Shown here: positions 1 to 62,565 of the stretch, in pieces
Layout of the letters: the number at the start of each line of letters is the position of its first letter
Numbering within the stretch: position 1 is the stretch's first letter
Source: Candidatus Parvarchaeota archaeon
GTDB lineage: Archaea; Nanobdellota; Nanobdellia; WJKC01
NCBI GenBank assembly: GCA_030615175.1
Contig: JAUWZX010000001.1
Span: forward strand, 1-62,565
Reading direction: 5' to 3'
DNA length: 62,565 nucleotides
Notes under the pieces: generated by a model
Database searches by the model: none
What the model saw: only the letters and a program-made list of their open reading frames with translations
Told to the model about the DNA's origin: nothing
Position numbers and translations under genes: made by a program

Positions 1-195
1 AGCCCTAGGAGAAGACAAAAACAACTGAATAGCCATCGCTAAAACCGCAGCAACACTTAAAGCAGACAACTCATGAGAATAAGCCATCATGAACTCTTGA
101 ACAGCAGAATCAGGCTCCCAATACTGATAATAATACTGAGCGAAAACAACACTACAAACAAAAAAACAAAGAAACAACACTAACACCCTTCTCAT
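1..195 (-). CDS. Partial (3'-truncated by window edge) secreted/membrane protein, MRRVLVLFLCFFVCSVVFAQYYYQYWEPD...
   Basis: Manual translation from ATG at 195 is open to position 1; basic N-terminus, hydrophobic core and VFA/Q signal-peptidase-like site; divergent from 278..712. Confidence 0.7.
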   Translation of the reverse strand, partial: MRRVLVLFLCFFVCSVVFAQYYYQYWEPDSAVQEFMMAYSHELSALSVAAVLAMAIQLFLSSPRA

Positions 196-277
196 AACGA
201 TTAAATAGGATACTTTATTATAAAAAATTATTGATTACGAAAAACTTAAAAAAGAAGTAATTAATCTTTCATGAGTA

Positions 278-712
278 ATGGCTAAGAAAAACAACTATGG
301 TTTAATAATAATACTATTCGTGTTAGTGACGAGCACGCTTGGAGTATTCCAATTCATTAGTGTAAAGAAATTCACTGTGAACCTCGTGGTGGCAATGGAT
401 TCAGGAGTCCCTTACCAAGAAGTTGTAACTGTTGATGATAACTCTACAGCGTTAATGGCTTTAAGCAAGTTAATGAATGTGCAAGTCGAGAATGAGTCAA
501 TAAAGTGTGTTGGGAATTTATGTAATGAAGGAAATAATTCATGGATTACAATGACTCAGGGAGGTATAATGATTAATCCTTACACTTACAAGTTGTCAAA
601 TGATGAATTAATTTACTTCATGTACTTCACTAATGGGACTAACCCATTAACAGACACTAATAAGTCAGAGAAGGATAGGGAAGCACTCATGGAATTACTA
701 AAATTATCTTAG
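278..712 (+). CDS. Membrane-anchored hypothetical protein, possibly DUF4430-like
   Basis: N-terminal TM helix; 'STALMAL...CVGNLCNEGNNSW...YKLSNDELIYF' resembles the DUF4430 pattern. Confidence 0.5.
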   Translation: MAKKNNYGLIIILFVLVTSTLGVFQFISVKKFTVNLVVAMDSGVPYQEVVTVDDNSTALMALSKLMNVQVENESIKCVGNLCNEGNNSWITMTQGGIMINPYTYKLSNDELIYFMYFTNGTNPLTDTNKSEKDREALMELLKLS

Positions 713-744
713 AAATACTTAAAAACGCGTAATTACACTTTAAA

Positions 745-817
745 TAGTGCGGATGATGTGGTGAATACCCCCTGACTAAATAAAGGGATGATGAGCTGGG
801 TAGCTACTGACGCACTA
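745..817 (+). ncRNA. Box C/D 2'-O-methylation guide sRNA
   Basis: Terminal stem TAGTGCG(745-751)/CGCACTA(811-817); C box ATGATGT 753-759; D' CTGA 772-775; C' ATGATGA 788-794; D CTGA 807-810; two 12-nt guides; TATA-like TACTTAAAAA at 716-725. Confidence 0.9.
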
Positions 818-846
818 CTAATTAAACAATTCTTTTAGTCAAGGTT

Positions 847-1152
847 TTATTTTAGGAATTCTAGTTTCTTAATCCTCTTGCCCTTGGCCTGCACGTTCTG
901 CTTACCGCACTGCTTGCACTTGTACCTGAGGTCTAATTTCCTGTTTGACTTAGCATTCCTTTTCCTGTCCTTAGGCGGTTTCTTACTGTAGCGCCCCCTA
1001 TCACCATGCCCTTTAGCAACTTTATCCTTTCTTAAGCGCTGACCTGCCTTCATTGCACCTCTCTTGCCTCCCCTGCCAGCCTGGATTACTTCCTGCTCAG
1101 TCTGCACCCTGCACTTAGGGCAATAACGTTTAATGACTTTAGGCATCTTCAT
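847..1152 (-). CDS. rpl44e: 50S ribosomal protein L44e (eL42)
   Basis: MKMPK..RYCPKC N-terminus, LRYKCKQCGK zinc ribbon, very basic; SD-like GGTGA upstream. Confidence 0.95.
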   Translation of the reverse strand: MKMPKVIKRYCPKCRVQTEQEVIQAGRGGKRGAMKAGQRLRKDKVAKGHGDRGRYSKKPPKDRKRNAKSNRKLDLRYKCKQCGKQNVQAKGKRIKKLEFLK

Positions 1153-1242
1153 AAATTAATCACCATTATCTCTTTCCGTCAACGATTTCTCTTCAGAGAA
1201 AGGGTTGGGGCAGTAACGTTTAATGACTTTAGGCATCTTCAT
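1115..1242 (-). repeat. 38-nt direct repeat (1115-1152 and 1205-1242) of the rpl44e 5' end
   Basis: ATGAAGATGCCTAAAGTCATTAAACGTTA[T/C]TGCCC[T/C]AA, 36/38 identical, 90 nt apart. Confidence 0.95.
1156..1242 (-). CDS. Putative 28-aa upstream ORF MKMPKVIKRYCPNPFSEEKSLTERDNGD
   Basis: Manual translation; TATA-like TTTAAAAG (1274-1267) lies 24 nt upstream of its ATG; stop is 3 nt before the rpl44e ATG. Confidence 0.45.
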   Translation of the reverse strand: MKMPKVIKRYCPNPFSEEKSLTERDNGD

Positions 1243-1276
1243 AGAGAACAAGGAACTAATAAAAGACTTTTAAAGT

Positions 1277-2338
1277 TTACCCTTCAACTCCTAAGAATTC
1301 AAGCATTAAATAATAAGTATAGTCAGAGCAGTTATTGTAAAGGAATCTGATTAATGAAGTGTTAACTATTGCATAAGACTTGCTTACCGAGTCATTGCAG
1401 TAAATTATCTTTCCATTATCCATCATTTTTATTACAGGACTCGTGTTCTCGCAGTCAAACCATTCACTTCTAATGGTTGGGAGGTAATTAATGGTTTTAA
1501 CGCTTAACAGGCTTGAATTAGATATAAAACTCTCATTCGTGTAATGGTCGCATGTCTTTAAGAAAGCGTCTGTTATGTTTTCTTCATAAAAGTCAAGTCC
1601 AGCCATTGACACTGCCTCGCTGCCGTAATAATAATCGCATAAATTATAGCCATTACTGAATAGTAATACTGGGAAATCCTTAACTGGTTCTGAAGCATTA
1701 GTTATGATGAAAATATTAACTTCCCCTTCACTTGAAGCTTCTGATATTAATTCATTTAATGCATCAGTTAAGTCATCAATTAATGACATCCTTTGTTCAA
1801 TGCTTAAGTAATCATAATTATTGTTTAAGCATTCTGCAAAATCACTTAATATTCTTTCAATTAAAGTAAGCCATTCCTGTTCAGTATAATTAGAATCCTG
1901 AGTAATGGAGATTATTGATGAGTTACACATTAAAAGTGACTCGCTTAACACTTCATCAATAACTTCACCTGACAGTGATTCATTTAATGCAAAGTCTAAC
2001 TCAGTAATTAATGACATCACTTGCTCATCGCTTAAGTCATAATTCCTGTCCAAGCAGTCTTCAGTATAACTTAGCATAAAACTAATTAAGTCATCAACTT
2101 CCTCTTCAGTGTAATTAAAGCCTTCAGGTATGAAGAATAATGATGAATTGCACTTTGAAGGCAGTCCTTTTATTGAATCATCAAAAGATTCAATTATTGA
2201 TTCTTCGGAAATATCTAGGTAAGTCAGTTCTGGCGTCGTGCTTGTTTCTAATAGGAGCATGACATATGCCATCACTAACACTACTGATACAATTATTAGA
2301 CTCACTGATGCCACTTTTAATACGTTCACTGTCTTCAT
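1277..2338 (-). CDS. Membrane-anchored acidic hypothetical protein with internal duplication
   Basis: N-terminal TM; two ~52-aa repeats; many NxS/T sequons; ATGA-type overlap with upstream gene. Confidence 0.75.
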   Translation of the reverse strand: MKTVNVLKVASVSLIIVSVVLVMAYVMLLLETSTTPELTYLDISEESIIESFDDSIKGLPSKCNSSLFFIPEGFNYTEEEVDDLISFMLSYTEDCLDRNYDLSDEQVMSLITELDFALNESLSGEVIDEVLSESLLMCNSSIISITQDSNYTEQEWLTLIERILSDFAECLNNNYDYLSIEQRMSLIDDLTDALNELISEASSEGEVNIFIITNASEPVKDFPVLLFSNGYNLCDYYYGSEAVSMAGLDFYEENITDAFLKTCDHYTNESFISNSSLLSVKTINYLPTIRSEWFDCENTSPVIKMMDNGKIIYCNDSVSKSYAIVNTSLIRFLYNNCSDYTYYLMLEFLGVEG

Positions 2339-4044
2339 GGGTAGTCACTCCACTGCAGTAAAGCGTAATCATTACTCCTGTCCTTACTCCCTGAAATCCA
2401 TGTATGCTTTACAGTAGTGCGGCTGTGGCATGTCCAAGACCAGACGTCTGTGCAGTAAACCCAGTTATGACATTTTTTATAATAATAACAAGTAGAAAAG
2501 ACTTTTTCACATCCATTTATTACTACTGCAAGATCGCAATCCCACACCCAGCACGATTGAGTCTTTTGCTGGCATCCATACGTGCTTCCCTTCAAGCCCT
2601 TGCATACTTTATCAACAACTTTTGTATCAGTATAGTAAACGTTTACGCATCCTCCAGGAGTTGGAACTCCTGCCTCTGGCTTTGCATCAAATGAAGTAAT
2701 GCCTTCGCGCCCCATGCAGTCACTATCAGTCTTGCATGCTGTCCATTCCCATCCAGCGCACTCGTTTTGGCTTCCTATAAAGCAGTAAGGCGCTTTCCAG
2801 AAATTCAAAAGCCAGTCCTCAGGGCAGTCACTGTTACTACAGCACTCAGTGCAACTGGTACTGCATTCACTAAGCAGGTTGCAAGAGCCGGCAGGAAGGG
2901 TAGCTGTCTGAAGAGTAGCGCACCAACAATACTCAAATGACCCATAAGGAGGTATTGGTATGGTTTCGCAATATACCAGATTAGGGTCGCCTGGAAAACA
3001 TATTTCGTATGGAGCTCCTAATATTGTGCCTGTTTTTTCCACGTCAGTGCATTCATAGTGTTCCCAATTCTTGCCAACACAAGTAGGAGAGTGAGAGTAT
3101 TTAGTCTCGCAGTCAGAGGCAGCAATGCATTCAATACCTTCATGCCATACGCCATCCTTGCAAATGCCTGTTGGAGCAGTAGGAGGTCCTATTGAGAATA
3201 AATCAGGTGAACCATCAATTGTTCCTAAGTCACAGCAGTTATTCTCCCCTCCCTCACCAACCCATGTCCCGCCTGCAGTCTCGCAAGCGCACTGGGAGTC
3301 ATCCTCGTCAGTGTATACCTGGTCATTACAACAGATGTGCTCTAAGTCATGCCATGCTTCGCCAGCATCGTCGCCGCAGCACGCGTCAATACTGCTAACC
3401 CATGTACTGTCATAATATTCCTCCATCTCGCAGCAGTCAATATCATTATCAGCGTAATCAGTGAATAATGAATAGTCAACATCAAACCCTTCCCAATCCT
3501 CATAACAGAAGTCATCAGCAAAACCTTTAGAAAAAGGACCTAAAGGCGCGGCATCATAATCAAAACAGTAACCTCCACACGTGGGTCTATCACAACCCTG
3601 GTCCACCCAAGGAGTGTACGAACAAGTGCATGAAGAAGTGCATGCAATTGCAGTCCTTGTATACAAGTTTTCTGAAGTATATCCAAGGTCCTTACCGCAC
3701 GCACTCGTGTAAGTGCAGTCACCAACAGCATCACAAGCAGCACCACAAGACTGGGAGCACGTCGTAGTGCAACCGCTGCCAGAACAAGTGTAAGAACCGC
3801 AGTCCGCTAACTTGCAATAAGCATACCAAAACACTTCTTCATCGCCCAGGAACGCTTTTGTTCTTTTACAAACACCACTATATCTGTAACATGCATTACT
3901 ACAACCAGTACATTGAGTGCAATCCCATCCAGACTTTTGAGTTGTGGAACACTCTGCATCCGGTTCCTTATTACAAGCCCATACTGAAAATCCAGGAGTT
4001 AAACTTAAGAGAATCACTGCGAGCATTAATAATAATTTTTTCAT
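2335..4044 (-). CDS. Secreted cysteine-rich surface protein
   Basis: Likely start ATG 4044 (MKKLLLMLAVILL signal peptide, GGTGGT upstream); very high Cys content, CCGDD motif. Confidence 0.8.
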   Translation of the reverse strand: MKKLLLMLAVILLSLTPGFSVWACNKEPDAECSTTQKSGWDCTQCTGCSNACYRYSGVCKRTKAFLGDEEVFWYAYCKLADCGSYTCSGSGCTTTCSQSCGAACDAVGDCTYTSACGKDLGYTSENLYTRTAIACTSSCTCSYTPWVDQGCDRPTCGGYCFDYDAAPLGPFSKGFADDFCYEDWEGFDVDYSLFTDYADNDIDCCEMEEYYDSTWVSSIDACCGDDAGEAWHDLEHICCNDQVYTDEDDSQCACETAGGTWVGEGGENNCCDLGTIDGSPDLFSIGPPTAPTGICKDGVWHEGIECIAASDCETKYSHSPTCVGKNWEHYECTDVEKTGTILGAPYEICFPGDPNLVYCETIPIPPYGSFEYCWCATLQTATLPAGSCNLLSECSTSCTECCSNSDCPEDWLLNFWKAPYCFIGSQNECAGWEWTACKTDSDCMGREGITSFDAKPEAGVPTPGGCVNVYYTDTKVVDKVCKGLKGSTYGCQQKTQSCWVWDCDLAVVINGCEKVFSTCYYYKKCHNWVYCTDVWSWTCHSRTTVKHTWISGSKDRSNDYALLQWSDYP

Positions 4045-4048
4045 CTTC

Positions 4049-6976
4049 TTAATTACCACCTGTGCAATAATAATCAATCTTTTGGGCTTCATAATTCTTT
4101 GCTTCACTGGCAGGTCTTACGCGGGCAGCTATGTAAATCCCTGTAGAGGGTCCGCAGTCATAAAAAGTGCCTCCATAACAAAACTTGTTTTCACCAATCA
4201 TGAAGTCATCATCATCACTGTCTACGCTGTCATCATTAGTTGAGTTCCCGTCATATGTGGTGTCATCACCGCAGCATAAGCCATTCCCGTCAGGTTCAAA
4301 CCAAGCCGCTCCATAAACATCAACGCAGCATGCTTCACTAACATCGCCGTCAGCGCAGTACTCAATAGTCACCCTCATACAATTATTACTGAAATCAAAA
4401 TCATCACTGTAAGGAGTCCTGACACAAGCAATGAGTCCGTGAGAATGTTTAAGGAATTCCACAAAAGGAGGAGCCACTAAGCCCTCTCCCAGGAGAGCAT
4501 CGTATAATTCCTCTCCAGACAGCAACTCTAAATCACTAATTAATTCAGTGCTGACAACAAAATCACTTAATTCAACAGAAACATATTCTTCAGGGAATTT
4601 ATAAAACGGGGGAGACTCAAGAGCCTCCTGGTTATAATAATACGCATAACCTTCTTCAGGAAAAACTAAAGAGTCATTATTAACATCAAAGAAAACGTCA
4701 ATGATTAATTCATCATTAAAGGCATTGCCATCACTTGTTCTTGAAATCCATAATTCATCAATCGTTAGCGTTTTATCTGAACTATAAATGTAATCATCAT
4801 TAAGTTCGCTCTCATAATTAGATAATAATAATGAGTCAGCCCTTAAATTATTAATGAATGGCCTACAGTCAGTGAATTCACTAATGTCCTCGCAATCACT
4901 GCAAGAACTGTTAAAGTAAGGCGTCTCACCCAAATCTGTTTCATCAACTCCTTTAAAAGTGATTTCAGTAACGTTAATTTTATTAATGTCAACCCACCAC
5001 TTAACTCCAGGGTACTTATCCTCAAGCATGCTTCCAACATTATGAAAACGGCTCTTCAATAATTCAGTAAGCATTGGAATGAATGATGTGCGAACAGCGT
5101 AATCACAGGTAGGAGGAGGAATACCTATACTTGTATAAGTAATATCGGGCTCTCCATCAGGGTCAGGGATTGAATCATCCATATCATTAAAAGAGTATTC
5201 ATAAGAGCCGGAAAGTATCTCATCACTTAACTCAGGAAAGTAAGAGCGATCCCAGCGCTGATCAACGAATAAGCTGAAGAAAGTTCCGTAACAATTAATG
5301 CAGGGAGTGTAAGACAAGTTAAGGCATGGATTCAAAGAGTAAGGCAGTGCATGGCACTTACCGCAATTATAAAGTAATTTACCCCAAGAAGTTACTGGTT
5401 CAATGGCAGGACCAGCAATGTAAGGATTGCTTGGGTCAATGTAATCCGCATAAGTTTCAGGATTGCACTCCTCTATGTATTCATCCTCGCACGTGACGCC
5501 AATGCCTGGCAGCCCCTTAACACCCCACTCTGGAAGAGTTAATGATTCGTACAGCCCGCTGGAATCATTGCCTTCATTAACACTTTTGTAATTGTAAACG
5601 TCATCACTGAAGTACTGGCAAACCTCTTTCAGAATATAAAAACACATTGGCTTTAAAGTAAAGCCTTCACCAAAAACTTCCTCCCAATCAGCATAATCCT
5701 CAATATTAAACCCGTAATAATTATACTTAGAATCATAAGGAGTGTTATTAAGGTACTCCTCGTACTTCATGTTGCTGCTGCCCTCAATCGGGACTTTAAC
5801 CCTAAGTTCAAAAAAAGAATGATAAAGCAATACTTCATTAACAATGCTTTCAATAACTGAATTCTTAACAGCGTCAATAGAAGCAGTCCTGAAGCGGGCG
5901 AAGTCGCTGTCAAAAGCATCAAAAATGTAAGTTGAGCCCTTATAATTAATATCAGCGTAATCACCCTTGAACTTAACAGTAAAGAAAGGAACGTTTAACG
6001 GGAAGAAATTAATGAAAATAGTGTTATTGCCGAAACCCTCAATCTCAGGAGTTACAGGGTTATCTTCAATTAATGTTTTATAATCAACAGGCGCGAAGTT
6101 AATTTTAACGTCATCAGCAGTGTAAGTTCCAAAACTAGCAGGATTGCGTATCGAAGTTAATGCAAAGTCATCAATTGTCTTAAAATTCTGGTCAACGAAC
6201 TCCTCAAACGTATTCTTAATAAAGTAAGGGTCAGGATAACAGGTTTCCTGACTAATAACTCTCTGTAAAATCATTAAAGGAGGATTATCCGAGTGGAAAT
6301 CATTTAAATTAATGCCTGCAGGGTAATCAGTCTTAAAGTCAGGGTCATTGCAGTAAGGAGTGCCATTATCCGTTAAGAGTGCTTCAGGAATTGAGTGAGT
6401 GCATAAGCCGTCTGGAGATGAGTTATCGCTGAGAATGATTAAGTGATTGCCGCCAACTAAGTGGAATGGAGCTGGGTCTGGACTGCCATTCACCGGCTCA
6501 CCGTTAACAAGGAACCAGCCAATATCCGTTTCCTTACCATCACCGATTTGAAGCATGTAATCAGCCTCGCGCACATTGTCAAAGCGGTAAGCAACCCAGT
6601 CATCGCCAGGCACTTCATTAAAACGGTAGCCAATGTAATTATAATACTCTTCAGTATCCTTAGCAGATTTCCAGTAAGGAATGTACTTATCAAGCTGTAA
6701 AGTGCTTAAGTTCATTGAAACACCGCAAGGACTGACGCCGTGAGGCCATAATCCAATACTGCCTAAGTGAATTCCTGCGTAATCAGCGCCAACCTGCCGC
6801 TCCTGTTTCTGAATACTTCTAACTGCTTGAACAAGGTCAGCAACCTTTAAGACTTCCTGCGCCTTTAACACCTGCGCTGAATTATCAACCAAGCGGTCGC
6901 TGACAATGCCTATAAGCGTTAACAACACGAATAAGATGCTGATAAACCATAAAATTGAATACTGACCTCTCCTCAT
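4049..6976 (-). CDS. Large acidic surface protein with class III (pilin-like) signal peptide
   Basis: MRRGQ/YSILWF followed by hydrophobic helix; Cys-rich patches, C-terminal CCGDD. Confidence 0.75.
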   Translation of the reverse strand: MRRGQYSILWFISILFVLLTLIGIVSDRLVDNSAQVLKAQEVLKVADLVQAVRSIQKQERQVGADYAGIHLGSIGLWPHGVSPCGVSMNLSTLQLDKYIPYWKSAKDTEEYYNYIGYRFNEVPGDDWVAYRFDNVREADYMLQIGDGKETDIGWFLVNGEPVNGSPDPAPFHLVGGNHLIILSDNSSPDGLCTHSIPEALLTDNGTPYCNDPDFKTDYPAGINLNDFHSDNPPLMILQRVISQETCYPDPYFIKNTFEEFVDQNFKTIDDFALTSIRNPASFGTYTADDVKINFAPVDYKTLIEDNPVTPEIEGFGNNTIFINFFPLNVPFFTVKFKGDYADINYKGSTYIFDAFDSDFARFRTASIDAVKNSVIESIVNEVLLYHSFFELRVKVPIEGSSNMKYEEYLNNTPYDSKYNYYGFNIEDYADWEEVFGEGFTLKPMCFYILKEVCQYFSDDVYNYKSVNEGNDSSGLYESLTLPEWGVKGLPGIGVTCEDEYIEECNPETYADYIDPSNPYIAGPAIEPVTSWGKLLYNCGKCHALPYSLNPCLNLSYTPCINCYGTFFSLFVDQRWDRSYFPELSDEILSGSYEYSFNDMDDSIPDPDGEPDITYTSIGIPPPTCDYAVRTSFIPMLTELLKSRFHNVGSMLEDKYPGVKWWVDINKINVTEITFKGVDETDLGETPYFNSSCSDCEDISEFTDCRPFINNLRADSLLLSNYESELNDDYIYSSDKTLTIDELWISRTSDGNAFNDELIIDVFFDVNNDSLVFPEEGYAYYYNQEALESPPFYKFPEEYVSVELSDFVVSTELISDLELLSGEELYDALLGEGLVAPPFVEFLKHSHGLIACVRTPYSDDFDFSNNCMRVTIEYCADGDVSEACCVDVYGAAWFEPDGNGLCCGDDTTYDGNSTNDDSVDSDDDDFMIGENKFCYGGTFYDCGPSTGIYIAARVRPASEAKNYEAQKIDYYCTGGN

Positions 6977-7061
6977 CCGTAATTAAAAAATAAGCATTAC
7001 TTATTAAAAAAATAAGCGGTATTAATATAAAAATTAAAAGCTTATTAAATTAGTATTAATC

Positions 7062-7886
7062 ATGGTATTAATTAAGTATTCACGCAAGAATCAAAGATTC
7101 TTGGAGCGCAAAGACAGAGTCTCTCGCGTATCAAGAACCGGTCCATTAAGGGCTTATCAGAAATCAATTAATGCATTAATTAATAATCCTAAAATAATAA
7201 TTCCATTCCTAATTGAATTACTAATACCGGTAATCATGGCAGCAGTATTCATTTACTGCTTCCTTGGTCCGGAAGCATATGAATTTTATTACAGCAGCAA
7301 TGTTTACATAACAACTGACCAGTCCCTGCTGCCTGGAATTCTGTTCACAATAGTTATAAGCATGACTTTTTCAATCTTCATTATTAGTTACTTTGACGTT
7401 GCTGGAATAATAATGTGCAATGACTCGCTGAGAAAAAAGAAAGTTGAGTTAATCAAAGCTTTCAGGAAAGCACCTAAATTTTACTTAAAGCAGACGATAA
7501 CACTTTTATCATTAATGTTTATTGGATTAATGCTCACCTTCCCTCTCTTAATATTAATAAGTATTGAACTGCCATACTATACTTACTGGGCTTACTCAAT
7601 AACTTCGCTGCTTATTTACTTTACAATAATACTGTACCCGAGGATTGCTTCAGTGCTGACAAAGGGTTCTGGGTTTAATGCATTAATTAAAGGAATTAAA
7701 TTCTTAATAGACTACCCGTTGTACAATACTGCTAACATTGGCGTGATAATAGTAATGTACTGTGCATTCTCATGGATTCGAGCATTAAGCCCGGCAATTC
7801 ATCAATTAATCAGCGCACTAATCCTGTTCCCATGGTTTAACATATTCCTAACTGCGACTTTTGAAATTAAACATTCAAAACTTTAG
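7062..7886 (+). CDS. Multi-pass membrane protein
   Basis: About 6 hydrophobic helices, 274-aa ORF. Confidence 0.7.
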   Translation: MVLIKYSRKNQRFLERKDRVSRVSRTGPLRAYQKSINALINNPKIIIPFLIELLIPVIMAAVFIYCFLGPEAYEFYYSSNVYITTDQSLLPGILFTIVISMTFSIFIISYFDVAGIIMCNDSLRKKKVELIKAFRKAPKFYLKQTITLLSLMFIGLMLTFPLLILISIELPYYTYWAYSITSLLIYFTIILYPRIASVLTKGSGFNALIKGIKFLIDYPLYNTANIGVIIVMYCAFSWIRALSPAIHQLISALILFPWFNIFLTATFEIKHSKL

Positions 7887-7897
7887 GTTTTAAAACT

Positions 7898-8239
7898 TTA
7901 GGTTTTAATGCTCCAAGAACGCTTTCTCGTGAATTTAGAAAAAGATTTAGTTCTTGCCTTGTCAAGCAGGATGTGGCATGAGTAACCATAAATCAGTCCT
8001 GAGAATGGAGTGAAACTGAAAGGCGTGAAAATAATTAATGAAGCAGTAAAAGCAGTCCATGAATGAAAGAACTTCCTGTGATACTTGCTCCTCGGCTTCT
8101 CAATGTAGTCAGGAAGGCTTGCAGTTAAAATGCATAACACTGAGAATAATAAAACATTAAGGAAGTCATCATACAAGGCCATGCCTGAAAGCAACCCAAT
8201 AAATGCATTGAATAACATGTGATTATTACTTCTTGGCAT
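7898..8239 (-). CDS. Membrane-bound metal-dependent hydrolase (YdjM-like)
   Basis: H..., SLPD, HRKFFHS, HILLD motifs; ATG at 8239. Confidence 0.8.
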   Translation of the reverse strand: MPRSNNHMLFNAFIGLLSGMALYDDFLNVLLFSVLCILTASLPDYIEKPRSKYHRKFFHSWTAFTASLIIFTPFSFTPFSGLIYGYSCHILLDKARTKSFSKFTRKRSWSIKT

Positions 8240-8274
8240 CAATTTTATTAAGTAAGCAGCTCTTAAAAATATTA

Positions 8275-8616
8275 ATGCATAAGCAGGTAATAATTATGCG
8301 CGAAGACCTTGGCATGAGTCAGGGCAAACTTGCAGTCCAGTGCGCTCACGCCAGTCTAGGAGCTTACAGGAAGGCTAAGAAAAAGGATTTGCTTAAGTGG
8401 CAGTTGGAAGGCGAGAAAAAAGTAGTGGTGTTGTGCAATGACTTAAATGAGTTAAAAAAAATAATGAAGAAGGCAAAGTCCTTAGGCATTAATTCTTACT
8501 TAGTTCAGGATGCCGGCTTAACTGAACTGCCTCCGCGCACAATAACTTGCCTTGGCTTGGGTCCTGTAAGGGAAGAATTAATGAACAAGGTAACTGGCGG
8601 GCTTAAGACTGTTTAA
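8275..8616 (+). CDS. pth2: Peptidyl-tRNA hydrolase Pth2
   Basis: KQVIIMREDLGMSQGKLAVQCAHA, DAGLTE, TCLGLGP; ATG at 8275. Confidence 0.95.
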   Translation: MHKQVIIMREDLGMSQGKLAVQCAHASLGAYRKAKKKDLLKWQLEGEKKVVVLCNDLNELKKIMKKAKSLGINSYLVQDAGLTELPPRTITCLGLGPVREELMNKVTGGLKTV

Positions 8617-9155
8617 GTAAGGTCTTCAATTAATCCTTTAATACTGTATGATAAACCACTTCTCACTTTTTCAAGATTCTTTATTAATTCATGAACGTCT
8701 TCAGAAAATCCTTCCCTTACTAATGGTTCGTAAGTTAATCCTGTTAATCCCGCATAAGTCATTAAGTCATCATCAGATAATAATTCTAGCGGTGAGTGCC
8801 TTACTTTTAATAAATCCTTCCTGCCTTTAAAGAATCCTGTTAGCACGCGGATTGAAATATCAGTTAAGTTCTCCTGATTTAAATTTTTCAATCCTGCAAC
8901 CTTATTTTTATTTGAATAAACAGTCAATCCTTTATGCTTCTCAGCTAGCAGGCATAACAAGTAGAATAAGACGCAGTCATTAGAGTTCTTAATGATTACT
9001 AGCACTTTCTCTTTTTTGCCTATTAATTTATTATTAGTTATTGACTTGCTGAAGCGCTTGAAAACTATTTTCTTAAAGCAATTCCTGCAAGCCTTCCTGC
9101 CTAATGACTTAATGAGTATTACTCCATTATTCTTCTTGCACTTAATGCACTTCAT
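8613..9155 (-). CDS. Degenerate TtuA/NcsA (tRNA thiolase)-like protein
   Basis: N-terminal CxxC...CxxCF, 'LIGKKEKVLV', 'SPLELLSDDDLMTYA', 'LEKVRSG' resemble the TtuA scaffold; SGGKDS PP-loop absent. Confidence 0.55.
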   Translation of the reverse strand: MKCIKCKKNNGVILIKSLGRKACRNCFKKIVFKRFSKSITNNKLIGKKEKVLVIIKNSNDCVLFYLLCLLAEKHKGLTVYSNKNKVAGLKNLNQENLTDISIRVLTGFFKGRKDLLKVRHSPLELLSDDDLMTYAGLTGLTYEPLVREGFSEDVHELIKNLEKVRSGLSYSIKGLIEDLT

Positions 9156-10528
9156 CCTAATCCGCCGAGAACTCCAAGCAACCCGCTTAAATCACTTTCA
9201 CTGCTTAACTGTCCTCCTAACGCGCCTAACTGGCCGGTTATTTGACTTGTTAATAAATTTGAGAAGACAAAGCAGTACTCATCAATGTCAGCCAGTAATC
9301 TGCACCCGCATATACTGGTTTCATTAATGTTTGCTGAGCACACGTGAATGTAATTATCAACGCTCTTGCCTTTATGTTTAAAAGCGCATAAGTCAAGGCC
9401 CTGCATTACCGTCAGCGGGTTCTGTATAATATAATTCTGCATTGCAGTGCTGAACTCTGCTTGAGTAAGACTTGTTGACATTACAAGCAGGTAATCAATG
9501 CTTTCATAAGTGTATCGTGACAGTGGAGTCATTAAGTTCTCATTAGGGTATAAACCGTTAACTCTTTCACTAATGCTTTGAGGCACTTCCACGTTTTCAA
9601 CAACATCATTGTATAATCCATTGTTAACAATGTATAATAAGTCAATAATTGTTAAGCATGAAGTATCATTAATACTGTAATTAGTGAACACTGCCTGGTC
9701 TTGTGCGCTGGCTTCGCCAGTGAATGACAGTTTATTAGTAATCTCCTTGATTGAATCCTCATTAACGAGTAACAGCATGAATACTGCGAGCACGATTCCA
9801 ATAATAACTCCTGCCAGCATCCTGTCATTCTTTGCTAAAGTCCTTAACGCTTTCTTAATCTTCTGAGCGTAAGCCATGTTAATTTGTATGAAGGAAACAT
9901 TATCGCCTGTGTAAAAGTCAAACCCTATTCTGTACTCATCAAGTTTTTCATCCTTAATTATGAAGTAAGCAATTTCTTCCTTCCTTTCCTTAGTGATTAA
10001 GTCATACTTAGTAATTTTCTTTGATTTTAAGAATTCCTTTAATGCATCCTCTAATTTCTTGCTGCTTAACTTTTCAGGCAGTATTTTCTTTCGTTCCAGC
10101 ATTGCCTTCAACTTCTTTAATTCATTTGTTAATTTTTCAAACGCTTTCCTTAATTTAATGAATTCTTTTGTTGTAACGAACTTGCCTAATTCTTTATGGT
10201 CGCCTGAGATTAACCATAATATTAAGTAAAGCATCACTGCTGTCATGAATGCCTGAAGCATTCCTTCAAGGAAAGGTAATTGTATTGGAATTACCTGGTT
10301 AAGTAAAACTCCTCCAATTAAGCATATAATGCCGAAGACAAGTGAACCGATTAGTTTTATACCCCAATTCTTATACCTCTTCCAGCCATGCATTACTAAT
10401 CCACCTAAGAATAAGCATACAGTGAAGTAAATGATTTTTTCAATTAAGGAAAAGATTTGCGGCAGACTGCTTATTAACCCTGAAGCGCCCTGCATTAATC
10501 CAATAACATCGCTTAAACCAGTAGTCAT
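9152..10528 (-). CDS. Hypothetical membrane protein (TM bundle, coiled coil, TM, Cys-containing C-terminal domain)
   Basis: 458-aa ORF, hydrophobicity pattern. Confidence 0.7.
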   Translation of the reverse strand: MTTGLSDVIGLMQGASGLISSLPQIFSLIEKIIYFTVCLFLGGLVMHGWKRYKNWGIKLIGSLVFGIICLIGGVLLNQVIPIQLPFLEGMLQAFMTAVMLYLILWLISGDHKELGKFVTTKEFIKLRKAFEKLTNELKKLKAMLERKKILPEKLSSKKLEDALKEFLKSKKITKYDLITKERKEEIAYFIIKDEKLDEYRIGFDFYTGDNVSFIQINMAYAQKIKKALRTLAKNDRMLAGVIIGIVLAVFMLLLVNEDSIKEITNKLSFTGEASAQDQAVFTNYSINDTSCLTIIDLLYIVNNGLYNDVVENVEVPQSISERVNGLYPNENLMTPLSRYTYESIDYLLVMSTSLTQAEFSTAMQNYIIQNPLTVMQGLDLCAFKHKGKSVDNYIHVCSANINETSICGCRLLADIDEYCFVFSNLLTSQITGQLGALGGQLSSESDLSGLLGVLGGLG

Positions 10529-10565
10529 TTAAAAGTTTATAATGAATTGTTAATTAAATAAATTT

Positions 10566-11576
10566 ATGTTATTAATCAATGGCTCTTACGGAGAGTCAGG
10601 CGGGCAAATCGTGAGAATGGCTGTAGCATTTTCAGTTATCTTCCAAAAACCCATCAAAGTGATTAACATACGCTCTGGCAGGACTAAGCCAGGACTCAAG
10701 CACCAGCACTTAAACGCAATCAAGGCTCTTGCTGAATTAACTGACGCTGGCGTTAAGGGATTGGAATTAGGAAGTGGCTCATTAGAGTTCAGTCCTAAAG
10801 GACTTGTTAAGGATGAAGTGAAAATTAATATTCCAACCGCCGGCTCAATAGGATTATGCCTTCAATGCCTGATTCCTGCATTAATGCTTGTTAAAAAACA
10901 AGTCACTATTAATTTCAGTGGCGGCGCTACGTGCGGCAAGGGCTCGCCTCCGCTTGATTACATTCAAAACGTCTGGTTCACTAACATGAATTTATGGGGC
11001 TTGAATCCTGCTTCAGTAATTGTTGAACGCGAAGGATACTACCCCAAAGGAGGTGCAGCTGTCATTGTAAAGACTAATCCTTCAAGGATTCACCCTTACA
11101 CTGCTTTAAGCAGGGGAAAAGTATTGAGAATTAGGGGTTTAAGCCACTGTTCAAAGCATCTCGAGAAGAGGATGGTTGCGGACCGCCAGGCTCGCGAAGC
11201 ATTAAGACTCTTAAGTGCAGATTATGATGTAAAGATTAAGAGACTCTACTCTGACTCTGTTTGCCCCGGCTCAAGTATTACTTTATGGGCTGAATGCGAG
11301 AACAGTGTTATTGGCGCTGACGCTCTCGGGCACCTCGGAGTTGCTTCTGAACAAGTGGCGCGCGAGGCGGTGAAGAAACTCAAGAATGAGTTGGACTCTA
11401 ATGCCTCGTTTGACAGGCATATGACGGACATGCTAATCCCTGTAATGGCTCTTACAGGGGATTCAAGCATTACTGCAAGTGAAATCACTAATCATGCTAA
11501 AACGAATATCTGGCTGTGCGAGAAATTCATTGATAAAAAATTCATATTAAAAGATGACTTGATTAGTATTGATTAA
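10566..11576 (+). CDS. rtcA: RNA 3'-terminal phosphate cyclase
   Basis: GSYGESGGQIVR, RTKPGLKHQH, GYYPKGG, catalytic TNHAKTN. Confidence 0.95.
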   Translation: MLLINGSYGESGGQIVRMAVAFSVIFQKPIKVINIRSGRTKPGLKHQHLNAIKALAELTDAGVKGLELGSGSLEFSPKGLVKDEVKINIPTAGSIGLCLQCLIPALMLVKKQVTINFSGGATCGKGSPPLDYIQNVWFTNMNLWGLNPASVIVEREGYYPKGGAAVIVKTNPSRIHPYTALSRGKVLRIRGLSHCSKHLEKRMVADRQAREALRLLSADYDVKIKRLYSDSVCPGSSITLWAECENSVIGADALGHLGVASEQVAREAVKKLKNELDSNASFDRHMTDMLIPVMALTGDSSITASEITNHAKTNIWLCEKFIDKKFILKDDLISID

Positions 11577-11579
11577 GTA

Positions 11580-11659
11580 ATGAAGGACTGACCCTCTCGG
11601 AGGAGGAAGGGATGAAAAGGACAACCCCTCATACTCAATCATACAAAGTATGATAGTAT
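11580..11659 (-). ncRNA. Candidate structured RNA (19-bp hairpin plus adjacent second hairpin) between convergent genes
   Basis: Minus strand AUGAGGGGUUGUCCUUUUC pairs with GAGAGGGUCAGUCCUUCAU (18/19 pairs, 5 G-U); second stem ATCATAC-aaa-GTATGAT at 11638-11654. Confidence 0.5.
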
Positions 11660-11669
11660 TGTTTTATCT

Positions 11670-12218
11670 TTATAAATGTTTCGCGTTTACTTTGTCAAGA
11701 ATTATTTTAATACGCCTCTTAATGTTTTCATCCTTATCATCTGAGAATACCGGCAATTCAATTACTTCGCATCCTGAATCAAGGTATAATTTCTTTATTA
11801 AACTGCCAAGCATTCTGGATGTTTTCTCATCCTCCCATCTTTCAGAATCCTTGCTGTAATTATTTAATGGACGCAAGTAAAAAACAAGGTGGTACTTAAT
11901 CATGCCTGGTAATTCCAAGACTGCTTTCGGGATTTTACCACCCTTGTATAATAAGTAACCAATCGTGTCATGAATCCCCCTGTCAAAGAAGATTAAATCT
12001 GATTTATTGACTGACTTAACAATTGATAATTGCTTGTTTAATATTTCAAGTTCAAAACTGTAAAAATCCTTCCATGGAAGTATTTTGGAATTAGTACTTA
12101 ATCCTTTCTTAATTAATTCTCTTGCAACCTCTCCAACCGTTTTAAAACCCTTCCCTTTCAAAGTGTTAATGAGTGTGGTCTTGCCAGAGCATGACGGGCC
12201 AGTAATCATGACCTTCAT
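11670..12218 (-). CDS. P-loop ATPase/kinase (AAA_28, NadR-like)
   Basis: ITGPSCSGKTTL, EVAR, FFDRG..D, 'DSERWED'. Confidence 0.8.
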   Translation of the reverse strand: MKVMITGPSCSGKTTLINTLKGKGFKTVGEVARELIKKGLSTNSKILPWKDFYSFELEILNKQLSIVKSVNKSDLIFFDRGIHDTIGYLLYKGGKIPKAVLELPGMIKYHLVFYLRPLNNYSKDSERWEDEKTSRMLGSLIKKLYLDSGCEVIELPVFSDDKDENIKRRIKIILDKVNAKHL

Positions 12219-12255
12219 GGTTGATTATTAATACTACCTCAACATTTTAAGTATT

Positions 12256-13320
12256 ATGAATAAGAAGGAGCGAATGCTTGAATGGATTAATAAATCATTA
12301 TCAATTGACATTGTGCACCACATTGACTCTGACGGCTTATGCGCGGCAGCTCAGATGATTAAATTCTTAGAAAAGAAAGGCAAGGACTACAACCTCGTGT
12401 CTGGAAGCCCTCAGCGCATGCGTTACTCAAACTTTTATAATAAACTTAAGAATGAGTTAATAATATTCCTTGACCTGCCCGCCGACCAGTTCATGGAAGA
12501 GATTTACAAACTAAATAACAGGGCTAATATCATAATAATTGACCATCACGTCTTGAACAAGGACATGAATAGTGATTCAATAATTCATTACAATCCAGTG
12601 CTTGACGGGATTAATAAGTACTGCCCTTCAAGCAAGCAGGTTTATGACTTATTCAAGAAGCATGACTGGATTGCAGTTATCGGCGTTCTAGGCGACTTAG
12701 GAGGCAAGCACTGGAGGGATTGGATTAACAGGGTTGAAAGAAAGCATGGCTTAAAACCATGCAGTGGAGAGAACTGTCTTGACTCTGAATTCGTTAAGTA
12801 TGACCACTTAATTAATTCTGCACGCATGGTTAAGGGCGAGGAAGGAAGTGATAAAGCATTAAAGGTTTTAATTGACAGCAAGTCATTTGAGGAATTCAAG
12901 GAAGAGAGTGTGAAGTTAATGGACTGGGAAAAGGAAGTAAGTGATTATTTAGACGAGTTAAAGGATACGTTTGAGAAAGATAAACTGGAGAATGAAAAAC
13001 TTGAATTATTAACTTATACTTTAAGGAATCTTAAATATAATATTGGCAGCGCGTTAAGCACTATTGTTAGCATGAAGCACCATAATAAGACTGTTGTGTT
13101 ATTCATTATTAAAGGCTCAATAGTTAATGTTAATTTAAGAAGACAGGACGGAAAGTATGACATGGCTGAACTATCCCGCCAGAGCACTAAAGGATTATTA
13201 AAAGCGTCTGGAGGAGGACATGCAAAAGCTGCTGGAGCGAGTTTAAGACTCGTGGACTACGCTGAATTCAGGAATAAATTAAGGAATAACTTAAGGGTTC
13301 AGATGAAAACTGCCAAGTAA
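12256..13320 (+). CDS. DHH-family phosphoesterase (RecJ-like) with DHHA1 domain
   Basis: HHIDSDG, FLDLP, IIDHH, GD, GGGH.KAAG motifs. Confidence 0.9.
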   Translation: MNKKERMLEWINKSLSIDIVHHIDSDGLCAAAQMIKFLEKKGKDYNLVSGSPQRMRYSNFYNKLKNELIIFLDLPADQFMEEIYKLNNRANIIIIDHHVLNKDMNSDSIIHYNPVLDGINKYCPSSKQVYDLFKKHDWIAVIGVLGDLGGKHWRDWINRVERKHGLKPCSGENCLDSEFVKYDHLINSARMVKGEEGSDKALKVLIDSKSFEEFKEESVKLMDWEKEVSDYLDELKDTFEKDKLENEKLELLTYTLRNLKYNIGSALSTIVSMKHHNKTVVLFIIKGSIVNVNLRRQDGKYDMAELSRQSTKGLLKASGGGHAKAAGASLRLVDYAEFRNKLRNNLRVQMKTAK

Positions 13321-14561
13321 TTTTCAATAATCAATATGCAAATTATCAAGGTAGTCCAGGACAAGCTTACAGCAATCATCTTGCTGATTAATTTCTTATC
13401 CCTTGACGACTTAACAAATATTATCTTGTCAAGCAGTGAAATAACGCACGCGAAAACGAATAAGTTAACGCCCAGCATGAAGTTAATGCTGCCAGAAGCC
13501 ATTAATGATGAAATGCTTGCAACGCTTGCGTAAACACTCACTAATGATGATAAGAGGATAATAACGTACACGAGGTTAGGGTTAATGAATTCAGATGTTA
13601 AAGTCACTGCTTGAATGAAGATGAATAAAAGGAATGCGAACTTTAATGCAGGGACAATGCTGAACGGGTTGTCGTACTTAACTTCATGATGATAACCCTT
13701 AGTGTTTTTATGAAAGATTAAAAGCATTACAGCAGTTGAAATGAATAAAGGCAGGAATACGTAATTAAATAACTCCATGCCATTATAATTAAATAAACTG
13801 ATTAGTATGCAGAAAGAAATATTCGAAGCCATTGAAAGAATCATTCCATTAAAAGCATCCTGTCTTAAGTTTTTATCAAGCCTTACTTTAATTGCTAAAC
13901 TATTAACAGTTAATTTGCTGCTAATGAATCCTCCAAGGAATCCAGTGACTGCCAAGCCGTTCTTCACAATCCTTAAAGTAATATAAGAAAAGAATGAAAT
14001 TCCTGCCACAAGAATAACTGTAAGCCAGAACCTGAACGGGTTAAAAACCTTAAAAGGGTCAATGTACGCGTCAGGCATTAATGGCAGTATGATGAAGGCA
14101 AGGGCTGCGAACTCAATCGTTGACCTAATCTCCTTTAAATTCATTAATTTCACAACTCCATGCAATTCATGCTTAACTGTTAAGAAACCGGTAGTCACGA
14201 CAGATATTATAACTGCAACTAAGTACTGTGAGAAACCGACAAGCAGTCCGATAAGGAAACTAATTATAATCGCGAAATAACTTGTCATGCCAATTAAATG
14301 ACTTCTTGAACGAGTAAAGTAATTTGAAACAACTAAGATTAGAACAGTTACTAAACCCAAGGCAATTGAGACATTAATGTCAATGAATTCGCCTAGGAAA
14401 ACAAATATTAAGCCGATTAATGATATGAGGATTGTCGTCCTAATCCCGAAGGGCAGCTCCATATGCTTCTTCTTCCTCCAGTACTCCCTTTCAAGTCCAA
14501 TTAATCCTCCAAGGCATACTGCAAGTAATACGCCGAGTAATGCAGTAAGTAATTCAACCAT
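13299..14561 (-). CDS. MgtC/SapB family membrane protein with DUF4010
   Basis: GGLIGLERE, GIRT, LPLMPD..DPF..FNP, GFLGGFISS. Confidence 0.85.
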   Translation of the reverse strand: MVELLTALLGVLLAVCLGGLIGLEREYWRKKKHMELPFGIRTTILISLIGLIFVFLGEFIDINVSIALGLVTVLILVVSNYFTRSRSHLIGMTSYFAIIISFLIGLLVGFSQYLVAVIISVVTTGFLTVKHELHGVVKLMNLKEIRSTIEFAALAFIILPLMPDAYIDPFKVFNPFRFWLTVILVAGISFFSYITLRIVKNGLAVTGFLGGFISSKLTVNSLAIKVRLDKNLRQDAFNGMILSMASNISFCILISLFNYNGMELFNYVFLPLFISTAVMLLIFHKNTKGYHHEVKYDNPFSIVPALKFAFLLFIFIQAVTLTSEFINPNLVYVIILLSSLVSVYASVASISSLMASGSINFMLGVNLFVFACVISLLDKIIFVKSSRDKKLISKMIAVSLSWTTLIICILIIENYLAVFI

Positions 14562-14596
14562 TAAATTATTATAATAACTAATAATTTATATCCATT

Positions 14597-14836
14597 ATGT
14601 ATGACCTTGAGCTTGAAAGAGTGAAGAAAGAAATAAGAAAGCTTAAAGCAAAAAAAGTTTTAGTGCAATTGCCTGCAGGACTCATGAGCAATGCTTTAAT
14701 GATTGTTAAGGAGTTAAGGAAGACAGGTGCTGAAGTAATTCTCTGGGCTGGAAGTAATTACGGTGCATGCGATTTAGCTGATTACGCGGAATGTGATTTA
14801 TTAATTCATTTCGGACATGAAAACACTATTTCTTAG
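14597..14836 (+). CDS. dph2: Diphthamide synthesis Dph2, N-terminal domain only
   Basis: YDLELERV, VLVQLPAGL, YGACDL, DLLIHFGH; ends at 79 aa. Confidence 0.8.
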   Translation: MYDLELERVKKEIRKLKAKKVLVQLPAGLMSNALMIVKELRKTGAEVILWAGSNYGACDLADYAECDLLIHFGHENTIS

Positions 14837-15068
14837 GCTTCTTCTTTAAGTTAACCCATTTTATCTTCTTATTCGGGTCTTCAACAACATCAGCAATGTT
14901 GCGCAAGCCCTTAGCAACTTCTTTACGAGCCATCTTAAGTAATGGACCTTCCTTTACTTTAACATCAACCTTTATGATATTCTTCTCAACGAACTTATTA
15001 ATATCTAATAATAATTTCTGCGTTGCCTTAACCACATCCTCAGTATCCTTAATTATTTCCTTGCTCAT
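14826..15068 (-). CDS. Small basic hypothetical protein
   Basis: ATG-start 80-aa ORF filling the gap, divergent from rnhB. Confidence 0.6.
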   Translation of the reverse strand: MSKEIIKDTEDVVKATQKLLLDINKFVEKNIIKVDVKVKEGPLLKMARKEVAKGLRNIADVVEDPNKKIKWVNLKKKPKK

Positions 15069-15104
15069 AAGAAAAAGTTATAATCACGGAGTTAATAAAT
15101 TTTT

Positions 15105-15767
15105 TTGAAGATGAAAGTTTTAGGCATTGACGAGGCTGGCAGGGGGGCTTTTATAGGTCCTTTAGTAGTGGCTGGATTCATGATTGAAGAAAAAAGGATT
15201 CCATTACTTAAGGAAATGGGTGTTAAGGATTCTAAATTATTAAGCAAGCGCAGAAGAGAATCCCTTTATGATGAATTAATAAGAATAGGTAAGTATGAGG
15301 TTATTAAGACTTCTCCAAGAGAGATTGACCAGCGCTTCAGGAATGGAATGAACCTGAATCAATTGGAACTCATTAAGATGGCTGAAATAATTAATAAATT
15401 AAAGCCTGATAAAGCAATCATTGACAGCCCTCACCCAATACCTGACAAGTTCAAGATAGAGATAGAATTAAAAGTTGACCATAAGAAGTGCGAAGTTGTA
15501 TGCGAGAACAAGGCTGATTACAAGTACGTGATTGTTGGTGCTGGCTCAGTAATTGCTAAAGTAGTAAGGGACCGTGAGATAGAAAAAATTGAGAAAGAAG
15601 TTGGGGTGGAGTTAGGCGTTGGTTACCCTCATAGTGAGAAAACTCTTGAATTCGCGCGTAAAGCGATAAGGACTGGCAGGGGTTTAATACACGTGCGGAA
15701 GTCATGGGAGACTTACTCAAGGCTTAAGGCAGAGGGCGAGCAGAAGAGTATTGGTGATTTCAAGTGA
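15105..15767 (+). CDS. rnhB: Ribonuclease HII (start may be ATG 15111)
   Basis: GIDEAGRG, GVKDSK, KAD, SVIAKV.RD, GYP, RKSW. Confidence 0.95.
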   Translation: MKMKVLGIDEAGRGAFIGPLVVAGFMIEEKRIPLLKEMGVKDSKLLSKRRRESLYDELIRIGKYEVIKTSPREIDQRFRNGMNLNQLELIKMAEIINKLKPDKAIIDSPHPIPDKFKIEIELKVDHKKCEVVCENKADYKYVIVGAGSVIAKVVRDREIEKIEKEVGVELGVGYPHSEKTLEFARKAIRTGRGLIHVRKSWETYSRLKAEGEQKSIGDFK

Positions 15768-16252
15768 GGCGGTGGCTGACTAGTTCAGAAGAAAGAGGTT
15801 TTAGTTTCGGCTTAACGTCAGGTATTATAACAACTCTTGGATTAATAATCGGGTTATACTCATCAACTGAGTCAGTAATTGTTGTGTTGGCCGGAATTTT
15901 AAGTATTGCTATTGCCGATTCCTTCTCTGATGCTATGGGAATTCACGTTTCAGAGGAAGCCAAGAAAGGCAGCACTTCAAGAAGTATTTGGAGGGCCACT
16001 ATATACACCTTCCTTGCAAAACTCTTCTTCGCGTTATCATTCATGATTCCAATCATAATATTTGAACTAGGATTGGCATTAATAATCTGCATAACTTACG
16101 GCTTGATATTAATCGCGGTTTATAGTTATTACATTTCAGTAAGGCATGGGAAGAAGCCTTATGCAGCAATAATCGAGCACGTATTAATAGTATTAATAGT
16201 GATTGCAATAACTTACTTTGTTGGAAACTTACTTAAAGGACTTCAGTCATAA
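15764..16252 (+). CDS. VIT1/CCC1-family membrane protein
   Basis: FGLTSGIITTLGL, AIADSFSDAMGIHVSEE. Confidence 0.8.
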   Translation: MRRWLTSSEERGFSFGLTSGIITTLGLIIGLYSSTESVIVVLAGILSIAIADSFSDAMGIHVSEEAKKGSTSRSIWRATIYTFLAKLFFALSFMIPIIIFELGLALIICITYGLILIAVYSYYISVRHGKKPYAAIIEHVLIVLIVIAITYFVGNLLKGLQS

Positions 16253-16262
16253 AAGAATTAAA

Positions 16263-17186
16263 ATGCTTGAATGCGTTGAATTCATTAAACATAACTTGTA
16301 CTCTAAGAAGGAAGAGGTTGAGGATAATTTTAAATTAATAAGTAATCAAAGACCTTGTAAAATAATTGCGGTTGACGGCGGTTCAAGCATTATTAATGAC
16401 GGCGGTTCATGGCTTATTGCTAAGATAAAGACTGCAAGCACTTACTATGATGGTGATAAGAGGATTCCTAAGAAGGAATTAGTGAATAATTATTACATGA
16501 GTTTAATTAATAACTCAGGGAGGCATATTCAGAGATTCAGTCCTGAAATTTCTTTAAGCACTAATTACAGTGGTATTAGGGAGTTAAGCGAGGCCCCGTC
16601 CGTCGCCATGAAAGCCATTGAATTATTTCATGCTGCTGGAAGAATTAATGACTTGGGCAGGGATTCATTATTACTTGTTGACGGGCTCTTGAAAGCTGAG
16701 TCAATTGACCAGGAAAAAGCTCTTAAGGAATTGGAAGAAAAATCCTGTTCTAAGGGCGTTCACGTTATCGGGCTTGCTAAGACTTGCCGGTTCGGTCTTA
16801 AAGGCAGAAGCGTTATCGGGTCCTTGCTGCGGGCTAAACCTGATGATAAGTGGTTTTACCATCCAGTCAGTGGTGAAGAAGTGTTCATTATTAAATTGCA
16901 TGAGAAGAGCAAGTATGCTTACATGCTTGATTTATTCCCTCACTCAATGAATAGCATTGACTTGTTAATGCCCTCATTATGCTTTTACGCCCGTGACCCA
17001 GAACTCCTAGGATACCCTTATCCGTTATTAAGGGCTGATAAGATTGCGCGCGTAGGCGAGCATGAGAAGAAGCAGGAGGAGTCAAGGCTCAGGATACTGA
17101 GCAAGATGGAAGGCTACTCATTCCTGGAAACTGATAAGCGCGCCACTGACATGCATGCGAGAATGGATAAGCGGGCTTATCGATAA
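16263..17186 (+). CDS. nurA: NurA nuclease
   Basis: AVDGG, LLVDG, GLAKT, LGYPYPL..AD..A; probable ATG at 16263; herA/mre11/rad50 nearby. Confidence 0.9.
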   Translation: MLECVEFIKHNLYSKKEEVEDNFKLISNQRPCKIIAVDGGSSIINDGGSWLIAKIKTASTYYDGDKRIPKKELVNNYYMSLINNSGRHIQRFSPEISLSTNYSGIRELSEAPSVAMKAIELFHAAGRINDLGRDSLLLVDGLLKAESIDQEKALKELEEKSCSKGVHVIGLAKTCRFGLKGRSVIGSLLRAKPDDKWFYHPVSGEEVFIIKLHEKSKYAYMLDLFPHSMNSIDLLMPSLCFYARDPELLGYPYPLLRADKIARVGEHEKKQEESRLRILSKMEGYSFLETDKRATDMHARMDKRAYR

Positions 17187-17219
17187 TGAAATAAATTAGT
17201 ACTACGTGAAGAATTACTA

Positions 17220-17843
17220 ATGAAGTTATATGAGTTTTTCAAGGCTGATGACCGGCTGCTTGACTTGTTTGAGAGGATTAGGGCTGAATTAATAAGCAGT
17301 GACTTAGACCAGGTGTGGAATCATACTAAAAGGGTTATTAAGAATTTATTCATAATCAAGGATTACGTTAATTTTGACTTAAAGAAGGCGCTAATTGCTG
17401 CAATCATTCATGACATAGGATTCATGGAAGTAGTGAATGGTCATGAAATGGTTTCAACACAGATGATGAAGACAGCGCTTGATAAATTATGGGACCACGT
17501 AACAGTTAATGAAGTATGCCACATAGTCGAGGCACATCAATTCAATGGTAAAGTAAGGCCTCAAACAATTGAAGCAAAGGCATTGCATGATGCTGACGTC
17601 ATGGACTACGCTGGTGAGAAGGGAATAATTAATTTATTCAAATTATTAAAGAACTTAGGATTCAGGGATTCAAGGGTGGCGAAGTGGATTCATGAATTAA
17701 CAAAAGATGGATTCATAATCCCTGAAGTCAGGAAGAATCATGATAAGGATTTAAAGCAGACAGAGAACTTCTTCCTGAACTTCGTTAAGGACTTAAGCAG
17801 GGAAAGAGTTGACTTCAAGAAGTATGGAATGGACAATATCTAA
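17220..17843 (+). CDS. HD-domain phosphohydrolase
   Basis: HTKRV, IIHDIG, H, EAH, EAK.LHDADVMD. Confidence 0.85.
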   Translation: MKLYEFFKADDRLLDLFERIRAELISSDLDQVWNHTKRVIKNLFIIKDYVNFDLKKALIAAIIHDIGFMEVVNGHEMVSTQMMKTALDKLWDHVTVNEVCHIVEAHQFNGKVRPQTIEAKALHDADVMDYAGEKGIINLFKLLKNLGFRDSRVAKWIHELTKDGFIIPEVRKNHDKDLKQTENFFLNFVKDLSRERVDFKKYGMDNI

Positions 17844-18313
17844 GACTTTGCCTTTTTCTTATAAAATTTTTTCAACACCTTATTAAAGGTTTTAGAAAAC
17901 TCCTGGTACTTAATTGAATTCGTGTACGGCTTGATTTCTTCATTAATACTATTAACCATATATTTAATACCATCTTCTGTAAAGCATAATAAGTAATCCT
18001 TGATGTTCTCATAATCAGTTTTAACATTGGATTCATCATCAACTAAGTCAAGGAAACTAAAAATGTATAAGTCCTGAAGCCCATACTTTAAGTAAGGAGT
18101 AGTCATTCCCTTAGGACCAGCAATAATGGGCGTCATATTATAACCTTTAGCATTTAATTCAATAAGAATCTTTGACAAATCCTTATAAGAAATTAAGTTA
18201 TTGCCTTTAAAATCCATAATCCTCTTAAAAACGTCAAAGATGATGGGCTCACTCATATTCCCTTTATACACGTTTTCAAGGAAATCCATGAAACAATTAA
18301 CAAGTGTTCTCAT
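17840..18313 (-). CDS. Hypothetical protein
   Basis: 157-aa ATG ORF on the opposite strand inside the repair cluster; no motif recognised. Confidence 0.6.
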   Translation of the reverse strand: MRTLVNCFMDFLENVYKGNMSEPIIFDVFKRIMDFKGNNLISYKDLSKILIELNAKGYNMTPIIAGPKGMTTPYLKYGLQDLYIFSFLDLVDDESNVKTDYENIKDYLLCFTEDGIKYMVNSINEEIKPYTNSIKYQEFSKTFNKVLKKFYKKKAKS

Positions 18314-18377
18314 ATTTATACATTATTATCCCGCACAATAATCCTTAAAAAACTAAAGTATTTGAATTAATTTAGTA

Positions 18378-19952
18378 ATGGAATTTGGCAAGGTTATCGG
18401 CGGGTCTGCAAGTGATAAATTATTAATCAGGGTTAAGAGCAGTGAAGAAGCAAGCATTGGAGATATAGTGATAGTAAAGGATGCTGGCTGCACTTACTTT
18501 GTAAAGATTGTTAACGTATTAATAACAAGTCAGTTGCCAAGGCAGTTCATTGAAGACATTGCAGGACAGAAATTAGAGCATGACGTTGACATTAACTTAT
18601 TCGACGAGGAAGACCGGTTCTACAGGCTCTGCGAAGGCAAAGTACTAAAAGTAAGAACTAAGGAAGGATTCAAGCCTCCGAGAAGCATGCCTCACTACTT
18701 CTGCAAGGCAGTAAAGCCATCTCCTAAGGATTTCGAATTCTTAAAGGACAAAGGCGAAGTAAGGATTGGCTACTTGCGGCTTGGGAACAGGATAATAACT
18801 GACTTTGACGTTGCACTCCCTGCTGAGAAATTAATAAGCCACCACGTCCTTGTTTCAGCCGCTACTGGCAAAGGCAAGAGTAATTTCGCCAAAGTATTCG
18901 TAAGCGGCTTACTATCAATACCTAATATTTCATCAATAGTTCTTGACCCTCACAATGAATACTATGGAAGCAAAGGAATTAAAGGCTTAAGAGACCATAA
19001 GGAAAGGAGCAGGATTGAGTACTTCACTCCAAGAGCCAAAGACTTCCCTGGAAGCGAATCATTAAGGATTCATGCAACTGACTTAAGCCCAGGCGACTTC
19101 TATGGAGTAGTCAGGTTCAGTGACGCGCAGCAGCAGGCAATGGACTTAAGTTACAGGACTTACGGCAGGGACTGGGTGAATAACTTACTAACTGAAAAGA
19201 ATATTAAGGAAATAGTTATTGACTTACAGGGCAAAGTAATACCAGCAACCATTGCAAGCCTTAAGAGAAAATTGCTTTACGTGCTTGAATTAGACCCAGG
19301 CACTTATAACGGGTTAGTATTCACACTTAAGGAAAGAATTGAAGCATCACTTTTTGAGAAAGTGAAAAGAGCAGTATTAGAAGGTAAAGTAGTAATAATT
19401 GACACAAGCCTTGTTGGTTTCGAAGCAGAAAAATTAGTAGCATCCAGTATTGTAAGAAAGATTTTTAGCCTTTACAGACGAACTAAGCAGTTAGCTCCTG
19501 AGAAATTTGAAACACTGCCTGAACTAATGATATTATTTGAGGAAGCGCCCAGAGTGCTTGGCAGGGAAGTCCTGACAGGAAGTTCAAATATTTTTTCAAG
19601 AATAGCGCGTGAGGGAAGGAAGTTCAAGGTTGGCTTATGCGCAATAACCCAGATGCCAAGCCTCCTGTCAAGAGAGATACTGAGCCAGATGAATACTAAA
19701 ATAATACTCGGCATTCCAAGCCCTGCTGACAGACAGGCAGTTATTGATTCAAGCGCTCAGGACATTAGCGACGAGTCAGCAGAAATTCAAATGCTTGACA
19801 GAGGGGAAGCAATAATCACGAGCCCGTTCATTGACTTCCCAATGCCGTTAAAGATATACTTATTTGATGACTTAGTAAAACACCATGCGCCAAAAAAGAA
19901 ATCCTACGCGGATAAAAGTAAGAACAGTGAACTAAATATTGGAATCGAGTAA
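18378..19952 (+). CDS. herA: HerA bipolar helicase/translocase
   Basis: HAS-barrel N-terminus, ATGKGKS, DPHNEY, EEA, IAREGRKFKVG, TQMP. Confidence 0.92.
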   Translation: MEFGKVIGGSASDKLLIRVKSSEEASIGDIVIVKDAGCTYFVKIVNVLITSQLPRQFIEDIAGQKLEHDVDINLFDEEDRFYRLCEGKVLKVRTKEGFKPPRSMPHYFCKAVKPSPKDFEFLKDKGEVRIGYLRLGNRIITDFDVALPAEKLISHHVLVSAATGKGKSNFAKVFVSGLLSIPNISSIVLDPHNEYYGSKGIKGLRDHKERSRIEYFTPRAKDFPGSESLRIHATDLSPGDFYGVVRFSDAQQQAMDLSYRTYGRDWVNNLLTEKNIKEIVIDLQGKVIPATIASLKRKLLYVLELDPGTYNGLVFTLKERIEASLFEKVKRAVLEGKVVIIDTSLVGFEAEKLVASSIVRKIFSLYRRTKQLAPEKFETLPELMILFEEAPRVLGREVLTGSSNIFSRIAREGRKFKVGLCAITQMPSLLSREILSQMNTKIILGIPSPADRQAVIDSSAQDISDESAEIQMLDRGEAIITSPFIDFPMPLKIYLFDDLVKHHAPKKKSYADKSKNSELNIGIE

Positions 19953-19985
19953 TCCTTAAATAATCATTAAAACCTAAAGAGTGGC

Positions 19986-20987
19986 ATGAATCCTGTGAGG
20001 GAGGGAGCATATAAATTTATTAAGCTAACAAAGCCAAGGTATGTTACACTTATTCCTGAAAGAATCATTGACTGCGCAAATGAAACGTATGATGACCCTG
20101 GATTATTCTACCTGCCTAACTGGAAGAACAGGGAAGGAGAAAATGTTTACCCTGATGAAGACTGGAGCAAGGATGACATAATTGACTTCTTCTTCATAGG
20201 TAATTCAATGAACTTCTTATTCTGGCATCTTAATGATAATGGTTTTGAAAGGTATAAAGTGAAATTCGGGGATGAGGAGATTACCGGCTCAAACGCAATG
20301 TTCAGAGGAATAAAGGACAACTTTGACAGGTTCAAGCCCAGCGGCTTAATCAATAATCCTCCTTTCACATTAAAAGAAACTCACAATTATTTAAGGAATA
20401 TTCCATACGCTAAAGAGAGAACAAATATACTGAATGAATTAAGAGAGGTTTTCATGGAAACCGGTCACACCAAATTCAGTGATTATATAGGGAATACAAG
20501 GAAAGTATTTGATTATGGTGAAGGGCTTGTTGAGAGAGTGGTTAAGGACTTTAAGTCATTTAATGATGTTGGATTCTATAAAGGATTTGAATTCCCAATA
20601 TATAAGAGGGCTCAATTACTGCCTGCAATGCTTTACGAAAGACTGGGGCAAAGCGAGTTCCCAGTAGATGATATAAATGAATTAACTGTCTTCGCTGACT
20701 ATCAGGTGCCTAAAGGTTTAGAGTCAAAAGGCTTAATAAAGTACAGTAAAGGGCTTAAGCATAAAATACTTAATCACATCATAATAAAGAAGGACAGTCT
20801 TGAAGAGTATAAGATAAGGACTTGCACGATTGTTGCAAGTGATTTATACAAAAAGGAAGTGAACAAAGCCCGTGAAGAGAATGGACTTGAAGGCAGAATA
20901 AATGACTTAAACGTTGACGGGTTCTTCTGGTACATGGGCACGAAGAATGAAAACCCATTCCACTTGACATACACTACTGCGTACTAA
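19986..20987 (+). CDS. Queuosine salvage family protein (DUF2419/QNG1-like)
   Basis: NSMNFLFW, F.SFND, YKRAQL, LTVFADYQVP, EYKIR, VDGFFW, PFHLTYTTAY C-terminus. Confidence 0.85.
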   Translation: MNPVREGAYKFIKLTKPRYVTLIPERIIDCANETYDDPGLFYLPNWKNREGENVYPDEDWSKDDIIDFFFIGNSMNFLFWHLNDNGFERYKVKFGDEEITGSNAMFRGIKDNFDRFKPSGLINNPPFTLKETHNYLRNIPYAKERTNILNELREVFMETGHTKFSDYIGNTRKVFDYGEGLVERVVKDFKSFNDVGFYKGFEFPIYKRAQLLPAMLYERLGQSEFPVDDINELTVFADYQVPKGLESKGLIKYSKGLKHKILNHIIIKKDSLEEYKIRTCTIVASDLYKKEVNKAREENGLEGRINDLNVDGFFWYMGTKNENPFHLTYTTAY

Positions 20988-21021
20988 ATATTTATATTAT
21001 AATTACATTATTGAGTAAGAT

Positions 21022-22164
21022 GTGAGATTCGTTCATTTCAGTGACACGCACTTAGGCGCCAGTAATTTCAGGTTAAGCGAGCGCAGACAGGATTTCTATA
21101 AAGCATTCAAGCAAGTGATAGACTTCTGCCTGGAGAAGAAGCCTGACTTCGTGATTCATACAGGCGATTTATTTGACGCCGGCAAACCTGACAATGAAAC
21201 AATCCTGTTCGCAATAGATGAATTAAAGAAATTAAAAAAAGCAGGAATACGCTTCCTAGTAATACCCGGAAGCCATGACGTAAGCGTTGAAGGAACATTC
21301 CTGTCCATTCTTGAACGCGTTGGACTGCTCACTAACTTAAGCAATCCAAGATACTATGAGAATAATGAAGGGGAAGTAATAGTTAACGGTGAAGTAATAG
21401 GGGACGCGTTCATCTGCGGAGTTCCCGGCAGGAGGGCTAATATTAAGGAAATGTATGAGCACTTAAGAATTAACAAGCCGAAAAGCAAGTTCGGATTATT
21501 CATGTTCCATCACATAGTGAGCGACGTGGCACGCACAGAAGTATTCGCTGACATACCAAAAAGCCTTCTTCCATTAGGAATGGACTACTATGCTGGAGGG
21601 CACTGGCATGAGCATGAAGAATTAAGAGTTAACGGGAAGCCATTAATTTATCCAGGAAGCACTGAACATCAGAATATTGGTTCAATGGAAAAGAACAATG
21701 ATAAAGGATTCATTTACTACGATGAAAAACCATGCTTCGTGAAAGTGAAAACAAGAGAGGTCAGTGTATTAAGGATTAACTGCAATGCATTAACGCCTGA
21801 AGAAATTATGAATAAGTGCCTGAATAATATTGGAACATCAAGCAATGGACTCATAATCCTAAAATTATGCGGTGAATTAAGAAGAGGGCTTAAAGGAGAG
21901 ATTAACAGGGAATTAATAAGAAATGCTTATAAGGATGCTGGCTGGCTTTACTGCGAGGTAAGAATCAAGGACTTAAGCGACCCGGGCAAGTCAGTAGTGA
22001 GTCATAAGAAAACCTTAAGCGAAGTAGAGCACGAGTACTTAAGAAAGCAGGGGTACAGCAAGAAAGAAGTGTCAAAAGCCAAGGCATTCATTAACCTGTT
22101 CGGGCAAAGCCTGACAAGAAATGAATTAAGCAATGCAGTGGCGGAGGCAATGAAGTTATTATGA
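21022..22164 (+). CDS. mre11: Mre11 nuclease
   Basis: HFSDTHLG, GDLFD, PGSHD, GGHWH, YPGSTE; overlaps rad50. Confidence 0.92.
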   Translation: MRFVHFSDTHLGASNFRLSERRQDFYKAFKQVIDFCLEKKPDFVIHTGDLFDAGKPDNETILFAIDELKKLKKAGIRFLVIPGSHDVSVEGTFLSILERVGLLTNLSNPRYYENNEGEVIVNGEVIGDAFICGVPGRRANIKEMYEHLRINKPKSKFGLFMFHHIVSDVARTEVFADIPKSLLPLGMDYYAGGHWHEHEELRVNGKPLIYPGSTEHQNIGSMEKNNDKGFIYYDEKPCFVKVKTREVSVLRINCNALTPEEIMNKCLNNIGTSSNGLIILKLCGELRRGLKGEINRELIRNAYKDAGWLYCEVRIKDLSDPGKSVVSHKKTLSEVEHEYLRKQGYSKKEVSKAKAFINLFGQSLTRNELSNAVAEAMKLL

Positions 22165-24134
22165 AAATCAAGAGCATTGAATTAAACAATATTAGGAGTC
22201 ATAAGTCAAGCAGGATTAATTTTAAGGATGGAGTAACAATACTTTCAGGCAGGACTGGCTCAGGCAAGTCATCATTCCTGTTAAGCATTGAGTACGCATT
22301 ATTCGGAGCAGATGTTAACTTAACTAATAACATGATGTTAAAGCGTAACACGCGTGAAGGATATGTGAAACTCGTGTTCACTGAATCAGGCATGGAATAC
22401 GAAGTTGTAAGAGGCTTAATTAAGAAAGGCAGGAACTTAACAGTCAACCCTGATAAGTTATGGATTAAAAAGGGCGGAGTGAAACTGCCAATTATTTCAA
22501 GAAGCAGCGAAGTTAATGAAAAGATTTTAAAAATACTGCAATACCCCTCAGACGTTAAGCCAAAAGAGTTATTCGAGGTCACTAGTTACGCAAAGCAGGA
22601 TGAGATTAGGAAGTTAATTGAAATGACCAGTGAGAACAGGCAGAAGTACATTGACAGGGTATTGCAGTTAAGCAAGTACCAACTCACCTGGGAGAACCTA
22701 AAGGAATTAATTAATGAATTAAGGAATAAACTGGCAAACCTTAAAGGACTGACTGATTCACTGCCAAGAATCATTGATGAATATGAATCAAGAAACAGGG
22801 AGTTAAAACAAAAACAGGCAACGCTTAAAGAAGTTAATGAAGAATTAAAAAAAATTAATGATGAATCAAAAAAATTTAAAGATGCCTTCTTAAAGAAAAA
22901 AGAAGAATTGGAAAAAGCCTTGAAGTCAGATAATGAATTTAAACAAGTCAAGGCATTAATTAATGAATTAAGAATTCAGGAGAAAGATTTTAAATCAGAG
23001 ATTAAAGAAATCAGGACTGAACTGTTAAGTTATGCTGAATTAAAAGAAGTTAATGTCAAGGAATTAATCAGGAAGCAGGCAATGCTTAACCAGGAGAAAT
23101 TAATGATTAAGGATTTAATAAGAACTCTTCAAAAGGAATTATTAAATATTAATGAGTTAAAAGGCAAGTGCCCTTTATGCAAACAGGAAATTAATGAAGA
23201 GCACAGGCAGGAAATTAAGGAAGAATATCATTCAAGGATGGAGCGTGAAAGCATTAAGTTAGATAAATTAAGCAGTGAATTAAGATTATTGAATGAGGAG
23301 TTAAGCAGGGTAAGAATCATTGAGGAAGAATTAAGCAGGAAGAAATCACTGCAGAATGGTTTGTCAAGCAAGAAGAAATCACTAAATCAGTTAAAAAGCA
23401 GAATAAAGAGTTTATTAAAACGAAAAGATGGAATTAAGACAGCCACTGACTTGGATGAATTAAGGAAGGAGTATGAAGAATTAATTAATAATGATAAGAA
23501 GTTAAGCAGCGAATTAAGTGCTCTTAAAGAAAAGCATGGAATACTGAATAATTTAGTTAATGAATTAAGGGTTGAGTTAAAGGAAAGGAAGGAATTAATA
23601 AAGAACTTAAGCGAGAAAGAGGATGAGATTGGATTGCTTGAGAAGAATTTAAGTTTCATTACAAGGGTTAGGGAGGATATAAGGAATATCAGGGAAGTAG
23701 TCAGGGCAAGGTTCTTAGAAGATTTCAGAGCAGAGTTCCAGAAAAAGTATGAAGAGATAAGAGGCGAAGATGATTACGTAATGGAAATCCAGACTAATTA
23801 CGAGCCAATTGCTTACAGCGGAGGCATTGGAGCACCTATTAATACTCTTTCAGGCGGAGAGAAGACAAGTGTTGCCCTTGCTTACAGGTTAGCGCTTGCA
23901 GAGGTAGCTGCCACTGTTTCAGACGTTGCGCGTTCAGAATTACTAATACTTGACGAGCCCACTTATGGTTTTGACAGGGATGACATTAAGGCACTGCCTC
24001 AGGCCTTAAGAAGCATTAAGACAATACCCCAGATGATAATTGTAAGTCATGAGGATGAATTAAAATCAAGCGCTGATTACAAATACCAAGTTAATAAAAG
24101 AGCAGGAGTTTCAGAAGTCAAACTGCTCGATTAA
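22161..24134 (+). CDS. rad50: Rad50 ATPase
   Basis: GRTGSGKS, central CPLC zinc hook, LSGGE, LDEPT, SH. Confidence 0.93.
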   Translation: MKIKSIELNNIRSHKSSRINFKDGVTILSGRTGSGKSSFLLSIEYALFGADVNLTNNMMLKRNTREGYVKLVFTESGMEYEVVRGLIKKGRNLTVNPDKLWIKKGGVKLPIISRSSEVNEKILKILQYPSDVKPKELFEVTSYAKQDEIRKLIEMTSENRQKYIDRVLQLSKYQLTWENLKELINELRNKLANLKGLTDSLPRIIDEYESRNRELKQKQATLKEVNEELKKINDESKKFKDAFLKKKEELEKALKSDNEFKQVKALINELRIQEKDFKSEIKEIRTELLSYAELKEVNVKELIRKQAMLNQEKLMIKDLIRTLQKELLNINELKGKCPLCKQEINEEHRQEIKEEYHSRMERESIKLDKLSSELRLLNEELSRVRIIEEELSRKKSLQNGLSSKKKSLNQLKSRIKSLLKRKDGIKTATDLDELRKEYEELINNDKKLSSELSALKEKHGILNNLVNELRVELKERKELIKNLSEKEDEIGLLEKNLSFITRVREDIRNIREVVRARFLEDFRAEFQKKYEEIRGEDDYVMEIQTNYEPIAYSGGIGAPINTLSGGEKTSVALAYRLALAEVAATVSDVARSELLILDEPTYGFDRDDIKALPQALRSIKTIPQMIIVSHEDELKSSADYKYQVNKRAGVSEVKLLD

Positions 24135-24423
24135 AAATTGTCTTGCACTTATTATCCTTACAAATACATAACAACTTGCTGCTGATTTCCTGATGCCTCC
24201 TAACAACTTCCGGGTCATGATTGCAGTTAAAATCCTTATCCCGATGCATGCATTCAAAAACAGGATGGTACATGCAGTCAAAGTCAGCACTGCACGCGTA
24301 ATACTCACTGGGAAGTCTTCTAGGGCAGTCAGGAACTCTAATTATAACACTGAATATTATTAATAATCCAACAATGCTTAGTGACAGTATTAATATTAAG
24401 AAAATCATTAATTCATGCCTCAT
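24118..24423 (-). CDS. Small membrane-anchored Cys-rich protein
   Basis: TM anchor followed by C..DFDC...C.C..NKC pattern. Confidence 0.65.
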   Translation of the reverse strand: MRHELMIFLILILSLSIVGLLIIFSVIIRVPDCPRRLPSEYYACSADFDCMYHPVFECMHRDKDFNCNHDPEVVRRHQEISSKLLCICKDNKCKTIFNRAV

Positions 24424-24956
24424 TTCTTCCCAACCCTCTTAACCTTCTTGCCTCTAAACTGAGGCATTATTACTAACTCCGGTGTTGTAAACTTCTTCTC
24501 TAACTCCTTTCCATTAAATAATCTGTCAAGGAATACTGCTAAGGCAGCCACCTCACTGTGCGGCTGCAAAGTAATGCTAACATTATGCCTTGCTATTTCA
24601 TAAACTTCTCCCGGCACCTTCTCAGCTCCAATAATTATTAATTTATCCTTCTTCGAGCGCTTAATATTATTAATCACTTTATTAACCGGCCGGCCGTACA
24701 TTGTTAAATGCATTACTTCAAACCCATCACGCACCTTCTTCTTTAACCATACACGCCAATTAGGAATGTAAGCAATCTCGAAAGGACCGCCCCATCGATT
24801 AATAATGTCCTGTACGCTAATAATTATGCTCGTATCCCTGTCACCAGTGAAGAATAAACCGTCAGCACCAAAAGCTCTTGCAACAAGCGCGCAGTGAGTT
24901 GTGACCCTGTGATCTCTTTGAACCCTGTGACCCAAGCGAAGCACGTAAACCTTCAT
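24420..24956 (-). CDS. trm56: tRNA (cytidine56-2'-O)-methyltransferase
   Basis: VLRLGHR..RD.RVTTH.ALVARAFGA, HLTMYG, GAEKVP, QPHSEVAALAVFLD. Confidence 0.95.
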   Translation of the reverse strand: MKVYVLRLGHRVQRDHRVTTHCALVARAFGADGLFFTGDRDTSIIISVQDIINRWGGPFEIAYIPNWRVWLKKKVRDGFEVMHLTMYGRPVNKVINNIKRSKKDKLIIIGAEKVPGEVYEIARHNVSITLQPHSEVAALAVFLDRLFNGKELEKKFTTPELVIMPQFRGKKVKRVGKK

Positions 24957-24995
24957 AAATAAATTAGAGGGCTTCAAGATTTATTATTCTTTAGA

Positions 24996-25607
24996 TTACT
25001 GCAAGTATTTATCCATTACATTAAACAAGTTAGTGATGAATAATTCAGGATTCTTAACGTACTCTTCGTTCTTAATGTAGTAAGAATTAATTGAATCATT
25101 AATTAATAATTTAACATTATCTGGCAATCCTTTCTCCTTAAAACCGGAAGCGTATAACTCATTAGTTAATGCCGTGCTCTCAAATCCCAGGATTAATAAT
25201 TCATAATCATAACCAGGACCCATAATTAAAGGATTAATCCTTGGATTAAAGTATAAGAAATTAATCCTTAAACGAGTGTTCTTATAAATTATTGAAGCAC
25301 CAAGTGATGGCCTTAAGAATTTCTTAGTAAAGGGGAATGCTTTATCCATTAAGAAGGTGGTGCCTCCCAGAATCGAATAAGTCACCTTGCAATCATAATC
25401 CTTAAATAATTCCTTAATCTTAAGAGCGAAAGCATCCCACTCCCTCTTAATCAAGTAAAACCATAATAAAACGGTTAATACAATGATTAACAAGGAAATT
25501 ATTCTCAAGTCAGGCAGTAATATTAATGAAAGAATTAGTCCGGCAACTAATAATGCAAAAGATAAGTGATACACCCACCTGCTCCAAACCCTGAAATTAA
25601 AGTTCAT
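24996..25607 (-). CDS. Hypothetical membrane protein (2 N-terminal TM)
   Basis: ORF track; ATG at 25607 preferred over 25631. Confidence 0.6.
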   Translation of the reverse strand: MNFNFRVWSRWVYHLSFALLVAGLILSLILLPDLRIISLLIIVLTVLLWFYLIKREWDAFALKIKELFKDYDCKVTYSILGGTTFLMDKAFPFTKKFLRPSLGASIIYKNTRLRINFLYFNPRINPLIMGPGYDYELLILGFESTALTNELYASGFKEKGLPDNVKLLINDSINSYYIKNEEYVKNPELFITNLFNVMDKYLQ

Positions 25608-25642
25608 TAAGTTTAATAAGTTATTAATCAATTTAAAAGATT

Positions 25643-26656
25643 GTGAACTGGATTGATTACGGGATTAAAGGCTACATGACTAAAAGCAGGCCAGTAAAAG
25701 GTGAAATTATGAGGCCTGGCGGATTCATTGTTAATGAACTGCCAAGCGAGTACGGACCTGGAGAGCACACTCACTTCACATTAAAGAAGACTAATTACAC
25801 AACCATAAGGGCTTTAGAAGCAATGGCAAGAAGACTTAATGTAAGCGTTAAAAGATTCTCATGCGCTGGCAACAAAGATAAGAAGGCAGTGACAACTCAA
25901 AGAGCCAGTGCTTATAAAGTGCCTAAAGAGCGGTTAGAGAAATTAAAAATCAAGGATATTGAATTAAGCGATATTAAGGAAAAAATGGAAAGAATTGCTC
26001 TTGGCTCGCATCAAGGCAATGAATTCATAATAACAATTAGTAATGTTAAGAACGCGCAGGAATTAAATGAATTCATTAAACAAGCACTTAAGGGGCTGCC
26101 TAATTTTTACGGACCGCAACGCTTCGGCATACAGAGGCCTAACACTCACTTAATCGGCAAAGCAGTGCTTGACAGGAACTGTGAGGAAGCGTTAAGAATA
26201 CTTTTATGCCATCCAGGAGATAATGTTAAGGCAAGGGACTGGCTTAATGAGAATTGGGGTTCATGGAAAGAAGCTTTAAGGAAGTTTCCAAGAAGATTAG
26301 GCATTGAAAAAAAAATCCTTCATTACTTAAGCAGGCACCCAAAGGATTATGTATCAGCATTAAAGCAGCCGCACAAGAGGTTAAGATTACTGTGGATTAA
26401 CGCATGGCAGTCCTATGAATGGAATAATGAATTATCAAAGAATATGAAGAATCCTCCTGAAAAGATATTAATGAATTCTTACCCAATGATTCCTGAAATG
26501 CCTGAATTACATGAATTCAAAGGCGGTTACAGGAACTCATTAATGACTCCTGAAGGGCTTAAAGGAAAATTAAAGAATGATGAAGTAACGCTGAAATTCA
26601 GACTGGGAAAAGGCGAGTACGCAAGCATTGTATTAAGGGAGTTAATGAAGGCGTAA
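25643..26656 (+). CDS. truD: tRNA pseudouridine(13) synthase
   Basis: AGNKDKKAVTTQ, GNEFIITI, PNFYGPQRFG, F.L.KG.YA..VLRE. Confidence 0.95.
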   Translation: MNWIDYGIKGYMTKSRPVKGEIMRPGGFIVNELPSEYGPGEHTHFTLKKTNYTTIRALEAMARRLNVSVKRFSCAGNKDKKAVTTQRASAYKVPKERLEKLKIKDIELSDIKEKMERIALGSHQGNEFIITISNVKNAQELNEFIKQALKGLPNFYGPQRFGIQRPNTHLIGKAVLDRNCEEALRILLCHPGDNVKARDWLNENWGSWKEALRKFPRRLGIEKKILHYLSRHPKDYVSALKQPHKRLRLLWINAWQSYEWNNELSKNMKNPPEKILMNSYPMIPEMPELHEFKGGYRNSLMTPEGLKGKLKNDEVTLKFRLGKGEYASIVLRELMKA

Positions 26657-26695
26657 GGAATACTTAAAAGTTAATAAAACCCTTAAAAACCTGTA

Positions 26696-27973
26696 ATGGT
26701 GGAGCATTTCGTGATAATAGACTTCCTAACACTGGTTAGTTTAATGATATACTTCTTCCTGATTTACTGCGCGATTTACTTCCTTTACATATCAATCAAG
26801 AGGAGCAGGGATTTACCGACAACACTATACCATCCAGGCATAAGCGTTATAATACCTGTATATAATGAAGAGGAAAACATTCATAACGCAATAACATCAG
26901 TAATGGAGCAGGACTACTCAGGACCAATAGAGATACTGGCAGTAGATGACGGTTCAACAGATGGCTCAAGAAAAATACTGAAAGAATATGAAAGAAAAGG
27001 ATTCATAAGATTCATAAAGAAGAATAAACCAGGCAAGCCAACAGGCAAGGTGTCAAGCCTTAACTTAGGCATTAAACTCGCAAAGCATGACTATATATGC
27101 GTGCTTGACTGCGACTCAATAATTGAATCAAATGTTTTCAAAGAATTAATCGGTTACTTTGAAAACCCTAAAGTGGGTGTGGCAGTCCCTATTATTAAGA
27201 TTTACAAGCCAGAAACACTGCTTGAAAAACTTCAAAGCGTAGAGTACACTCTATCAATGTGCATCAGGAAGATATTAAGTAATGTTGGGGGGTTATTCAT
27301 GACTCATGGCGTTGGCACAATATTCAGGAAAAAAGCATTAATAGGTGTCGGCGGATTCATTGAGGGAACGCAGACAGAGGACTTAAACATTGCATTAAAA
27401 CTAATAGAAAGAGGATACATTATTAAGTCATCATTCAATGCGATTGGCTACACTGTTGCGCCTAAAAAACTTAAAAGCCTGTACTTGCAGAGGGTTAGGT
27501 GGAATTCAGGTTTAATTGAGAACTTAATATGGTATAAACACATGATATTAAACAGGGAGTACGGCAACCTGGGATTATTCGTGCTGCCAATAAACATAGT
27601 AGGCAGTTTCATCATGGTATACACTCTTGGATTAATGGCTTATGAAGTAGTAAAGAATATTTATTACGATGTGCGGGATTTAACACTAACTAACTTTGAC
27701 TTTAATTACTTTGTAAGCCAGAAAATTAATAATTTCATGAACTTTGATACAAGCATTCTAACAATTTTAGGTGCAATAGCGTTAATCTTATTCATAATAT
27801 TTTTTTATTACATGAGTAAGAAGATTAATTTAAGTTCAAGAGAATTAATTAAGAGTTATTTATTACTGCCTCTCTACTTCACAATATTTTTTATACTATC
27901 AGCAGTCTTTTATATTGTATCACCATATTATGCTAAGAAGAGGTGGAATAAGGGATGGTTAAAAGATCATTAA
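26696..27973 (+). CDS. Processive family 2 glycosyltransferase
   Basis: IPVYNEE, DDGSTD, DCD, TED, QRVRW plus TM helices. Confidence 0.9.
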   Translation: MVEHFVIIDFLTLVSLMIYFFLIYCAIYFLYISIKRSRDLPTTLYHPGISVIIPVYNEEENIHNAITSVMEQDYSGPIEILAVDDGSTDGSRKILKEYERKGFIRFIKKNKPGKPTGKVSSLNLGIKLAKHDYICVLDCDSIIESNVFKELIGYFENPKVGVAVPIIKIYKPETLLEKLQSVEYTLSMCIRKILSNVGGLFMTHGVGTIFRKKALIGVGGFIEGTQTEDLNIALKLIERGYIIKSSFNAIGYTVAPKKLKSLYLQRVRWNSGLIENLIWYKHMILNREYGNLGLFVLPINIVGSFIMVYTLGLMAYEVVKNIYYDVRDLTLTNFDFNYFVSQKINNFMNFDTSILTILGAIALILFIIFFYYMSKKINLSSRELIKSYLLLPLYFTIFFILSAVFYIVSPYYAKKRWNKGWLKDH

Positions 27974-28677
27974 AGGACCACTTAACTGTGTTCATAATAT
28001 CAGTAACCCTGTTCAGCATGGGATTAATGATTGGACTAACTTCCAGTAAGATACAGTCAAGCGATATTGAATTAAGAATTAATGAATTTGAAAAGAATTT
28101 GAACAGCTTGGAAGTAGGATTCTTATTATCCGGCGCCATTAAGAATAAAACGATAAGCTGCAATTACTTGCAGGCAAAGATAATCCAGATTAAAGAGCAG
28201 ATTAAGGATGTTGGTGAAGCAGTCATAAGGTATGAAGAGCAGGCAAAGATTAAGGACCCTGACTACTTATTATTAAAGAAGCAGTACACTTATGTTAGGG
28301 CGCAGTACTGGATAATGCTTGAACGATTAAAGAATGAATGCAGCACTAATTACACGGTAATACTTTACTTCTACAGAACTAAAGAGCCCTGCCCTGAATG
28401 CAGGGACCAGGGAGTAGTCTTATCCCACCTTGAAGGACTGAATGATGACTTATACGCGGTCCCGGTTGACTCTGATGAGGACTTACTAATCATTGAAACA
28501 TTAAAGAAAGCGTTTAACGTCACTAAGACACCGTCATTAGTCATTAATTCACAGACAAGGCTTGAAGGATTAATCTTTGAGGATGAATTAATTGATTACT
28601 TGTATAATCAAAGCGCTAAGATGGAAGCCCTGAACTCTCAGGGCTTAGTAAACCAATCCTTATTGGAGAGCCATTAA
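27955..28677 (+). CDS. Membrane-anchored coiled-coil protein with thioredoxin-like CxxC domain
   Basis: TM, then LYFY...CPEC..QG..L and TPSLVIN. Confidence 0.7.
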   Translation: MVKRSLKDHLTVFIISVTLFSMGLMIGLTSSKIQSSDIELRINEFEKNLNSLEVGFLLSGAIKNKTISCNYLQAKIIQIKEQIKDVGEAVIRYEEQAKIKDPDYLLLKKQYTYVRAQYWIMLERLKNECSTNYTVILYFYRTKEPCPECRDQGVVLSHLEGLNDDLYAVPVDSDEDLLIIETLKKAFNVTKTPSLVINSQTRLEGLIFEDELIDYLYNQSAKMEALNSQGLVNQSLLESH

Positions 28678-28936
28678 TCATGCAGTCGCAGGCGCATAAT
28701 GGTGAAGTAATCTTATCCAAGTCAGGCGTGCCTGTCTTAAAACCTTCAAAATAGCATAAACAGTCCTTATCCAACTCTGCTAACTGGAATGTCAGGTTAG
28801 CGCAGAAAGAGTTTCGTTCATTAATGACTTCCTGAATGCGCGAGTCATTGACTAATTTAAAGCAAGAGTAAATCATGAATATAATGAAGCAGAACAAGCT
28901 AATCAAGTACAAATTATTCTTAAGTTTGCGCCTCAT
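28616..28936 (-). CDS. Small membrane-anchored Cys-rich protein
   Basis: TM, CLC and CACDC motifs. Confidence 0.6.
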   Translation of the reverse strand: MRRKLKNNLYLISLFCFIIFMIYSCFKLVNDSRIQEVINERNSFCANLTFQLAELDKDCLCYFEGFKTGTPDLDKITSPLCACDCMINGSPIRIGLLSPESSGLPS

Positions 28937-28992
28937 AGAATAAGTGTTGATTAATTATTAATTATTAAAGTTTTTTGGTTCTAAAAAGCTCA

Positions 28993-29038
28993 ACGCAGTC
29001 TTGTGCGTTAAAAAAATAAAAAAAGAAAAAGAAAAAAG
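28993..29038 (-). terminator. Oligo-T terminator and short hairpin downstream of the S-layer gene
   Basis: Plus-strand A tracts (T tracts on minus) at about 29010-29038; AACGCA-N6-TGCGTT inverted repeat at about 28992-29009. Confidence 0.6.
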
Positions 29039-29051
29039 GTTTTCTTTACAT

Positions 29052-31409
29052 TTATACAACAGTAACGTCTGAGTAAGTTGCACCTGCAGTGTTCAATGTT
29101 GAGTTCGTACCAGTTAAGCCCATGTCTACTCCTAAGGCCTGGCTTGCAACTACTTGCGCTGCCAGTCTAGTGTCCTTGCCAGCATAACCAGCAATGACCA
29201 TGGCTGTCTTATTGTTGAACGCGTTCTCAACTAGTTCAACGTAAGCCCTGTCAACCTCGTAATCAGCTGATGCCCTGCTCTTATTCTCGTCTACCAGGCT
29301 CTTAACTAACTGGTTAACTGCTGGTCCGCCAACCAAGATTATTGGCTTAGCTAATGTACTCGTTGTTATCTCAGTGTCAAGTTTTGCCAGTCCAATTGCA
29401 ATCGCGTTCACAGTCTCTGCTGTTCCGCCAGCGCTTGCAAGAGTCACATCCAATCTAGAGCTATACTCTCCGGCTGTTAAATTGTATTGCACTTTGTCTA
29501 CCTTGCCAAGCGATATGTCGCCTATTCTTGGTGCGTCAGGGTATTCAATTATTACCTGCGTTCCGCTAACCCTTGTCAACTTAGTGCCCCAGTCAATCGT
29601 GTAAATAGTGCTGCCTACACTTGCAATAGTGTTAATTAAGTCTGTTGTGTCAACGCCGCTAGCTAGGGCAATGTCTCCGCTAGTCCATGTTATTGTAACT
29701 GTATCAGTGTTATTCTCAGTTAGTGTCAACGTACCGTTCAATGATGAAGGTGATGACTGCCAAAGGCCTTCCGTGACTGCTGTCAAATTGTACACTAAAG
29801 AGTTGTTTATTATTGGCATGTTCACATCTGACGTGAAGTCCATCACTGTCAAGTTAACCTTCCTACTAACGCATCCTGATGCTGCTGCTGCATCTGTATC
29901 CCAAGTTACGTTAGCGAAAACAGTGTACCCTGTGATATTACCGTGCGTGGCATCGATTACGAACGGGGTTCCGTTATCAATCACTAAGTCTGGATGAGGG
30001 TAACTCCACATAACACTGTTTGACAGATTTAACTGGCTGCCGTCGCCAATGCACTCAAGTTTCCACACTCTGTTCTCCAACCAAGTGAATGTTGTCTCAT
30101 TAGTTGCCGTGCTAAAAGTCCTGTCCTGGATTAATCCAAGGTCCACGTAGTGCAGTGAGTCATTCTCGTCAGTGAATGTTACTTCAAAGCCAGTGCCTGT
30201 AGTTGCGCTTGAACCGTCATTAACTGTTACAATTATTGTATCCTTTGTTGTTGAATTAATTTTTAATGCTGCTGTTGTTACTTTAAAGAATCCTCCAAGC
30301 AACTGGAGTTCTGACCCTGCATTAACGTACGTGCCTAATTGGTTGTAATACTTCCATGCAATTGACGAAATTTCATCATTCAAATCTCCAATGTGAATAG
30401 TCCAGTTAGGCCATGTAGAACTCTCTCTTGTAACTGAATCACTGTCAAGTAATTTCAGTGTGCTCGTTGTCCAGTCAATAACCGCGTCAACCGTGCCGTC
30501 AGTAAGTACTTTCAATGTCTTTAAGTTTATTGTAATGCCTAAAGCATCGCTTGAATAACTTCCGCCTTCACTCCAGTACTTATTGTCAACTAAAACAGTG
30601 CCGTCCGCTTCCTTAATTAACATTCTTGCCTGAGGCGTTTCAGTTGCTGCAGTTATTTCAACAGTAACTCCTGAATCACCAATGTCATACGCTGTGTTTA
30701 ATTCTGCAGTAATGCTTTCTAAAGCACCTAAAGTAACGTTCTGCTCATTGCCATCGCTTGTGTAGTTAATAATCTGGTATTCCTGTCCGTCTGGGAATGG
30801 AATTCCCTTAGTGGCATTGCCTACTCCCTTATTACCTGTTGTTCCTAAATCACTGTTAAAGGTTAGGTTGTATATAATAGCCCCAGGGCCAATGTAAACC
30901 CTGCCATCCTCTTTCTGGTAAAGACCGCTTCCTGTAACTGATAATTTACCTGTTACATTGGCAAATTCGTCGTTAGTTGAGTTAGTAACAGTCTTGTTAG
31001 CAATCCATGAAAAACCAGTGCTGGTACTTATCCATTCCTGTGCCTCGTTGCCTGCTCCAATTGCAGAATAAGAGTTATTCAAATGTCCTGCTGTTGTGTT
31101 TCTCTCTAACACTGCTGTACCGCTTGTTGCTGATGTGGTTTTTGCCTGCTGGGCAAACGCTGCTGCAACCTCTATTGCTCCGGCAATGTCCTTAGCCATT
31201 CCAGCTGAGTTCTCGCACGTTATTGCCGTATTCCAAGTGCATGTACCTACTGCTATGTAAGTATCGAATTCTCCTTCTGTAATGAAAGTACTTGTCAAAG
31301 CTGATAAATCGGCTGTTGCTAATGCCCCGCTAATGGGCATCATTGTCATCAATGCTGCTGATGCTACTGCTGTAATCTTCTTTACAAATTTTTTTGTTTC
31401 AAATTTCAT
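29052..31409 (-). CDS. S-layer protein
   Basis: Signal peptide (start ATG 31409 after GGTGA), ADLS..., IILVGGPAVNQLV, VIAGYAGKDTRLAA; Thr/Asn-rich with many sequons. Confidence 0.88.
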   Translation of the reverse strand: MKFETKKFVKKITAVASAALMTMMPISGALATADLSALTSTFITEGEFDTYIAVGTCTWNTAITCENSAGMAKDIAGAIEVAAAFAQQAKTTSATSGTAVLERNTTAGHLNNSYSAIGAGNEAQEWISTSTGFSWIANKTVTNSTNDEFANVTGKLSVTGSGLYQKEDGRVYIGPGAIIYNLTFNSDLGTTGNKGVGNATKGIPFPDGQEYQIINYTSDGNEQNVTLGALESITAELNTAYDIGDSGVTVEITAATETPQARMLIKEADGTVLVDNKYWSEGGSYSSDALGITINLKTLKVLTDGTVDAVIDWTTSTLKLLDSDSVTRESSTWPNWTIHIGDLNDEISSIAWKYYNQLGTYVNAGSELQLLGGFFKVTTAALKINSTTKDTIIVTVNDGSSATTGTGFEVTFTDENDSLHYVDLGLIQDRTFSTATNETTFTWLENRVWKLECIGDGSQLNLSNSVMWSYPHPDLVIDNGTPFVIDATHGNITGYTVFANVTWDTDAAAASGCVSRKVNLTVMDFTSDVNMPIINNSLVYNLTAVTEGLWQSSPSSLNGTLTLTENNTDTVTITWTSGDIALASGVDTTDLINTIASVGSTIYTIDWGTKLTRVSGTQVIIEYPDAPRIGDISLGKVDKVQYNLTAGEYSSRLDVTLASAGGTAETVNAIAIGLAKLDTEITTSTLAKPIILVGGPAVNQLVKSLVDENKSRASADYEVDRAYVELVENAFNNKTAMVIAGYAGKDTRLAAQVVASQALGVDMGLTGTNSTLNTAGATYSDVTVV

Positions 31410-31475
31410 AATAAATTCACCCGACCTCCTCCGGAGGGGTATTAATAAGACTAAAATTATCAATATATATAAATG
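31410..31475 (-). promoter_or_regulatory. S-layer promoter and structured 5' leader
   Basis: TTTATATA at about 31473-31466; leader ACCCCTCCGGAGGAGGTCGGGTGAATTTATT-ATG with GC hairpin and SD GGTGA. Confidence 0.7.
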
Positions 31476-31612
31476 TTATGGTAAAGAAAGCCTAAAAAAA
31501 GCGTTTTTCCTGTTAAAAATTTCTTATGGAGCTTAAAAACTTTAAAAACCCGCAAAACAAGGTTATTCTTTTTAAAAATCAAAAAATAAGTGTTTTCACT
31601 ACTATCTTGTGA

Positions 31613-31999
31613 TTAATTTACTTTCTTTTTGAGCAAAATGTTTTCAACAGTTAATCTTTCAATAATTCTTGACATATCATGCAGTTTACCAACAAGGTCT
31701 GATAATGTATTTTGTATTTCAATGCTCTTAATAATTATTTCATCAGGTTCAAGTATCTCAATAAACGTTGGACCAAAATCAAGAATGCATGAAAACAAGT
31801 CTTCAAAATTATTAAATCTCACCTCAACCTCTAAGACAGTTGAAAACATTTCAGAGTTCTTAACTTTTTTAGGCTTCATTACCTCCTTATACAGCACTTT
31901 ATACCGTTCATTAATGGTTAAAACAACGTTTTCAAGTGTCTTTAACAAAATCTCCTTGGGTTTGCCCAAAACCTCAATCATTAACCTTGCTTCAATCAA
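31613..31999 (-). CDS. Conserved archaeal hypothetical protein
   Basis: IEVLGKPKE, FS..LEVEV, DFGP..IEILEP pattern. Confidence 0.75.
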   Translation of the reverse strand: MIEARLMIEVLGKPKEILLKTLENVVLTINERYKVLYKEVMKPKKVKNSEMFSTVLEVEVRFNNFEDLFSCILDFGPTFIEILEPDEIIIKSIEIQNTLSDLVGKLHDMSRIIERLTVENILLKKKVN

Positions 32000-32002
32000 T
32001 GC

Positions 32003-33226
32003 TCAAAACCGCCTTATCAATAAACCAAATCCAATTATGGATACAGTGATAACAATCAAATATAAAATCGTTTCCATATTCACGCCAAGCTCCTCCTGCT
32101 TAAAAGCGTAAGCACCAGTAACCATGCTTTTCGAATCACTAACTTGACTTTCGACACTTGCTGGTGACGAATCCTCAATATTTTCTGTTTTTGTTTTTGT
32201 CATTCTTGTTTCATTGAGGTATTGTTTGAAACTAAATTCCTTGGCATCTATCAGGAAACCATTATCAAATAAGTAAGCATAGACATTTTGGTCTATGTTG
32301 CTTAATTCCTGTTTTACTTCAAATGAATGCCTTGGTTTTATTATTACATCATGCCTTGCTGAGTCATTGCTTGTTACAATTATTAAACTCGCATTGCCTT
32401 CTGCTTCTCCAGTATTGGATACAGTCAATCTTACTGAACTATTTAACTGCGCCACAGGACTCAAAATTAGTCTGGACTCATTTTTCTTTAACACAATAAT
32501 CCGCCTCTTAACATCATAGTACTCGCCGTCAGCATACCGAACCATTACCTTAAAATCAAACACTCCTGTCACATTTATCCTATTAATTAATTCAAACCCT
32601 GCAGTCTCCATGGACTGCAACTCTGCCTGAACCTTATTTGCAAGCCATGAACCCTCACTTACACACTTGCTTTTATTGTAAGCGTACGAGTAAGCAGTTA
32701 CATTAATTGAATAGTCCTTATTATTCGTTATTTTAACTGTTGAAGTAAAAGGTTCTGACTGATTAACTCTCTCCAGTATCCCTGATTCAACACTTACTGC
32801 TGGCAGCGTGCTGTTAACGATTATGACAGAGGGCTCATTATTATTAATTAAAAGGAACTGGTTGCCCTTATCACAGTCCCTGTAATAACTGCTGTTATAA
32901 GCTAAGCGCAAGCAAATACGGTAAAACCCTGAATCAGTGTCATTTAATCTTAAAATAATAGGGGAAATATCTTCCGGGTTCACTTCAAAATAATCCATTA
33001 ATACCTTATCAATTGTGTAATCAAAACCATTTTCTTCAGCATCATACTCGTTTAAGTAAACCTTAACCCGCGCATCGCTCTTAACAGTCTCGTTTAATAA
33101 GTAACTAATCACTATCTCTGTATTACTGTCACCTTTATGAGGCGTTACTTCCCCCTCTATTGTCCAGGCAAATGCAGTGCTTAACAAGCTAGCTGAAATA
33201 AGTGTTAGCGCGAGCAGTTTCATCAT
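32003..33226 (-). CDS. Secreted/surface protein with C-terminal TM anchor (Ig-like beta domains)
   Basis: Signal peptide, beta-rich, VTGA motif before C-terminal TM. Confidence 0.7.
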   Translation of the reverse strand: MMKLLALTLISASLLSTAFAWTIEGEVTPHKGDSNTEIVISYLLNETVKSDARVKVYLNEYDAEENGFDYTIDKVLMDYFEVNPEDISPIILRLNDTDSGFYRICLRLAYNSSYYRDCDKGNQFLLINNNEPSVIIVNSTLPAVSVESGILERVNQSEPFTSTVKITNNKDYSINVTAYSYAYNKSKCVSEGSWLANKVQAELQSMETAGFELINRINVTGVFDFKVMVRYADGEYYDVKRRIIVLKKNESRLILSPVAQLNSSVRLTVSNTGEAEGNASLIIVTSNDSARHDVIIKPRHSFEVKQELSNIDQNVYAYLFDNGFLIDAKEFSFKQYLNETRMTKTKTENIEDSSPASVESQVSDSKSMVTGAYAFKQEELGVNMETILYLIVITVSIIGFGLLIRRF

Positions 33227-34232
33227 GAATTTTTCCAGTGATTGGGATTTCTCGTCTGCAACTAGGGCATGACTTACCCTTTAAAAATGACTTAATGAAC
33301 ATTAACCAGCGCCTCTGAATTAATAATTCACTGCACTCCGGGCAGTAAGTATTATCCCTGCCTGTTTCAATATTGCCAACGTAAACGTACTCCATTCCCT
33401 CCTCCTTTGCAACATCACAGCATTTAAGAAGCGTTTCTTTAGGTGTTTGAGGCACATTACTCATCCGGTACAAAGGAGAGAACCTTATAAAGTGAATTGG
33501 CGTCCCAGCCCCTAACCACTTCTTAACATACTTAACTAAACCTCTTACCTCGCTTAAGTCATCATTTAAGCCCGGCACCACGAGGTTTGTTACCTCCTTG
33601 TGCACGTGCTCGTACTTGCTGTAATACTTAACCCCATTCTTAGTGAATGACAGTGGAGCGTGAACATACTTATTATTAAACTCCTCGCTAAAACCCTTAA
33701 AGTCAATAACAACAGCATCCAAGCAATCATGAACCTCCTCCAAGGCACTCTGAGTTATTGAACCATTAGACACCATGACATTGAACAACCCCTCCTTCCT
33801 TGCGAGTTTCATCACGTCATAAGCGTATTCAAGGAATATTGTTGGCTCATTATAAGTGTAAGCAATGCCCTGACAATTAGCCGCCAATGCTCCAGTCACT
33901 ACTTCCTGCGGAGTGATTTCTACTGTCTCCCTATCAGGCGCTGACTGGCTGAATGCCCAGTTGCAACAATAATCACATCTAAAATTACATCCGAGCGTTC
34001 CGAAACTATAAGCCCATGAACCAGGATTAAAGTGGTAGAATGGCTTCTTCTCTATCGGGTCTGCCTGAAACCCTGTCTGACTGCCGTAAACAAGCGAATA
34101 TAATTCTCCTTTAATATTCTCCCTTGTCCTGCAAAACCCCCTCTCACCTTCCTTTATCATGCAGTTCCACTGGCAGAGCGTGCACTTAACAGCATTACCT
34201 TTTAACTTCTTGTAAAACAATGCTTTTTTCAC
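33189..34232 (-). CDS. amrS: AmmeMemoRadiSam system radical SAM enzyme
   Basis: DPIEKKPFYHF.PG, GCNFRCDYCCNW, AYTYNEPTI, YVYVGN, TYCPEC. Confidence 0.9.
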   Translation of the reverse strand: MKKALFYKKLKGNAVKCTLCQWNCMIKEGERGFCRTRENIKGELYSLVYGSQTGFQADPIEKKPFYHFNPGSWAYSFGTLGCNFRCDYCCNWAFSQSAPDRETVEITPQEVVTGALAANCQGIAYTYNEPTIFLEYAYDVMKLARKEGLFNVMVSNGSITQSALEEVHDCLDAVVIDFKGFSEEFNNKYVHAPLSFTKNGVKYYSKYEHVHKEVTNLVVPGLNDDLSEVRGLVKYVKKWLGAGTPIHFIRFSPLYRMSNVPQTPKETLLKCCDVAKEEGMEYVYVGNIETGRDNTYCPECSELLIQRRWLMFIKSFLKGKSCPSCRREIPITGKIHDETARANTYFS

Positions 34233-34315
34233 AACAATTTTTTTTTAAGAGTTATTATAATAAATAAGTGTTGCCCTTAAAAAAAATTAAAAATGAAGAA
34301 GAAAAAGTAAAAGTT

Positions 34316-34810
34316 TTATTCCCACTTACCGTTGCATGTTGCTGTGTCCGAATGTCCTGGGATTCCTCCAACAACATCATAAGTTATTGTCAATGTTGCC
34401 CCGCTGTACGCGTCTCCAACGCTTTGCCCGCTTAATGAACCACCAGTTGCATTTATTGTAGCTTGACCATTTGCTATTATCTCAACTTCCCCTGAACCGC
34501 AGCCTCCCTGAGTGCCGACTAAACCTGTTGGGGTTACTATAGTAGTTCCATCCCTCAATGTTAATGTAACAGCTGTTACGCAAACCTTGTCCTTGGCACT
34601 GCCTAATTGCGCAACAATTGGGTCTCCATCATTTGCAAATAAGTGGTCTACATATGAAAGCGCGCTGAATCCTAGACAACCTTTACCTGCCGCAAATATT
34701 TGCGGGCTGAAGAATCCCAGCGCAAATAATGCTGCTCCAACGATAACTATGGCCATTATTGCCCAGCCATAAGTCATTAAAAATTCCAGTGCTGCTTGAC
34801 CTCTTTTCAT
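34316..34810 (-). CDS. Probable major type IV pilin
   Basis: MKRGQ/AALEFLMTYGWAI class III signal; own TATA-like upstream and T-tract downstream. Confidence 0.88.
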   Translation of the reverse strand: MKRGQAALEFLMTYGWAIMAIVIVGAALFALGFFSPQIFAAGKGCLGFSALSYVDHLFANDGDPIVAQLGSAKDKVCVTAVTLTLRDGTTIVTPTGLVGTQGGCGSGEVEIIANGQATINATGGSLSGQSVGDAYSGATLTITYDVVGGIPGHSDTATCNGKWE

Positions 34811-34858
34811 TTTGTATCAATATTATATTAATTCCTAAGGATATAAAAAAGTATTCCT

Positions 34859-35848
34859 TTATATCGAAATTGTTGTAAAAATTGATTTTACAAGAAAACT
34901 TGCAAAATTAAAAACAATTATTCCTAAGATAAGCAGTATTGGAATGTACTTTATCCCTTTTTTCTCCTCTCCTTTCTCAATTAAACCTATTATTAATGAA
35001 CCAAAAAAACTTGTTATTGCAATTGACGCTAATGCAAAGTAAGTTAAGAACTCTGAAGAAACCTGGCCAGCACTTAACTGTAAAAAAGGCACTCCCGCCC
35101 CGGCGAGTTCAGGAACTTCAATAACTCCTACTTCTCCAATCATGTCAACCAAGAATATTGAAATAGCGAAAAGCATTGGAGCAACAACTCCTGCTGCAAT
35201 GAAAATGAATATAACATACATCATGACGTTTGCCCTTATCTCTGCTTTCACGAGTTCTGTATGCTTCAAGTCCTCTGCAATCCCCTGTAATAATGTTGCA
35301 AGCTCGCCTCCTGCTTTTGAACCTTCAATTATTAAGGAAAAAGTTCTTGACAGGACTTCTGAATTAACTCTTTGCTCCATATTCTTTAAGGCTCCTTCAA
35401 AGGATTTGCCTGACATTATTTCATTGCTTGTTATATCCATCTCATCCTTTAAAGGGCCGAATTCCTTTCTGGCAGAGACGAGCATGGCTTGGGATGGGAT
35501 TACTCCTGACTTTATGTTTGAAGCCATTAAGGTTAAGGCGCTTGGAAGCATTTGCTCAATAAACCTTACCCTCTTATCAACTACAAGAACCAATGAAACA
35601 TAAGAAACAATGTTTATTCCAATTAAAATAAAAACGGACAGTATGATTGCTAAGTAAAAATCTAAATTAAATAATATACCATCAATCAGTACTCCAATTG
35701 ATAAAAAAATTGAGAATAAAAAGAAGAATCCAACCCACTTCTCAGGGTTTACTTCTATGCCAGAACTCATTAATAATCTCTTAATATGCTTAATGTACTT
35801 CTTGGGCAGAAGCTCTGCCGCCCTCTCGTATGCTTTAAAACTCATCAT
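34859..35848 (-). CDS. Type IV pilus/T2SS-F platform membrane protein (TadC-like)
   Basis: LP.AL.LMASNIKSG, EFGPL, GGELA.LL; TM helices. Confidence 0.88.
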   Translation of the reverse strand: MMSFKAYERAAELLPKKYIKHIKRLLMSSGIEVNPEKWVGFFFLFSIFLSIGVLIDGILFNLDFYLAIILSVFILIGINIVSYVSLVLVVDKRVRFIEQMLPSALTLMASNIKSGVIPSQAMLVSARKEFGPLKDEMDITSNEIMSGKSFEGALKNMEQRVNSEVLSRTFSLIIEGSKAGGELATLLQGIAEDLKHTELVKAEIRANVMMYVIFIFIAAGVVAPMLFAISIFLVDMIGEVGVIEVPELAGAGVPFLQLSAGQVSSEFLTYFALASIAITSFFGSLIIGLIEKGEEKKGIKYIPILLILGIIVFNFASFLVKSIFTTISI

Positions 35849-36780
35849 CTTATCAATGAAGGCCTCCTTGTTTTTATGACCCCGATGAAGAAGAATTGGA
35901 ATAATGCTAATAAAACTAGGATTACGTAAAATATTTCCTGCGATATCTTAACTTTCAGAAATGATGAGAGAATGATTAAAAAAGTTATTCCAAGAGTTGG
36001 AATTATAACTGAAAGCATCATGTAAACAAGGGCTAATGGATTTAATTCAGCGCCGTAACTCTTTATTTCAACCATTTGCTCTCTTGAAAGGTTTTCAATA
36101 GAGGCTTCCAGTGTTCTTGAAATGTCAGCTCCTGTCTTCATGCTGCTAACCATTTGCCATATCGCCTCCCTGAAGTAGCCTGAACCGCTTCTTAAAGCCA
36201 TTTCCTCTAAAGCAGCGTCTATCGTCTTGCCTGCTTCAATTTCCTTAACAGCTTTTTTAAATTCTTCCGAAATCATGCCATAATTTGAACTTGAAATCCC
36301 AACCATAGAGTTATATAATGGAATGCCTGACTTTGACCTTATTAGTAATTCCCTTAGAGCATACAATAAGTCCTTTTCAACTTCCTTTTCCTTTTTTAAA
36401 GCAATGCTTTTCGGGTACGAGATTGCTATGAAGCACGTGAAGCCTGATAAACCAAATGAGCCGGCAGTTATAAAAGTTAAATTCATCAGGGTAAGCAGGT
36501 CCCCTATTATTAAGATAAAGAAAAATATTGTAAAGAACAGGAAGAAATTAACAAGCGTGTTTAAAATAATGACTGCAAGGTATTCATCATCCTCGTAAGG
36601 GAGGTCTGACTGCATCAAGTTTAATTTTAAGTCAGGGAGGAAGCATGAGAATATTCTTGCAACTCCATAAAACCTTTTCGCTAACTTCTTTGACGCTTTC
36701 AGTGGCAGCGTGGTGAATGGAATTTTCTTCTGGGAAGACTTTTTCCTGGCGCCCCAAGAACTCGTTCTTGCAGGCTTCAT
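35845..36780 (-). CDS. Type IV pilus/T2SS-F platform membrane protein (TadB-like)
   Basis: SGIPLYNSM, YG.ISEEF, TGADIS, Y...LNP. Confidence 0.88.
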   Translation of the reverse strand: MKPARTSSWGARKKSSQKKIPFTTLPLKASKKLAKRFYGVARIFSCFLPDLKLNLMQSDLPYEDDEYLAVIILNTLVNFFLFFTIFFFILIIGDLLTLMNLTFITAGSFGLSGFTCFIAISYPKSIALKKEKEVEKDLLYALRELLIRSKSGIPLYNSMVGISSSNYGMISEEFKKAVKEIEAGKTIDAALEEMALRSGSGYFREAIWQMVSSMKTGADISRTLEASIENLSREQMVEIKSYGAELNPLALVYMMLSVIIPTLGITFLIILSSFLKVKISQEIFYVILVLLALFQFFFIGVIKTRRPSLIR

Positions 36781-38447
36781 TCTTCTAACTCCTTTACTAA
36801 GTCCCCGAGAAGCGCTTTTGGTTTTTCCTTTTCATTCACAACTTTTAAGACAAACTTCGGGTCAGAGTAATAACTGCTTATGACTTTTCCAACAGTGTTA
36901 ACCGTGTTTATTTTATTCTCGCACACCCATTCAAGGATTTTTTCTTTCTCAGCTAAGTCCTTTAACACTTCATTCCTTGACATGCCTGCATGCATTAATA
37001 AATCATTAATTAATCTTACACTCTTGCCTATTTTTTCAATTTTATCTGATCTTGGATTCCACCTGTACAAGATATTTGCTCTTAATTTTTCATTATCTGA
37101 TTTTGGATGGATGACTTCAGCAACTTCGAAAACTCTTCTAATCCCAAGCCTTCTGTGCCTAAATAAGACAATTATTAATGGCAAGGCTTCAATCATTGTT
37201 GCTGGTAAATTAATTGGCGGGGTTATCATTCTCTTTATTGTCTGGTCTGCCGTGTCCGCGTGCAGCGTGGCGTAAACAGAGTGCCCTGTATGAAGTGCTT
37301 CAAATAATACTTCTGCTTCTCTTTGCCTTCTAATCTCGCCAACTATTAACCTGTCAGGCCTCATTCTTAAAGAGTTCACTAATAAGTCAAGCATTGAAAT
37401 CTCTCCCTCACCTTCAGGGTTCGGGGCGCGGGTTACCATTGGAATCCAGTGCTGGAAGTCCGCGAGCATTATCTCCCGCGTATCCTCTATTGATATTATC
37501 CTATGATTTGACGGGATGAATGGCAGGCAACAGCCAAGCATTGAAGTCTTGCCTGATGCAGTGCCGCCTGAAAATAATGTGCTGATTTCATACTGGAATG
37601 ACAGCCACAGCAACGCAACTATTTCTGGGTTAAATGTCTTGTTAAAGATGAAGTCCGTGATTGTCCAGGGCTTTCTTCTGAATTTTCTTATGGTTATCGT
37701 GTTCCCTTTTGTTGATATTGGGAATAGTGTTGCATTCACCCTGTCTCCTGTTATTAAGTGAGCATCCATTAGCGGGTTTAAGTTCGTGATTGTTCTACCA
37801 ACTTTTCTTCCTATAAATCTTGAGTAATGGTATATTTGCGTTTCATCGTCAAGAACAACGTTTGTTTTTAACCAGCCATGCTTTTTATGGTAAACCCATA
37901 CTGGTTCTAACACATTATTAATCACGACTTCTTCCAAGTTATCATCGCCGAGTAATATTTCAATTGTGCCAATGCCAATTACTTCATGAAGCAGGAATCC
38001 TGTTAGAATATCTGCTTTACCTTCACTTACGCGTGGCAGTTCAGTTTTCAGTAATTCCTTTATTTTCTTGGCAAACTTCTTCTTTAATAGTATTTCTGAT
38101 TTTATGTCAAGCGCTTCAGTTGGCTTTATCACTATCTCGCGCGCGAGTTCTTTTTTTATTGATTCAAGAACTGCTTTTGTTCCTGGCTCTACTTTAGGCA
38201 GTTTTACAGCGTATATGTAAACAAATTCTTTAGGATCCGAAATTATGCTTACTCTTGCAGGGATTTTGTCTACCATTATTCCGTATGTTTCAATTACGCG
38301 TTTAATTCTGTCAAAGCGCGCAGGAAGGGTTCTGATTCTTGCAGGTTTTCGTTTTGGTGCCTTAAGAGATTTGCTCTTAGCGCCAAGACCGCGTTTTGCT
38401 GGTTTCCGTTTTGGTGCTTTGAGAGTTTTACTCTTATTTCTCTTCAT
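36777..38447 (-). CDS. Type IV pilus assembly ATPase (VirB11/TadA/FlaI family)
   Basis: GGTASGKTS, SIEDTRE, LRMRPDRLIVGEIR, TGHSVYATLHA. Confidence 0.93.
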   Translation of the reverse strand: MKRNKSKTLKAPKRKPAKRGLGAKSKSLKAPKRKPARIRTLPARFDRIKRVIETYGIMVDKIPARVSIISDPKEFVYIYAVKLPKVEPGTKAVLESIKKELAREIVIKPTEALDIKSEILLKKKFAKKIKELLKTELPRVSEGKADILTGFLLHEVIGIGTIEILLGDDNLEEVVINNVLEPVWVYHKKHGWLKTNVVLDDETQIYHYSRFIGRKVGRTITNLNPLMDAHLITGDRVNATLFPISTKGNTITIRKFRRKPWTITDFIFNKTFNPEIVALLWLSFQYEISTLFSGGTASGKTSMLGCCLPFIPSNHRIISIEDTREIMLADFQHWIPMVTRAPNPEGEGEISMLDLLVNSLRMRPDRLIVGEIRRQREAEVLFEALHTGHSVYATLHADTADQTIKRMITPPINLPATMIEALPLIIVLFRHRRLGIRRVFEVAEVIHPKSDNEKLRANILYRWNPRSDKIEKIGKSVRLINDLLMHAGMSRNEVLKDLAEKEKILEWVCENKINTVNTVGKVISSYYSDPKFVLKVVNEKEKPKALLGDLVKELEE

Positions 38448-38823
38448 GCAGTCTCCTCAAATATGGTTTTTTAAACGGGTTTTCAGGATAAACTAACTCA
38501 ACCAATCCCTGTTCTTCAAGCAGTCTGCCCCAGTCCTCAATTTTTTCCGATTCTTGTTTTAGTTTCCTGGCAATTTCATCAATAGAAACCTCTTTCCTAG
38601 TACCAACTATCTCCAGTAATTCATCAATCTGCGTTGTTAGTTTTTCTGCCGGCTTTGGACTTTTTTTAATAATCTTCCCCAGCTTCGCTCCCTTCTTCCT
38701 AATTATTTTCTTCAGCTTCGCGCGTCTCGTAAGACTGGGTTTTTTTTCAGGTTTCTTCTTCCTTCTTAAAAGAATATTAAAAGCATTAATTATTTTACAA
38801 AAAAAAACATTCCTCTTCTTCAT
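38434..38823 (-). CDS. Basic hypothetical protein with C-terminal winged-helix-like region
   Basis: TQIDELL..V...VSIDEIARKL...IEDW..LLEEQGLVEL.YP. Confidence 0.7.
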   Translation of the reverse strand: MKKRNVFFCKIINAFNILLRRKKKPEKKPSLTRRAKLKKIIRKKGAKLGKIIKKSPKPAEKLTTQIDELLEIVGTRKEVSIDEIARKLKQESEKIEDWGRLLEEQGLVELVYPENPFKKPYLRRLHEEK

Positions 38824-38891
38824 ATATTAATTATATAATAATCCATTCTTTAATACACTTACGAACATGAAATTGTTCTTGCTTGTAATAC

Positions 38892-40115
38892 CTAAATTAA
38901 CTCGCTAACACCGTAAGGCGTGGCGTTCTCTGCATCAATCCTGAACCATGACTGCTTCACGCCGCGCGCGCTGGCGCCGGCATCATCTACTGCATTAAAA
39001 TACAGGTAATCAACAAGCGACTCGCCAGACTTGATTGGAATGTCATTAGCGTAAAGCTCTTCAAGATTAACAACTGACTCCAATCCACTGCCATCCTCAT
39101 TAAATAATTTGCCCTCAAGTCTTTCAAGGAAGCTGGGACCATTAACAGACTCGAGATAATACCCTTTATCAATTAATTCCTCCAAGTTCTCAAGACTCCA
39201 TGCCTTAACTGTCGCGTTATCAATATAGAGTTTCTCATCATCACCAATAATTAAGAGAGCATTACTAACACCAACCAGGAAAGGCATGCCCGCGCTTGGA
39301 GTCAAATCCTCCTCGCCAATAACGCCGGCAAACCCAATCAAAGTAATGGAAGGAACGGCGCTCGCATTATCAGTAACCAAAACTTTCTCATCCTTGTCCT
39401 GAACTGACTCAATGAATGATGAATTACTTGACTCGGATAAAACAGCCCTGCCAATAACAGTACTATTAACTTGCAGGCCGGGAAATGAATAAGTTAAGTT
39501 AGGATGCGGATTCTTAATAAAAATCCTCCTAACCCGTCCATAAGTGTTTAACAGGAAAACAGGATCTTCAAAATCCTCAACAGACATGCTAATATTTTTC
39601 ACAACAATCTTGTCAATCCTCATATCCTGACCCATAACACTAACATTCAAGACGTAGCCAATCCCTATCCTTACATTAAAACTGTCAAGCATGCTGACAT
39701 TAAAAGAAATAAAATTAAAACTCGTATTAAAACCAATATTTCCTCCCTTATAAACCACTTCATCCCTCCAGTGCGTTAAAGTATTCTCCTGCATTAAGTA
39801 CTCTTCCTCACCGTAAAGAGTTCCATTAAAAACTGCCTCCTCAATTCTTAGTTTTGAATCATCCAAGTAATCATTATTTGATATAACATAATTAACACAG
39901 GAAATTAAAGCCCTCTTAGAAGTAATGCTTAATGCCTTTAAAATGTCCCTCTCAAGCGAAGCAGAATACTTCTGCATCTGGTCTGAAAGCACTTTCTTTA
40001 ATGAGACAGTATCAAGACTTGACAAATAATTAGCCCTTGCAGAAATCATTAAGAAAATGGCTGACATCATTATTAATGAAATTGTTGAAAAAAGAATGCC
40101 CTTCCTCAAATCCAC
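38892..40115 (-). CDS. Pilus-associated protein with class III-like signal peptide
   Basis: RKG/ILFS plus hydrophobic helix; EDP, GPSFLERLEG, VDYLYF. Confidence 0.75.
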   Translation of the reverse strand: MDLRKGILFSTISLIMMSAIFLMISARANYLSSLDTVSLKKVLSDQMQKYSASLERDILKALSITSKRALISCVNYVISNNDYLDDSKLRIEEAVFNGTLYGEEEYLMQENTLTHWRDEVVYKGGNIGFNTSFNFISFNVSMLDSFNVRIGIGYVLNVSVMGQDMRIDKIVVKNISMSVEDFEDPVFLLNTYGRVRRIFIKNPHPNLTYSFPGLQVNSTVIGRAVLSESSNSSFIESVQDKDEKVLVTDNASAVPSITLIGFAGVIGEEDLTPSAGMPFLVGVSNALLIIGDDEKLYIDNATVKAWSLENLEELIDKGYYLESVNGPSFLERLEGKLFNEDGSGLESVVNLEELYANDIPIKSGESLVDYLYFNAVDDAGASARGVKQSWFRIDAENATPYGVSELI

Positions 40116-42826
40116 ACCACCATTTTAAAATCAGTAGGACCCCACAGCCATGAAACTTCAGGCACAGACGTTCCCTGCACTTCAATCTCTGATACTACAA
40201 TATCAATAGGATTGCCCTGCTCACCATCATCATCCCCTGCATCATTAATGAAGTTTAATTTATCAAGCAACCTTAAAAACGCATCATCCAAGGCGTCAAC
40301 GCCGGGGTCGAACTCGTCATCAGTATTATTACCAATTAAGACTTGAACAGAACCGTCAGCAACTCCATCCTGGTTAGAATCATACCACACAGTCTTATTA
40401 GAGCCAAGGGACTTGGAGAATACTTCACCATAAGGCACGAAGACATTAAGACTTGTTTCAAAAATAACCTTGCAATCAGGACTCCCTCCAGTCGTGTACG
40501 TTTCATTAATCCCCGTGTCAATGAGTACAGAATTACTACCAGGCGCTAAGAGTTCTGGAGGAATTTGAATCACATAAGGGTCTCCTAACCCCCTGTAATC
40601 AGCATCGTAATCCCATAACTTAAAAACAGGCACTAACTCCCCGGTCTTATTAAAATATAACCTGTCAGTCCAGTAATTAGAAGAATAAGAAATTACTCTG
40701 GCACTTATTGGACTTGAATTTTCAGGAATTAAAAAATAACCCTGTTTCGGGGACTCCACAACGCCTCCAAACCTAGGACCTTCCAATTTTACAGTAATTT
40801 CACCATACTCTGGAGTGAATGCTGTGCGCGTATAATTAATCTTAACATAAGAGTCAGGGTAGAGTATGTTATCCAACCCAACATCCCCCTCTGCCTCTAT
40901 TGTCTGCCCTACATAACTCATATTAGTTATATTCATTCCAATTATTTGATAAAGTGAAGTAAGTTCTGTTAAGTTCGTGACCTCGTAAGCAAGCCCGCCA
41001 CCGCACTCAGCTATCTCCCATAAAGTATCCATATCAGCATCAGCGCCGAACCCGACAGTATAAACAGTAATATTATATAATTCATGAGCATCGCAGGCTG
41101 CTTGTATTGCATCCGTCTTAGCCTTCTTACGATTAAGGTGCCCGTTACACCTGTAATTAGCCTCCCCATCACTCATCACAAGCATTGACCTATGCCTGGT
41201 TTCATTACTTAAAATTAATATATTCGTGGCACTGACAATACCGCAGCATATGCAGGTGCCGCCGCCCAAATCATAAGAATTAATTTCATAATACAAAGAA
41301 GCAGAATCATTGCTTAAATCATGCGTGCTGGCTGTTGTCTCATTATAAGCAACTAGTCCAACCATGTTCCCAGTCGCGTTCAGGACAACATCAATAAACT
41401 CTTTTCCAGCATCCTTTGCAATGTCAAGCTTGGTGTTATTGCAGCAGCAGTCATGATTTCTCGCTGTCTTGGGCCAGCAACTGCCGCACTCAGTGCCACT
41501 GCAAGTCTCGGACTCGCATGTCTTTGAAAAAGGGCAAATCCAATCCTCCTCCTGAAAACCCCAGGAGCAGCAGTCATAACTGCACGCGCAGGTGCAGTCA
41601 GCGCAGTCCTTCATGCTCCCTGAAATGTCTGTTACTAAAATAGAGTCAGCAGTGCCACCAAAACCAGTAAGGAAATAAGAAATATTCTCAGACATGAACC
41701 TCAATGGAATTGTTTTATTGCTTATTTCCGCATAATTCAAACCCTTAAGTTGGATGTACGCGTCGTCAAGAATGACATTAGTCTCGCCCTCTGAAGGCGT
41801 GCTGTAAATTGTTGTGTTGCCAAGCGTTAATGAAACAGTGAAATTACTATTATAATGAAGGTAGACTTCCATTGAATTAACGCTTCCAGGAGCGTAAAAA
41901 GAAGAGTATAAATTAATAACTCCTTTAATTCCAGGGAACCAGTAAGTCTCTGTTAAGTTCTCTTCAGTGCCAGTGACGAGCAGTTCAGATATGTTATAAT
42001 CAACTTTAATGTAACCGCCACTGATGTAAGCCCTGCTTTGATTAAGGAACTCCATATTAATAACGTTCAAGCCCGGCTTAAAGTATGAACTACTAATCTC
42101 CCAATAATCAGCAGACATGTTAGTCTCTGTTTTCTGGTACGTGCCTGAATAATTCCCATTAACGTATAATTTAAAACCACTTCCAATCTCTGCTTCCATG
42201 CTGGAACTTAACACGCCATCCAGGTTAGGAGGCAGGAACAAGTACTTAGATATATTCCCCTCCCCAACATAACCCCCGAAATAAGCATACTCTGAATCAG
42301 TTCTCCATCCCTTTGACAGTGATGCTCTTGAAACATAACCTTTCACCGTCTTATTCAAGGCATAACCAGAAATCAGGGTTTTACTCACAACCATTGTTCT
42401 TAAAAAAGTCTTATTACTCCCTGCCAGAACTGCCTGCTCTGTTCCATTGCCAATAATTAATTCATACCCAACACTGTCAGGCAAGTAATAATCAACTACT
42501 TCCTTAGTAATATTCTCAGCAATAACTGTCTCATTTATGAGGTAGAAGTAACCAATTAAATCAATAATCGTCTTATCTAAATCATCCTCCTTAATAACGC
42601 CTTCATTAAGGTAATAATTAATTGATGACAAATTCCGTGATTCACTGACAGTCATGTATTCAAGCACTGCCAGCACGTCATAAGATAATATATTAAGTTC
42701 ATTATACTCTGTTGAAGGCGTATTCAAAGAATAAGTCAGCAAACTCAAAAGCCATATCCCAATTAATAAGAATCCAATGGATAACATGGCATCCACACTG
42801 AAAAAAGCTCCTTTCCTTACTCCCAT
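40106..42826 (-). CDS. vWA-domain pilus-associated adhesin
   Basis: RKG/AFFSVDA signal; MIDAS DISGS, GGTCICCG, MSDGEAN, VYTVGFG. Confidence 0.85.
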   Translation of the reverse strand: MGVRKGAFFSVDAMLSIGFLLIGIWLLSLLTYSLNTPSTEYNELNILSYDVLAVLEYMTVSESRNLSSINYYLNEGVIKEDDLDKTIIDLIGYFYLINETVIAENITKEVVDYYLPDSVGYELIIGNGTEQAVLAGSNKTFLRTMVVSKTLISGYALNKTVKGYVSRASLSKGWRTDSEYAYFGGYVGEGNISKYLFLPPNLDGVLSSSMEAEIGSGFKLYVNGNYSGTYQKTETNMSADYWEISSSYFKPGLNVINMEFLNQSRAYISGGYIKVDYNISELLVTGTEENLTETYWFPGIKGVINLYSSFYAPGSVNSMEVYLHYNSNFTVSLTLGNTTIYSTPSEGETNVILDDAYIQLKGLNYAEISNKTIPLRFMSENISYFLTGFGGTADSILVTDISGSMKDCADCTCACSYDCCSWGFQEEDWICPFSKTCESETCSGTECGSCWPKTARNHDCCCNNTKLDIAKDAGKEFIDVVLNATGNMVGLVAYNETTASTHDLSNDSASLYYEINSYDLGGGTCICCGIVSATNILILSNETRHRSMLVMSDGEANYRCNGHLNRKKAKTDAIQAACDAHELYNITVYTVGFGADADMDTLWEIAECGGGLAYEVTNLTELTSLYQIIGMNITNMSYVGQTIEAEGDVGLDNILYPDSYVKINYTRTAFTPEYGEITVKLEGPRFGGVVESPKQGYFLIPENSSPISARVISYSSNYWTDRLYFNKTGELVPVFKLWDYDADYRGLGDPYVIQIPPELLAPGSNSVLIDTGINETYTTGGSPDCKVIFETSLNVFVPYGEVFSKSLGSNKTVWYDSNQDGVADGSVQVLIGNNTDDEFDPGVDALDDAFLRLLDKLNFINDAGDDDGEQGNPIDIVVSEIEVQGTSVPEVSWLWGPTDFKMVVWI

Positions 42827-43260
42827 AAAATCACTGTTAGCATAACAGGCTTCCCGTCCAATAAGACAAACCTTTTAACAGGCATTACCTTGCCTGAATT
42901 TGAATAATTACCGCACTTAGTATCTGAAAACAAGACAATCTCATCTAAGTCCCTGACTTCAAGATAAAAATTATAATTAATGTCAAAAAATTCCTTAAAC
43001 TCTAAGCAGCTAATACTGCTTAACTGATTTAACTTCTCCTGAGATATCCTGTTATTGCTGACTGCCAAGCCAAGACCTTCCTGACTCTTAATTAGTAAGT
43101 CAGATAAGAGAACAACTGTCTCTCTCATATCCATTACTATCTCTGTTTCCTGGAACTGGTTGCTCGAGTAATTCCACAAAAAAGAAGTCAGTATTAAAAG
43201 AGGCGTGAAAATCATAAGACTTATCATGAAGTCAATTGAAAACATCTGCGCTTTACTCAA
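42817..43260 (-). CDS. Minor pilin-like protein
   Basis: MSKAQ/MFSIDF class III signal. Confidence 0.8.
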   Translation of the reverse strand: MSKAQMFSIDFMISLMIFTPLLILTSFLWNYSSNQFQETEIVMDMRETVVLLSDLLIKSQEGLGLAVSNNRISQEKLNQLSSISCLEFKEFFDINYNFYLEVRDLDEIVLFSDTKCGNYSNSGKVMPVKRFVLLDGKPVMLTVILWE

Positions 43261-43651
43261 TCCTTATCACCCCATTAATATTCCTGATTATATTAGCTCC
43301 TTTTTTAAAAGAGCCAGTAATATCTTCAGTGAATAACGGTGCTTCATAAACACTCCCCTCCTGCTCTGCCTGAACACTTCCATTCTGGATTGTTAAATTA
43401 TAATCCCTATTATTAACGTAATGAGGAACTGAAAGCTTAATGGAGTACCCGTCACCTTCCAGGCAGGCAATATTAATAATGCTTGACACTTCTTTTGCAA
43501 CCTTTTTAATCTCTAAAAAGGAATTATGCGCTTCTATATCACTCCTGTGGCTTACCATTAGTACTGAGAAAACACCGAATACAAGCAAGGCAAAACTAAG
43601 CACGCCCATGAATTCAATAGATGCCTGTGACTTACGGCAAGATGTCAACAT
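43253..43651 (-). CDS. Minor pilin-like protein
   Basis: RKSQ/ASIEF class III signal; GDGYS. Confidence 0.8.
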   Translation of the reverse strand: MLTSCRKSQASIEFMGVLSFALLVFGVFSVLMVSHRSDIEAHNSFLEIKKVAKEVSSIINIACLEGDGYSIKLSVPHYVNNRDYNLTIQNGSVQAEQEGSVYEAPLFTEDITGSFKKGANIIRNINGVIRIE

Positions 43652-44024
43652 AACCGCCTTCTGATTTAATAGTTATGTAATGATAACCTTCTGTTATCGG
43701 CAAATCCCCTGCCAAGTCAGCAATTGATTCAGAATAAATATTATTACCCAATAAAGTGATAGACACTTTATTCCCATTAACAGAAACTGAATCAATTCCT
43801 TTTGGAAAATAAATTTTTAAACGAACTTTTGCAGGAATTCCCTGCACGTGAACAAAATCAGCCGCGTCAGTTATCCTATTAACAGCAGTTCTTGCATACT
43901 CAGTCTTAAAACTGAACTCAATATCACTTGAATATAATGAAATGTAAATCCAGAAAGGAGTTAATAGGAGAACAACTAAGCCAACAACCATTAAGTATTC
44001 AAGCGCTACTTGTGCCTTAGCCAT
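43632..44024 (-). CDS. Minor pilin-like protein
   Basis: MAKAQ/VALEYL class III signal. Confidence 0.82.
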   Translation of the reverse strand: MAKAQVALEYLMVVGLVVLLLTPFWIYISLYSSDIEFSFKTEYARTAVNRITDAADFVHVQGIPAKVRLKIYFPKGIDSVSVNGNKVSITLLGNNIYSESIADLAGDLPITEGYHYITIKSEGGYVDILP

Positions 44025-44084
44025 ATTACTTGTTTAATTCCTTTTAAGATAAATATTTATACCCAAAGCATCTTTTATGTATTT

Positions 44085-44624
44085 ATGGCTTTATTCGGTA
44101 AAAAGAAGAAGGAAGAACCAGCAGAGCTTGGTTTTGGATTCCCTGCAGGGAGCAAGGAAAAGGAAAACCTTGGAACTGGATTACCTCCACCACCAGAGGC
44201 TAAGCCGCCTGAAGAAAGGATGGAGGCCTCACGCGTAATGCCTGCACCAACACCAGAAGTCCCGCGCGCGCTTATACCAAAACCAATAACGGCTCCGAAA
44301 CCAATTACGCTGGCAGCAACGCCTGCAATTGAGCCTAAACCAATAATCCCCAGAACAATGCCTGAAGAATTAATTGCTCCGAGAACTCCTGAAATCACAA
44401 CGCTCAGACCTCACGTTTTCCTAAAAATTGACAAGTACAAAGAAGTGATGAGCAGTATTGACAGGATTTCAAGCCAGTTAAAAGACTTAAAGAGAGGTTT
44501 AGAGAACTTGAAGGACTTGGAGGAAAAAGAATCATTAAAGATTAAGGACAGCGAGACAATACTTAATGAATTGGACTCAATAGCTAAGCGTTTTGACAAA
44601 ATCTTCACAAACCCTGCAAAATAA
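44085..44624 (+). CDS. Pro-rich protein with C-terminal coiled coil
   Basis: ATG 44085 (MALFGKKKK); PKPI repeats; PHVFLKIDKYKEV followed by heptads. Confidence 0.75.
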   Translation: MALFGKKKKEEPAELGFGFPAGSKEKENLGTGLPPPPEAKPPEERMEASRVMPAPTPEVPRALIPKPITAPKPITLAATPAIEPKPIIPRTMPEELIAPRTPEITTLRPHVFLKIDKYKEVMSSIDRISSQLKDLKRGLENLKDLEEKESLKIKDSETILNELDSIAKRFDKIFTNPAK

Positions 44625-45453
44625 GCAGGTAAAATACTATGTTCAGTGAAATGAGCAGAGAGTTAAGGCAAGTCATATACTTATTAATTTTAAGAACTGA
44701 GTCGCGCAGTTTAAGCTTCTTAACCACGTAAAGGAATGCAAAGTATATTGGTACAACCGTGAATACAATGTAGAAAATTAATTCAGTGAATAATAACAAA
44801 GTAATGAGTGCTGCTGGAACAATCATTAATACTCTGCCAGCAATAATCTCCCTTCTATCAATCTTAAACTTGCCCTTGTAATGGTCGCTGTACAATGTTA
44901 TTTGCAGAATTGAGTAAAGATAAAGGCTTGCTGGAATCATGAAGTAAATTATTGGATGATTAATCTCACCTGCATTAACACTCCATCCGGCAAGAAGTTT
45001 CAAGTACTGCAGCCCAGCTAATATTAATGCTGCCCTGGCAGTGCTCTTCTTAACCTTAAAGAATGGGTGGCTGTAAACAATGTTGCCTAAAACTAAGAGG
45101 GAGATGCATAAAGCGCTTAATGGATTAATAAGTATTAATGATGCCAAGAACCCCATAATAATAATTACTCCACACAGGATTAATGCATGAGAAGGATTAA
45201 TCCTGCCGCTTGGTATCGGCCTGTGCTTCTTAATTGGATGCTTCTTATCGTACTGGCAGTCAAATAAGTCATTAATCACGTAAACACATGAGTAAACGCT
45301 TACGAAAACAATGATGCCGGTCACTGCCTTGAATAAATTAAACTCAAGATAGTAAAAAACTGAAATAAAGTATCCAAGCATGAAGTAAAAAGCATTTTTC
45401 TGAGCATGCACTTTCAGCCTTGCTGATTCAATGAATAACTTAATAAAACTCAT
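44605..45453 (-). CDS. UbiA-family prenyltransferase
   Basis: YVINDLFD..YDKKHP.KK.RPIPSG, YS, multiple TM. Confidence 0.88.
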   Translation of the reverse strand: MSFIKLFIESARLKVHAQKNAFYFMLGYFISVFYYLEFNLFKAVTGIIVFVSVYSCVYVINDLFDCQYDKKHPIKKHRPIPSGRINPSHALILCGVIIIMGFLASLILINPLSALCISLLVLGNIVYSHPFFKVKKSTARAALILAGLQYLKLLAGWSVNAGEINHPIIYFMIPASLYLYSILQITLYSDHYKGKFKIDRREIIAGRVLMIVPAALITLLLFTELIFYIVFTVVPIYFAFLYVVKKLKLRDSVLKINKYMTCLNSLLISLNIVFYLLILQGL

Positions 45454-45486
45454 TTAAAAAGAAAAACAATTAATAACTTAAAAAAC

Positions 45487-48400
45487 TTACTCAGGCAGTT
45501 TTATTGAAACAACGCTTGACAAGCCGTCAGGATTCATTGATACACCAAACAAGTAGTTAGCATTGGATATCATATTATCATTATGAGTTACGACTATGAA
45601 TTGAGCATTACCTGAATAATTCCTTAACAATTCTGAAAGAGTTTCACTGTTCAATTTGTCAAGCGCTGCATCAACCTCATCCATAATGTAGAACGGTGCT
45701 GGCTCGTACTCCTGTATTGCAAAAATAAATGCTAATGCAGTGATCGTCTTCTCGCCTCCACTCATTGACTTAAGAGTTAATATCCTCTTGCCTTTAGGTC
45801 TTGCAATTATTTCAATGCCTTCATCAAAAGGGTTTTCAGGATTGCTTAAGTACATTTTTGCCACGCCTCCAGGGCTTAAAGTACTGAATACCTCGCTGAA
45901 ATTCTTTACAACATGATTAAAAGTCTGAAGAAACGCATGCTTCTTCTTTGACTCGATTTCATTAATTATGTTAATCACTTCCTGCTTCTCGCTTACGAGT
46001 TTGTCAGATTTGCCTTTAACTTTATCATAATTCTTCTTAGCTTCATTAAAAGCGTCTAAAGCTTTAAGATTAACATTGCCGAAGCCTGCAATCTTTATTT
46101 CAAGATTCCTAATGCCTGCTTCAATCTCAGGCACAGGCTTTTTTAATAACCTGGTTTGAATGCCTCTGAATTCTGCAAAAACTGTTTGCAATCCTTCAAT
46201 TTTTGCAACAACTCCTGCAAGCCTTATCCTGTCCTCTTGAGTGCGCTCTCTTAACTTGTAAATCTTATCCTTTAACTTTGCCTCTTCACTCTCTAATTTA
46301 TTAATTAATTTCTCAGCCCTCTCGCGTTTGGCATAGAAGTCTTTTAATTTACTGTAAAACCTTGACTCTTCAGCCTGCTTCGCCTTCAAGTCCTTTAATG
46401 CCTGGCTTAGTGAATTCCTTGAATTAATTAATTCTTCATTAAACTCCTTTTTCTCCCTGCCCAAGTTTAATAATATTTTCTTTAACTTGCTTGACTCCTT
46501 AATTAATAAGTTATTTAATTCTGATTCAATAGTATTCTTCTCAATCAAGAAATTATTAATCTTGTCTGTTAAATCATTAATTAATTCCTTCACTGAATTA
46601 AGTCTTTGCTTGTCAAATTTTACTTCAGTTCTTGGCTTTAATTCATCCCTCTTATGCTCCAATTCCTTTATCTCATTTAGTATTAAATCGTAATTAACGC
46701 TTGCCTTGATTTTAGGCTTTAATTCTTCAAGTTTATTTTTTAATTCATTAATTACTGAATCCTGCCCTGCCCGCTCCTCTCTCTGCTTCATTAATTCCTC
46801 TCTTAACTGCGTTACTGCTCGTTTAAGTTCTTTTAAGTAACGCTCATACTTCTTTTTCTTAAATGTCAATGAATCAATTGATTCATCAACTCCCTGCTCA
46901 ATGAATGAAACTCTGCCAGGACTTCTATAACCACCAGTCATTAAACCTGAACGCTCAATTAAATCACCTTTCAAAGTAACCATTCTTACTGTTCCCGCTC
47001 CAATATTCCTCGCTGATTCAATGTCATGCACGACTAATGTATTGCCTAATGCGAGTTCAAATGCTGGTCTGTATTTTTCATCAAAATTAATTAAATTAAT
47101 TGCGAAGTCAATGACTCCGGACTTCCTCCTCAATCCTTTAATTGAATCATTAATTCGTGAACCCTTAACCTTGTTTAATGGCATGAATGACGCAACCCCT
47201 AACTTATTATTCCTTAAGTAATTAATGCATTGCTCTGCAATTAAGTCATCACTCGTAATGATTGAGGATAACTTGCCGCCTGCTGCAACGCTTAAGGCAT
47301 TAGCATATCTCTTGTCAACAATGCCTAACTCGCTTAAAGTTCCATTAACTCCTCTAATCCTGTCCCTTGCTTTCAGCACTTCGCGAACGCCCTTATTAAA
47401 GTAATTAATGCCTGCCTGCTTCCTTGCCTCAAGTTTTAATAATTCAATGTTTAAATTGTTAAGAAACTTCATTACTTCTTCTAACTTGCTGCCTGCTTCT
47501 CCCTGCCTGCCCTTTAATTCATTAATTTCATTATTAATCTTCTTTAATTTATTCTCAGCGCTTACCTGTCTTGAATATAGCCTATCGTATTCCTTCATTT
47601 TCTCGCGCGAATCATTAACTGATAATAACTTGCTTTTACTCTCAAGCAATTCCTCCTTAACTTCCTGTAATTCTCTCTTAATTCTTAAGTAATCAACTTC
47701 ATCGCTTAAGTCGTATGATTTCTTTAACTTGCTTAATTCATCATTCTTTAACTTAATTAGCGAGGATAATTCTTTAAGCCTTAATCCCTGCTTGTTTATT
47801 TTATTATCAACATCGCTTAATTCCTTTTGAACACCTATGCTCCTGTCATTAATGCGCTTAATCTCTGCTTCATAATTATTTATTTGATTCCCAAGTATTA
47901 TTTTCTTCTCCTTCAGTGATTCAAGTTCCCTTACAAGCCTGACCTGCTCTGCCTGCCCGCGCTGCTCGACTTCTGACTTAATGCCTTCAAGTTCTTCATT
48001 CTTTTTTAATGCTTTATCATTTAATTCCCTGATTCGCTTCTCGTATTCTTCAACATGCTTGTTTGCTGAGTTAAATCTTGATTCAATCCCCTGCTTCCTT
48101 GTCTTCTGCAAGTAAATCTTCTTAAATAAGAGGTTGGCTTTTCTCTCTTTTAGTTCATCTTTTAGTTTTAAGTACTTCTCTGCCTGTCTTTTCTCATTTA
48201 TTAATTCCTTTAGGAATCGCTCTCTTTCTGACAGCACTGCATTTGCTTCTTTTAATTTATTCTCAACTTTTCCTAATTCAAGCATTGACTTATGCTTCTT
48301 ATTCTCGTATATTGATATGCCTGATATCTCCTCTATTATTGACCTTCTCTGCTCCGGACTTAAGTCAACGAATTTCTGTATGTCTCCCTGCAGTATGATG

Positions 48401-48819
48401 TTGTAGCCGTCAGGGTTAAGGTTCGCCCTTGCTAACGCGTTTAGTATTTCCTGCCTTTTAACAACCCCTTCATTTATTTTATAAATACTCTTGCCATCCC
48501 TTCTTACTATCCTCGTTATTGATAATTCATCGCCAGCGTAAGGAAATACTTTTTTAGTGTTATCAAGTATTACTGTAACGCTGCAACTCTTAGCCGGCTT
48601 GCCTTTCTTGCCTCCATTATATATTAAGTCATTTAGTTTCTCAGCCCTCATGCTCTTCTTACTAATTTTTCCCAGAACAAAACATAACCCGTCTATTACA
48701 TTTGATTTGCCAGTTCCATTCTCCCCTACCAGCATTACTAAACCTTTAGGAAAACTAAAAGTAGTCTTATGAGCAAATGACTTAAAGCCATGCATCACTA
48801 ATGACTTGATATAAGTCAT
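45487..48819 (-). CDS. smc: Chromosome segregation protein SMC
   Basis: GFKSF, GENGTGKSN, hinge (VTLKGD...G.MTGG), MSGGEK, DEVDAALD. Confidence 0.96.
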   Translation of the reverse strand: MTYIKSLVMHGFKSFAHKTTFSFPKGLVMLVGENGTGKSNVIDGLCFVLGKISKKSMRAEKLNDLIYNGGKKGKPAKSCSVTVILDNTKKVFPYAGDELSITRIVRRDGKSIYKINEGVVKRQEILNALARANLNPDGYNIILQGDIQKFVDLSPEQRRSIIEEISGISIYENKKHKSMLELGKVENKLKEANAVLSERERFLKELINEKRQAEKYLKLKDELKERKANLLFKKIYLQKTRKQGIESRFNSANKHVEEYEKRIRELNDKALKKNEELEGIKSEVEQRGQAEQVRLVRELESLKEKKIILGNQINNYEAEIKRINDRSIGVQKELSDVDNKINKQGLRLKELSSLIKLKNDELSKLKKSYDLSDEVDYLRIKRELQEVKEELLESKSKLLSVNDSREKMKEYDRLYSRQVSAENKLKKINNEINELKGRQGEAGSKLEEVMKFLNNLNIELLKLEARKQAGINYFNKGVREVLKARDRIRGVNGTLSELGIVDKRYANALSVAAGGKLSSIITSDDLIAEQCINYLRNNKLGVASFMPLNKVKGSRINDSIKGLRRKSGVIDFAINLINFDEKYRPAFELALGNTLVVHDIESARNIGAGTVRMVTLKGDLIERSGLMTGGYRSPGRVSFIEQGVDESIDSLTFKKKKYERYLKELKRAVTQLREELMKQREERAGQDSVINELKNKLEELKPKIKASVNYDLILNEIKELEHKRDELKPRTEVKFDKQRLNSVKELINDLTDKINNFLIEKNTIESELNNLLIKESSKLKKILLNLGREKKEFNEELINSRNSLSQALKDLKAKQAEESRFYSKLKDFYAKRERAEKLINKLESEEAKLKDKIYKLRERTQEDRIRLAGVVAKIEGLQTVFAEFRGIQTRLLKKPVPEIEAGIRNLEIKIAGFGNVNLKALDAFNEAKKNYDKVKGKSDKLVSEKQEVINIINEIESKKKHAFLQTFNHVVKNFSEVFSTLSPGGVAKMYLSNPENPFDEGIEIIARPKGKRILTLKSMSGGEKTITALAFIFAIQEYEPAPFYIMDEVDAALDKLNSETLSELLRNYSGNAQFIVVTHNDNMISNANYLFGVSMNPDGLSSVVSIKLPE

Positions 48820-48858
48820 AAATAATTTCAGTAAAACGTATTTAATAAATCTATTGCA

Positions 48859-49293
48859 CTATAGAACTTTTGGAATAAACATTTTCGTCGTCTTCATGCT
48901 TTTAGCATAATCCGGCAATTTCTTGATTAATATGTTATCCTCGACTGAAGCTCTTAAGTAAAGGTATGGGAATACGAGGATTCCTGTGTATAATAAAAAG
49001 GCCAGCGAATTAATTGATAATACAACGCCTAAGTGAATTATTAGTATGCTTAAGTATACCGGGTGACGTATGTACTTATATAAACCGTCCTTAATGAACG
49101 AGTTCTCCTGCCGTTTCTGCGAGCCCCATAAGCCGGTTTGAACACCAATGTGATAAGCATAAATTACTGCGCCAGTAATTATTAACGGGAGTCCAGTAAT
49201 TATTATTGTATTAAAAGTCATTATGAAAATAAGCACTGACAGGACTAATACTAACTTAACTGAGTTCAATGATGAGTGTATCTCGTCAAACAT
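48859..49293 (-). CDS. Isoprenylcysteine/phospholipid methyltransferase-family protein
   Basis: GLYKYIRHPVY, ED..L, Y..SM..T.MFIP. Confidence 0.82.
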   Translation of the reverse strand: MFDEIHSSLNSVKLVLVLSVLIFIMTFNTIIITGLPLIITGAVIYAYHIGVQTGLWGSQKRQENSFIKDGLYKYIRHPVYLSILIIHLGVVLSINSLAFLLYTGILVFPYLYLRASVEDNILIKKLPDYAKSMKTTKMFIPKVL

Positions 49294-49317
49294 TGATTAA
49301 GAATTATATACGCTCAC

Positions 49318-49779
49318 TTAAAGTATTTTCGGTATGAACATCTTAGTGTTCTTCATGTATTCAGCGTATCCTGGCAGGGTTTTTACTAATAATTTTTCTT
49401 CAATCAGCGACCTTGCGTAAAGATAAGGGATTATAATGAATGTAAAAAGGATTGTGAACTGCATTGACATTGTTGACATTATCAACCCCAAGCAGGCTAT
49501 TAATATGCCAGTGTATAATGGGTGGCGTACATGCCTGAATAACCCTTTATTCACTAATTCCTCCTTTGGCTCAACTTCAATGCTCCACGCTGAACCCATT
49601 GTATAATGACTTGTTATGTATACAGTGGCTCCTAGAACTATTAGTGGAATTCCCAGAGGCGAGTGATTAAACAAGTAAGGACTAAGAGTTACTGCTGAAA
49701 TAATCACTAATGCAATTGCTGAGTATCTTGATTTGATTAATTCTTTAATCATTGAATTTAATTTGATTAATTTAATCAT
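49318..49779 (-). CDS. Isoprenylcysteine/phospholipid methyltransferase-family protein
   Basis: GLFRHVRHPLYTG, EEKLL, YAEYM..T.MFIP. Confidence 0.85.
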   Translation of the reverse strand: MIKLIKLNSMIKELIKSRYSAIALVIISAVTLSPYLFNHSPLGIPLIVLGATVYITSHYTMGSAWSIEVEPKEELVNKGLFRHVRHPLYTGILIACLGLIMSTMSMQFTILFTFIIIPYLYARSLIEEKLLVKTLPGYAEYMKNTKMFIPKIL

Positions 49780-51095
49780 GGAATTATTCTTTCAACATCC
49801 CTTGGGTATAGAATTGCTTCCCTGATATTTTTTAAGCCAAGTAATTGCTTCACTAGTCTTGGAATGCCAAGTGAGAAGCCTCCGTGAGGGGGCACGCCGT
49901 ACTTGAATACTTCAGTGAACCATTTAATGTAATTCATCGTCATCTTCTTCTCCTTAACTTGTTTAATTAATTTCTCATAGCGGTGCTCTCTTTGACCTCC
50001 TGAACTTAATTCCATGCCTTTGTAAATTAAGTCAGTGCTGCGGGCAAAATTAGGTTCTCCATCAACTTTCATAACGTAGAATGGCTTTAATTTAGATGGG
50101 AAGTGATTAATGAAGAATGCATTACTATTATACTTCTTCTTAACGTACTCTGCAAGCAAGTGTTCTGCTTCAGCATCAATGTCCTTGCCTTCTTTAATTG
50201 GGTGCTTAAGTTTTTTCAGGATTTCATAAATTTCTGGAAATTCAAGCACTGGCAGCGGAAGTTTAGGAATGTTAATTCTTGCATTTAATAATTTTAATTC
50301 ATTTTTGCATTCATTCCTTACTTTTTTAAGAATGGCAGTGAATAATTCTTCCTCTACTTTCATGACATCATACTCGTCGTCAATGAATCCGATTTCGCAG
50401 ACAATGGTGTCGTACTCGCATACGTGGCGCGCAGTATGCGATAATTCAGCCCTCCATGAAGGCCCAATCTCATAAATCTTGTCAAAGCCGCCTGCAATTG
50501 TTAACTGCCTGTGCAGTTGCGGGTCCTGTCTGAGGAATGCCTCCTTGTTAAAGTAGATTATTGGGAATACTTCAGAGCCTCCTTCTGCAGGCACGCCTAG
50601 TATTCTTGGAGTGAATACTTGAATGAATCCTTTCTTATTTAAGTGATTGACTGCTGCTTCAATTATTTTTGCCTGAACCTTGAATATAGCTGTGTTCTTA
50701 TGAGTTCTTAAGTCAATGCTTCTCCAATCTAACCGCCTGTCAAGCCCTGACTCTATCTTTCCTGAAATATCAAGCGGCACTGGCTGCTCTGCTTGCGCGA
50801 TTATTTTAATTTTTTCCGGTATCATTTCAGCGCCCCCAGGAGCCTGCTTTGATGCCTTAATAACTCCCTGAACTGCAATGACGGATTCCTTTCTTAATTC
50901 ATTGAATTTATTGAATAATGAATCACTGACAACTCCTTTTGGGAACGTGACTTGCATTAAACCCTCGCAGTCCCTGAGTATTAAGAACTTGATTTTTCCT
51001 AATTTCCTGGTTTCAAAAACCCATCCAGCAATTATGATTTTCTTATTCTTTAATGATAATGCTTTACTAGTGTAAACGCGTTTTTTTAATTTCAT
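49776..51095 (-). CDS. aspS: Aspartate--tRNA ligase, archaeal type, probably non-discriminating
   Basis: OB fold AGWV...FLILRD, EGGSEVF, WRAE, ELSSGGQR, GVPPHGG, YPRD. Confidence 0.95.
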   Translation of the reverse strand: MKLKKRVYTSKALSLKNKKIIIAGWVFETRKLGKIKFLILRDCEGLMQVTFPKGVVSDSLFNKFNELRKESVIAVQGVIKASKQAPGGAEMIPEKIKIIAQAEQPVPLDISGKIESGLDRRLDWRSIDLRTHKNTAIFKVQAKIIEAAVNHLNKKGFIQVFTPRILGVPAEGGSEVFPIIYFNKEAFLRQDPQLHRQLTIAGGFDKIYEIGPSWRAELSHTARHVCEYDTIVCEIGFIDDEYDVMKVEEELFTAILKKVRNECKNELKLLNARINIPKLPLPVLEFPEIYEILKKLKHPIKEGKDIDAEAEHLLAEYVKKKYNSNAFFINHFPSKLKPFYVMKVDGEPNFARSTDLIYKGMELSSGGQREHRYEKLIKQVKEKKMTMNYIKWFTEVFKYGVPPHGGFSLGIPRLVKQLLGLKNIREAILYPRDVERIIP

Positions 51096-51152
51096 TAAAT
51101 ATAAAGTAAAAAACAGAGGTATTTAAAAGTCTTTATTTAAGAAATAAAGCGG

Positions 51153-52811
51153 TTACATCATGTTCATTGGCTTGAGTCCGAGTAAGTGAATTACTTTGCC
51201 CATAACGATTAAATAGGTCTTAATTATCTTGGCTCGCGAACCCGAGTACTCGCTCTTAATGACCGGGCAGTGCTCGTAGAACTTGCTGAACGCTGTTGCT
51301 AATTCATAAGCGTAGCGGGCAATGACTGGAGGGTTAAGCTTTTTGTAAGCACTGGCGTAAACAGCAGGGAATTTGTTTAGTTGATTCACTAACCCGTACT
51401 CATAGTCATTTTCAATTTTAATCATCTGCGCCCTGGCTTTGCCGAGTTTTTTAAGAATCTTCTTAGCCCTGACGTAACTATATTGAATGTAAGGTCCGGT
51501 GTTGCCCTCAAATGAAAGCCAATCCTTGTAGTCAAAGAGTATTTTCCTGTTCAAGTCACGACTAAGCATGCCATACTTCATGGCGCTCATAGCAATTTGA
51601 TGAGAGAGCTCCTCCTGCTTCTTAAGTTTTAATTTAGGATTACGCTTCTGAACTTCTGTTAATGCTAAGTTAAACATTTTTTCATAAAGTTCTGTGAATA
51701 ATATTAAGTTGCCAGTCCTGGATGACATCCTGCCCTCCTTTAAGCCAACTAATTCATAAACCCTGTGAACGCTGTTCTCAGCCCATTTCCAGCCTGCGAG
51801 TTCAAAAATCTTGAATAATTGCTTGAAGTAAAGTAATTGCTCAACAGCAACTACGTGAATGACTTTTGAAACCTTATGCTTCTTGAATTCAAGTTCAGCA
51901 AGTCCTAAATCCTTAGCAAGGTATAATGGAGTCCCGTCCTTTGCGACTATAACAACGACTTCTAAACCATGCTTTGTTAAGTCAGCAATGATTGCTCCTT
52001 CTGATTCTTTAAGCACGCCTTTTTTCAACAACTGCTTTGCAATCTTTAAGCCAGACTTCTCAACCTGGCTTTCCCAGAGAAAAGAGTTCATCTTAGTGTT
52101 AACGAGTTTCAGGACTTTATTCATATGATTAATGCTCCAATTCCTGGTCAACTTCCATACAGTCACTAATGATTTATCACCAGCGTATAATCTGTTATTG
52201 ACGCTGTTAACTTCCTTCTTTTTCTGTTCAGTATTGATTTTCTCATTTGCAATAGCATAGACTCTGCCAAGCCACTCTCCCTTATCACCTTCTGGCTTTA
52301 AGTTAAGATTCATGTAACCCCACAAGCACTTGGCAACGTGTGGTCCAATGTCACCGCCATAAGTTGTTCTAACTACCCTTATGCCTTTTTCCTCAAGAAT
52401 TCTGGAGATGGATTCACCTATGATTACGTTACGGGTATGCCCAATGTGAATTCCTTTATGAGTATTAGGCTGGAAAAATTCAACCATTACGCGCTCAGGC
52501 TTTGACTTCTTAATTAATTCTTTTTTATTTAATTCCTTAATTATCTCCTGCGACGCCCTGTCCTTGTCAAGGAAGAAGTTAATGTAAGGACCGAATGATG
52601 TTACGCCAGTGAATATTGTGCCCTTTAATTTTATTTTTTTAACAACTTCTTTTGCAATTACTGAAGGATTTCTCTTCTCCTTCTCAGCAAGAGTGAAACA
52701 TGGGAAAGCAATGTCCCCTAGTTTAGCGTCTTTAGGGATTTCAATAGCAAAATCCTTCTCTCTGGGCAGTGCTTTCTTCAATACTTTCACAGCTTCCTTC
52801 TTAAAGTCCAT
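51153..52811 (-). CDS. argS: Arginine--tRNA ligase
   Basis: PNTHKGIHIGH, MSSRTG, FEGNTGPYIQYSY.R, FYEHCPVI; ATG at 52811. Confidence 0.95.
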   Translation of the reverse strand: MDFKKEAVKVLKKALPREKDFAIEIPKDAKLGDIAFPCFTLAEKEKRNPSVIAKEVVKKIKLKGTIFTGVTSFGPYINFFLDKDRASQEIIKELNKKELIKKSKPERVMVEFFQPNTHKGIHIGHTRNVIIGESISRILEEKGIRVVRTTYGGDIGPHVAKCLWGYMNLNLKPEGDKGEWLGRVYAIANEKINTEQKKKEVNSVNNRLYAGDKSLVTVWKLTRNWSINHMNKVLKLVNTKMNSFLWESQVEKSGLKIAKQLLKKGVLKESEGAIIADLTKHGLEVVVIVAKDGTPLYLAKDLGLAELEFKKHKVSKVIHVVAVEQLLYFKQLFKIFELAGWKWAENSVHRVYELVGLKEGRMSSRTGNLILFTELYEKMFNLALTEVQKRNPKLKLKKQEELSHQIAMSAMKYGMLSRDLNRKILFDYKDWLSFEGNTGPYIQYSYVRAKKILKKLGKARAQMIKIENDYEYGLVNQLNKFPAVYASAYKKLNPPVIARYAYELATAFSKFYEHCPVIKSEYSGSRAKIIKTYLIVMGKVIHLLGLKPMNMM

Positions 52812-52837
52812 AAAGGATAACAAGAAGTGATAATTAT

Positions 52838-53737
52838 TTATAAATTTCTAATAGTTTTTTTAGTTTCTAATGCCAAAAATTTTGCAGAAGAAAGCAAAGG
52901 AGTGTCATGTCCTGAAATAAAAGAAGGAGCATACGAGTCTATTATTAACTTGTCAGCAAGACTTCCTCTTTCAATTTCAAATATTTTTATAGGACCCTCT
53001 TCCCTTATGATGTGCTTGTAATCATAAATTTCTTTCCTTGAAAAAAGCCATAATGCTCTGTTAATCATACTGTCTCTGGAGTTATGATAAAGTAAAAGAG
53101 GACATTTTAATTCTCTTAAATTAACATAACCCTCTTTTTGTCCATAATAAAAATCTACTCTCTTTTCAGTGCTTTTTAAAATTGTTTTAGCACTTTGAAA
53201 AGACAATGAACCCCCCATAGGAAATGTCTTTGTTATTATGAATATATAAGATAATATTTTTGAATGTAATCTAAAAGCATTGTATTGTAAACTAGCAAGT
53301 CCATTAAGACTTAAGATTGCATTTACTTTGTATTCATCACTTAATCTATGCCCTAAATAAAGACTAAACCATGCTCCAAGAGAGTGACCGCAGAATACGT
53401 TTTTATTAAAGGAACCATACTCATCCTCAACAAGCCCCATTAGTGCAAGATTATCACTGAAAACTTCTCTGGGTTCTAGAATCCCCCTGTAAGTCCCTAT
53501 AGTGTCATCATCATAGTGCCCCCTCATTGTTGGTGTCACTACAGTGCAACCTTTTGCAGTAAACTCATTTCTCATAATATGAATAACATCATCTTCTTTA
53601 TCAGGGTCTTTATTAGAGCCCAGCCCGTGGAATAAGTATACAAGAGTGCCTGAACTGTTTTCAGGGAAATAAATATTTGTACTAAAAAGCACTCCATTAT
53701 TTTTGTATTCTAATTTTTCTTTAAGCACATACTGCAC
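52838..53737 (-). CDS. Alpha/beta hydrolase
   Basis: HGLG, RGH, GHSLG nucleophile elbow, C-terminal GH. Confidence 0.8.
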   Translation of the reverse strand: MQYVLKEKLEYKNNGVLFSTNIYFPENSSGTLVYLFHGLGSNKDPDKEDDVIHIMRNEFTAKGCTVVTPTMRGHYDDDTIGTYRGILEPREVFSDNLALMGLVEDEYGSFNKNVFCGHSLGAWFSLYLGHRLSDEYKVNAILSLNGLASLQYNAFRLHSKILSYIFIITKTFPMGGSLSFQSAKTILKSTEKRVDFYYGQKEGYVNLRELKCPLLLYHNSRDSMINRALWLFSRKEIYDYKHIIREEGPIKIFEIERGSLADKLIIDSYAPSFISGHDTPLLSSAKFLALETKKTIRNL

Positions 53738-53789
53738 TTATAAAAAATTAATTTTTAAATATATCCCTAACAACACCAACAAAAGAGAA

Positions 53790-53838
53790 AGTTATTTAAA
53801 TAGGTTCTAGTTTAGTGTTGGTATCGGAGACTAACATT
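53790..53838 (+). promoter_or_regulatory. Promoter with palindromic operator candidate
   Basis: TTTAAATA at 53795-53802; TGTTGGT-N7-ACTAACA at 53816-53836 spanning the predicted TSS. Confidence 0.5.
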
Positions 53839-54159
53839 ATGGCCGTGGTTGATGAGTTCAGAGAGATGAGCAGGCGAATGGATGAATTAGCAAACGCTAT
53901 GTTCATAGACCCATTTAATAATGATTTCTTTGAAGCATTCACGCGCAAGAGAATTGAATTAATAAGGGCAATAATAGATAAAGAACCGGATAGTATTAGG
54001 GGTCTGGCAAAGCAAGTTCAGAGAAATATTAAGAACGTATTCGATGACTTGCAAGTCCTGAATGAATTTAAAATCATAACTTTTGAAGAGCAGGGCAGGC
54101 GCAAGAAACCAATTGTTAGTAAGAAAACAATTATTTTCAGGTTTAAAACATTGAGGTGA
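53839..54159 (+). CDS. HTH transcriptional regulator (HVO_A0114-like)
   Basis: T.KR.ELI..I...P.SIRGLAKQVQRNIKNV.DDL..L...K.PIV; ATG at 53839. Confidence 0.8.
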   Translation: MAVVDEFREMSRRMDELANAMFIDPFNNDFFEAFTRKRIELIRAIIDKEPDSIRGLAKQVQRNIKNVFDDLQVLNEFKIITFEEQGRRKKPIVSKKTIIFRFKTLR

Positions 54160-54165
54160 TAATTA

Positions 54166-56430
54166 ATGAATGAAGTTAAGTTAAAGGTTGCAGAAGCATA
54201 TCAGAAAGATTTGGGTAAGGGGATTATTCGAATTGATTCTAAAACAATAAAGGAGTTAGGAGTAAGCGAGGGCGATTATATAATTATTTCAGGAAAAAAG
54301 GAGACAGTTGCAATGGTTGACAGGGCTCTGCCGGCAGACATTGGGCTGAGATTAATAAGGATGGATGGTTATTTAAGGCGCTCAGCAAGCGTTGGAGTAA
54401 GTGAGGTCGTCACATTAAAGAAAGCAGACGTGAAACCAGCAATCAATGTAACGCTCGCGCCGGCACAGGAAGGAATACGCATTCAAATTAATCCGCAAGG
54501 CGTGAAGAACAGTTTGCTTGGAAGGGCTATGATTCAAGGAGACATAATCACTCTTGGAGGAGTGAAGAGGCGCAGGAATATTATGAGTTCAGGCTCACCA
54601 TTTGATGATATTTTTAAAATGTTTGAAATGAATGTCTTCCAAGGCTTTGCTGGAGAAATTAAATTAGTGGCTATTAAAACAAAACCAAAAGGTCCAGTAG
54701 TCATAACAGAGAAAACCCACATAGAAATAAGTCCTGAAGCAGCAAAGCATATTGAAAGAATACCTGACATCAGTTATGAAGATATTGGAGGACTTGATGA
54801 GGAAATCAGGAAAGTCAGGGAAATGGTTGAACTGCCATTAAGGAACCCTGAAATATTCAAGCAGTTAGGAATTGAACCTCCAAAAGGAGTATTATTATAC
54901 GGTCCGCCAGGATGCGGGAAGACTTTGTTAGCAAGGGCAGTTGCTAATGAATCAGAAGCTAATTTCATAAGTTTGGTTGGCAGTGAAGTAATGAGTAAGT
55001 GGGTTGGGGAAGCAGAGAAGAGGATTCGCGACTTATTCGAGCAAGCAGAAAAGCAGGCACCAACAATAGTATTCATTGACGAGATTGATTCAATTGCGCC
55101 TAAAAGAGAGGAAGTTACTGGAGAGGTTGAGCGAAGAGTTGTTGCCCAATTACTCGCTAGCATGGACGGCTTAAAAGGCAGAGGCAAGGTAGTTGTTATT
55201 GGAGCAACTAACAGGCAGAATGCCCTGGATCCTGCGCTCAGGCGGCCAGGAAGGTTTGACCGTGAGATTGAGATTGGCGTGCCAGACGTTCGTGGCAGGG
55301 AAAAAATACTGAAGATTCACACAAGAAACATGCCGTTTGATAAGGACATTGACCTCAAGCAATTAGCCAGGATAACTCATGGATTTGTTGGAGCAGACCT
55401 TGAAGCATTATGCAAGGAGGCAGCAATGAGCGTGATAAGAAGGATTTTGCCAGAAATTAATTTAGAAGAAGGTGAAAGGGTATCACCTGATGATTTAAAG
55501 AAATTAATAGTTAAGGCAAAGGATTTCAAGGAGGCATTAAAGTTAGTGCGTCCTTCAGTAATGAGGGAAGTATTAATTGAAGTTCCTAACGTTAAGTACT
55601 CTGACATTGGAGGTCTTGAAGATACTAAGAGGCAGTTGCGCGAAACGATTGAATGGCCTTTAGAGCATCCTGAAAGTTTCAAGCGCATGGGCATAAAACC
55701 TCCTAAAGGATTATTACTTCTTGGCCCGCCAGGATGCGGGAAGACAATGCTTGCCAAGGCAGTTGCTACTGAATCAGAAGCAAACTTCATAAGCATTAAA
55801 GGCCCTTCATTGTTTAGTAAGTGGGTTGGAGAATCAGAGAAAGCAATCAGGGAAATATTCAGGAAGGCAAGGCAGGTTAGTCCTGCAATAATCTTTTTTG
55901 ACGAGATTGACAGTTTAGCGCCTAAAAGAAGTGGAGGCGAGTCAAGCAGGGCTTACGAGCAAGTAGTTAATCAATTATTAACTGAATTAGACGGACTTGA
56001 GGAACTTAATGATGTTGTGGTTATTGGAGCAACCAACAGACCTGACATTATAGACCATGGATTATTAAGGCCTGGAAGGTTTGACAGGATAATTGTAGTG
56101 CCTCAGCCTGATAAGGATTCAAGGCTTAAGATATTTGAAGTGCATACTAAGGGCATGCCTTTAGTAAAGGATATTAACTTAGTGAAAATGGCTGAAATAA
56201 CAGATGGTTATTCAGGAGCAGATATTGAATCTCTTTGCAGGGAGGCAGCAATGAATGCATTAAGGGAGAATATGAATTCAAAACAAGTTTTAAAGAAGCA
56301 CTTTGATAAGGCATTTGAAACTACCAAGCCAAGCCTTAGGGCAGAGGATACGAGGATTTATGAAAGATTTGCTGAAAGAGCTCAAAACACTGAAGCAATA
56401 AGCAAAGAAATCAGCGCTTACATGGGGTGA
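54166..56430 (+). CDS. cdc48: CDC48/VAT AAA+ ATPase
   Basis: N domain plus two AAA modules (GPPGCGKT twice, RPGRFDR twice), C-terminal HbYX-like YMG. Confidence 0.96.
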
Positions 56431-57128
56431 AAATCACGGAGCAGGATAAATTATTTGATTACATACTCTCAGACGAACTTACTTGGGAGGGATTAATAAG
56501 GGATATTGTGCGCGAGGAGCGCATGAACCCTTGGAATATTGACGTTGGCAGGCTTGCAGTCAAGTACTCAAAACGCATTAAGAACATAGTTAACATTGAC
56601 TTCAGAACATCAGGCAAGTTCTTACTAACTGCTTCAATATTATTGAAGATGAAGAGTGATTACTTGCTTAAGGACTTGGAAGAGAAAGGAAGTGATGAAG
56701 GAATATTATTATCATTCATTTTCAAGGACTTGGATTATCACTTTAAGACTGCAAGCGGTGAGTTAATACCAAAGATTCCAATGATGAAGAAGCGTAGGGT
56801 AACGCTTCCAGAATTAATAGCTGCATTAAAAAAGGCTGTTGAGGTTAATGAGCGCAGGATTGCAAGGCAGCGAGAGAATAAGAAAAGTATTCGATTAAAT
56901 ATTAAGAAGATTGATTTACCTGAGAAAATAATTGAAGTCTATTCAAAAATTACAATGTTCTTCAAAAATCTTAAAAAAGAGGAAATAACTTTTAAGGAAT
57001 TACTGCCTAGTAATGATAAGTTTGACATTATTTGGACATTCATGCCATTGCTTTACTTAAACAATGAAGGCAAGATAATGTTAAGACAAGAGGAATTATT
57101 CGGTGAAATTTACATTGGGAAACCTTAA
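56427..57128 (+). CDS. scpA: Segregation and condensation protein A (kleisin)
   Basis: MNPWNID, ASILLKMKS, R.VTL.ELI.AL, QEELFGEI. Confidence 0.9.
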   Translation: MKITEQDKLFDYILSDELTWEGLIRDIVREERMNPWNIDVGRLAVKYSKRIKNIVNIDFRTSGKFLLTASILLKMKSDYLLKDLEEKGSDEGILLSFIFKDLDYHFKTASGELIPKIPMMKKRRVTLPELIAALKKAVEVNERRIARQRENKKSIRLNIKKIDLPEKIIEVYSKITMFFKNLKKEEITFKELLPSNDKFDIIWTFMPLLYLNNEGKIMLRQEELFGEIYIGKP

Positions 57129-57591
57129 GACTGGGATTGAAGCCCTGCTATTCGCCACGCAGGGATTAAATATTGAGCAGTTATGCTCTAAGACTGGCAG
57201 CGTTAAGAATAAAGTATTGAAAGCCTTGGAGGAATTAAGGAAGGATTATGAGTCACGTGATTCAGCGTTCATAATCACTTGCGATGCCGGCGTCTGGAAA
57301 TTAACAGTTCACTCTCATCACGTTTCACTAGTTAAGGACTTAATTCCAAGCGAGTTCCCTAAAAGCATTCTCGAGACGCTGGCAGTTATTGCTTACAGGA
57401 AGCCTGTATTGCAGTCAGAAGTTGTGAAGATTAGAGGCAACAAGGCTTATGACCACATCAAGGGATTGGAAAAACTTGAATTTATTCGCCTGAAGAAGAA
57501 GGGCAGGACTAATGAGATTTCATTATGCGATAAATTCTACGATTACTTTAACACAACGCCAAGAGAAGTTAAGGAATCGTTTAACGCTTAA
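57115..57591 (+). CDS. scpB: Segregation and condensation protein B
   Basis: IEALLF, LETLAVIAYRKPV.QSEVVKIRG..AYDHI, F.DYF; TTG at 57115 follows GGTGA (alternative GTG 57103). Confidence 0.9.
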   Translation: MGNLKTGIEALLFATQGLNIEQLCSKTGSVKNKVLKALEELRKDYESRDSAFIITCDAGVWKLTVHSHHVSLVKDLIPSEFPKSILETLAVIAYRKPVLQSEVVKIRGNKAYDHIKGLEKLEFIRLKKKGRTNEISLCDKFYDYFNTTPREVKESFNA

Positions 57592-57634
57592 AGGATAATA
57601 AAGTATTTATTCCATAAAAACCATAATAATATTC

Positions 57635-57928
57635 ATGCTTAAATTAAAGAGGATTAGTGAAATACTTAATATGAAGGTTTACACTGACGGCGGGGATTAC
57701 TTTGGCGACTTAGAGGAAGCAGAATTAGTTGAGAACAGGGTTTTCGGCTGGAAAATCAAGTCAACAAAGGATTCATTCCTAAGCAAGGCAGTTGGAGGAG
57801 CCAAGGGAGTAATAGTCCCTCACAACCTTGTCAGGGCAATAGGTGACATCTTCATTATTTCGAAAACGGCCATTCCAACAGGTTATGAGGAAGAAAAGGG
57901 AACCCCGATGAAGCCAATACCTGAATAA
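57635..57928 (+). CDS. PRC-barrel protein (CdpB-like cell division protein candidate)
   Basis: VYTD.G.YFG, VIVPH.LVRAIGDIFII. Confidence 0.85.
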   Translation: MLKLKRISEILNMKVYTDGGDYFGDLEEAELVENRVFGWKIKSTKDSFLSKAVGGAKGVIVPHNLVRAIGDIFIISKTAIPTGYEEEKGTPMKPIPE

Positions 57929-58026
57929 AGTAAGGAAAACTGTCCACGAAATCTGTGAACAATTGCTGAATTAAATCATTATTTTTAGGAATCTTTTAAA
58001 ATACCTGCGCATTAATACTGATTAGA

Positions 58027-59928
58027 ATGGAATTCAAATTCAAAACAACAAAAGACATTAAAGTGCCTACCAGAATAGTTGACCAAGTCATTGGACAGGA
58101 CGCGGCTATTAAGATTATTAAAAAAGCTGCAAAACAGAGGCGCAACGTAGTATTAGTTGGAGACCCTGGAACAGGAAAATCAATGCTGGCTCAATCACTG
58201 GCAGAATTACTCCCAAAGGAAGAATTAACTGACATTCTTGTATACCCCAATCCAAAAGATGATAATAATCCATTAATCAAGGAAGTTCCTGCAGGAAAGG
58301 GTTCATCAATTATTCAGGCAGCAAAGACGAAATTATTATCAAGAAGTCAATCAGGCGGTTGGACAATGTTCATTGCAATACTAGTAGTGCTGACGATTGC
58401 TCAATTCGTTATTGACTGGATTGTTGGCTCAGAGAAAAGCGAGATATTACAAGCAGCTGACAGGATTTCAGGAACACTATTCATGCTTGCAATAATGGGC
58501 GTATTAGTGCTCGTCTTCGCAACTTCAAAGCTTAGAATGCCAATGCAAAAGGCAAGAGGTCCTAAATTACTTGTTGATAATAAGGGCAGAAAGAAAGCGC
58601 CATTCATTGATGCAACTGGCTCTCATGAAGGAGCATTACTCGGCGACGTGCGCCACGACCCACTGCAAAGTGGGGGCTTGGGAACTCCAGCACATGAAAG
58701 AATCACTTCCGGAGCAATCCACAAAGCTAATGGAGGAGTTTTATTCATTGACGAGATTGCAACCCTGCGCCCTGAAAGCCAGATTGATTTATTAACCGCA
58801 ATGCAGGAAAAAAAATTCCCGATAACAGGCAGGAGTGAACGCTCTTCAGGAGCAATGACTCAAACTCAGCCAGTGCCATGCGACTTCGTACTGGCCGCTG
58901 CAGGCAATCTTGAAACTATTAGGAAAGTTCATCCAGCACTGCGTTCAAGAGTCAGGGGTTACGGCTACGAAGTGTACATGAATACTGAAATGGATGACAC
59001 GCCAGAGAACAGATTAAAACTTACGCGATTCGTTGCTCAGGAAATAAAGAAGGATAAAGGCAAGACTCCTCACTTCACTAAGGAATCTGTCTTAGAAATT
59101 ATTCATCAAGCGCAAAAGAAGGCTGATCGCAGGGGCAAGTTAACAATGAGGTTAAGGGAGCTTGGAGGACTAATCAGGGCTGCAGGCGACACAGCCAGAG
59201 AGCAAGGCGCTAAATTAGTTGAGAAAAAGCATGTTTTACAGGCAATTAAGACTGCCGGCAGCCTGGAACAGCAGTTAAGCGACAGGTACACTAAATTAAA
59301 GAAAGAGTATGACGTGATAAGGGTTAAGGGTTCTGAAGTTGGCAGGGTTAATGGATTAGCAGTTCTTAAAGCAGGTCCAAAAGCGCTTGGCTCAGGAATC
59401 GTCATGCCAATTGAAGCTGCCGTGGTGCCTGGGTTAACCAAAGGCAAGGCGGCAATAATCGCGACAGGGAAATTAGGCGACATTGCTAAGGAAGCAGTGC
59501 AGAATGTTTCAGCAGTTTTTAAAAAATACTCTGACAAGGACTTAAGCAGATATGACATTCACATTCAATTCGTTCAAGCATTTGAAGGCGTTGAAGGAGA
59601 TTCTGCAAGCATTAGCATAGCAACCGCAGTGTTATCAGCTCTTGAAGGAGTGCCTGTTAAGCAGGACGTGGCAATGACAGGCAGTTTATCAATCAGAGGC
59701 GAAGTCCTCCCTGTTGGAGGCGTAAGCACTAAAGTGGAAGCGGCTTACGAGGCAGGCATTAAGACAGTGATTGTGCCTAAGATGAACTTAAAGGACGTAT
59801 TGCTTGATGGCATGAAGAAAATAAAGATAGTGCCTGCTGAAACAATTGCTGACGTTTTAGAGCACGCTTTTAATTGGAAAGGCAGGAGCAGAGCAGTATT
59901 ACAGAAGATTAAAAGAGAATTCAAGTAA
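58027..59928 (+). CDS. lonB: Archaeal Lon protease LonB
   Basis: GDPGTGKS, 2 TM insert, [21 protein letters not shown]. Confidence 0.96.
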
Positions 59929-59962
59929 AACTTTTAAAAACATTCTAACTCATAAAATCAGT

Positions 59963-61333
59963 GTGATAAACTTCTCGAAATTGCTGAAGAAATATGAACC
60001 GCGATTTGATTATGCCGACATCAGGACTGAAGAAGGAGTTTCAGAAGTCATTAATTTAGAGAATAAAAATATTTCATTAATTAATAACAAGGATTTCAGT
60101 TATGGAATAAGAGTTCTTATTAACGGCGCGTGGGGCTTATCATACAGTAATGAATTAAAGAATGCTGAAAAAGTGTTTAAAAAAGCTTTAAGAACTGCCA
60201 AGATTTCAAGCAAGCACTTAAAGGAAAAAGTAATGATTGTGAAACCTGAACCAGTTAAAGCAAGATTCAGGATTAAAATAAAGGAAGACCCCTTTACTGT
60301 TGACATTAAAGAGAAGATTAATTACTTAAAAGACTACAGGAAGGCGTTAAGTAGTGAGGAGAGAATTAAGAATGCCAGGGCAATTATGACTTCAGGGCGG
60401 GTCAAGAAGAAATTCATTAATATTGAAAGCAATATTACTCAGGAGTTTAATATTAATATCTTAAGGTTCAGTGCTACAGCAAGTGAAGGCGGTTTAATTG
60501 AGCAGACTTCGAAAGGGTATTGCCGGCTTGGCGGTTATGAAGTCATCAGGGATTATGACCACTTAGGCACTGCGGACGAGATTAAGAAATCAGTGATTCA
60601 ATTGCTTCACGCAAGAGGACCTAAACCTGGCAGGATGCCTGTAGTATGCGACCCAGAAATGACAGGGTTATTCTTTCACGAAGCAGTTGGTCATGCATGC
60701 GAGGCAGACCTCGTAATTAATAAATCAAGCATTTTTTCAAACTTGCTGAACAAGCAAATCGCTAGTAATGAAGTTAACTTAACTGACGACCCTACAATTA
60801 ATGCACGTGGTTTCTACTGGTTTGATGATGAAGGCATAAAGGCAAGTGAAACAGAATTAATAACTAATGGAATCCTTAAAGGGTGCCTGCACTCAATTGA
60901 TACTGCAGGCGCTTTACGCATGAAGCCAACTGGCAATGGAAGGGTTGAAAGCCCTGCTTTCAGGCCAATTCCAAGAATGAGTAATACAGTGTTAAAGCCT
61001 GGGAAATGGTCTTTTAATGACTTATTAAAAGAGGCATGGAATGGTATTTACGTTAAAGGGTTTTCAGGAGGCATTGTTGAACCTAACTCAGGCCAGTTTA
61101 GTTTCGGCGCCAGGGAATGCTACCTTATAGAAAATGGAGAGTTAACAAAACCTCTAAAGGGCGTGACTCTTGCAGGAAGCATTCTTGAAATACTTAAAGG
61201 CATTAGTGTTGGTAATGACTTAACTAATCCATTCACTACCGGAACTTGCGGCAAGGGAGGGCAGGGAGTCAGGGTTGGTGACATGACACCGCACATATTA
61301 TTAAAGGAGGCGATTGTTGGTGGAAATGATTAA
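59963..61333 (+). CDS. tldD: TldD metalloprotease
   Basis: HEAVGHACEAD, DDEG, TGNGR, RMSNT, CGKGGQ. Confidence 0.92.
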   Translation: MINFSKLLKKYEPRFDYADIRTEEGVSEVINLENKNISLINNKDFSYGIRVLINGAWGLSYSNELKNAEKVFKKALRTAKISSKHLKEKVMIVKPEPVKARFRIKIKEDPFTVDIKEKINYLKDYRKALSSEERIKNARAIMTSGRVKKKFINIESNITQEFNINILRFSATASEGGLIEQTSKGYCRLGGYEVIRDYDHLGTADEIKKSVIQLLHARGPKPGRMPVVCDPEMTGLFFHEAVGHACEADLVINKSSIFSNLLNKQIASNEVNLTDDPTINARGFYWFDDEGIKASETELITNGILKGCLHSIDTAGALRMKPTGNGRVESPAFRPIPRMSNTVLKPGKWSFNDLLKEAWNGIYVKGFSGGIVEPNSGQFSFGARECYLIENGELTKPLKGVTLAGSILEILKGISVGNDLTNPFTTGTCGKGGQGVRVGDMTPHILLKEAIVGGND

Positions 61334-62565
61334 TATGATTAATAAAGCAGTTTCTTACGCCTCTAAATTCGGTGACGCTGAATTAAGGATTACTAAGGAA
61401 GAGGAAACAGAGGTTATTTTTGAGAATGAATCACTTAAGAATTTGAATGCTGGCGAGAATTACGGGTTAAGCGTCAGGGTTGCGAAGAATAAGAGGTTTG
61501 GTTATGCCCAGACAACTGACTTAAGCAAGTGGCGTGAATGCGTTGACAGCGCTGTTAAATTAATGAAGGTTAATGAACCATTGCTTGTTAAGCCCAGATT
61601 ATCAAGGACGAGGCTTGCCAGAGGGTTTAACGCCGGCTTTGAATTAAAAGAAGTGTCTGATGATGAATTAATTAATAATGCTTTATTAATTATTAAAGGC
61701 GCTAAAGAAGTTAGTGAAAAAATTCTTGTTTCAAGCGCAGGCATTTCTATTAATTCCATTGAAACAAGGTTCATTAATAGTGTTGGCAGTGACGCCAGTT
61801 ATACTAAGCGCCTGATTAATTCAGAAGTTCAGTGCGTTAGCGGGAGGTCAAGCGGTTTTGATTGCAGGACTAGCAGGAGGCTTAATATTGATTTCAAGTC
61901 ATTAGGTGACAGCGCTGCCAAGTTATGCATTAAATCAATTAATCCTAACAAGGTTTCTTCGCAAAAGGCTGATTTAACCATTGATTACTTAGGATTAATT
62001 CAATTGCTTGACTTACTATCAAATAGTTTACTCGCGAGTAATGTGTTGGAGAATAAGTCAGTTTTTAAGGGCAGGGTTGGCGAGTGCATTCTAAGCTCCA
62101 AAGTGTCAATTACTGATGACGCAACCCTTGCTTTAGGCATTGCTTCGCAACCGTTTGATGCTGAGGGCACTAACTCTAAGCGGGCTGAGTTAATCACTAA
62201 TGGAGTTCTTAACGGATTCCTTCATGATAATTATACTGCTAAGCGCATGAGAACAAATAGTACTGGTAATTGCGCTGGTCTCGCAACCAGGCCAAGCGTT
62301 TCATACAATAATTTGATAATTAAGGAAGGAAGAGCGAGTGATGAAGAATTACTTAATGACTGCTTTTACACTCATAGTTTAATGGGTGCTCACATGGCTA
62401 ACCAAGTGTCAGGCGACTTTGCTTTAAATTTATTGAACGCCTTCAGAATTGAGAATGATGAATGGATTCCTATTAGGGATGCAATGGTTTCAGGCAACTT
62501 ATTCAATTTATGGAATAACGTTAAGGCAGTTGGCAAGGAATTGAGAATGGATTCAAGCATTATAA
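61326..62565 (+). CDS. pmbA: TldE/PmbA family protein (partial, runs off window)
   Basis: Manual translation from ATG 61326: MINMINKAVSYASKFGDAELRI...GLSVRV; later PFDAEG, STGN, ANQVSGDF, MVSGN; overlaps tldD end. Confidence 0.88.
   Translation, partial: MINMINKAVSYASKFGDAELRITKEEETEVIFENESLKNLNAGENYGLSVRVAKNKRFGYAQTTDLSKWRECVDSAVKLMKVNEPLLVKPRLSRTRLARGFNAGFELKEVSDDELINNALLIIKGAKEVSEKILVSSAGISINSIETRFINSVGSDASYTKRLINSEVQCVSGRSSGFDCRTSRRLNIDFKSLGDSAAKLCIKSINPNKVSSQKADLTIDYLGLIQLLDLLSNSLLASNVLENKSVFKGRVGECILSSKVSITDDATLALGIASQPFDAEGTNSKRAELITNGVLNGFLHDNYTAKRMRTNSTGNCAGLATRPSVSYNNLIIKEGRASDEELLNDCFYTHSLMGAHMANQVSGDFALNLLNAFRIENDEWIPIRDAMVSGNLFNLWNNVKAVGKELRMDSSII

Follow-up and report, generated by a model that had tools for sequence, protein, structure and literature searches.

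Doubled start of the ribosomal protein gene rpl44e in a small archaeal genome: most likely the scar of a short non-coding mobile element

A MITE is a short, non-autonomous insert with a duplicated target, the duplication being short and of fixed length, and insertion with a long target duplication is likewise known. In bacteria, Holder et al. 2015 (PMC4666352), as far as accessible, describe the repeats called PIT, BoxC or TMECO as multi-copy sequences of about 35-40 nt with a pyrimidine arm, a purine arm and a reverse-Hoogsteen purine strand, patchy between strains, in the case of TMECO always intergenic, and without a transposase link, and they detected no stable triplex of the motif in vivo. 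REP/REPIN sequences are presented, in the excerpts available, as tiny non-autonomous palindromic DNA with a stem mismatch, tandem clusters and excision alleles in populations (Bertels and Rainey 2011, PMC3116915). The attL and attR sites of archaeal integrase elements in tRNA genes duplicate the gene end, the whole gene stays, and filled and empty alleles occur in one population, according to the portion of the text at hand (Sugahara et al. 2012, PMC3293823). Transposed tRNA introns have been described in Thermoproteales (Fujishima et al. 2010, via PMC4090602), and the arrival of archaeal tRNA introns is called open in the consulted sections of two sources (10.64898/2026.10.13.758758; PMC4090602). 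In this study we describe a doubled start of the archaeal gene rpl44e, whose upstream frame most likely marks the insertion of a small non-coding mobile element into codon 12 of a leaderless gene.

The window, i.e., the whole stretch of 62,565 nt analysed here, is C5:1-62565 of a 1.015-Mb, five-contig archaeal assembly (G000) that is 87% complete and, judged by its size and gene content, may come from a small archaeon of the DPANN type. The minus-strand ORF 1152-847 was identified as Ribosomal_L44 (PF00935, E 2e-08), and this rpl44e gene (eL42/L44e; 847-1152) is intact, encodes 101 aa and is single-copy, with one tblastn match across the whole assembly. An earlier note on this DNA had reported a near-identical copy of the gene start 90 nt upstream with two differences, and this was confirmed: the minus-strand stretches 1205-1243 and 1115-1153 are identical at 37 of 39 nt, their starts are spaced by 90, and they differ by TAC/TAT and CCC/CCT. 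The upstream frame (1242-1156), the hairpin (1186-1201), the GGTGA (1164-1160) and the stop 3 nt before the ATG were also present as described. This putatively translated frame of 28 codons (minus strand) is made up of the old start, the element and the filler, reads MKMPKVIKRYCP followed by 16 codons, and is separated from the real ATG at 1152 by 3 nt (TTT). On the minus strand, the upstream duplicate copy (1208-1243) is the original gene start, cut inside codon 12 by a 39-nt element (1169-1207) that comprises a hairpin, a basal stem and a mirror purine strand. The element is followed by a 15-nt filler (1154-1168), which holds the Shine-Dalgarno (SD) sequence GGTGAT (1164-1159) and the stop of the upstream frame (1158-1156), and by the 36-nt downstream duplicate copy (1118-1153), which is the working start of rpl44e. 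The duplication proper covers 36 nt (1208-1243 against 1118-1153) with one difference, and the last three positions of the 39-nt repeat, CAA, are the first bases of the inserted element. Both differences had been taken as synonymous changes, and both exist, but CCC/CCT sits on the first base of the element and is therefore weak evidence of synonymous constraint. The 16 codons had been regarded as unrelated sequence, but a repeat family accounts for their first 39 nt. The best genomic match of the 15-nt filler was 17/18 nt (E 0.2) within a coding region, and an Rfam search of 1115-1274 gave no match down to E 5.

Other features of the surroundings were also observed. Positions 745-817 on the plus strand contain a C/D box guide-RNA-like sequence with two box C/D pairs and a terminal stem, which scores under the Rfam gathering threshold and is conserved and syntenic in G002, a genome of the same family (75% over 75 nt). 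Directly behind the rpl44e stop, at window position 840, a 22-nt insertion is found in the contigs of two sequencing runs (X1 and X3), part of it a repeat of the final stretch of the C/D RNA-like sequence; a third run (X4) has deletions nearby. Upstream of rpl44e, an acidic ORF of 353 aa without a Pfam match above the cut-off contains an internal repeat of about 75 codons (1741-1848 and 1969-2073; spacing 225-228 nt, 76% identity). Two large ORFs of 590 aa (cysteine-rich) and 975 aa, located on the minus strand at 2335-6976, have hydrophobic N-termini and no Pfam match. The third-position T/A skew flips beside the single cdc6 gene (118.6 kb), and C5 at about 100-120 kb is a likely replication origin.

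The upstream copy keeps the native TATA spacing and the downstream copy has a new SD. The TATA-like box TTTAAAA (1268-1274, minus strand) starts 32 nt 5' of the upstream ATG, which is the modal spacing in G000; among 729 long ORFs of this genome, 172 boxes of this kind were counted that start 30-33 nt ahead of the ATG, and an SD-like word was found in 93 of the 729. The upstream copy thus has native, leaderless-type spacing, which agrees with the earlier proposal that the box is placed for leaderless initiation there. Since the duplicate excludes the promoter, the rebuilt rpl44e needs its own ribosome entry, and this is supplied by the filler, whose GGTGAT matches the 16S 3' end GGATCACCTCC found in the assembly and whose GGTGA lies 7 nt from the ATG. 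Re-initiation is plausible because the upstream frame ends on the filler SD. Judged from the layout, translational coupling would plausibly be a by-product, and we consider the chances evenly balanced that the upstream frame is translated and aids re-initiation. The RNA fold of the rpl44e leader was no better than that of shuffled sequences.

The element at rpl44e consists, from 5' to 3', of a basal stem strand CAAC (1207-1204), an unpaired C, a pyrimidine arm (1202-1196), the loop TGAA, a purine arm (1191-1185), a junction C, GTTG (1183-1180), the linker ACG and the mirror purine strand GAAAGAGA at 1176-1169, with a mirror length of 8. One geometry is common to the family, i.e., a 4-bp basal stem, a 1x1 junction, a pyrimidine/purine hairpin, a 3-nt linker and a mirror purine strand. 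A scan that was free in stem, loop and linker size recovered this geometry in all 12 hits of G000 and, as compared to 0 of 11 in the reversed control, in 99 of 120 fetched loci, which had been picked by a pattern of the same spacing. The arm and the third strand covary beyond the letters of the pattern: among 146 non-redundant copies, six viral loci included, C→G was found in 31 of 42 cases and T→A in 169 of 190, whereas shuffling the third strands 2000 times gave a mean of 12.6 and a maximum of 24 for C→G. When distinct arm/strand combinations were counted, the numbers were 23/31 and 80/95; P-values for this covariation are overstated because the copies are related. The junction base can pair with the last linker base in 194 of 215 copies (C/G 163, G/C 31), the C/G class being largely fixed by the first search pattern, and the basal stem varies by compensatory change across copies. 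In the stems of 168 distinct copies, G·T pairs are nearly absent (one on the element strand and seven on the other), and A·C mismatches, equivalent to G·U on the complementary strand, exceed G·T by 7 to 1. The folding tool gives the hairpin only, and this hairpin alone was no more stable than shuffled sequences as RNA (z -0.80) and modestly more stable as DNA (z -1.26 and -2.05). Purine-motif triplexes are generally a structure of DNA rather than of RNA, and the complementary strand could form a pyrimidine-motif triplex. The parts of the element follow the order that the accessible part of PMC4666352 gives for class II intrastrand triplexes, and the triplex fold, as read from the letters, is probably the structure that is recognised. 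The purine arm of the rpl44e copy ends in T (1185) where the family has G, and with its basal pair broken at this base the copy may no longer be mobile.

The spacer element is a member of a multi-copy family in G000. A 12-mer of the spacer occurs exactly nine times in this genome, each time ending a hairpin; the strict motif gave 13 copies and 0 in the reversed control, and the structure-based scan gave 22 sites against 6 in the reversed control. About 20 copies are counted for G000, i.e., the 22 sites minus three with unpaired junction bases plus the rpl44e copy, which the structure-based scan missed owing to T1185. Eleven of the G000 copies lie in or adjoin tRNA genes and one lies in the end of the 5S rRNA, as judged by eye. 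The strict motif was present in 6 and the sister motif in 11 of 41 genomes, 13 genomes in all. In the species-genome collection, the strict motif was found in at least 115 loci; among the matches listed, 78 of 80 titles were archaeal and two bacterial, and the archaeal carriers belonged to DPANN groups, Thermoplasmatota, Methanophagales, Methanocellales and Altiarchaeota. Six viral matches to the strict motif showed only the 4-nt mirror fixed by the pattern and were not counted as support, and ARAGORN found no tRNA in these six loci. Without deleting the element, ARAGORN detected a tRNA in 1 of 10 element loci tested, and Rfam gave no family for the element in eight other loci at gathering score. 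In 68 of 108 viral loci (L300-L407), many of them giant-virus assemblies with tandem arrays, the sister motif had all parts of the geometry; the viral mirror is trivial because of homopolymer arms, but the basal stem lies outside the search pattern. The viral sister motif extends the range of hosts and speaks for a route not tied to one lineage; convergence is possible. Five of the viral sister-motif contigs are related and phage-like. No published description of the element was found in literature searches that covered few subscription journals and no bioRxiv supplements, and in which motif strings matched unrelated papers.

Tandem same-strand pairs of elements are present in the family. Sister-subfamily elements occupy apparently the same site in two genera (C1:110762 in G000 and L288 in G002); those at L288 are in tandem, and the site is either an old insertion or a hot spot. 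In G000 there are two copies of a tRNA-Pro gene, each with an identical element intron, 5.6 kb apart (L265, C5:583.4-589.1 kb), with an L37ae-like gene, a tyrosyl-tRNA synthetase-like gene and small ORFs in between as judged by eye; no integrase or mobiliser was recognised by eye in these 5.6 kb. Two or three different element-headed inserts per tRNA gene, in the D-arm, anticodon loop and T-loop, were seen at L031, L037, L038 and L042 (G012 and G028), and an apparent RNase P RNA gene with an insert was seen by eye at L142.

It is highly probable that the element inserted with duplication of its target. Among 171 cellular copies with full flanks, the rpl44e copy excluded, 24 have a 14-80-nt duplication ending at most 5 nt from the first base of the element (17 exactly there), and the second copy of the duplicate recurs after 0-138 nt of filler. 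Seven of the 24 have 1-5 extra bases ahead of the element. No long duplication was found at the other 147, duplications below 13 nt being unscored. Duplications abutting the 3' edge were found at 5 of the 171 copies. Random sites gave a duplication in 0 of 302 cases. The same layout was found in G000 at the 5S rRNA end (duplicate of 37 nt), at the end of an ABC-permease gene (19 nt), at the start of tRNA-Val (12 nt) and at C1:110762 (15 nt), and at another protein gene start, L101, where the SD is doubled within a 34-nt duplicate. In every inspected case the duplicate extends to a gene end, and a whole gene remains. When the element and its tail were deleted, a tRNA was restored at 38 of 146 copies (32 sense, 6 antisense) and at no random site; this test misses multi-intron genes. 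Insertions antisense at 5S rRNA, tRNA and gene 3' ends also occur. Two G000 tRNA sites showed a 4-bp central helix with 5-6-bp flanks in a non-specific bulge-helix-bulge (BHB) scan, which passed 15 of 17 sites including non-tRNA sites. That the filler arises in all cases by fold-back copying of the target was rejected, with inverted matches of at least 7 nt in 23 of 146 copies and about 14 in swapped controls. A target consensus was likewise rejected, as nothing was found beyond an A-rich last base (72/146), which tRNA loops explain. At C1:96307 and C5:597393 of G000, a second, GC-rich hairpin family (GGGGG/CCCCC stem) is located between direct repeats of 32 and 24 nt, and long target duplication is thus not restricted to the triplex element.

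The insertion was further examined in four sequencing runs (X1-X4) from three studies, in which contigs only were compared over window positions 500-2000; X2 had no coverage of the locus. X3 provides one 907-nt contig over 500-1379 through both copies, with 22 other letters, i.e., from another strain. The X1 contig skips exactly 90 nt (1123 to 1214), and an X4 contig also skips exactly 90 nt (1114 to 1205), both with long flanks. A 157-nt contig of X4 matches 1108-1153 with two codons changed and continues into a variant element with an A-only third strand behind the same ATGGTGATTAAT (30/110 loose letters shown); its SD-to-ATG distance differs by one base from that of the window. Empty alleles were hence present in 2 of the 4 runs, and the filled (X3, X4) and empty (X1, X4) contigs demonstrate that both alleles coexist in close strains. 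The 90 nt had been suggested to be an excisable segment, and at the DNA level they are indeed present or absent in these contigs. As placed by the aligner, the single copy of X1 would read like the downstream copy and that of X4 at least partly like the upstream copy, and these joints fit an ancestral empty allele and recombinational reversion alike.

Among 40 relatives searched for rpl44e, 39 matched and 29 loci were examined; the duplicate start was absent from all 29, the gene start and the upstream 300 nt sharing at most 12 nt. The best 80 of 238 metagenomic matches, 74 of them with at least 150 nt upstream, showed no duplicate start (shared stretch at most 10 nt) and no element. The earlier note had asked about a conserved upstream ORF in relatives, and these two sets showed no conserved leader. 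G002, of the same family and syntenic, has a single rpl44e start, preceded by a TATA box at equal spacing, and its C/D RNA-like stretch behind rpl44e matches at E 1.4e-10. No rpl44e match was found in G001, of the same genus and 86% complete. At L029, a half copy of the sister motif was seen by eye about 80 nt upstream of rpl44e, with no duplicate start.

These comparisons bear directly on the other explanations of the locus. An assembly artefact merging two strains might be suspected from the empty alleles and from the position of the window at the start of a contig; however, the X3 contig of another strain passes both copies, and a second run has the filled junction. Misassembly is refuted by this independent contig, and its residual probability is negligible. 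As for the empty contigs, De Bruijn assembly might in principle fold two repeat copies into one, but the exact common stretch of the copies is 30 nt, and X3 was assembled across it. Another reading is a leader peptide that evolved for autoregulation, sensing for instance zinc or ribosomes, and mimics the N-terminus of L44e; the frame copies the N-terminus as far as the first Cys, and the promoter spacing suits leaderless translation. Such a peptide is very improbable and largely refuted by the empty alleles: the frame is not conserved in the 29 related genomes and 80 metagenomic loci examined and is polymorphic within the population, its break point and inserted sequence both match a generic element, one of the 'synonymous' differences is the element's first base, and insertions of this element give tRNA genes, 5S rRNA and other protein genes the layout seen at rpl44e. 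Just as little credit can be given to the idea that the tRNA splicing endonuclease excises the 90 nt from the mRNA as an intron. Members of the family do form tRNA introns at other sites, and losing the 90 nt restores the gene exactly, but the 90-nt BHB registers have only 1-bp flanking helices, the direct repeats cannot pair, and the downstream SD makes splicing unnecessary; the relaxed scan, non-specific as noted above, yielded a weak 36-nt candidate that does not restore the gene. Excision by RNA splicing is thus unsupported, in contrast to the presence or absence of the segment in DNA. The insertion might instead have been domesticated, with the upstream frame and the new SD selected as a coupling relay or tuner of rpl44e output, and the filled allele persisting for this reason. 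This is suggested by the stop 3 nt before the ATG, by the SD beneath the last codons of the upstream frame, and by the diverged X4 filled contig, which keeps ATGGTGATTAAT despite two changed gene codons and a different third strand. It is nevertheless unlikely, as close strains live without the insert and none was found in the 29 related genomes or the best 80 of 238 metagenomic loci; the one-base change between SD and ATG in the diverged contig means that the frame is perhaps not kept, any viable filled allele needs an SD so that its retention does not imply regulation, and 90 has a one-in-three chance of being a multiple of 3.

A different question is in which form the unit moves. An excised element-headed tRNA intron could be reverse-spliced, ligated, or used to prime or template DNA synthesis and then be fixed in the genome, with the complementary strand possibly forming a pyrimidine-motif RNA triplex. 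The strong tie to structured-RNA genes, the sense bias of 32 against 6, the tRNA endonuclease in G000, the extra bases before the element in 7 of 24 duplications, as the 5' end of an intron would give, and the excess of A·C over G·T all speak for such an RNA route. On the other hand, RVT_1 was not found in G000 and does not co-occur with the element, insertions lie antisense at 5S rRNA, tRNA and gene 3' ends, wobble pairs are rare on both strands, and survival by splicing predicts the same sense bias. We regard movement as RNA as possible but rather doubtful, and a DNA rather than an RNA intermediate is somewhat favoured. The reading as an insertion scar, which the earlier note had listed as one of several, is supported by the repeat-family element, the target-duplication footprint and the filled and empty alleles.

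For the insertion itself, we propose that the folded element, most likely single-stranded DNA in a class II purine-motif triplex, would be joined via its 5' end to a free 3' end of the target, and that its ragged other end would be resolved by re-copying 14-80 nt of the target. Insertions in essential genes would survive if the copy covers the whole gene end, as at rpl44e, 5S rRNA and tRNA ends, or alternatively if the insert can be spliced, as for tRNA introns. The rpl44e transcript would still begin at the old promoter and thereby gain a leader of about 90 nt, with a leaderless start at the old ATG; ribosomes from this ATG would stop 3 nt before the real ATG, over the new SD, and rpl44e would be translated from this SD and possibly also by re-initiation. 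Recombination between the repeats could remove the 90 nt again. With respect to the enzymes, no Y1 HUH transposase, RVT_1 or Cas1 was found in G000 (87% complete), neither Y1 (2 of 13 element-positive against 5 of 28 other genomes) nor RVT_1 (1 of 13 against 1 of 28) co-occurs with the element, and no recurrent mobility protein was found within 1.5 kb of copies (3 kb for the six viral loci). A tRNA endonuclease and a FEN1-type nuclease, both expected in any archaeon, are present in G000. For the idea of Okazaki priming, the nascent lagging strand was predicted with the origin set near cdc6 at C5:118.6 kb, and 10 of 13 assignable copies were on the non-predicted strand, in a small sample with an uncertain terminus and confounding by tRNA orientation. 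We tentatively suggest, as a speculative generalisation, a class of 30-60-nt triplex-folding mobile DNA without a dedicated transposase or reverse transcriptase, which would be spread by shared archaeal/eukaryote-type replication or repair enzymes, leave a sharp 5' joint and a long one-sided duplication, be a main source of non-canonical tRNA introns, and reversibly provide leaderless protein genes with a leader and a throw-away upstream frame.

The interest of the locus lies in the element and in the filled and empty alleles, not in the regulation of rpl44e. Here an intron-type core is found outside a tRNA, with its insertion footprint intact and both alleles in the same population, and the insertion event is thereby open to study at a defined junction. 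The 39-nt element with its three layers of covariation may serve as a compact test object for the triplex and as bait for the enzyme. For annotation, a short upstream frame or a doubled gene start in a small archaeal genome may be the scar of an insertion and need not be a regulatory leader.

As compared to the systems described at the outset, the element behaves as a miniature non-autonomous element would and has the construction of bacterial class II triplex repeats, but it lacks defining features of TMECO, REP/REPIN, MITE and integrase elements. It shares with PIT/BoxC/TMECO the size, the copy number, the two arms and third strand, the patchy distribution and the missing transposase link; its arms, however, are A/T-rich T/C and A/G runs instead of a G/C-rich consensus, its second loop has 8 nt holding a strand of the basal stem instead of 3 nt, and the 4-bp basal stem with the junction C is its own. 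It occurs within genes (38 of 146 copies in tRNA genes; rpl44e), and the long one-sided target duplication and intron formation are not described for TMECO in the accessible text of PMC4666352, where 'duplication' and 'tRNA' have 0 occurrences. The Thermoproteales introns were compared by description only, from the available part of PMC4090602; unlike these, the core of the element is also found in protein genes, at gene ends, in antisense and with target duplications. A multi-copy short imperfect palindrome, as in REP/REPIN, is seen here too (13 strict copies, 0 in the reversed control), together with the tandem clusters and the alleles of excision, but no Y1/RAYT was found in G000 or co-occurring, and the mirror third strand, the long variable duplications and the strong tie to tRNA genes set the element apart from REP/REPIN-RAYT as far as PMC3116915 was accessible. 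The duplicated gene end and the filled and empty alleles recall the integrase elements of the consulted part of PMC3293823; in contrast to those, the rpl44e insert has 54 nt, no integrase lies on it or recurs beside it, and the duplication length and target vary and include protein genes. Unlike a MITE, finally, the element has no terminal inverted repeats at both ends but a sharp 5' edge and a variable filler of 0-138 nt on the other side, and in place of a short fixed duplication it shows 14-80 nt where scored and none in 147 of 171 copies.

Follow-up and report, generated by a model that had tools for sequence, protein, structure and literature searches.

A predicted hairpin RNA of small-genome DPANN archaea with a loop complementary to the leader of an S-layer mRNA

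The stretch of DNA analysed in this study, 62,565 nucleotides long and referred to here as the window, forms the beginning of contig C5 of an archaeal genome (G000; 1.02 Mb, 36% GC), which was treated as that of a DPANN archaeon of presumptive finer placement and whose relatives within the class have genomes of mostly 0.5-1.3 Mb. An earlier note on this sequence had described a minus-strand hairpin with an anti-Shine-Dalgarno (anti-SD) loop, and had read it as a trans-acting small RNA derived from a 3'UTR and controlling the translation of a distant S-layer gene, with a terminator or stability element as the alternative. The locus raises two questions, namely whether the hairpin belongs to an RNA gene of its own and whether the S-layer message is its target.

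The stem was found where it had been described, at 11580-11632, its 19 positions being 18 pairs, including five G-U, plus one U-U, and the reported 15-nt loop was likewise present at 11599..11613 (minus strand). This pyrimidine loop carries a CCUCCUCC core that is invariant in all four genomes of family f1 (G000-G003), and it is the likely seed. Past a 1-nt bulge, 9 pairs beyond the described stem bring the stem to 27 bp (11570-11641). Moreover, the claim of strand-specific folding was borne out by folding both strands: the minus strand reached -30.9 kcal/mol (z -4.68; 0 of 200 shuffles equally good), and the same stretch of the plus strand reached -16.4 kcal/mol (z -0.38). Among the 12,850 non-coding 75-nt windows of the genome, the hairpin ranked in stability behind some two dozen loci, of which many resemble tRNA or rRNA. 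The predicted small RNA is a single hairpin of ~75 nt at 11570..11644 on the minus strand, with homologues in G001, G002 and G003 and with a presumptive 5' end placed by promoter spacing; the span 11580..11659 given earlier holds the hairpin, but positions 11645-11659 are upstream of the predicted start and probably outside the RNA. According to the prediction, the S-layer leader pairs with the loop together with the inner stem (11592..11616, minus strand), and the inner stem must open for this. No Rfam 15 family was matched at its gathering threshold in the window, the best scores of the region being 20-22 bits against cut-offs of 47-63, and a scan of seven homologue loci returned nothing but one tRNA. 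The RNA appears to be non-coding; a small plus-strand peptide was rejected because the 13-codon frame that follows GGAGG in G000 lacks a start codon in G001.

The first question is answered by the promoter region and the neighbouring genes. A BRE + TATA site was found at 11669..11684 (minus strand), scoring 13.4 bits (top 3.6e-5 of positions) with a matrix trained on 24 tRNA upstream regions of G000, a sigma-70 promoter scan not being applicable to archaea. In G000 it lies 24 nt from the predicted RNA start, a spacing shared with most tRNAs, and such a site is present in all four f1 genomes, with 11.3-16.7 bits and 23-26 nt before the predicted 5' end (11.3 bits in G002 and 13.1 bits in G003, each at 23 nt). 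The predicted 5' end and the stem base are 0-4 nt apart in each of the four, and the opposite side of the hairpin has a low promoter score in three of them. The constant neighbour is a divergent DHH/DHHA1 gene (12256..13320, plus strand), found in 4/4 genomes. An AAA_28 gene (11670..12218, minus strand) precedes the RNA gene on the same strand in G000, G001 and the metagenomic locus L166, and occupies this position nowhere else. In G002 and G003 no AAA gene lies between, and the sole upstream gene is the divergent DHH gene, which points away from the RNA. Because of this head-to-head arrangement without a same-strand upstream gene, and of the BRE-TATA site of its own, the RNA does not appear to be derived from a 3'UTR, and this part of the earlier reading was not supported. 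The possibility that the hairpin is the leader of a downstream gene was rejected, as the downstream gene is convergent in three of the four genomes. On these comparative data, we regard the locus as very probably a real RNA gene.

The convergent neighbour in G000 is rtcA (RNA 3'-terminal phosphate cyclase; 10566..11576, plus strand), which is no fixed partner, since G001 and G003 have other genes in that position. In these three genomes the convergent gene ends within the 3' arm of the hairpin; the three genes are mutually unrelated, G002 has none, and the overlap was read as genome compaction. Both neighbours of the G000 gene overlap it, the AAA_28 stop codon lying inside the TATA box (window 11669-11676) and the rtcA stop codon inside the 3' arm.

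The four f1 genomes share a common architecture of promoter, hairpin and CCUCCUCC loop. The fold z-scores of the promoter strand were -4.68 (G000), -6.33 (G001), -2.90 (G002) and -6.25 (G003), with a weak strand bias in G001 and G003, where the other strand scored -3.97 and -5.19. G001, which is of the same genus as G000, has the same upstream AAA gene, a different convergent gene and an altered stem; the comparison of the two stems (20 pairs) showed three two-sided and three one-sided changes. The stems of G002 and G003 are largely unlike in sequence, which indicates that the stem was rewritten between genera with the core kept, and the lowest-energy folds of these two pair part of the core weakly. 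These diverged copies were recovered by listing all occurrences of GGAGGAGG, and had been missed by BLAST and by a covariance model. In addition, a 13-nt motif that is identical in G002 and G003 lies between the DHH start and the RNA promoter (L240:1406-1420, plus strand; L251 about 983-971, minus strand), and is a possible regulator site.

The predicted regulated gene (29052..31409, minus strand) encodes an S-layer-like protein of 785 aa (Pfam PF05124, E 1.9e-15) with orthologues in all three f1 relatives, and lies about 19-21 kb from the RNA gene in G000, G001 and G002 and on another contig in G003. Its message has a 5'-terminal hairpin leader (31416..31440, minus strand), the predicted target, which is conserved in the four f1 genomes. 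In G000 the leader consists of the GGAGGAGG core followed by GGUGA 7 nt before the AUG, and the GGUGA just behind the core is the likely Shine-Dalgarno (SD) sequence. Across the family the core begins 20-43 nt before the AUG and is part of the leader hairpin. A probable promoter at 31466..31481 (minus strand; 7.9 bits, top 1.2e-3 of positions, 24-nt spacing), conserved in G001-G003, would start the mRNA at about 31441-31443, immediately ahead of the paired stretch. The analysis also revealed that this near-palindromic, 5'-terminal hairpin is conserved across at least nine families of the class (window 31416-31443, minus strand; L040-L045, L054, L062, L425-L436, L501), related forms being seen in f2, f5, f10, f13, f14, f16, f18 and f20, and the hairpin may be a stability or translation element by itself.

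The likeness that had been noted between the plus strand at the hairpin and the S-layer leader (31440-31416) is real, and amounts to 9 contiguous and in all 21 base pairs between RNA and leader, with a raw energy of -39.1 kcal/mol, or about -16.6 to -16.9 after opening costs. None of 5,230 background windows, prefiltered from 81,212 in the G000 genome with the element itself and the leader excluded, paired as well. Of 1,109 start regions the leader came first when a 28-nt query was used and second when the loop was used alone, and by raw energy it ranked 1/49, 1/33, 1/14 and 8/37 among the GGAGGAGG sites of G000 to G003. When the core was fixed and the 5' flank of the leader was shuffled, 34, 80, 5 and 86 of 2,000 sequences paired as well in the four genomes, and with both flanks shuffled the numbers were 8, 3, 1 and 658. 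In G002 the match comprises 15 contiguous pairs and 10 more over the AUG (25 bp), a base beside the core is changed in leader and RNA alike (C-G to U-A, a compensatory change), and the RNA prefers its own leader by at least 5.6 kcal/mol (-41.5 versus -25.7 to -35.9). The loop had been expected to cover the SD: the pairing on the 3' side does cover GGUGA in G000 and G001, and the start codon in G002, but the core itself begins 20-43 nt upstream of the AUG, inside the leader hairpin. Furthermore, of four better-scoring G000 leaders that were examined, two belong to genes not found in the three relatives, and in the others the pairing falls across relatives to -4.9..-9.2 (SecD) and -10.6..-13.4 (RpoD), compared with -12.6..-20.4 kept by the S-layer leader.

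The pairing with the S-layer leader is thermodynamically not unique. With accessibility-corrected energies, which are our own approximation of IntaRNA at 37 C, the four genomes gave -16.6, -19.3, -20.0 and -12.6 (G000-G003); the leader came 11th among 150 prefiltered G000 start regions, and 13/49, 8/33, 3/14 and 17/37 among the core sites of the four genomes. The genome-wide ranking of targets that had been suggested as a check thus gave a divided result, first by raw energy (1/1,109, and in three of four genomes) but only 3rd-17th when opening costs were counted, and the lower ranks arise because the leader's own hairpin must open. Full co-folding gained -2.5, -3.3, -12.5 and 0 kcal/mol, respectively. 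G003 is the weak case, in which 22 background windows pair as well, no preference for the own leader was seen and the 3' side was no better than shuffles (1,841 of 2,000). The RNAs of G000 and G001 cross-pair about equally well, the CCUCCUCC core is also a generic anti-SD, and the co-variation amounts to a single event in each of f1 and f5. The flank matches are moreover inflated because the leader is near-palindromic and the G-rich 3' segment of the RNA is constrained by its own stem.

Evidence from outside f1 also bears on the S-layer leader as the target. A pattern for the leader 5' arm, run on 401 genomes, matched in 37, and among 30 loci folded only those of family f5 fitted. All three f5 genomes have a separate TATA-hairpin-U-tract gene (L455:1478-1520, minus strand; L456:1490-1535, plus strand; L450:922-965, plus strand), with a hairpin of ~35 nt, a purine loop and a conserved TATA, that is complementary to the S-layer leader of the respective genome over the leader's first 13 nt. 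Each genome contains exactly one further copy of the leader 5' motif, antisense in the hairpin, and one compensatory change was observed, G040 differing from G007 and G026 at one position in both partners. The fold z-scores were -1.4, -3.3 and -3.3, the net energies -14.0, -10.3 and -12.0, and the promoter score a modest 5.8 bits. As the f5 RNA covers the 5' arm of the leader only, it could free the SD, and could be an activator. In 7/7 genomes of f1 and f5, only two independent lineages, a copy of the leader motif occurs within or next to a hairpin loop, in antisense orientation with respect to its own promoter. A looser pattern, applied to 24 genomes, matched about 157 times, and the folding of 50 of these places led to a third RNA in family f10, where six of seven genomes have a TATA-hairpin-U-tract gene beside and divergent from rpl21e (L517:1540-1610, minus strand; L518, L519, L520, L585, L586), with varying stems and a conserved CCUCC loop. 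The pairing of this loop with the S-layer leader spans about 10 nt (-17.8 and -18.1), and G052, which has no RNA gene at that place, has a changed leader; the S-layer leader is a less certain target here. No Rfam family matched the three f10 loci scanned. The five bases following the f10 core are also conserved. With the patterns used, no comparable RNA gene was found in the leader-bearing genomes G004, G023, G015, G016, G031 and G020; for family f18 the search covered 30 of 251 sites.

The conservation in 4/4 f1 genomes, the replacement of the stem with the loop kept and the co-variation of RNA and target support the earlier reading of a trans-acting sRNA. It is fairly likely that these RNAs constitute a new family of DPANN trans-acting sRNAs, probably acting on S-layer translation, and there is a good chance that the S-layer leader is the functional target. 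In this model, a stand-alone antisense RNA of about 75 nt would be transcribed from its own BRE-TATA promoter, and its stem would present the unpaired pyrimidine loop, which would seed on the GGAGGAGG of the S-layer 5' leader, perhaps before the nascent leader folds. Pairing would then spread to the first mRNA nucleotides as the inner stem of the RNA opens, and would extend onto the SD (G000, G001) or the start codon (G002). The resulting duplex would replace the leader hairpin and most likely block 30S binding and lower S-layer synthesis; alternatively, opening of the leader could activate or stabilise the S-layer mRNA. Given pairing in the cell, repression would be the somewhat favoured outcome, and activation or stabilisation a minority prospect. 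A wider proposal can be advanced tentatively, namely that several small-genome archaeal families possess a dedicated one-hairpin RNA whose loop co-evolved with the S-layer 5' hairpin (at the core and start region in f1, at the 5' arm in f5, with f10 maybe a third), as a recurring switch that lowers or raises coat synthesis, perhaps as cells change between a free and a host-attached state, which would make this the first predicted sRNA-target pair of DPANN archaea. The cell envelope is the surface that meets hosts and viruses. DPANN genomes are reduced, and a conserved sRNA-S-layer pair would show post-transcriptional control of the envelope; if true, this would be a simple RNA switch for cell-coat building in a tiny-genome archaeon and its relatives, and the short RNA pair could be tested in vitro or by a reporter without culturing the organism.

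Other explanations must be weighed against S-layer control by pairing. An unlikely one, which is compatible with the preferred reading, is that the small RNA is real but is a general anti-SD repressor of many purine-rich ribosome-binding sites, the S-layer site being one of them. The CCUCCUCC core does resemble the anti-SD end of 16S rRNA, ten G000 start regions surpass the S-layer leader by loop-only pairing when accessibility is counted, and the f10 look-alike, with a 16S-like CCUCC loop, pairs only about 10 nt with its leader. However, the four top alternative targets are absent from relatives or lose the pairing there, in three of four genomes the pairing outside the core singles out the S-layer leader, and a general repressor would not need the f5 purine loop aimed at the 5' arm of the leader.

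It is improbable that the common motif is instead a protein binding site at both loci, either a palindromic DNA operator or an RNA motif, without RNA-RNA pairing. Repressors often bind just downstream of start sites, which is where the S-layer leader has its core, an almost perfect inverted repeat; the motif is moreover older and wider in distribution than the RNA gene. Such a site would nevertheless not account for a copy that lies antisense to its own promoter, in or beside a hairpin loop, in every f1 and f5 genome, and an operator leaves the 10 extra pairs over the G002 start codon unexplained.

We consider it highly improbable that the hairpin is a cis element, whether a terminator or 3' stability hairpin of AAA_28, as the earlier note had allowed, or an antisense RNA or terminator for the convergent gene. 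It does lie on the same strand behind AAA_28 in G000, G001 and L166, and its 3' arm overlaps the end of the convergent gene in three of four genomes, but G002 and G003 have no same-strand upstream gene and the three convergent genes are unrelated, with none in G002. The element has its own promoter site, a terminator needs no invariant loop, the G000 plus strand does not fold, and no bacterial-type terminator was found. Least probable of all is a 16S rRNA guide or chaperone, in which the loop would act by its 11/12-nt pairing with a conserved purine stretch late in 16S (-30.2 raw in G000), since this pairing, although the 16S of G002 and G003 differs from that of G000 at one position in step with the RNA loops, has net energies of -14.9, -9.3 and -7.4, weaker than the S-layer leader in each genome compared (G000, G002, G003; the G001 16S site was not found with the pattern used), leaves the flank pairing to the leader unexplained and comes without C/D or H/ACA boxes. 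Box C/D guides are defined by C and D boxes, and H/ACA guides by a terminal ACA and an internal pocket. Like archaeal guides of these classes, the hairpin RNA is small and promoter-driven, has a segment complementary to 16S rRNA and may overlap ORF 3' ends; unlike them, it has a long uninterrupted stem and a terminal loop. Both guide classes were rejected because no D box and no terminal ACA were present on the transcribed strand in 4/4 genomes.

RNAs of the kind proposed here have counterparts in bacteria. C-rich anti-SD loops occur in Staphylococcus RNAIII and the Rsa RNAs, and CopA is an antisense RNA whose pairing is initiated in a loop. Like these, the hairpin RNA has a stable stem whose unpaired, C-rich loop would seed on a G-rich leader before the pairing extends; it differs in its archaeal promoter, in that Rfam showed no related sequence and in a predicted target that co-varies from one family to the next. 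In the passages devoted to them, sRNA162, sRNA41 and sRNA154 of Methanosarcina mazei are presented as trans-encoded archaeal sRNAs that mask ribosome-binding sites (PMC3510493, PMC5867862, PMC4152357). As described in those passages, these are intergenic archaeal RNAs with a single-stranded anti-RBS segment and predicted pairing at the translation start of a distant mRNA, as in the present case, and sRNA154 uses loops, as the hairpin RNA would (PMC5867862). The hairpin RNA differs from them in being much smaller, a single hairpin from a DPANN lineage without an Rfam match, and its predicted target is the extreme 5' end of the S-layer message, a leader that forms a conserved hairpin of its own; moreover, by the same accounts sRNA162 has been shown experimentally, and the RNA described here is predicted from sequence. 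In their relevant parts, two reviews include Nanoarchaeum equitans among species with small RNAs, without giving counts, and take their target examples from other archaea (PMC5867862, PMC4152357). A term search of the main texts of PMC10134863 and bioRxiv 10.64898/2026.05.13.725050 yielded nothing on sRNAs or on S-layers, and among titles and openings, outside subscription journals and bioRxiv supplements, no description of this hairpin RNA or of any S-layer-directed sRNA was found. The RNA would represent an sRNA family of a known kind, one whose proposed target is specific, biologically central and unusually well supported by the comparison of genomes.

Further copies were sought by several methods. 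A BLAST-type search of 61 genomes recovered G001 only. Covariance model R1 was set aside for its poor structure, and model R2, run on 149 genomes, found G000, G001 and a weak match in G138 (E 0.015, without the loop motif); the blanks of R2 are uninformative because it missed the true G002 and G003 copies. An exact-pattern scan gave 4 loci in genomes with one real (L103), 68 in metagenomes with one real (L166, whose hairpin is near-identical) and 53 in viral sequences with none real, as judged among the matches listed of these 125 (low-GC or well-folded); L194, a GC-rich fold, was set aside for want of a TATA box. A TATA+loop pattern applied to 401 genomes of the class gave 25 matches in 24 genomes, all of which were folded, and the architecture was found only in three f1 copies, G001 having been missed through the last letter of the pattern. 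Further hairpins were observed in these genomes. Outside the window, G000:C5 about 83591-83665 (minus strand) has a hairpin among the most stable non-coding windows, which carries what we take to be an SRP-RNA-like motif, and an SRP RNA identity was rejected for the RNA described here because this SRP-like hairpin sits elsewhere in G000. Repeated G/C-rich hairpins follow TATA-like boxes at G002:C2:99-290, G002:C5:10-74, G002:C6:34910-34971 and G001:C19:3168-3234 (L566, L567), two of them in tandem in G002.

Follow-up and report, generated by a model that had tools for sequence, protein, structure and literature searches.

A Qng1-like gene with a rebuilt queuine pocket between herA and mre11 of a small archaeon

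Genes at the locus

The window, the whole stretch of DNA analysed (62,565 nucleotides), belongs to the genome of a small archaeon (G000), 1.0 Mb in size and 86.9% complete. Its forward strand carries a cluster of DNA-repair genes. A Qng1-like gene stands between herA and mre11, as an earlier note on this DNA had stated. The features are as follows.

16218..17186, plus strand: nurA-like nuclease; weak PF09376 match (E 1.5e-4); same-position orthologues in the family relatives G001-G003.
17220..17843, plus strand: HD-domain protein; PF01966 (E 8e-12); precedes herA in 3/3 family relatives, 51-76% identity.
17840..18313, minus strand: 157-aa orphan ORF; 0 matches in Pfam, NCBIfam and PADLOC.
18378..19952, plus strand: herA helicase; DUF87 and HerA models; orthologues 58-78% identical in G001-G003.
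19986..20987, plus strand: putative Qng1/DUF2419-like N-glycosidase, 7-substituent pocket rebuilt; PF10343, 154 bits; phmmer to 7ugk/7u07, E 7e-22 to 9e-20; AlphaFold2 and Foldseek.
21022..22164, plus strand: mre11 nuclease; Metallophos and Mre11 models.
22161..24134, plus strand: rad50; AAA_23, Rad50 zinc hook and Rad50 models.
29052-31463, minus strand: 803-aa S-layer-like protein; PF05124.

The Qng1-like open reading frame starts with ATG and encodes 333 aa. The motifs named in the earlier note lie at residues 233-242 (LTVFADYQVP) and 324-333 (PFHLTYTTAY, the C-terminal end). The gene is separated from herA by 33 bp and from mre11 by 34 bp, with rad50 after mre11. The common strand and the short gaps make co-transcription with the repair cluster likely. 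In four runs from four studies, one of which may be the source sample, the herA-qng1 junction is bridged by contigs in three and the qng1-mre11 junction in all; since contigs from separate runs bridge both junctions, the gene order is genuine and not a product of assembly. Codon use and G + C content are typical of the host genome (CAI percentile 0.75; GC 37.3% vs a mean of 36.6%), on which grounds recent transfer of the gene is rejected. A promoter scan with a sigma-70 model gave counts at chance level.

Family membership and predicted structure

The Pfam model Q_salvage (PF10343) matches the 333-aa product at E 7.7e-45 and 154 bits (cut-off 25), over profile positions 6-270 of 285. Among PDB sequences, phmmer matches Qng1 structures solely (5 distinct sequences). 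The characterised enzymes, Qng1 of Sphaerobacter thermophilus (StQng1; PDB 7U07, 7U91, 7UK3) and human QNG1/C9orf64 (7UGK), are queuosine-5'-monophosphate N-glycosidases of PF10343 (PMC9881137). An AlphaFold2 model of the product, built on a 14-sequence alignment, has a pLDDT of 92.6. By Foldseek it superposes on StQng1 (TM 0.81-0.83) and human QNG1 at TM 0.80-0.83 overall, E about 1e-18. The family call of the earlier note is thus confirmed by profile and model: the product is a genuine member of PF10343 with a predicted Qng1 fold, comprising the HhH fold, Qng1-specific hairpins and sheet, helix 12 and a C-terminal Tyr tail. Both fold and chemistry are already known.

HhH DNA glycosylases (Ogg/AGOG, EndoIII, MutY) share with the protein the HhH Lys/Asp pair (K207, D238) and two-lobe ancestry, but reach TM values of just 0.3-0.4 at E of at least 0.07, and the cleft that holds DNA in them appears blocked here. 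The cleft-blocking elements of Qng1 (both beta-hairpins, the two-strand sheet, helix 12 and the C-terminal tail) are present in the model, as judged by secondary structure alone. The protein is thus predicted to lack the open inter-lobe DNA-binding cleft of HhH DNA glycosylases. A separate EndoIII-like gene is present in the host.

Active site and substrate pocket

Residue positions were assigned from the phmmer alignment with 7u07, which is numbered as in PMC9881137; beyond St residues 59-307 a close homologue from Thermomicrobiales served as the bridge. Residue roles for StQng1 are those of PMC9881137. Identity to StQng1 and human QNG1 is about 25%. Common to the protein and to both enzymes are the fold, the cleft-blocking insertions and the residues that act on ribose and guanine. 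Catalytic and ribose residues are kept (St to query: D231 to D238, K199 to K207, F75 to F79, Y232 to Y239, C-terminal Tyr to Y333), as are the guanine-face set (D298 to D311; the I203/W302 sandwich to L211/W315) and N72 (N76), R80 (R89), E267 and H316.

The differences from StQng1 and human QNG1 (D69N, D207M, Y93S, W94N, W299G, K233Q, Q306T) lie elsewhere in the site. The cyclopentenediol pocket is altered at Y93 (S102), W94 (N103) and W299 (G312); P46 (P44) and W48 (W46) are kept, and H53 is probably Y55, the register there being unsure. In Qng1 a D69-N72-D207 relay passes a proton from the side-chain amine of queuosine (Q) (PMC9881137). This relay is broken in the query, with D69 replaced by N73 and D207 by M215, N76 remaining in the place of N72. 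In the 5'-phosphate site R89 is kept, K233 is replaced by Q240 and Q306 by T319, with K320 adjacent. D69, Y93, W94 and D207 are present in both characterised enzymes. According to the main text of PMC9881137 (its Supplementary Fig. S12 is also relevant), complementation with Q is poor for Ala variants at D69, N72, D207, D231, Y232 and K233; 3/6 of these positions are changed in the query.

The four closest proteins (P0002-P0004, P0057), with uninformative names, have N73 and S102 in common with the query and are all without D207. D207 is found in 54/218 aligned homologues, a sample biased by its collection with a D207-less profile. Judged from the alignment, the pocket changes are a property of the group, beyond the single protein. 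Because the queuine pocket is rebuilt, a different guanine-like base is probably freed.

7-Deazaguanine pathway of the host

The sole tRNA-guanine transglycosylase (TGT) found in the host genome is of the archaeosine type (arcTGT): it scores 406 bits with TIGR00432 (cut-off 350), stays far below the cut-off of TIGR00430, and aligns with the arcTGT of P. horikoshii (1iq8) at E 4e-113 over the full length, including the PUA end. Head-to-head with it lies a gene of ~424 aa in which a RaSEA-like radical SAM domain is fused to a DUF5591/ArcS core; the same pair is present in G002 and G003. No queuine-inserting TGT was found (genome 87% complete). This determines the TGT type, as the earlier note had proposed. 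Together with the rebuilt pocket and the lack of a queA match, it means that the note's suggestion of queuine being scavenged to feed a TGT of bacterial or eukaryal type is not upheld.

L001:162-1553, minus strand, and 1471-3108, plus strand (G000:C5:351954-354900): RaSEA-ArcS fusion and arcTGT pair.
L019:1474-2277, minus strand, and 246-1379, minus strand (G000:C5:517032-519063): QueC-like gene, then 377-aa radical SAM gene.

In the host genome (87% complete) queD was not found, nor was folE by tblastn. Among the four family genomes, of which G002 is 96% complete, folE2/mptA, canonical queC and queA are found in 0/4 each. With arcTGT present and queD, folE, mptA and canonical queC not found in an 87% complete genome, the cell appears to need outside preQ0. 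No QPTR/YhhQ preQ0 importer was found in the host; the same-genus genome G001 carries a QPTR/YhhQ gene with three in-frame stops (L201:1501-1962; G001:C3:3446-3907), and this broken gene points to salvage in the lineage. A preQ0 salvage pathway in archaea has been predicted (PMC5372724). Since preQ0 nucleoside and nucleotide arise in cells by tRNA degradation (PMC11298593), a substrate for such salvage exists. The host also has a nucleoside-scavenging set of an AMP phosphorylase (over cut-off), an R15P-isomerase-like gene (below cut-off) and RuBisCO.

A divergent QueC-like protein is encoded at C5:518260-519063 (PF06508, 33 bits). It keeps SGGxDS and RN, but does not conform to the YxQxHxxE, YPDC and zinc motifs by which bioRxiv 10.64898/2026.04.08.717055 defines QueC; owing to this partial loss it is rejected as a canonical QueC. 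A protein search found 2 other such proteins, and one of 60 relatives carries it (G051, which also has a Qng1-like gene with a cysteine cluster and in which no TGT was found). A second radical SAM gene lies 1.3 kb beyond the pair.

Distribution in archaea and TGT type

PF10343 is matched in 40/401 genomes of the phylum. PF01702 is matched in 215/401, most scores being typical of bacterial-type TGT (the tally includes six unpublished genomes), and bacterial-type tgt, queA and queH are reported in DPANN (PMC8204110); the view in the earlier note that archaea lack Q pathways is too strong. Thirty archaeal PF10343 loci were tabulated, 21 in a group that mostly keeps D207 (18/21) and 9 of the query type. 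Bacterial-type TGT is found in 14/21 genomes of the former group, close to the phylum baseline of 215/401; in the latter, no genome has a TGT of any type (0/9).

In 13 further archaeal carriers, taken from the best 80 of 527 hits and judged by score and frame length, TGT is bacterial-type in 8 and archaeosine-type in 5, with both in 4 and none in 4 (among the last the unpublished G436). The 22 other archaeal D207-less carriers, 13 of them from the best 80 of 527 hits, thus comprise 13 with no TGT, 8 with a bacterial-type and 5 with an archaeosine-type enzyme (4 with both); canonical queC is present in 4/5 of those with archaeosine-type TGT. Among 60 relatives, PF10343 is found in 0/19 that bear arcTGT, including G001-G003 with the same pathway gap. 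The D207-less variant therefore tracks no TGT. Mutual exclusion of the variant and TGT, suggested at first by 0/9 carriers vs 215/401 genomes, was rejected when TGT was found in 9/13 further archaeal genomes (best 80 of 527 hits).

Near 133 Qng1-like loci, arcTGT or a RaSEA-ArcS fusion is found in none. The sole TGT match among them is at L028 (G211:C39:20720-22716), where a D207-keeping, canonical-looking Qng1 gene of a small archaeon directly adjoins a bacterial-type TGT (two-piece match). This gene is a better candidate for true archaeal queuine salvage than the gene at 19986-20987, and the D207-keeping archaeal group as a whole is a better candidate for work on Q than the query variant. 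At L072, L074, L085 and L086 the archaeal copy has a gene for PNP, phosphodiesterase, NT5C or deoxyribosyltransferase as its neighbour; most archaeal Qng1-like neighbourhoods are unrelated to nucleotide turnover. Metagenome scans for close relatives with context gave 0 loci in one case and 12 distant loci in another.

Six D207-keeping archaeal genes (L032, L036, L039, L041, L044, L046) have an N72S/D298N/W299D-E pocket and adjoin one family of ~315-aa proteins, which presumably resemble Lrp/AsnC-type regulators. L005:1303-2400, L006:1423-2301 and L007:1318-2103 encode HhH proteins distantly related to Qng1 that carry a cysteine cluster at the C terminus; this cluster may resemble the Fe-S motif of EndoIII.

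Bacterial and viral copies

D207-less copies occur at 59 mostly acidobacterial loci (L090-L151 minus three archaeal; best 80 of 527 hits). They lie amid genes of nucleoside hydrolases, PfkB kinases, pyrimidine phosphorylases, DeoC and nucleoside transporters, with a nucleoside hydrolase beside 46/59 and a ureide permease beside 22/59 among these hits. The acidobacterial proteins resemble the query in having no D207, Y93, W94, W299 or K233 and in falling on the same side of the tree, with weak support. They differ from it in acids at 69, 72, 92 and 94, in their nucleoside-catabolism operons and in their hosts, most of those tested having bacterial TGT and queC. An acidobacterial ureide permease whose gene neighbours qng1 takes up preQ0 and preQ1, not Q, a result that its authors found unexpected (PMC11130926). 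The qng1 gene of that study is probably of the D207-less type.

Viral Qng1-like loci number nine, 8 of them distinct (L152-L160, IMG/VR contigs of 20-351 kb). Among the full-length copies, 7 of which are distinct, none has D207. A queC-like, queD-like or folE gene lies within 8 kb in 3/8 distinct loci: queC-like at L152, folE at L159, and queC-like and queD-like at L154/L155, where MazG and dATP/dGTP diphosphohydrolase genes are also found. DpdA is not matched in 5 viral records, which are 24-73% complete and for which the control was silent. A second viral scan for close Qng1-like relatives found none.

In a quick IQ-TREE analysis (99 rows) the query and the four closest proteins form a clade (support 100). 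This clade joins the D207-less archaeal and acidobacterial proteins weakly (SH-aLRT 82), apart from the St-like proteins. FastTree groups the clade with the viral copies (0.91) and IQ-TREE does not, so that a viral origin is not claimed.

Proposed function

The protein very probably acts as a glycosidase on free nucleotides, with no role in break repair or in making Q-tRNA. Of the earlier suggestion of a repurposed enzyme, the part concerning another 7-deazaguanine nucleotide is plausible and forms the leading reading; the part concerning action on modified DNA together with the repair genes is not upheld. The leading reading is put forward tentatively: the enzyme may be an N-glycosidase that frees a non-queuine, neutral 7-deazaguanine, for example preQ0, as a possible supply for arcTGT.

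By Qng1 chemistry it would bind and cleave a guanine-like ribonucleoside, or its 5'-nucleotide, that stems from the breakdown of nucleic acids. The guanine face would be read by D311 between L211 and W315, the ribose held by K207, F79, Y239 and the carboxylate of C-terminal Y333, and the glycosidic bond broken by D238. The substrate would be a 7-deazaguanine that lacks the charged cyclopentenediol side chain. PreQ0 or its amide is the most likely; a pocket that has lost its acids makes the archaeosine base less so. On chemical grounds a nitrile-bearing base should leave more easily, with no amine relay needed. The freed base could then supply arcTGT, after which the RaSEA-ArcS fusion would carry out the last steps to archaeosine. 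A neutral 7-deazaguanine is favoured because the pocket is neutral and polar, no amine relay remains, and preQ0 can be used by the host; the transporter result and the viral neighbours point the same way. Against preQ0 stands the acidobacterial pocket, which by alignment differs from that of the query (acids at 69, 72 and 94) and whose tree link to it is weak (SH-aLRT 82). The gene is also no regular part of a route to archaeosine, 0/19 arcTGT-bearing relatives carrying PF10343; canonical queC accompanies archaeosine-type TGT in 4/5 of the other carriers that have it, no Qng1-like locus has arcTGT nearby (0/133), and no QPTR importer was found in the host.

A wider version of this proposal makes the protein the base-release step of archaeosine salvage. 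Nucleotides derived from host tRNA or from modified DNA would yield preQ0 or its amide, the QueC-like protein might dehydrate the amide to preQ0, and arcTGT with RaSEA-ArcS would rebuild archaeosine; the D207-less part of PF10343 in small archaea, Acidobacteria and large viruses would be a subfamily of preQ0/preQ1 nucleoside hydrolases, explaining the transporter beside qng1. This scheme is rather unlikely as a whole.

General nucleotide scavenging is a close rival of preQ0 release, because most archaeal carriers are without TGT (13 of the 22 others, 13 of the 22 being from the best 80 of 527 hits), and is itself somewhat doubtful. The protein would then hydrolyse guanine-type nucleotides, whether ordinary or damaged (guanosine/GMP, inosine, m7G, 8-oxoG), for scavenging or clean-up. 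It would have no part in tRNA modification, and would either pass ribose phosphate to nucleoside degradation or clear unusual nucleotides from the pool. The AMP phosphorylase, R15P-isomerase-like gene and RuBisCO of the host would suit such an activity, and bacterial copies in nucleoside-catabolism neighbourhoods and the archaeal copies at L072, L074, L085 and L086 near nucleotide-turnover genes are consistent with it. The D207-less state is also the commoner one in the biased sample of homologues (D207 in 54/218). Most archaeal neighbourhoods are, however, unrelated to nucleotide turnover, and GMP, AMP, CMP and UMP are not substrates of the characterised Qng1 enzymes (PMC9881137). No acidic residue is evident near N7, as would usually be needed for purine hydrolysis (m7G exempt), and the transporter result (PMC11130926) points to 7-deazaguanines.

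It is improbable that the enzyme still hydrolyses queuosine, Q-5'MP or a bulkier Q derivative that fits the opened pocket, to degrade or detoxify products of bacterial tRNA rather than to make Q-tRNA. The fold and catalytic set are those of Qng1, P46 and W48 are kept, the loss of Y93, W94 and W299 would enlarge the pocket rather than close it, and 8/22 other archaeal carriers have a bacterial-type TGT (13 of the 22 from the best 80 of 527 hits); but D69 and D207, at each of which Ala variants complement poorly (PMC9881137), are both lost, neither bacterial-type TGT nor queA was found in the host, and the D207-keeping archaeal group (18/21 loci; bacterial-type TGT in 14/21 genomes) is the better candidate for such an activity.

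No literature was found on archaeal, viral or pocket-altered Qng1, nor on an enzyme freeing preQ0 from nucleosides or nucleotides, most subscription journals being outside the scope of the search. Much of PF10343 carries the annotation queuosine salvage and yet is without the queuine pocket. The substrate of the variant bears on this annotation, on the unexpected transporter result (PMC11130926) and on the supply of archaeosine precursors in small symbiotic archaea.

Relation to the DNA-repair cluster

In 3/3 family relatives herA abuts mre11, with a 35-bp gap in the same-genus genome and overlaps of 4 bp and 1 bp in the other two. PF10343 has no match in G001-G003. No qng1-like remnant is found at their herA-mre11 site, and matches elsewhere in these genomes are short and at chance level. 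With herA abutting mre11 and no remnant in the relatives, one insertion in the query lineage is the simplest reading; the gene is then an accessory, lineage-specific insertion with no shown tie to DNA repair.

By tblastn at E <= 1e-4, nurA, HD, herA, mre11 and rad50 are found near Qng1-like genes at 0/133 loci, 75 of which exceed 9 kb, with 1.5-kb flanks at the G-handle loci and several duplicates among them; 3/3 control loci are positive. A link between the qng1-like gene and the repair cluster is therefore rejected, and the synteny in other archaea that the earlier note had proposed to look for is absent from these loci. DpdA (NF041059) has no match in the host genome and exceeds its cut-off in 0/61 genomes; no control genome passes the cut-off either. 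PADLOC gives no match.

A DNA-linked role with HerA-NurA and Mre11-Rad50, by excision of 7-deazaguanine or damaged bases or by clearing modified deoxynucleotides released by these nucleases, was raised in the earlier note and agrees with the common strand and 33-34 bp gaps (co-transcription likely), with the HhH glycosylase ancestry and with the carriage of the family by large viruses, some near preQ0-synthesis genes, but is highly improbable in view of the missing linkage, the cleft-blocking elements kept in the model, the TM of 0.3-0.4 to DNA glycosylases, the lack of a DpdA match in the host (with no control over cut-off) and of a PADLOC match, and the uptake of a second, unrelated insert by the same cluster. 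The finding points to no new DNA-repair or defence system.

The second lineage-specific insert is the orphan ORF at 17840-18313 (minus strand), which lies between the HD-domain gene and herA in the host alone and has no counterpart in G001-G003. In G002 nurA is followed by an extra gene of another kind. The HD-domain gene at 17220-17843 is a conserved extra member of the nurA-herA-mre11-rad50 cluster, present in 4/4 family genomes (51-76% identity in G001-G003), and its product is a possible candidate nucleotidase.
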